Below, piece by piece: positions 1 to 64,000 of a DNA stretch of 64,000 nt. The first letter of the stretch is position 1. The number at the start of each line of letters is the position of its first letter. Position numbers and translations under genes: made by a program. The notes under the pieces are model-generated. The model ran no database searches and was not told the origin of the DNA. It was given only the letters and a program-made list of their open reading frames with translations. Source of the DNA: Callorhinchus milii (lineage: Eukaryota); contig NW_024704772.1 of assembly GCF_018977255.1 (NCBI RefSeq), forward strand, positions 3,100,001 through 3,164,000. The letters are read 5' to 3'.

Positions 1-1396
1 CCCGACCAACTATTGCGGCTTAAACTCACCTGGAAGGTGGTGTAACCTCAGTGCAGGTGAGCTTCTTCCTGTGGCAGATTCCCCTGTCACTCTCCTGTCA
101 GGGTGACGGCAGCAGGAAAAACAGGACCTCCCCTTCAATCTAGTTCCAAATGAACACAGAGTTAGAGGCAATAAAGCAATACATCGTAGAGTTACCAGGG
201 TTACGTCTCTCTGTAATTGTTCCGACCCAACGCCCCACACACACGCACACACCCCTCACCTTCCCTCCTACTTTCTCCTTCTCAGCCCGCCTTGTTCCTC
301 GGGGGGAGAACGTCGACTCAAAACGGCACCAACCCTCACAGGCGCAGAGTTCGTTGGCGCAATTAACTCTCGTCGAATTTAATCCCCGCAGATCGGTCGG
401 CCCATCCCTACACCTGTGCCGGCGCTCTGAAAAAAACTACTGGGATTACTTCTCTCCCCGCCCTTTTGTGTTCAGGTTTGAATATCACGCGCTGGGTACA
501 ATTACAGCACTGTGCTTGATCCCTGCGGTTGATCCAGCGCCTTATCACCTCTTCACGAGCGTCACGGGATTACGCTCCTAATGCCAGCAGCGTGTTTCGT
601 GGGCGAAACGCGGCAGCCAATCGTGCACAGCAGCGTCCCCACAGCCGTGGATTGAGGGACCGCATTTTTTTTGCCCAATCGAAGGGATTATTACCCCCGG
701 AAAGCGATGCGCCAATTGACTAACAACCGGGTTCCTATGTGCTGCTGGGGGAGCGTCCTGGATCGCTTGTCGGTAGCGGAGTCTGACTCCGAGCCGAGAG
801 GGGGGGTGGGGGGGGGGAGAGGAAGGTGACCGTAATCACGAGCAAAAAAGATCTTTAGGTGGGACTTTAGTGACTGAAGGCACGGCCACCGATGGCGGAG
901 TGGAGGGGTTGAGGGCCAAACAGGAGGCCACAGTTACACACGCTTATAAAAGAACCAACTCGAGAGAATTTCGCACAGAGCATCTCACAATAAATTAAGT
1001 CACCCCCACCCGCGCCCGTACCCAGGATCAACCGGGAAAGCTTACGAAGGGTTGAGAGAAATCCGAGGGAATCACGAAAGGTTATTGAAGTCTATTTCTC
1101 TGCATTACGTTGATTTTAAATTGCAGAAGAGGCTCAATGAGTTGCCGGAGCGTGTGTTCGTTCCTCTTCGAAGGTGCCACCCGGTATCGCAGGTGGTTTC
1201 GTTCGGCGGGAATGTGTTTTGACACAAAGATCGAAAGGGAACGGCTTTTAAGGAATGAAACGCCAGCGAAGGGTCGGTAAACACCCCAGAAATTACTGTA
1301 TCCTCCTCCCCCTCGGTCCAATCATCCTCCTTTTTTTTCCACACCCTCACAACAAAGGCTTTCTATTCATCCCTTTACTTCCGTGCTAAAAAAAGG

Positions 1397-1786
1397 AAGT
1401 CCCTGTAGCTCGGTGGTTAGAGCGGTCGCCTTGCGAGCGAGAGGACATGGGTTTGATTCCCGGAGGGGGGTGGGGGGGGTCAGGGCGAAACCTTAGGCAA
1501 GTTTCTTTACTCCCCCCACGGTCACGTCTCTGTTTACCCAGCAGTAAGCAGGAACCCAGTTGCTCTTCGATTGGCGTATCGCTTTCCGGGGTAATAATCC
1601 CTCAATAAAAAAAAAATCAGGTCGCTCAATCCACGACTGTTTGTGGGGATGTTTGTGGGCGCAATCGGCTGCCGCGTTTCGCCCACAAAACGTACAGTCA
1701 AATCACTTTACAGTATGTTCTGGGAAGTGCTTTGAGACGTCTCGACGACGTGATAAGGCTCCGTATCAACTGCAACGATTATTATA
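1397..1786 (+). mobile_element. tRNA-derived SINE, near full-length copy of the dominant family in this window
   Basis: Head has A box TAGCTCGGTGGTTAGAGC and B box GGTTTGATTCC. The body is shared with many other copies. The tail is GAGACGTCTCGACGACGTGATAAGGC followed by (TTA)n. Confidence 0.9.
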
Positions 1787-2372
1787 ACAACTAACCCACC
1801 AATTGCTTTGGAATGAACGAACCAAGCACCAGATCAGGGACTAGATTGGAGACTGAGCTGCTGGTGGAACTCTGGCAGGTTTTATTATTAATAATAATCC
1901 TTGCATTTTGACCCAGTGCCTTCTCACGTCTTCGAGATGTCTCAAAGTGCTTCACAGGACATGCTGTAAAGTGTAGCGACTGTGTATTTTGTGGGCGAAA
2001 CGCGGCAGCCAATTGCGCACAGCGACGTCCCCACAAACTGTCGTGGGTTGAGCGGCCAAATTATTATTACCGTCATCATCATCATCAGAAATAAGACAGG
2101 AGTCTGGGAGAGTGAGTGCTTTGCCATGAAGCTATTTATTGACGGAGAATCCAGGCACAGAGGGCTTCCCACAACGTCCCAGAGGGTTCTGCGGCTCTGC
2201 CCTGTGGAAAAGGCGCTAGGTGAGTGCAAGCTGTTGTTCGGCTCCGACAACTACTTGCTTTTACGCAGCGCTCTTCACGCGGGGCGCCTGACAGTGGCGG
2301 AGTCTCACCCCGAGCTGCGGGGAGAGCTCGGTGGCGGGGAGTGCCAGGAAGAATCTCCGGCAAGTCGGGCGT

Positions 2373-4157
2373 TCATGACCTAGAGACCAGCGTGTGCTGG
2401 TCAAAGAGGTATTCGGCCACGCCCAAGCTCTGCCCAGCGCCCAGCGATGCCAGGCTGCTGCTGTAGTCTCCCAGCATCTGCACCGTCTGCACACAGTGGC
2501 TCAGGAACCGCGAGGCCAGGAAGTCACACAGCTGCAAACAACAAGGTGGGAAGTTCTGTAAACGCTTCAGGAATTACTGTATCCGGTCTCCTGCTCAGCA
2601 CAATCATCCGACACAGGGTACAACTTGAGTGGGTGGGTGAGTGAGGGAGTGTGGGAAGTGAGGAGTGAGAGAGTGAATGAGAGAGAGTGAGTGTGGGAGT
2701 GAGGAGTGAATGAGTGAGAATGAGTGAGAGAATGAGTGAGAGAGAGTGCGGGAGTGAAGGAGCGTGGGAGAGAGTGAGTGAGAGCGTGGGAGTGAGTGAG
2801 TGAGCGAGCGAGTGAAAGAGAGAGAGCAAGAGAGAGTGAGGCCACATACTTGAGGATCATTCCTGTCGGCAGCGAGGTGGTGTAGTTCTTGGAGAGACTG
2901 GTTGAGGGATTTCTGTAATTGCAGAGCACACTGCAACGCCTCCAGTCCATTCTGCCACTCACTCTGGGCTGGCTTCTGCGTGAATAAAACAGCTCAGATC
3001 ATATCACGGTTGGCAGAGGGGGAGAGGGAGAAAAACATGGCCTTGCAGGGCTGTTAATAATAACAATAATCCTCACATATGATACAGGCCTTATCAGGTC
3101 TTCGAGAAGTCTCAAAGCGCTTCACAGGATGTACTGTAAAGTGCAGTGACTGTATACTTTGTGGGTGAAACGCGGCAGCCAATTGCGCACAGAAGCGTCC
3201 CCACAAACAGTCGCGGATTGTGTGGCCAATTTATTCTTTTTTTTTAGTGATTACCCCCGGAAAAGCGATCCGCCAATCGACTAACAACCGGGTTCCTTTC
3301 TGGGTAAACAGAGGCGCGTGTGTGTGGGGAGGAAGGAAACTTGCCCAATGTTTCGCCCCGGCCCGGGAATTGAACACAGGTTTCTCGCTTGCGAGGCGAG
3401 TGTTCTAACCACTGAGTTCCAGGACTAATGAGATGACGCACATACCTCAACGCTCTGCAGGTACATTCTCCCCCCGCGCCTCTTCTGATAGTCGATAAGC
3501 TCCTCGGCGGCTCTCCGTTCAGCTTCCGACATCCCGTGGAAAAACCTCGCAAAATGTTTCAGTGCTACATCATCACGTTCAAAGAAGAATGACTGGAATG
3601 AGAAGTAATCATTAGAGACAGTAAAGCTCCCTCTACACTGTGTGTCCACACTCCCAGGTCAGGGGTAGAGACACAGTAAAGCTCCCTCTACACTGTGCGT
3701 CCACACTCCCAGGTCAGGGGTAGAGACACAGTAAAGCTCCCTCTACACTGTGCGTCCACACTCCCAGGTCAGGGTCAGACACAGTAAAGCTCCGTCTACA
3801 CTGTGTGTCCACACTCCCAGGTCAGGGTCAGACACAGTAAAGCTCCCTCTACACTGAATGTCCACACTCCCAGGTCAGGGTCAGAGAGACAGTAAAGCTC
3901 AATGCATTACATTTACACGGCGCCTTTCACATCGGGAGGACGTCCCAAGATGCTGGTCTGCCAACAATTTGGACTCGAGCTGGGGGTTGGGATTAGGAGG
4001 GGTGGAGGGCAGGGAGGTGCAGTAACGTTAGCTAAGTGCTGGAGAGGTCACTCACCATAGCCAGGTACACGTAGGACGTGTAATACTCCTGGTTTATGAG
4101 CCGATTGATTGCTCTCTCACAGTCCGGGCAGTAGTTCTGTCTGATCCGAGACTCCAT
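2373..4157 (-). CDS. Ferritin paralog A, divergent, ferroxidase-deficient (177 aa, 4 coding exons)
   Basis: Exons 4157-4056 (102 nt), 3592-3446 (147), 2975-2850 (126) and 2531-2373 (159, with TGA), all GT-AG and phase 0, matching the vertebrate ferritin layout. Protein: [177 protein letters not shown]. Minus-strand AATAAA at 2135-2140. Confidence 0.93.
3058..3426 (-). mobile_element. tRNA-derived SINE copy
   Basis: Reverse complement of the same head, body and tail; lies in an intron of ferritin A. Boundaries approximate. Confidence 0.85.
3611..3901. repeat. Minisatellite, about 52-53 bp unit, about 5.5 copies, in an intron of ferritin A
   Basis: Near-identical direct repeats of ACAGTAAAGCTCCCTCTACACTGTG(T/C)GTCCACACTCCCAGGTCAGGG, with no unique spacers. 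Confidence 0.95.
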
Positions 4158-4290
4158 TGTCGGCAGGAGAGATCGACAGAACTCTCTCTAACTGTCTTCT
4201 ACCCTCTGGGGAGTGCCTGCAGGAGGGGCCGAGCTCTGAGACTGTCAGTTTGTCACACAAGGCAGACAAGCCACCCACCCACCCACAGGG

Positions 4291-4659
4291 TAATAATAAT
4301 AATCCTTGCATTTGATACAGCGCCTTATCACGTTTCAAAATGTCTCAAAGCGCTTCACGGAATAGACTGTAAAGTGAATTGACTGTATATTTTGTGGGCG
4401 AAACGCGACAGCCAATTGCGCACAGCGGCGTCCCCACAAACAGTCGGGGATTGAAGTGACTAATTTATTATTTTGAAGGCATTATTAACCCGGAAAAGCG
4501 ATCCGACAATCGACTAACAACCTTGTTTCTACATACTGCTGGTAAACAGAGACGTGTTGGAGTAAGGAAACTTGCCCAACGTTTTTCCCTGACCCCTGGG
4601 AATCGAACCCAGGTCCTCTCGCTTGCGAGGCGAGGGCTCTAACCACTGAGCAACAGGAC
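4291..4659 (-). mobile_element. tRNA-derived SINE copy
   Basis: Same family: (TAA)n tail at the left, tRNA-like head at the right. Boundaries approximate. Confidence 0.85.
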
Positions 4660-5339
4660 AACACTTAGGAAATCTTAGAGACGGAGTAATGCTCCCTCTA
4701 CACTGTCTGCCCAGTCGGTGCTGCAATGATTAATGCTGTAATTAAAGCTATATTCTGGGAGAGGGATGAAATCAAATGGGCTGAAGGTTTAATTTGTTGT
4801 ACTTCTGTCATAATCTTGGGGCAGGAAAAATTTTAACACACACACCCCGTGAGGATCATCTGTTCTACCAGACTTTGAGACGTCTCGACAACACAGCACC
4901 TCGGGAGGGCTGGGTGGGAGGGGGGCGGTCAGTAAGTGAGCCCAAGGACCCTCAGAGCTTCCCTTACATTCGCTTTAACAAAAACCGCGAACGAAAATGG
5001 CGAGAGACAAGCAGACGTTCTAACGGTTTGTTATCAGTAGCCCCCTGGGAGGTGTGGGCTGGGCAGATACTCTGTGATGGCAGGGCGCTGCCCAACACTG
5101 ATGCACGCAAGCCACGAAAAGATAGGAAGAAGATCATGCATCTTTATAAAACTCTCTACATAATAATGCAAACAATCCTTGCGCTTGACACAGCACCTCT
5201 TCATTTCATTCCTTCGTCTCAAAGCTTTTCACGAATACATCGGAAAGTTCAGTGACTGTATTTTGTGGGCGAAATGCGGCAGCCAATTTCTCATTGCAAT
5301 GTCCCCCCACAAACAGCCATGTCGTTGAGTGACCGACCG

Positions 5340-5600
5340 ATTGTCGGCCAGGATACCGGGAGAGAGAAACTCCCTTCTCTTTCCCAACAGCGGGAGATCT
5401 TTAACATCCACCTGAACGGGCAGATTGGGTGTGAGGTTTAACGTCTCATCCGAAGGACGGCATCTCTGACAACGCGCCCCCTCCAGCGCTGCACTGGAGC
5501 ATCAGCTTAGACTGTGTGATTCCAAGTCCTGGAGCTTGAACCCACACGCTCAGAAATGAAAGCGAGAGGGTGGGGGGAGCGCTACCACTGAGCCAAGCAT
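5340..5600 (-). mobile_element. Older SINE fragment, probably Deu-domain (DeuSINE/SacSINE1-like)
   Basis: Reverse complement reads GATGCCGTCCTTCGGATGAGACGTTAAACC...CAGGTGGATGTTAAAGATC. Related copies at about 5690-5830, 29440-29550, 52620-52745 and 53000-53070. Family assignment is from memory of the Deu domain. Confidence 0.55.
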
Positions 5601-7844
5601 TGAACGGTCTTTATAGAAATTACTAGCAAGCGTAGTGACTGTTTTTGTAGGCAAGCTGTCTGCACACAGTAAGTATCCTTACGTGGGGGATTGCTGGCCA
5701 GGACACAGGGAGAAACTCCTATATATTCACCAATGTCAGTGGAGCTTTATCACCCGCAGGAACTTGGTTTAACATACCACCTGAAGGTTGCCACCTTTGG
5801 TAATGCAGCACCGCTCACAGCATTGCAAGGAAAAGTGGGGAGCGCCACTTAGAATTCATCTTTTTTATGAATAACTTTTTTTGACGCAATCATATGAGGT
5901 ACTGGATAGGGAGCCCACCTGTGCGCAATTGGCACACAATACACAGGCTATTCACTTTACTTTACAGTGTATCCTGTGAAGTGCTTTGAGACGTCTCGAC
6001 GATGTGATCAAGCGCTGTGTCAAACACAAGGATTATTATCATCATTCTTACTCTGTAAGAACCCAGTGCCACCACTAGAAGGCTTCATCTGCAGGAGCTC
6101 CTCACTCCCCAAGTGTTAAATGCTGTATCGTGGGGACAAAGTGGAGCTCGGGTTGATAAGAGATGTTTTCCATCCCAACCTCTGATCTCTGTGTAACATG
6201 AAGCAGCTCTGCACACGTTGCCAGGGGCCTAGTCTAGGAAACAAACACTCTGAGTAGAAGAGACAGGCAAAGCAGGGGCTGGAAAAATAAGACTTATCTT
6301 ATAAGATACAGGGTAATAATAATAACCCTTGTATTTGATACAGCGCCTTATCACGTCTTCGAGACACCTCCAAGCGCTTCACAGGACATACTGTAAAGTG
6401 CAGTGACTGTGTGTTTTGTGGGCGAAAGGCGGTAGTCAATTGCGCACAGCAGGGTCCCCACAAACAGTCATTTGTGAACCTGCTGGAGTAAAAGCGCCCT
6501 GGGACGCTACCCCACGTGAACAGTGCTATGTAAATGCAAGTTGTTGTTGTTGTTGAATGTGAGTGAAGTCCTGTAATAAAACAACCACACAGTCAACTGC
6601 CAGATTGGAAAGTGCTGTCACACACAGTACAAGCAATAAAGACCTTGTGATTTAATCGATGCAACTTCTCACCTTTGGAACGTGGTCCAGTTCAACAGCT
6701 CAAATATTAAAGGGCATTTTATTCAGTAAGGTGTCAACAACAACAACTCGTGTTCACACAGCAGTGTAACATCCCAGAGTGCTTGACCAGAGCCACAGAG
6801 GAGGAGGTGACCGTACGAATAGGAATGTCTTAAGGCGCGACTTGAAGATGGGGAAGGAAGGGGCAAGGCATAGGGATAGGGGAAGAGTGCTACAGAGTTT
6901 CAGGGCGTAGTAGCTGAAGCGCGGCCATCAATGGTGGAACAGGCGGCACGAGGGACATGCAGAAGGCCGGAGCCGATTCAGAGAGGCCATCCTTCTGATG
7001 AGCCATTAAACTGAGGCCCTCTCTACCTTTTCAGTTGAGCGTTAATTCACCTGATATTGTCCCAGAGTGCTTAAGAGATACCAGACAGGGAAGAAAAACA
7101 ATGGACAGCCAAACACTGGAAGAGAGAGCGAGAAGATAATAGTAATAATAATCCTTGCATTTGATATAGCGCCAGATAACGGCTTTGAGACGTCTCAAAG
7201 CGCTTCACAGAATATACTGCAAAGTGAATTGACTGTATTTTGTGAGCAAAATGTGGCAGCCAATCGCGCACAGCAGCTTCCCCACAAACAGTCGTGGATT
7301 GAGTGACCCAATTTATTATTGCTTTCTTTGAAGGAATTATGACCATCGGAAAAGCGATCCGCCAATCGGCCAACAACCAGGTTCCTACTTACTGCTGGGT
7401 AACAGAGGCGTGTGGAGTAGGGAAACCTGCCGGTAGATGACAGGGCGAATAGTGTTCCATAGTGTGGGGGCAGAGAGATTGAACGCCCGCTTGCGACCGA
7501 GTGCTCTAACCATTGAGCTACAGGACTCCACACCGTTCCTGGACCCCGGGGTTTAAATCACTATTATAAAAACATCCTGTAGCATCTTCCGAGAGCGCTG
7601 GCAATTGAGAAATGCTCACACTAAAGCCGTTTGACCTCAGTAACACAAACAAGGTGATTGTCGTAACCTTTGTTACTCAGCTGATCCAGGCACAATTTGG
7701 AGCCAAAACTAACCTCTCGTCACAAACTGGTTAGTTATTTATCAGCGTTCAATGTGACTCGAATAAAATATCCGACTAATTGGAGCGCACTGTAAGGCAG
7801 TCACAGGCAAGCTGATCAATGTCGGTAACAGCCACGTATCAACA

Positions 7845-8190
7845 ACAACAATAAAATTACATTTATATGACGCCTTTCATATCGGGAGGACGTCCCAAGG
7901 CGCTGGACAGCCAGGGGTTTTTGGACCCGAGCTGGGAGTTGGGGTCAGGAGGGAGGGCAGGGGAGATCGGGGTTGGGAGTGTGGCCGAAACCACGGTCGA
8001 AGAGGATGGTCTTTAGACTGGAATTGAAGCAGGCAAGAGAGGGAGTGAGGCGGAGGGATCGTGGGATAGAGTTCCATAGTGTGGGGGCAGAGAGGCTGAA
8101 TGCCCGACCGCCAATGCTAGGGCGGGAAGTGCGGGGAAGCTGACAGACTGATACGGGGTTAGGAAGTCGGAGAGGGTAGGAGGGGGAACT
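7845..8190 (-). mobile_element. L2-clade LINE 3' fragment
   Basis: Translates as [21 protein letters not shown]...FNSSLKTILF, typical of the L2 ORF2 C-terminus, followed by a GGGACGTCCTCCCGA stem-loop and a (TTG)n tail. Confidence 0.8.
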
Positions 8191-8552
8191 AGACTGTGTC
8201 GCTGCTGCATTTCTGGCTACAAAGCTTACAGCCAATTCACTTTACAGTGCAGGCTGTGAAGCGCTTTGAGACGTCCCGAAGACGTGAATGAGGCTCTGTA
8301 TCAAATGCAAGGATTATTATGATGCATTATTATTTTTACGAACAGAATCTCAGGCCTTTGAGCCACACAAAAACAAATCAGCGGTGCTTTTGACATCACA
8401 TCACTGCGTTTTATTTCTATCCGTCTCCCTTTCCTCACCCGTTTGAGTCCTTGATCCAGACACGGGACAATGAGTCCACTGCACCTTGACCCTTGCCCAT
8501 GTTGTCATTAACCGAGGGAGGGGGGGGGGTGGACGAGCAGACAGTAGCATTG

Positions 8553-8563
8553 TGCTGAGTCAC
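8553..8563 (-). promoter_or_regulatory. Antioxidant response element / MARE (Nrf2/Bach1-sMaf site) upstream of ferritin B
   Basis: TGCTGAGTCAC reads GTGACTCAGCA on the minus strand, an exact RTGACTCAGCA consensus about 75 bp upstream of the TATA box. Mammalian ferritin genes are known ARE targets. Confidence 0.7.
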
Positions 8564-8633
8564 GATGGGGAGGGAAAGGGGTGGCGGGGTGGGGAGAGAG
8601 AGGAGGGAGGGGCATGCACTGGCTCCGAGCAGC

Positions 8634-8640
8634 TATAAAT
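8634..8640 (+). promoter_or_regulatory. TATA box of ferritin B
   Basis: TATAAAT about 40 nt upstream of the IRE, which places the IRE close to the cap. Confidence 0.75.
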
Positions 8641-8675
8641 ACCAGTTTAGAATAGACAGCTCAATATTTTAGGCC

Positions 8676-8704
8676 GTTCTTGCTTCAACAGTGTTTGAAC
8701 GGAA
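8676..8704 (+). promoter_or_regulatory. Iron-responsive element (IRE) in the 5' UTR of ferritin B
   Basis: GTTCTTG-C-TTCAA-CAGTGT-TTGAA-CGGAA: C bulge in TGC context, perfect 5-bp upper stem TTCAA/TTGAA and a CAGUGN loop. Confidence 0.96.
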
Positions 8705-8794
8705 TAGCGCTCAAACTGCTCGGAGAATTTACCCCTCGCTGTCTTCCTTCCTACTCTTTATTGCTCTCTTGTGCGACTGCAAAGCAGATCAGAC

Positions 8795-11550
<2,756 letters not shown>

Positions 11551-12861
11551 AAGCAAGGGCTGGGGAAAGCCACTAACACGCACCCTGGTGTGTAGCTGTG
11601 TTAGTGTTATCTAGCAGCCATGCTATCTAGCATCCAAAACAGAAAGCTCTTTTTTTTGTTGCTTTGCCTCTACTGTTCAGCACAAATTAATTCAGCACGG
11701 ATCACTTTTCTGGGGGTGGGGGGGATAATAATTCCTTTAACACACACAAACAAAAATTAATTTGGCCACTTGGTCTGCGAACGTTTGCGCAACTCATCCC
11801 ACAAAACACACAGTCAATTCACTTCACAGTGAAGCGCTTTGAAAGACTCGAAGACTTGATCAAGGATTATTATTACATAATATAATAACGCACAGCATCT
11901 TTCGGCTGTCTGTTGGGGGGGGGGGGGGTGTAATGGCTCATGCCTGAGTAGCAGCTCAATCTCTTTGTAAACGAGAAATACAAATAAAGTTCAAGACAGC
12001 GACCCTTTGGCTCCTGAGTCAATGAATTAACGTCAAACTGCTGGGTAAATAAGATTCCTATCAGCAACGCACAGGAACCTGCTGACTTCAAACACACACT
12101 CGTCAGACACAGAGGCAGCTCGGAATACGGTCACATTTAAACCGTTAAACCTTGAACGCTGGATTTCTTTGTCAAAGACAAATATTACTTCGTTCCTGCA
12201 ATCTCGCTTCACCAAAACACAGACACAAAGCCGCCACTGGGACACAACGTTCCAGCCCTGAATACCACCTGGTCCTAGCCTCGAAGACCATTTTGTTGTT
12301 TTTTGGGCAAAACCAAATCCCTTTTGTAAGGTAATAATCCCATCGAAACAATAATAATCTGGTCACTCAATCCACGACCGTTCGTGGAACGCTGCTGTGT
12401 GCAATTGGCTGCCGCGTTTCGCCCACAAATACATAGTCAATTCACTCTACAGTGTATTCTACAGTGTATTCTGTGAAGCGCTCAAGGACATCGCCATCTC
12501 CACGATTTGTCTCCGTGCCCAAAGTTGCTTCACGTCCCAAAAATCTGCATAATCATAAATTCTGGAACAAAATGGTGTTATAGGGCTGGGTGGAGCTTGA
12601 GAACTATTGTCCCCAGAGCTGAATCCAGCCCAGCCCGACAGGAAGAAATTCTCTTGTCTATATTTATCCTTTTACTTAATAAACAGGTTTGTAGGAATTC
12701 TCTTACCTGGATCTTATCCTATCCCATATTCTCCGTAGTGCTGAGTCCGACATTCACTCCGAAAGCCAGGTTTTCAGCCAGAAGTAAGGAGAAGACCTGG
12801 AACAAGAAATGGCCATTCGGCCTATAAAACCACTCACCGCCAAAGCAACACAACCATTTCC

Positions 12862-13190
12862 TGTCCTGTAGCTCAGTGGTTAGAGCACTCGCCTCGCAAG
12901 CGAGAGAACTCAGTTTAATTCCCGGGCAGGGTGAAATCTTAGGCAAGTTTCCTTACTCCTCTGTCAGTAAGTAGGAACCCGGTTGTTAGGCGATTTGCAG
13001 TTCGTTTTTCTGGGAGTAATAATTCCTTCAAAAAAAAATAATTTGGTCAGTTCAATCCACCACTGTTTGTGGGGACGCTGCTGTGCACAGTTGGCTGCCG
13101 CGTTTCATCTACAAAATATACAGTCAATTCACTTTACAGTATATTCCGTGAAGCGCTTTGAGATGTCTCGAAAATGTGATAAGGCGCTGA
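12862..13190 (+). mobile_element. tRNA-derived SINE copy
   Basis: Head GTCCTGTAGCTCAGTGGTTAGAGCACTCGCCTCGCAAGCGAG through to the tail stem-loop. Confidence 0.85.
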
Positions 13191-13914
13191 TAAGGGCGTC
13201 AACGACGTCTCCATCTCCACAATTTGTCTCCGTGCCCAAGGTTGCTTCAGTAACAAAGCTTTGTTAACCAAGTAGCTTTATTCCTGCTATGTTTGTGTTT
13301 CAGTGCAACAGTGCTTGAGTTCTTTACTTGTGCAACTGGTCAGACATCCCTCCTGCCCCCCCACCCATCTCCACCCCCTCCCAAATCTGCTGACCAGCCT
13401 AAGAGAATAACATTTAAAATTGAACTAGACAGGTCACTGACCCTGGACTGTGAGCAACAAACGAGCAACAAACTTCCATGTTTACCACACTTATCACGAG
13501 TTTTACTGTAATCGGTGTTACGTAATTGCCCAATGTACTCAATTCACTTTACAGTGTATCCTGTGAAGTGTTTTGAGACGTCCCGAAGACGTAATAAGGC
13601 GCTGTATCAAATGCAAGGATTATTATTATTATGTGTAGTGCCTTTTTGTGGCAGCCATTTTGTGTGTTGCAAGGTCCCACATGAGTCGAATTGCCAATTC
13701 AGTGGATTTGTTAGCCACGGCACTGGGAGAAACTCCCATCTCTTCCCGATAGTTGTACCCTTAACCCCCTCAAAAGAACTGGAGCGTAAAAGTTAACAAG
13801 AATTCAAACTTATTCACATAACTTGTGCATAATGTCTCAATATGCTTTACAAGGGCCGTGTGAACCACCAAACAAAGTGAAAAGAGGAAAGGAGCAAAGT
13901 GACAATATTAAGCA

Positions 13915-14028
13915 TTAAGCGATACAGGGAATGGGCAGGTAATTGGACTTGAGGTACAGAACAACCATGATCTTACAGTATGACAAAACAGGCTTGAGGG
14001 GCTGAATGGCCTCCTCCTGTTTCTATTT
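13915..14028 (+). mobile_element. CR1-type LINE (or its partner SINE) 3' tail fragment
   Basis: Motif ACAGGCTTGAGGGGCTGAATGGCCTCCTCCTGTT recurs at about 27320-27360, 49150-49190 and 54118-54158, and reversed at about 18630 and 43060. Family call is from memory of shark CR1 tails. Confidence 0.6.
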
Positions 14029-15291
14029 TAGCAGCCAAAGCTTTTAGTGGAGTTTTGAAACTAAGTGGTGAGGGCGCGAAACAGAGGGTTTTAAGGAGGA
14101 GAGTAGTGGTTCAATGGCTGAAAACCTGAAGATAGGGAGCAGATTGTGAGATAAAAGCTGCTCGAGACAATAGGATTCAGAGCTGCAACCGAACAGGAGT
14201 GACTTTGTGCTGTGAGGAATGAGTTGTTGGGACCCTGGGAGGCAAGATGTGAATAAGAGGAATTGGTCAGGAAATTACACAGCTGTGCTGAGGTCCATCC
14301 TGAATGCAGTGTAAAGATAGGGCACAAGACGACAGCTATGCTGCCCCCCAATGGTTAGAGACATCCCACAGATTAAACAGTTATGTTTCTATACTACAAT
14401 AGAGGAATAAATGGTTAGGCAACTCACAAAGAGACGCATTTCAACACTGACTTGATGGGCCAATTCAGTGCTGTAATAGTCTATAATTCTGAGAATCGGG
14501 GAGTCCTGTAGTGAAGTGGTTAGCACGCTTGCCTCGCAAGGGGGAGGACCTGGGTTTGATTCCCTGGCAGGACAAAATGTTAGGCAAGTTTCCTTGCTCC
14601 ACACGCCTCTACCTAGCACTAAGTATGAGCCCAATTGACTGATCTCTTTTCCGGGAGCAGTAATCCTTTCAAAAAAAATTATAATTTGCGTCACTCAATG
14701 TAGTGACTGTGCATTTCGCCCACAAAATACGACTGTGAAGCGCTTTGAGACGTCTTGATGACATAAGGCGCTGTATCAAATGCAACAATTATTATTATTA
14801 TTCTAAGATGGAGGTGAGATTTCAGGAGCCGTGGAGTTCTCAAAGGAACTCCAGTTCTTTCTGCATCGCTCCCTTGCCCAGTTAGATAAGACTCTGATCC
14901 TTTGTTGTGGATCACATAATAAGTCAGAGGCAAAGGTAAAGGTAAAGATGAAACAACTTTTATTTGGGAGCTGGTTTAAAGCCTGGCTTCTGCACTGTAC
15001 ACTGAGCCCAGAGGTTAGTCAAGAGATTTACTCTTATCTGGTCTTTTCAGCCACATTTGTGCGTTATTGGTCAATGTAGTTGAAAGAGGATGGGAGAGGT
15101 AGATTAGCCTTTGAACTCACAGCAAAATGGCATCCTTTTCAATTCCACTTGGCTTTACTTCTGAATTATTCTGCCGTGTGCCGTTTCCCCCATTCAGTGA
15201 TGTAGCTAAAAGCCAGATGGGCTGGCGCATGCAACTAAGAGCACGAGACACACATATCCAGGTGGAATATTTGCACACTCAGCCACGAGCC

Positions 15292-18191
15292 TCACTTCTC
15301 CTCTTGCCCCAGGGTGTGCTTGTCGAACAGGTACTCTCCCAGGCCACTGTCAGAGGCTCCCAGCCGCATCAAGTTGGTGATGTGGTTTCCGAATTTCTTG
15401 ATGGCTTCAATTTGTTCCTCCAGGTAGTAGGACTCCAGGAATCCGCACAACTGAAAGAACACAAAACACACAGTCACTACACTTTACTCTATGAAGCGCT
15501 TTGAGGTGTCTCAATGCCGTGTTAAGGTGCTATATCAAATTCAACCATTATTATTATTATTAGCATGGACATCATTTGAGACACCAAATTCCATCAACGA
15601 GGCACCCGGTGTAATGTTAAATAGAAACAGTAGGCTCTAACAAAGGCGGGAGAGGGACGCTATATAAATGCTCCCCATCCCTCAGAGGATAGAATTCAAA
15701 ATCCTCGTCCTCACTTTCAAGGCCCTCCACGGCCTTTGCCCCTCTCTGACCTGCTAAGCCCCTATCAATCTATCCCCTCCCTCCATTCAGCAGCCTCCGG
15801 CCAGCTCCATGTCTCCCGCCCAACCATGGGAGTCTGGGCTTTCAGCCTCTCTGGCCCTAACCTGTAGAATTCCATCCGACAATCCCTTCGCCTTGCTCCT
15901 TCCGTTGCCCGCTTCAAGGCCCTCCTTTGCGATTATGCCTTCAGCCGCCCTCCTACCCTCTCTGCCCTCCCTCATCCCAACCCTGCCCCCCCCCACGCTT
16001 GGGTCTCGATCCCTGACTGTTATAAAATCTTCAGAAGTCAGCAATGGTGTTGTTTCTCCCCATCACCCCCTTCAATTCACTGACAAACCTAAAAGTCTGA
16101 GCTGACACTTTACTTAGATGTCCAGGAGTTTGTAAATGAGAACCCTTCACTGCATGACACCCAGGAAGATAGACAGAGAGAGAGAAAGAGAGAGGTGGGG
16201 AGGATGTTTTGGATTCAAACACACACTTACACTGGGGTCGTTCTGTTCAGAGGCTAGCTTATGCAGCTGCAGGAGACTCTTGTTCACATCTTTCTCCAGC
16301 TGCAGAGCTTTCTCCATCGAGTTCAGGCCATTGCCCCACTCATCCCCCGGTTTCTAAAGCAAACATACAATTCCATTAGAAAAGGGGAGAAAAAAAATTC
16401 AAGGACAATCTCAATCCAAGAACACTATCTCTGACATCCCCGGAGATTAACATTACATCAGTGTGGACAACAACAACAAATTACATTTACACGGCGCTTT
16501 TCATGTCAGGAGGACATGACATCAAAGGGGCTGGACAGTCAGGGATCCGCATCCGAGCTGGTGGTTGGGATCAGGAGGGGGTGGAGGGTAGGGATAGGAG
16601 GGTGACTAAAGGTATGGTCGAAGAGGAGGATCTTGAGACGGATCTTGGAGGAGGCAAGAGAGGGAGGCGGAGGGATTGTGGGATGGAGTTCCAAAGGCTG
16701 AACTTCTGACCAACGAAGCTAGGTTCATACACAACAAAGAAAAAAAACCAAGCAATTGGGTACGGGGTAGAAAGGAGGTAGGGCTTCCCATTACTGACCT
16801 TAATGTCCTTCAGCACAAGGCGCCCCCCTCGCCGATTCAGGTAGTTCACCAGCCTCTCTGCGTGCTCGTGCTCCTCGTCTGCCTGCTTCTTGTAGTACGT
16901 TGAAAAGTTTTTCAGAGCGACGTCGTCTCGGTCAAAGTAATACGACTGAAAAGAGAGAAAGGCGGCGGTCGGAAAATGAGCTTCATCAATGCCAAAACGT
17001 TGTAATGACCTCTGTGACCTCCTCACCCCTACCAACCCGCCCGCTCCCTCCGCTCATCGAGCTCCGACCTGCTTCACGTCCCCCGCCTTGCCCGCCCCAC
17101 CATGGGCGATCGGGCCTTCAGCCTCTCTGCCGCCATGCTCTGGAACTCCATCCCACAGTCCGGCCGTCTCGCCTGTTCCCTCGCCTCTTTCAAGGCCCAA
17201 CTCAAGACCCTCCTCTTCAACCGCGCCTTCAGGCACTCTCCTAACCTCCCCCCTCCTAATCCCAACCCCCAGCTCGGATCCAAATCCCTGACAATCCGGC
17301 GCCCTGGGACATCCTCCCGACGTGAAAGGCGCCGTGTAAATGTCATTTGTTGGTGGTGGTGGTGGTCTGCTGAGGGTATCAGGGTGCGGATGTGAGGGAG
17401 TGACCGGGTGTGAGGCGGTGACCGGGTGTGAGGGAGTGACCGGGTGTGAGTGTGAACAAGGGAGTGACCGGATGTGAGGGAGTGACCGGGTGTGAGTGCG
17501 AACGAGGGAGTGACCGGATGTGAGGGAGTGACCGGGTGTGAGTGCGAACGAGGGAGTGACCGGATGTGAGGGAGTGACCGGGTGTGAGTGCGAACGAGGG
17601 AGTGACCGGATGTGAGGCGGTGACCGGGGTGTGAGGGGGTGACCGGGGTGTGAGGCGGTGACCGGGTGTGAGGTGGTGACCGGGTGTGAGGCGGTGACCG
17701 GGTGTGAGGGAGTGACCGGGTGTGAGGGTGTGAGGCGGTGACCGGGTGTGAGGGAGTGACCGGGTGTGAAGGTGTGAGGCGGTGACCGGGTGTGAGGGAG
17801 TGACCGGGTGTGAGTGTGAACGAGGGAGTGACCGGATGTGAGGCGGTGACCAGGTGTGAGGGAGTGACCCGGTGTGAGGCGGTGACCGGGTGTGAGGGTG
17901 TGAGGCGGTGACCGGGTGTGAGGCGGTGACCGGGTGTGAGGCGGTGACCGGGTGTGACACACTCACCATGGACAGGTAGGTATACCTGGCGTTCAGCTCC
18001 ATGTTGATCTGCGAGTTGATGCCCTCCTCACAGGCTGCCGAGAGGCTCTTGATGCGGCTCCGTCGCGCGGGGCAGCCGCTCCCTTCGCCCCGCCGCCCGA
18101 CCCAGGCGATGCCGGGCAGGGAGGGCGGCGGCCGGAGGAGGGAGCGGCCGGTGAACACCAGGAGCGGTCGCCATGCCCGCAGACTCCCCAT
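15292..18191 (-). CDS. Ferritin paralog C with an Arg-rich N-terminal extension (putative mitochondrial ferritin precursor, 217 aa, 4 exons)
   Basis: Exons 18191-17967 (225 nt), 16945-16799 (147), 16353-16231 (123) and 15450-15292 (159, TGA). Protein: [217 protein letters not shown]. Ferritin identity is clear; the start codon is inferred. Confidence 0.9.
15685..16022 (+). mobile_element. L2 LINE 3' fragment
   Basis: Reads [17 protein letters not shown]..., a degenerate L2 ORF2 C-terminus. Confidence 0.75.
17000..17366 (+). mobile_element. L2 LINE 3' fragment
   Basis: [19 protein letters not shown]...[11 protein letters not shown], followed by the 3' stem-loop and a (TGG/TTG)n tail. Confidence 0.8.
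17385..17957. repeat. G-rich minisatellite (about 18-nt core GTGAGG(G/C)(A/G)GTGACCGG(G/A)T) in intron 1 of ferritin C
   Basis: Roughly 25-30 tandem units starting a few nucleotides inside the exon 1 donor. Confidence 0.95.
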
Positions 18192-18199
18192 GTGACTGA

Positions 18200-18500
18200 T
18201 CTTTTCGCGCCTCACCCGCGCGCTCGGCCTCCCGCCTCCGGCCGCCCGCGCTGATTGGTCAATCCCCCCCCTCACGTGGTCAGAGTCAACAAGCGGCCCC
18301 CTCGTCACGTGCTCTGCCTCATGACGCGCTGATTGGTCAATTCCCGCCCCCCCCCCTCACACACGTGGTCCGAGTCAACCCGCGCCCAAACCATCGCCAC
18401 GTGCTCTGGCTCCCGCGCTGATTGGTCAGTGTCAACAAACGGCCCAACCGCCGACGCACGCGAGCGGCCCTTCCTCCACGTGACCCCACCAACGCCCATG
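18200..18500 (-). promoter_or_regulatory. CpG-island promoter of ferritin C with triplicated CCAAT/E-box modules
   Basis: GCGCTGATTGGTCA three times (ATTGG at 18254, 18332, 18421) and CACGTG five times (18273, 18306, 18362, 18398, 18477). No TATA box seen. Confidence 0.7.
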
Positions 18501-19970
18501 TGATGCCGGGTTGGGTCGGGTTGGGCGGGTTTCACGCCCAACTGGGCGGTTTTGTGTGGCGAAGCTTCACATTGGGCTACTTTTGGGCTGGCGTCTGGCA
18601 GGAAAGATAGAAAACAGGGGGAGGGGGGGGAGGCCATTCAGCCCCTCGAGCCCGTTCCATTCAGATCATGGCTGATCTTGTACCTCACTGCAATTACTCC
18701 GCATCCCTTGAAGCCCTGACCTGACAAATACCAAGTCAATAGCTGTGGACTTTGGGCTACAAACATATTGGGACACACGTCCAAACCCAGGGGGCAACCG
18801 AGGCAAGTTGGTGCCCACGGGAACAAGCCATGGCGACCAAGAGCATCCCGGGACCCGCAGGGGCAACCGAGACGAACGGCAATCTGGCTTTCTGGCCCCC
18901 GCCTCGCTGGAACTCCATCCCACAGCCCCTCCGCTTCACCCCTCCCTCGCCTCCTCCTCTTCGAACGACCGCATCTTTGGTCACCCTCCGACCCCCCCCC
19001 CACCCCACCCCACCCACCCTCCATCCCTGCCCTCCGCCCCTCCCGATCCCAACCCCCACCTCGGGTGCAAATCCCTGACCGTCCAGCATCTTGGGACGTC
19101 CTCCCGCCGTGAAAGGCGCCGTGTAAATGCCATGTGTTGTGATGGGTCCAACGTACCAGCTCGCGTTTCGCCCACAAAATATACAGTCAATTCGCTGCGG
19201 TGTATCCCGTGAAGCGCTTTGAGACGTCTCGAAGACGTGATAAGGCGCGATATCAAATGCGAGGAGTGTAAAGTGTAGTGACTGTGTATTTTGTGGGCGA
19301 AACGCGGCAGCCAATCGCGCACAAACAGTCGTGGATTGAGTGACCAAATTATTATTTCTTAAATTTGTTTTGGAAGGGAAAGCAATCCACCAATCGACTA
19401 TCAACCAGGTTCCTACTTACTGTTGGGTGAACAGAGGCGCGTGTGCGGAGCAAGGAAACTTGCCTAAGGTTTCGCCCTGAGCAACAACAACAACAACAAC
19501 AACATGCAGTTGCTGAACAGGAGCGCCTAAAGGGTAGCCCTGCCAAGCCAACTGGATGCTAACGAGTGGTTAACTCGTTAGATCCCACTGATAGAACCGC
19601 AAAGAGTTAACCTGCTCTCTCCCACTGCTGTCTTGTCAGAAACATTTTGGTGGAGCAGTTGGGCTCTGTGCTCGGAAGGTTAGATGTTTTTGCTCTGTTG
19701 CACCTTCAGTACGAAAACGCAGCAAGTTAAATACAGCCTCGTTGCAGCCTAGTCTGTCTGTCGTACTATCTCTCCTGCCCAATAGTCGACCTCCGCCCTT
19801 TAAGGCATCATTTGACCAAAAGATTATCTTCCGCCCTTCAGCTTTGCGGGACGAGGCAGGCAGGCGGCGGCGGCGGGGAGGGGTGTGTGGGGAGAGGAGG
19901 GGGGGGTGTGTGGGGAGAGGGTGGGGGGAGCTAAACAGCCAGCCAGCCATTCGGAGAGACAACCCGCAAC

Positions 19971-22751
19971 ATGTCAGACAGCAAAGATCAGAGCACCGTA
20001 CAGACCGGGGAGAAAGATGGCGAGGCACCATTGGAAACAGCCTGCGACCAGCTCAAAGCAGCCATGGAAAAGTGGTAAGCCTTCGACTCAGAACACCGGA
20101 ATCGTATCGATGACCATCCTCCGTCCCTTGTGGAACAACGGTTGACATTTTGAAACCCTCCCGATAAAATGGAGCTGGTTTGTAAATCTCTCGGTGCTAA
20201 TATAATATTAATAATAATAATCCTTGCATTTGATATGGCGCTTTATCACATCTTCGAGACATCTTAAAGCTCTTCACAGAATATAATGTAATGCGTAGTG
20301 ACTGTATATTTTCCGGGAGATATGTTTTGTTAAAAAAAAGGTCGTTGGGAGAGTGCAGTCGGAGAGAGCAGGGGTCTTGTCTGTTTGAGCAGGAGCATTC
20401 CTGTGGCTACATGTCTGTTATGTCACTCCCTCAAACCCTCCGGGAGACACACACACCCCTACCCTATACATGCGTGTATGCACACACATACTCAAATCAT
20501 ACACATGCATTCCACCCATGCCCCCCCACCCCACACACACACACACACCCCTACATGCATGTGTGCACCACGCACAAACATACGCACGCACCCCTACTGT
20601 AAACCTGCTGTGTGCACATATATGCATGCACGCACACACACATTCACATCCTTCACATCCAATACACTCAATAAAACACAATCATGCGGAAACACACTGG
20701 TCTGCGCAAACACTGCCACAATCCACGTACACCGCACGCCTGTGAGAGTGAAACCGTCCTTGAGATGTCGGGGAATAAGGCCCTTAATAAGAAGAATAAT
20801 ACTTGCATTTGATATTGTGCCTTATCACGTCTTCGAGACATCTCAAAGCGCTTGACTGTGTATTTTGTGTGCGAAACGCACCATCTATATTGCAGCTTGC
20901 ATCTATACAGCGCCTTTCGCACACAAGAAATGCCTCAAAGCGCTTTGCAGAGAGATTAATTAGAAATGAATAGATCCTGGTTATGGAGACAAACCCAGCA
21001 GCTGGTGTATGCCGGCAATATTCCCACAAACTTATGAGTTCTCTCATAAGCAAAGATCAGGGAAATGAATATAATAATCCCTTGCATTATTATTGTGGGG
21101 GCGAAATTCCTTACTACACACACACGCACCTGTCTGTTGACCCAGCAGTAAGTAGGAATCCAGTTGTTAGTTGATTGGCAGATCGCTCTCCAGGGCTAAT
21201 AATCCCTCCAATCACTCAATAAAATGGTCACTCAATCCACGGCTGTTTGTGGGGACGCTGCTGTGCGCAATTGGCTGCCGCATTTCGCCCACAAAATACA
21301 CAGTTACTCCACTTTACAGTGCATCCTATGAAGCACATTGAGACGTCTCGAAGACGTGATAAGGCACGATATCAAATGCAAGGAGTACTATTGTTAGATA
21401 CAGCACCTATAGTGTCTCAAAGTGCTTTGCAATAATTATTGTCAACCGTTGTCAACATCCAATTTGCTCTCACGGCAAAGGACCATTTATCTGGAGGCTG
21501 AGATCTGGACAAAGGAGTCACCCACTTGGCATTAACGGGTGATTTGCTTTCTTAAGGTGGAACATCTCGCTTGAAAATATCCCCGACCCTGTGAAACAGA
21601 GGCTAACATTTTTTTTTGGGGGTGTTGGGGGTCAGCTGGACGTCTGACACACGCGGAAACCCATCACCATTACTTAAGACTCTCCAAACCGAGCTGAGAA
21701 TGTGCGTTGGGATGAACTGCTGGAGTCTGTCCAAGCTTTCCCCATTGCTTGCAGCTGCTTTGCTTATCTTACACTCCCTCGGCCTCCAGCCCCTATCCTC
21801 CCCCCTCTCCTACCCCCCGCTACCGCCAAAGGCAGGAGGGAGAGCTCCCCGCCACACCCACAGACAACTCTACTCCCTGGCTCAGCAAGCGGGCCCCAGG
21901 CTGACTCAGCAAGCCCGAGCTCGTGCAACGAGAGGAATCCAGGCCGTGTTGTTTTTGCCCGTTTCACGGCTGGCCGAGCGAGCGCTGCCATTGTGTGGGT
22001 GCAGTGAAGCCAAGCGGTGACTGGGCACAGTTCCCGGCCAGGTTGGGCGCTGGGCTGATATTCCACAGGGGCCCCGAGAACTTCCCGGTATAATAATAAT
22101 AATAATAATAATAATCCTGGTATTTGACCCAGTGCCTTATCACGTCTTTGAGGCGTCTCAAAGCGCTTCATGGGATACACTGTAAAGTGGAGTGACTGTG
22201 TATTTTGTGGGCGGAGCGCGGCAGCCAATTGTGCCCAGCAGCGTCAGTATCGCTTTTCCAGGGGTAATAATAATAATCCCTTTTGATCAAAAATTGGACA
22301 CTCAATCCGCGATTGTTTGTGGGGACGTCGCTGGGCGCAATTGGCTGCTGCGTTTCGCCCCCAAAACACACAGTCACTCCACTTTGCTGTATATCCTGTG
22401 AAGCACTTTGAGACGTCTCAAGGATGTGATAAGGCGTTGGGTCAAATGGAAGGCTTATTACTTAGTTATTATCCTCTGGGGATGGAGAGGATGGGACAAG
22501 GGCTTTTCCTGGGGGAGGAGGAAGGAAGGAAGGAAGGACGGAAGAGAGGGAATACCTGTGGGATTTGCTTCGGTGGTGGTGGGGGGGGGGGAGAAGAGGG
22601 GAGAAGAGTTTCCCCTGGGACCAGCTTCCGACGCCCGCTAACGCTGGCGATTTCTTTCGTTTCCAGCATCACAACAAAAGGCGAAGAGAGTTGCGAGGCG
22701 GCAGCCGCAGCTTACAGGGACTGTATGAAGAGGTTAGGGTTTAACGTGTAG
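19971..22751 (+). CDS. COX17-like twin-CX9C protein (62 aa) lacking the Cys-Cys copper site
   Basis: Exon 19971-20074 (AAC-ATG start, ends TG|gtaagc) joins exon 22667-22751 (tttctttcgtttccag|C...TAG); the phase-2 junction rebuilds a Cys codon. Protein: MSDSKDQSTVQTGEKDGEAPLETACDQLKAAMEKCITTKGEESCEAAAAAYRDCMKRLGFNV*. The C-terminal half aligns with COX17 (human [28 protein letters not shown], from memory). A further donor GTGAGC lies at 22757, just after the stop. Confidence 0.85.
21635..21705 (+). repeat. Unclassified dispersed repeat
   Basis: TCTGACACACGCGGAAACCCATCACC...TTAAGA(C/G)TCTCCAAACC recurs at about 23085-23180, 44060-44150 and, inverted, 60530-60655. Confidence 0.65.
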
Positions 22752-23276
22752 CCACGGTGAGCATCTGCCTGGTTTCTGTGTCACACAAATAGACGCTGCA
22801 TCACAACTCCCCCCTCCCTACCCCATTGTCGAGCTCCACAAGTCCCTCACTGTTGCCCAAGTCCACCGCCTGGCTCTACCTCAGCTAAACATCACCCCCA
22901 CATCGCCCCAGCTCATATACGCCCTATAATAATAGCAATAATAATCCTTGCATTCGATACAGAGCCTTATCACGTCTTCGAGATGTCTCAAAGCACTTCA
23001 CTGCAAAGGGAATTGACTGTGGATTTTGGGGGGTGGGGGGGGTGGGGGTGGGGGTGTGGTTTGAACCATTTTTTTGCCCAGCCGGGTATCTGACCGTTGC
23101 TTAAGAGTCTCCAAACCCAACTGAGAATTCCCCACGTCCCACCCACACCTGGAAACCCCGGAGAGAGATGGTTGGAATGCTCTCTCTCTCTCCCTCTCCC
23201 CCTGGAGAGACGCCCCCTGCTCACCTAATTCTAGAGAGTATTAGGCACAAGTTGGTGAGAGCCAAGGCTTGGGGGT

Positions 23277-23307
<31 letters not shown>

Positions 23308-26300
23308 GGAGCCCAGAGTGTGCGTGGGGGTAACTGCTGGAGTCTAACCAGCTAAGACCATATGGTTCGGGCTTTAAACCAGATCCTCCACACCCACAAG
23401 GTTACAGTCACACCCTTCCTCATCCTCACTTTCAAAGCCCTCCACGGCCTTGCTCCTCCCTACCTCTGTGACCTGCTAAATAGACCCCTACCCTCCCTGC
23501 CCTCCTCCTGATGCCAATCCCCAGCTCGGGTCCAAATCCCTGACTGCCCAGCGCCTTGGGACATCCTCCCACCACAAAAGGGCAGCGTAAACATAACCTC
23601 TTGTTGTCTCCACAGGTATCTGCAGCTCCGTGTTGTCCTGATTTCAGACTCCTTCGCTTCCCGCTCGTACCTCTCCCTCCCTCCCTGTCCCTCCCGCCAT
23701 CTCTCGCTCACTAACACACCTCCAACTTGGCCGGCTACTAACAGACGCAACAACCCATTCGCAGTCTGGAGAGTCCTGGGTACAGAGGGCGAGCGGGGAG
23801 AGGGTATCCAAGGGCAGGAAAGCTTGTGTGCTTGTGCCAACTCCTGTGCCAGGGGCACAACCAGGCAACCAAGTCCTTTCCAAACTCACTAACTCCACTA
23901 ACATCTCGGGAGCACCTTCAGGTCAGATCTCAATCCCACGTGGATATCATTAACGCTTGCCTTTAACACAGCGTCTCGCGGTGCTTCACTGAGCTTCAAG
24001 TGAATTGCTGTCGAGTGTAGTGACTGTGCTTTTGTTTCTAACCCAGAAGCGACTCAATAAAATGCAACCGCAGAGTAGCACCACGACACCAAGTCCTCAC
24101 CAGGCTCCACTGGCTTCCAATTACGGAACGCATCGATTTCAAGATCCTCTCTTTATTTCCCCCCCCCCGGCAGCCCCACCCTACCTCTCCGATCTGCTTA
24201 CTCCCCCCTCCCCCACCACACCACCCGCTGCCTCCGCTCTTCTGGCTCCGGCCTCCTGTTCGTCCCTCGCCCCCTCCGCTCTACCATTGAAGGCCATACA
24301 TTCAGCCACTATGCCCCGAAACTCTCTCACTCAATCCCTCCACCTTGTCCCCCTCCCTCAGACTCCATCACTGTCGAGCACTCTACCCCGGGTGTTGTTG
24401 CAACCTCCAGCAATAGCCCAACCCAGCTCCAGCCCTGCTCACCCACCAGCAATACCCACACAAACCAGCTGTGCCCATTCACTGATGTGGACCAAACGCC
24501 ACCATCACCAGTCCCCCCCCCCGCTCTCCTGGGACCGACCAGCCACGTTGTGGCGGTGTAAACTCCGGCAAGGCTCCAGCCATCAACCAACCTCGTCTCC
24601 AGTCGCTTTCACCCAAAACTCTGTCTTTGCTTCTCAGTAAATATATTTTATCAGTAATAAAAATATTAAAACTCTCCCGATTCCGTTGATCTTATGGAAT
24701 TATTAATAATAATCCTTACATTTGATACAACACCTCATCACGTCAAAACGTTTCACAGGATACATCGTAAAGTGGAGTGACTGTATCTGGAGGGCAAAAC
24801 ACGGCAGCCAATTAATTGGGCACAGCAGCGTCCCACAAACCGTCGTGGAATGTGAGACCAATTTTTTTTATGGGATTATATTCGATGAACAGAAACCTTT
24901 CAATACAAGTTACAAAAATAATCAAAAGGTAAAGAATTTATTGTGACAGAAAAGATCCCAATCGAACACATATATATAAATATATACACTGCAGCCTTAC
25001 TACACAGCAAAGCTGGCTACGAGGTTTGACGTCTTAGCTCTGGGCAGTCTCTCCCCCCTCCCCACATTACCCCACCACCACCACAAGTTAAAAGCATTCA
25101 CATCCCCCACTTTCCCCGTATCTGAAAAGCAGTTATACAAAGTGCATCAAACAGGTTTGGGGCTGTGTTTAGAGGACGTTACGTTGCGCGTGTTCGTTAG
25201 TGAGGCCATTCGGTTAGTTTCCAGGTAAGATGGGCGAGCGACGAGATACAAGTGTTTCTTACAAGACAATGTGCGTCAAAGTGCAGCGGGAGCGTGGGAT
25301 AAACAGACGCCATCATAACCCATTCTAGATTGCATCCCAGTCCAGCTCTAGATTCAACCTCAGACCAGCTCTAGGCACATCGATCTAGAACAGCGCGAGA
25401 TTCTCTTTCCTGCACAGCACATCTGGAGCCCGATAGCTAGAATACAGCAGGATGCTCTCGCAAACAATAATAATAATCCTCGCATTTGATATAGCGTCTT
25501 ATCACGTCGTGGAGACATCTCAAAGCGCTTCACAGAATTATACCACGGTCTTCGAACAGCGGGAAAAAAAAATCTGCGGAAACCTTGGGAGATGTCTGCT
25601 CACAGCAGCAGCAGGAAAGGGATTTATTTTACCCCCCCTCCACCCACACAAAAAATAAAGCAAAGACCTGAATAAAACCAGCAGCAAGCCCCCAAACAGC
25701 AGGCAAAGGTGACCGAGATTTCACGTTACAACTAATAGAAATGGCCGTCCACAAGGCTAAGTCTTGTCAGGTACGTTCTCAATGGTGAGGGGGTGGGGAG
25801 GAGGGCGGGGGGGAGGGGGTGGGGGGGAAGAGAACAGGCACAGCAATCCTTCCATCAGAATCCGAGTGATTTTTCCAGCGGCGTTCCGTAAATTCCAAAA
25901 ACACAGCGTGCGGGTGGAGAGGTGAGGCCGGGTTTTAATCAGCTCCCGATTTAAGGTATGTTAACAGTTTGCACTCCGGACAGAATCAATCATAATAATA
26001 ATAATCCTCGCATTTGATACAGCGCCTTATCATGTCTGCGGGACGTCTCAAAGCCCTTCACAGTAACGTGAATTGACTATGTTTTGTGGGCGAAACCAGC
26101 CACCTGACCCACCCCTTGTTCATCCTTCTCAACCACACCTAGGGATGGGGGGGGAAAGAGGAGGGAAATAGAAAGTACCTCGGAGGGCACCCTGGCTCTT
26201 TGTTTAACCCCTACCCCATCCCCCTGATTTGTTAAGGTCCGTGGGTTGCTTATAATAATAATCCTTGCATTTTATACAGCGTCTTATCACGTCTTCGAGA

Positions 26301-26534
26301 CGTCTCAAAGCTCTTCAAAGCCTTGGAGGGTCTCGCTTAGCGTTTAGTTTTCTAATCTTTCTCCTTCAAACAGCGGGGGGGGGGGGGGGAAACAAAGCAA
26401 AAATACTCAAAAGTCTCGAGTTTTCTCGATATGTATCGGGGCATTGTCCTGGAACTATAATGAACAGGAACTGTGAGAGAGAGAAAGAGAGAGAGAGAGA
26501 GGGAGGGAGAGAGAGAGAGAGCGCAGCTTCTCAT

Positions 26535-64000: not shown

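What the first reader, a model, noticed from the sequence alone, without database searches (positions are those of the whole stretch)
15292..18191. Intron-containing ferritin with a mitochondrial-presequence-like N-terminus: candidate independent origin of mitochondrial ferritin
Seen: ferritin C has no Met at the usual start position, where SRIK replaces MTSQVR. The only in-frame ATG before helix A is at 18191. It adds about 44 residues ([44 protein letters not shown]) with 8 Arg and one acidic residue, ending in RR-S at the junction with the ferritin fold. I found no convincing YAG acceptor in this stretch and no IRE. All ferroxidase ligands (E27, Y34, E61, E62, H65, E107, Q141) are kept. Known: mammalian FTMT has a cleavable Arg-rich presequence, an active ferroxidase centre and no IRE, but it is an intronless retrocopy of FTH1. 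Inference: this gene keeps all three ferritin introns and sits in a tandem array, so it would be a convergent mitochondrial ferritin arising by tandem duplication and 5' extension. Caveat: the ATG context is modest (CACATGG), and an out-of-frame ATG in a better context lies about 16 nt downstream.
Basis: partly seen in the sequence, partly recalled or inferred. Interest (0 to 1): 0.85.

Follow-up and report, generated by a model that had tools for sequence, protein, structure and literature searches.

The report
Shark and chimaera mitochondrial-type ferritin
Chimaeras, sharks and rays share an extra iron-storage (ferritin) gene whose protein begins with a conserved leader that likely sends it into mitochondria, which would mean vertebrates evolved a mitochondrial ferritin twice, by different routes.

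Summary
The four-exon gene (18191-15292, minus strand) encodes 217 aa with a 44-aa leader, all seven ferroxidase ligands and no IRE. A spliced contig from a guessed-RNA run covers the ATG plus 37 nt upstream. The RefSeq model lacks the leader. Twelve shark and ray species have the same leader type: 9 of 12 start MGSL, none has the usual internal Met, and 13 leaders hold 4 acidic residues in 607. On the ferritin core these genes form one clade with the window's gene (98/86), away from mammalian FTMT; a joint clade is rejected, p-AU 0.012. Leader hydrophobicity matches FTMT leaders, not signal peptides. Caveats: in this species alone the Arg-rich, acid-poor make-up is not significant (31% of shuffles), Ser144 of mammalian FTMT is absent, and import is untested; no targeting predictor was available. 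Verdict: likely a chondrichthyan-wide mitochondrial ferritin, convergent with FTMT.

The parts
18060..18191 (-). 44-codon N-terminal leader (candidate mitochondrial targeting peptide), starting at ATG 18191
   Evidence: open, first in-frame ATG; inside a spliced contig; homologous leaders in 12 elasmobranchs
18087..18095 (-). RR-G motif (residues 33-35), candidate R-2 processing site; the leader's only acidic residue (E36) follows it
   Evidence: RR[GA] in 10 of 13 leaders; cleavage inferred
17967..18191 (-). coding exon 1 (75 codons: leader plus start of helix A; E27, Y34)
   Evidence: loose end at 17967 equals the start of exon 2 in runs X2 and X4
16799..16945 (-). exon 2 (E61, E62, H65)
   Evidence: matches RefSeq protein P0001
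16231..16353 (-). exon 3 (E107; one residue shorter than in paralogs)
15292..15450 (-). exon 4 coding part to stop (Q141, A144; G at position 131)
14957..15291 (-). 3' UTR with AATAAA at 14964-14959; end inferred from the 1026-nt contig length
   Evidence: inferred by subtraction
18192..18228 (-). minimum 5' leader on the spliced contig; no IRE
18028..18174 (-). out-of-frame 48-codon ORF from the second ATG (stronger Kozak context), overlapping the leader
18254..18482 (-). TATA-less, CpG-rich promoter-like region: CCAAT at 18425, 18336, 18258; CACGTG at 18482, 18403, 18367, 18311, 18278
   Evidence: motif scan; function untested
17387..17957 (.). tandem repeat filling most of intron 1 (period 18/36/46)
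8675..11550 (+). neighbouring ferritin B (176 aa, normal Met start, IRE at 8675-8707, all ligands)
2373..4157 (-). neighbouring ferritin A (177 aa, L-like: E61, H65, E107 and Q141 replaced)

Best explanation
This spliced, four-exon ferritin gene is shared by chimaeras, sharks and rays, and its conserved N-terminal leader likely acts as a cleavable mitochondrial import signal, giving a mitochondrial ferritin that probably arose separately from mammalian FTMT. Shown: gene structure, spliced contig over the ATG, conserved leader, intact ferroxidase ligands, no IRE in this species, and a position outside the H-chain/FTMT clade. Inferred mechanism: a tandem duplicate in the non-H (M/L-side) ferritin cluster lost the usual start Met and the IRE and gained an upstream ATG before the chimaera/elasmobranch split. 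The Leu/Trp-rich, Arg-spaced first ~20 residues would engage the TOM/TIM import machinery. The matrix peptidase would cut after the RR-G/A motif. The mature subunits would assemble into a ferroxidase-active 24-mer that buffers matrix iron, independent of IRE/IRP control.
For: Contig 4 of run X2 (1026 nt, 0 differences) runs 17967-18228 and continues into exon 2; X4 also splices at 17967; no joint or loose end lies inside exon 1. Twelve elasmobranch species carry a 24-60-aa leader; 9 of 12 begin MGSL, 11 of 12 begin MG, and none has a Met at the usual start. The 13 leaders hold 4 acidic residues in 607 (0.6%), with Arg 15.7% and Leu 18.0%, against about 5% acidic in 1320 residues of other upstream extensions among the hits; mean pairwise identity is only 44%, so composition is kept while sequence drifts. 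An HMM of the elasmobranch leaders scores the window's leader 12.5 bits; 50 of 2000 shuffles reach this. Maximum 11-residue hydropathy is 0.94-1.80, like five FTMT leaders (0.80-1.92) and below three signal-peptide-like controls (2.32-3.03). A filter devised after seeing the data (Met start, at least 20-aa leader, no internal Met, at most 2 acidic, at least 4 basic) returned 28 of the 286 stored proteins: 12 elasmobranch, 11 named FTMT or in FTMT-named clusters, 5 others. The careful core-only tree groups the window's gene with 10 elasmobranch genes at 98/86, and FTMT inside amniote H at 100/99; holding the two groups together is rejected, p-AU 0.012. Ferroxidase ligands are complete in the window and in 11 of 12 orthologs. 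No IRE, as in FTMT (PMC8393899).
Against: No targeting predictor or import assay was run. In this species the composition is within chance (31% of open shuffles), and the hydrophobic moment does not separate leaders from controls (15% of shuffles; some controls reach 10-11). The leaders are Gly-rich (18%) and Ser-poor (5%) compared with FTMT leaders (6%, 13%). R-3 motifs appear in 2 of 13 and R-10 motifs in 3 of 13. Ser144, described as invariant in mitochondrial ferritins (bioRxiv 10.1101/2025.03.31.646379), is Ala in 13 of 13. The window's gene is a long branch (0.47-0.53); the 75-row quick tree did not place it with the elasmobranch clade, while searches did. Only 1 of 4 laid runs bridges both the ATG and the splice site; all four are RNA by guess only; X1 has low-depth contigs up to 18578 that may be DNA or a longer leader with upstream ATGs; X4 stops at 18066. 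The first ATG has C at -3, and a stronger out-of-frame ATG lies 17 nt on. Position 131 is Gly in this species (Glu in 12 of 12 orthologs), which may slow iron entry (role of residue 131 recalled).
Confidence: 0.75

Rival explanations
1. The leader is an ER signal peptide and the product is a secreted (serum or yolk) ferritin, as in insects.
For: Several orthologs have a Leu-rich stretch at residues 4-14 (best 8-residue hydropathy up to 2.36). Insect ferritins carry signal peptides (PMC13207978, passage).
Against: 11-residue hydropathy (0.94-1.80) is below the three signal-peptide-like controls (2.32-3.03) and equals FTMT leaders; Pro, Gly and Arg interrupt the hydrophobic stretch; acidic residues are avoided over the whole 24-60 aa, whereas the controls have their first acidic residue at 19-21. 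The three controls were picked by eye and are unnamed.
Confidence: 0.07
2. The leader is an uncleaved membrane or lipid anchor (N-myristoylation at Gly2 plus a basic patch), tethering ferritin to membranes, possibly the mitochondrial outer membrane.
For: Gly2 is present in 12 of 13 leaders; 6 of 13 fit the recalled PROSITE myristoylation pattern.
Against: 7 of 13 do not fit, and the skate ortholog has Ala2 at the homologous Met. Gly2 also supplies the +4 G of the start context.
Confidence: 0.06
3. It is a mitochondrial ferritin, but an ancestral jawed-vertebrate gene that bony vertebrates lost, not a chondrichthyan invention.
For: The base of the non-H ferritins is largely unresolved, so the duplication cannot be dated to after the chondrichthyan split.
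Against: The careful tree makes the clade sister to another elasmobranch 176-aa group (93/82, not starred). No bony-fish, lungfish, amphibian or sauropsid protein with such a leader was among the 120 listed of 1276 hits or was recognised among the 150 listed of 4040 representatives, most of them unnamed. The unlisted hits were not seen, so this is weak.
Confidence: 0.1
4. The leader is untranslated 5' UTR, and the protein starts at the internal Met 18002 (the 154-aa RefSeq model) or is not functional.
For: RefSeq XP_042201066.1 starts there; the DNA is 80% GC, so an open frame is expected by chance; the strong out-of-frame ATG could divert ribosomes.
Against: That Met is not conserved (Gln, Leu or Arg in 11 of 12 orthologs), and starting there would delete the first half of helix A. 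The upstream Met and MGSL start are conserved, and leaders of different lengths all stay in frame.
Confidence: 0.03

Closest known systems
Mammalian mitochondrial ferritin FTMT (FtMt)
   Same: Arg-spaced, acid-poor N-terminal leader of similar length and hydropathy; intact ferroxidase centre; no IRE (FTMT per PMC8393899 and PMC5022048, passages); CpG-rich, TATA-less upstream region.
   Different: Three introns versus none; lies outside the H-chain clade in which FTMT nests; sits in a tandem ferritin array; Ala instead of Ser at 144 and Glu/Gly instead of Asp at 131; has CCAAT boxes, which human FTMT lacks (PMC5022048); localisation not shown.
Drosophila mitochondrial ferritin (Fer3HCH) and plant mitochondrial ferritin
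   Same: Mitochondrial ferritins that PMC8393899 (passage) describes as intron-bearing and of different phylogenetic origin from FTMT: the precedent for repeated origin.
   Different: Different lineages. I did not compare their sequences; the primary Drosophila paper was not held.
Fish and amphibian M-chain / vertebrate L-chain ferritins
   Same: Non-H position in the trees; four exons; neighbours are an IRE-bearing 176-aa ferritin and an L-like ferritin; CHMP2A and UBE2M lie nearby and a glycogen synthase gene is on the same contig, as at the human FTL chromosome arm (recalled). Teleost M is orthologous to mammalian L (PMC4117605, passage).
   Different: Those are cytosolic, start at the usual Met and carry an IRE; this clade has lost the Met (13 of 13) and, in this species, the IRE.

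Membership tests
Mammalian FTMT (orthology) | Intronless gene | tested here: not met
   three introns
Mammalian FTMT (orthology) | Derived from the H chain (nests in the FTH1 clade) | tested here: not met
   outside the H clade (99/94); joint clade rejected, p-AU 0.012
Mammalian FTMT (orthology) | Ser144 | tested here: not met
   Ala in 13 of 13; Ser in 3 of 3 FTMT rows (feature from bioRxiv 10.1101/2025.03.31.646379)
Mitochondrial ferritin (functional kind) | N-terminal leader with presequence-like composition | tested here: met
   13 leaders: 0.6% acidic, 15.7% Arg, hydropathy in the FTMT range; significant only as a set
Mitochondrial ferritin (functional kind) | Amphipathic helix beyond chance | tested here: inconclusive
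   moment at least 7.0 in 11 of 13 (FTMT 6.9-7.5), but 15% of shuffles and several controls do as well
Mitochondrial ferritin (functional kind) | Leader present on the mRNA | tested here: met
   spliced contig to 18228 in 1 of 4 runs, RNA by guess
Mitochondrial ferritin (functional kind) | Ferroxidase ligands E27, Y34, E61, E62, H65, E107, Q141 | tested here: met
   7 of 7 in the window; complete in 11 of 12 orthologs, the twelfth model skips the exon-3 region
Mitochondrial ferritin (functional kind) | No IRE | tested here: met
   Rfam scan with positive control at the neighbouring gene; this species only
Mitochondrial ferritin (functional kind) | Import into the matrix and leader cleavage | not testable with these tools
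   no targeting predictor or assay; RR[GA] motif in 10 of 13 is only suggestive
Mitochondrial ferritin (functional kind) | Homopolymer with ferroxidase activity; restricted (testis/heart) expression | not testable with these tools
   tissues of the runs are not given and contigs cannot show level
Secreted ferritin (signal peptide) | Uninterrupted hydrophobic core of signal-peptide strength | tested here: not met
   11-residue hydropathy 0.94-1.80 versus 2.32-3.03 in three controls picked by eye; SignalP not available
Peroxisomal PTS2 protein | PTS2 nonapeptide (pattern recalled) | tested here: not met
   0 of 13

The most novel reading that the evidence does not exclude
An intron-containing mitochondrial ferritin is the ancestral jawed-vertebrate condition, kept only in cartilaginous fishes; bony vertebrates lost it and mammals later rebuilt the function from an H-chain retrocopy. 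(The milder version, a chondrichthyan invention separate from FTMT, is my main reading at about 0.75.)
Probability: 0.1. Interest if true: 0.78.

Novelty: new variant of a known kind. Interest (0 to 1): 0.62.

Why it matters
[quoted passage not shown] A conserved chimaera-shark-ray gene would be a second vertebrate origin, by tandem duplication of a non-H ferritin instead of retrotransposition of H, and more than 400 million years old (date recalled). It gives a natural test of what a matrix ferritin needs: it lacks Ser144, which was proposed to be essential for the special chemistry of mitochondrial ferritin. It also corrects public gene models: RefSeq and UniProt truncate or mis-start this species' protein, and the shark orthologs are labelled only 'ferritin heavy chain-like' or similar.

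Tried and rejected
Searching with exon 1 alone found nothing at E<=0.001 among 90 candidates; exon 2 alone gave 9 hits of 18 candidates and no ortholog. The composition and hydrophobic-moment argument for the single species was rejected by shuffles. The Atlas could not read the window's exon 1; for ortholog P0017 residues 1-56 it gave one weak lead (0.76, a mostly plant ferritin cluster), which I do not count. Loss of Arg22 (NCOA4 contact, Arg23 in PMC11719527) is seen in the window and 5 of 12 orthologs, but also in non-leader ferritins, so it is not diagnostic. The 75-row and 43-row careful trees did not finish; quick trees are reported. In the control set, 2 of 21 rows were mis-cut to 6 residues and several are not FTH1. 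A GenBank entry named 'ferritin mitochondrial' for this species (P0052) is the 176-aa neighbour B without a leader, so it is not prior knowledge of this gene. No structure or complex prediction was run. Ten literature searches turned up no report of a chondrichthyan mitochondrial ferritin in their listings; most subscription papers are not covered, and Lee et al. 2012 (Trends Evol Biol 4:e3) was seen only as a reference. No supplements were opened.

Full report
The gene. The window is G000:C31:3100001-3164000. A database protein identical to residues 64-217 of the product is named from Callorhinchus milii, so the organism is a chimaera. The gene has four exons on the minus strand (18191-17967, 16945-16799, 16353-16231, 15450-15292) that give 217 aa. 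The first 44 residues hold 8 Arg and 1 Glu. There is no Met at the usual ferritin start; the next Met is residue 64. No YAG lies within the leader. All seven ferroxidase ligands are kept. Rfam finds an IRE at the neighbouring ferritin (8675-8707, 42.8 bits) and none here.

Chance. The leader DNA is 80% GC. Of 20000 shuffles 70% stay open; of those, 31% have at least 8 Arg and at most 1 acidic residue, and 15% reach the observed hydrophobic moment.

Transcript. Four of 12 listed runs, all RNA by guess, were laid on 17955-18640. In X2 a 1026-nt contig matches 17967-18228 with no difference and continues into the start of exon 2. Its length fits an mRNA ending at about 14957, just past AATAAA at 14964. 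X4 (another study) splices at the same donor but stops at 18066. X3 gave nothing. X1 has low-depth contigs at 18117-18290 and 18305-18578, which may be DNA, pre-mRNA or a longer leader. No joint or loose end suggests another first exon. Contigs cannot place a start site. Upstream lie three CCAAT boxes, five CACGTG boxes, no TATA, and CpG observed/expected 0.92. A second ATG at 18174 has a better context and opens a 48-codon out-of-frame ORF, so leaky scanning may lower output (inference).

Relatives. Among the 120 listed of 1276 hits are 11 shark and ray proteins with a leader: Cetorhinus, Heptranchias, Pristiophorus, Mustelus, Narcine, Chiloscyllium, two Scyliorhinus, Pristis, Hemitrygon and Rhincodon. 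The representative search added a skate, Rhinoraja; its database model has 48 further residues upstream, and I cut it at the homologous Met. Nine of 12 start MGSL like the window's gene; the others start MGRL, MGSR and MASL. None has a Met at the usual start. Leaders are 24-60 aa and 44% identical on average, yet the 13 together hold 4 acidic residues in 607, against about 5% in other upstream extensions. The rows are related, so this is not 13 independent tests. RR[GA] occurs near the end of the leader in 10 of 13. The skate model skips exactly the exon-3 region, which implies introns there too.

Phylogeny (ferritin core only). The careful 36-row tree groups the window's gene with 10 elasmobranch leader genes at 98/86, and puts two FTMT proteins inside amniote H chains at 100/99. 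Forcing leader genes and FTMT together costs 37.8 log-likelihood units, p-AU 0.012. A 43-row quick tree with invertebrate outgroups again groups them (86). A 75-row quick tree grouped the 11 elasmobranch genes (99) but left the window's long branch outside them, beside the invertebrate rows at weak support (78). The deep order of non-H ferritins is unresolved. Neighbours are CHMP2A and UBE2M, with glycogen synthase on the same contig; that this matches the human FTL arm is recalled. The H-like gene lies on another contig, C17.

Where does the leader send it? Its strongest 11-residue hydropathy (0.94-1.80) matches FTMT leaders (0.80-1.92) and falls below three signal-peptide-like controls (2.32-3.03). 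No PTS2 is present in 13 of 13; a myristoylation pattern fits 6 of 13. A positively charged, acid-free, length-variable leader ending in an Arg-Arg motif, on a ferroxidase-competent ferritin that has lost both the cytosolic start and the IRE, is best read as a matrix presequence. This is inference from established presequence properties; no predictor or assay was available. Against a close functional match: Ser144 is Ala in 13 of 13, and position 131 is Glu in elasmobranchs and Gly here.

What is known. I read passages, not whole texts, of seven papers. PMC8393899: FTMT has no introns and no IRE; homologs in mammals, and in plants and Drosophila with a different origin. [quoted passage not shown] PMC11719527 and PMC13207978 agree on the intronless mammalian gene. 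PMC5022048: human FTMT lacks TATA and CCAAT. bioRxiv 10.1101/2025.03.31.646379: Ser144 conserved in mitochondrial ferritins. PMC4117605: teleost M is orthologous to mammalian L. Ten searches listed no report of a shark or chimaera mitochondrial ferritin; two direct ones returned 0 papers. Subscription papers, including the 2012 vertebrate ferritin survey, were not seen. The scan's earlier notes held nothing on this.

Verdict. The feature is real, transcribed as far as contigs can show, and conserved across cartilaginous fishes. It is not an FTMT ortholog, but it likely works like one. I rate it a new variant of a known kind, confidence 0.75 for a mitochondrial ferritin of separate origin, interest 0.62. 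A leader-GFP fusion would settle it.

Noticed in passing
window 19971-22751 (+): Two-exon COX17-like gene head-to-head with the ferritin, 1.8 kb away (Pfam COX17 26.5 bits, over cut-off). It keeps twin CX9C but has a single Cys where canonical COX17 has the copper-binding Cys-Cys pair (recalled). Another COX17 match lies on C4, so this may be a divergent paralog.
   Followed up: partly
window 2373-4157 (-): Ferritin A lacks four ferroxidase ligands (E61A, H65A, E107Q, Q141C): an L-like subunit on a long branch; Rfam found no IRE there.
   Followed up: partly
window 8675-11550 (+): Ferritin B has an IRE and Asn at position 131; a 99% identical GenBank entry is named 'ferritin mitochondrial' although it has no leader.
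   Followed up: partly
window 16946-17030 and 18002 (-): Public models are wrong at the 5' end: RefSeq starts at internal Met 18002 (154 aa); UniProt A0A4W3GPJ9 reads intron-1 sequence as its N-terminus.
   Followed up: yes
proteins P0150, P0164, P0259/P0278, P0276: Invertebrate-looking ferritins with basic, acid-poor leaders (one cluster named from the slug Arion vulgaris, the others unnamed): possible further independent mitochondrial ferritins.
   Followed up: no
window 27400-33839 (-), 45945-47618 (-), 54138-63281 (+): Neighbouring genes: CHMP2A, UBE2M, a ZP-domain gene and an importin-13/transportin-3-type gene.
   Followed up: partly
window 18347 and 18507: Run X1 shows 2-nt and 10-nt deletions in the promoter region in one low-depth contig: allele or error.
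   Followed up: no
L004, L005, L006, L008: Further ferritin-like matches on contigs C4, C6 and C17; L004-L006 start at the usual Met, and L008 shows no other ferritin motif nearby.
   Followed up: partly
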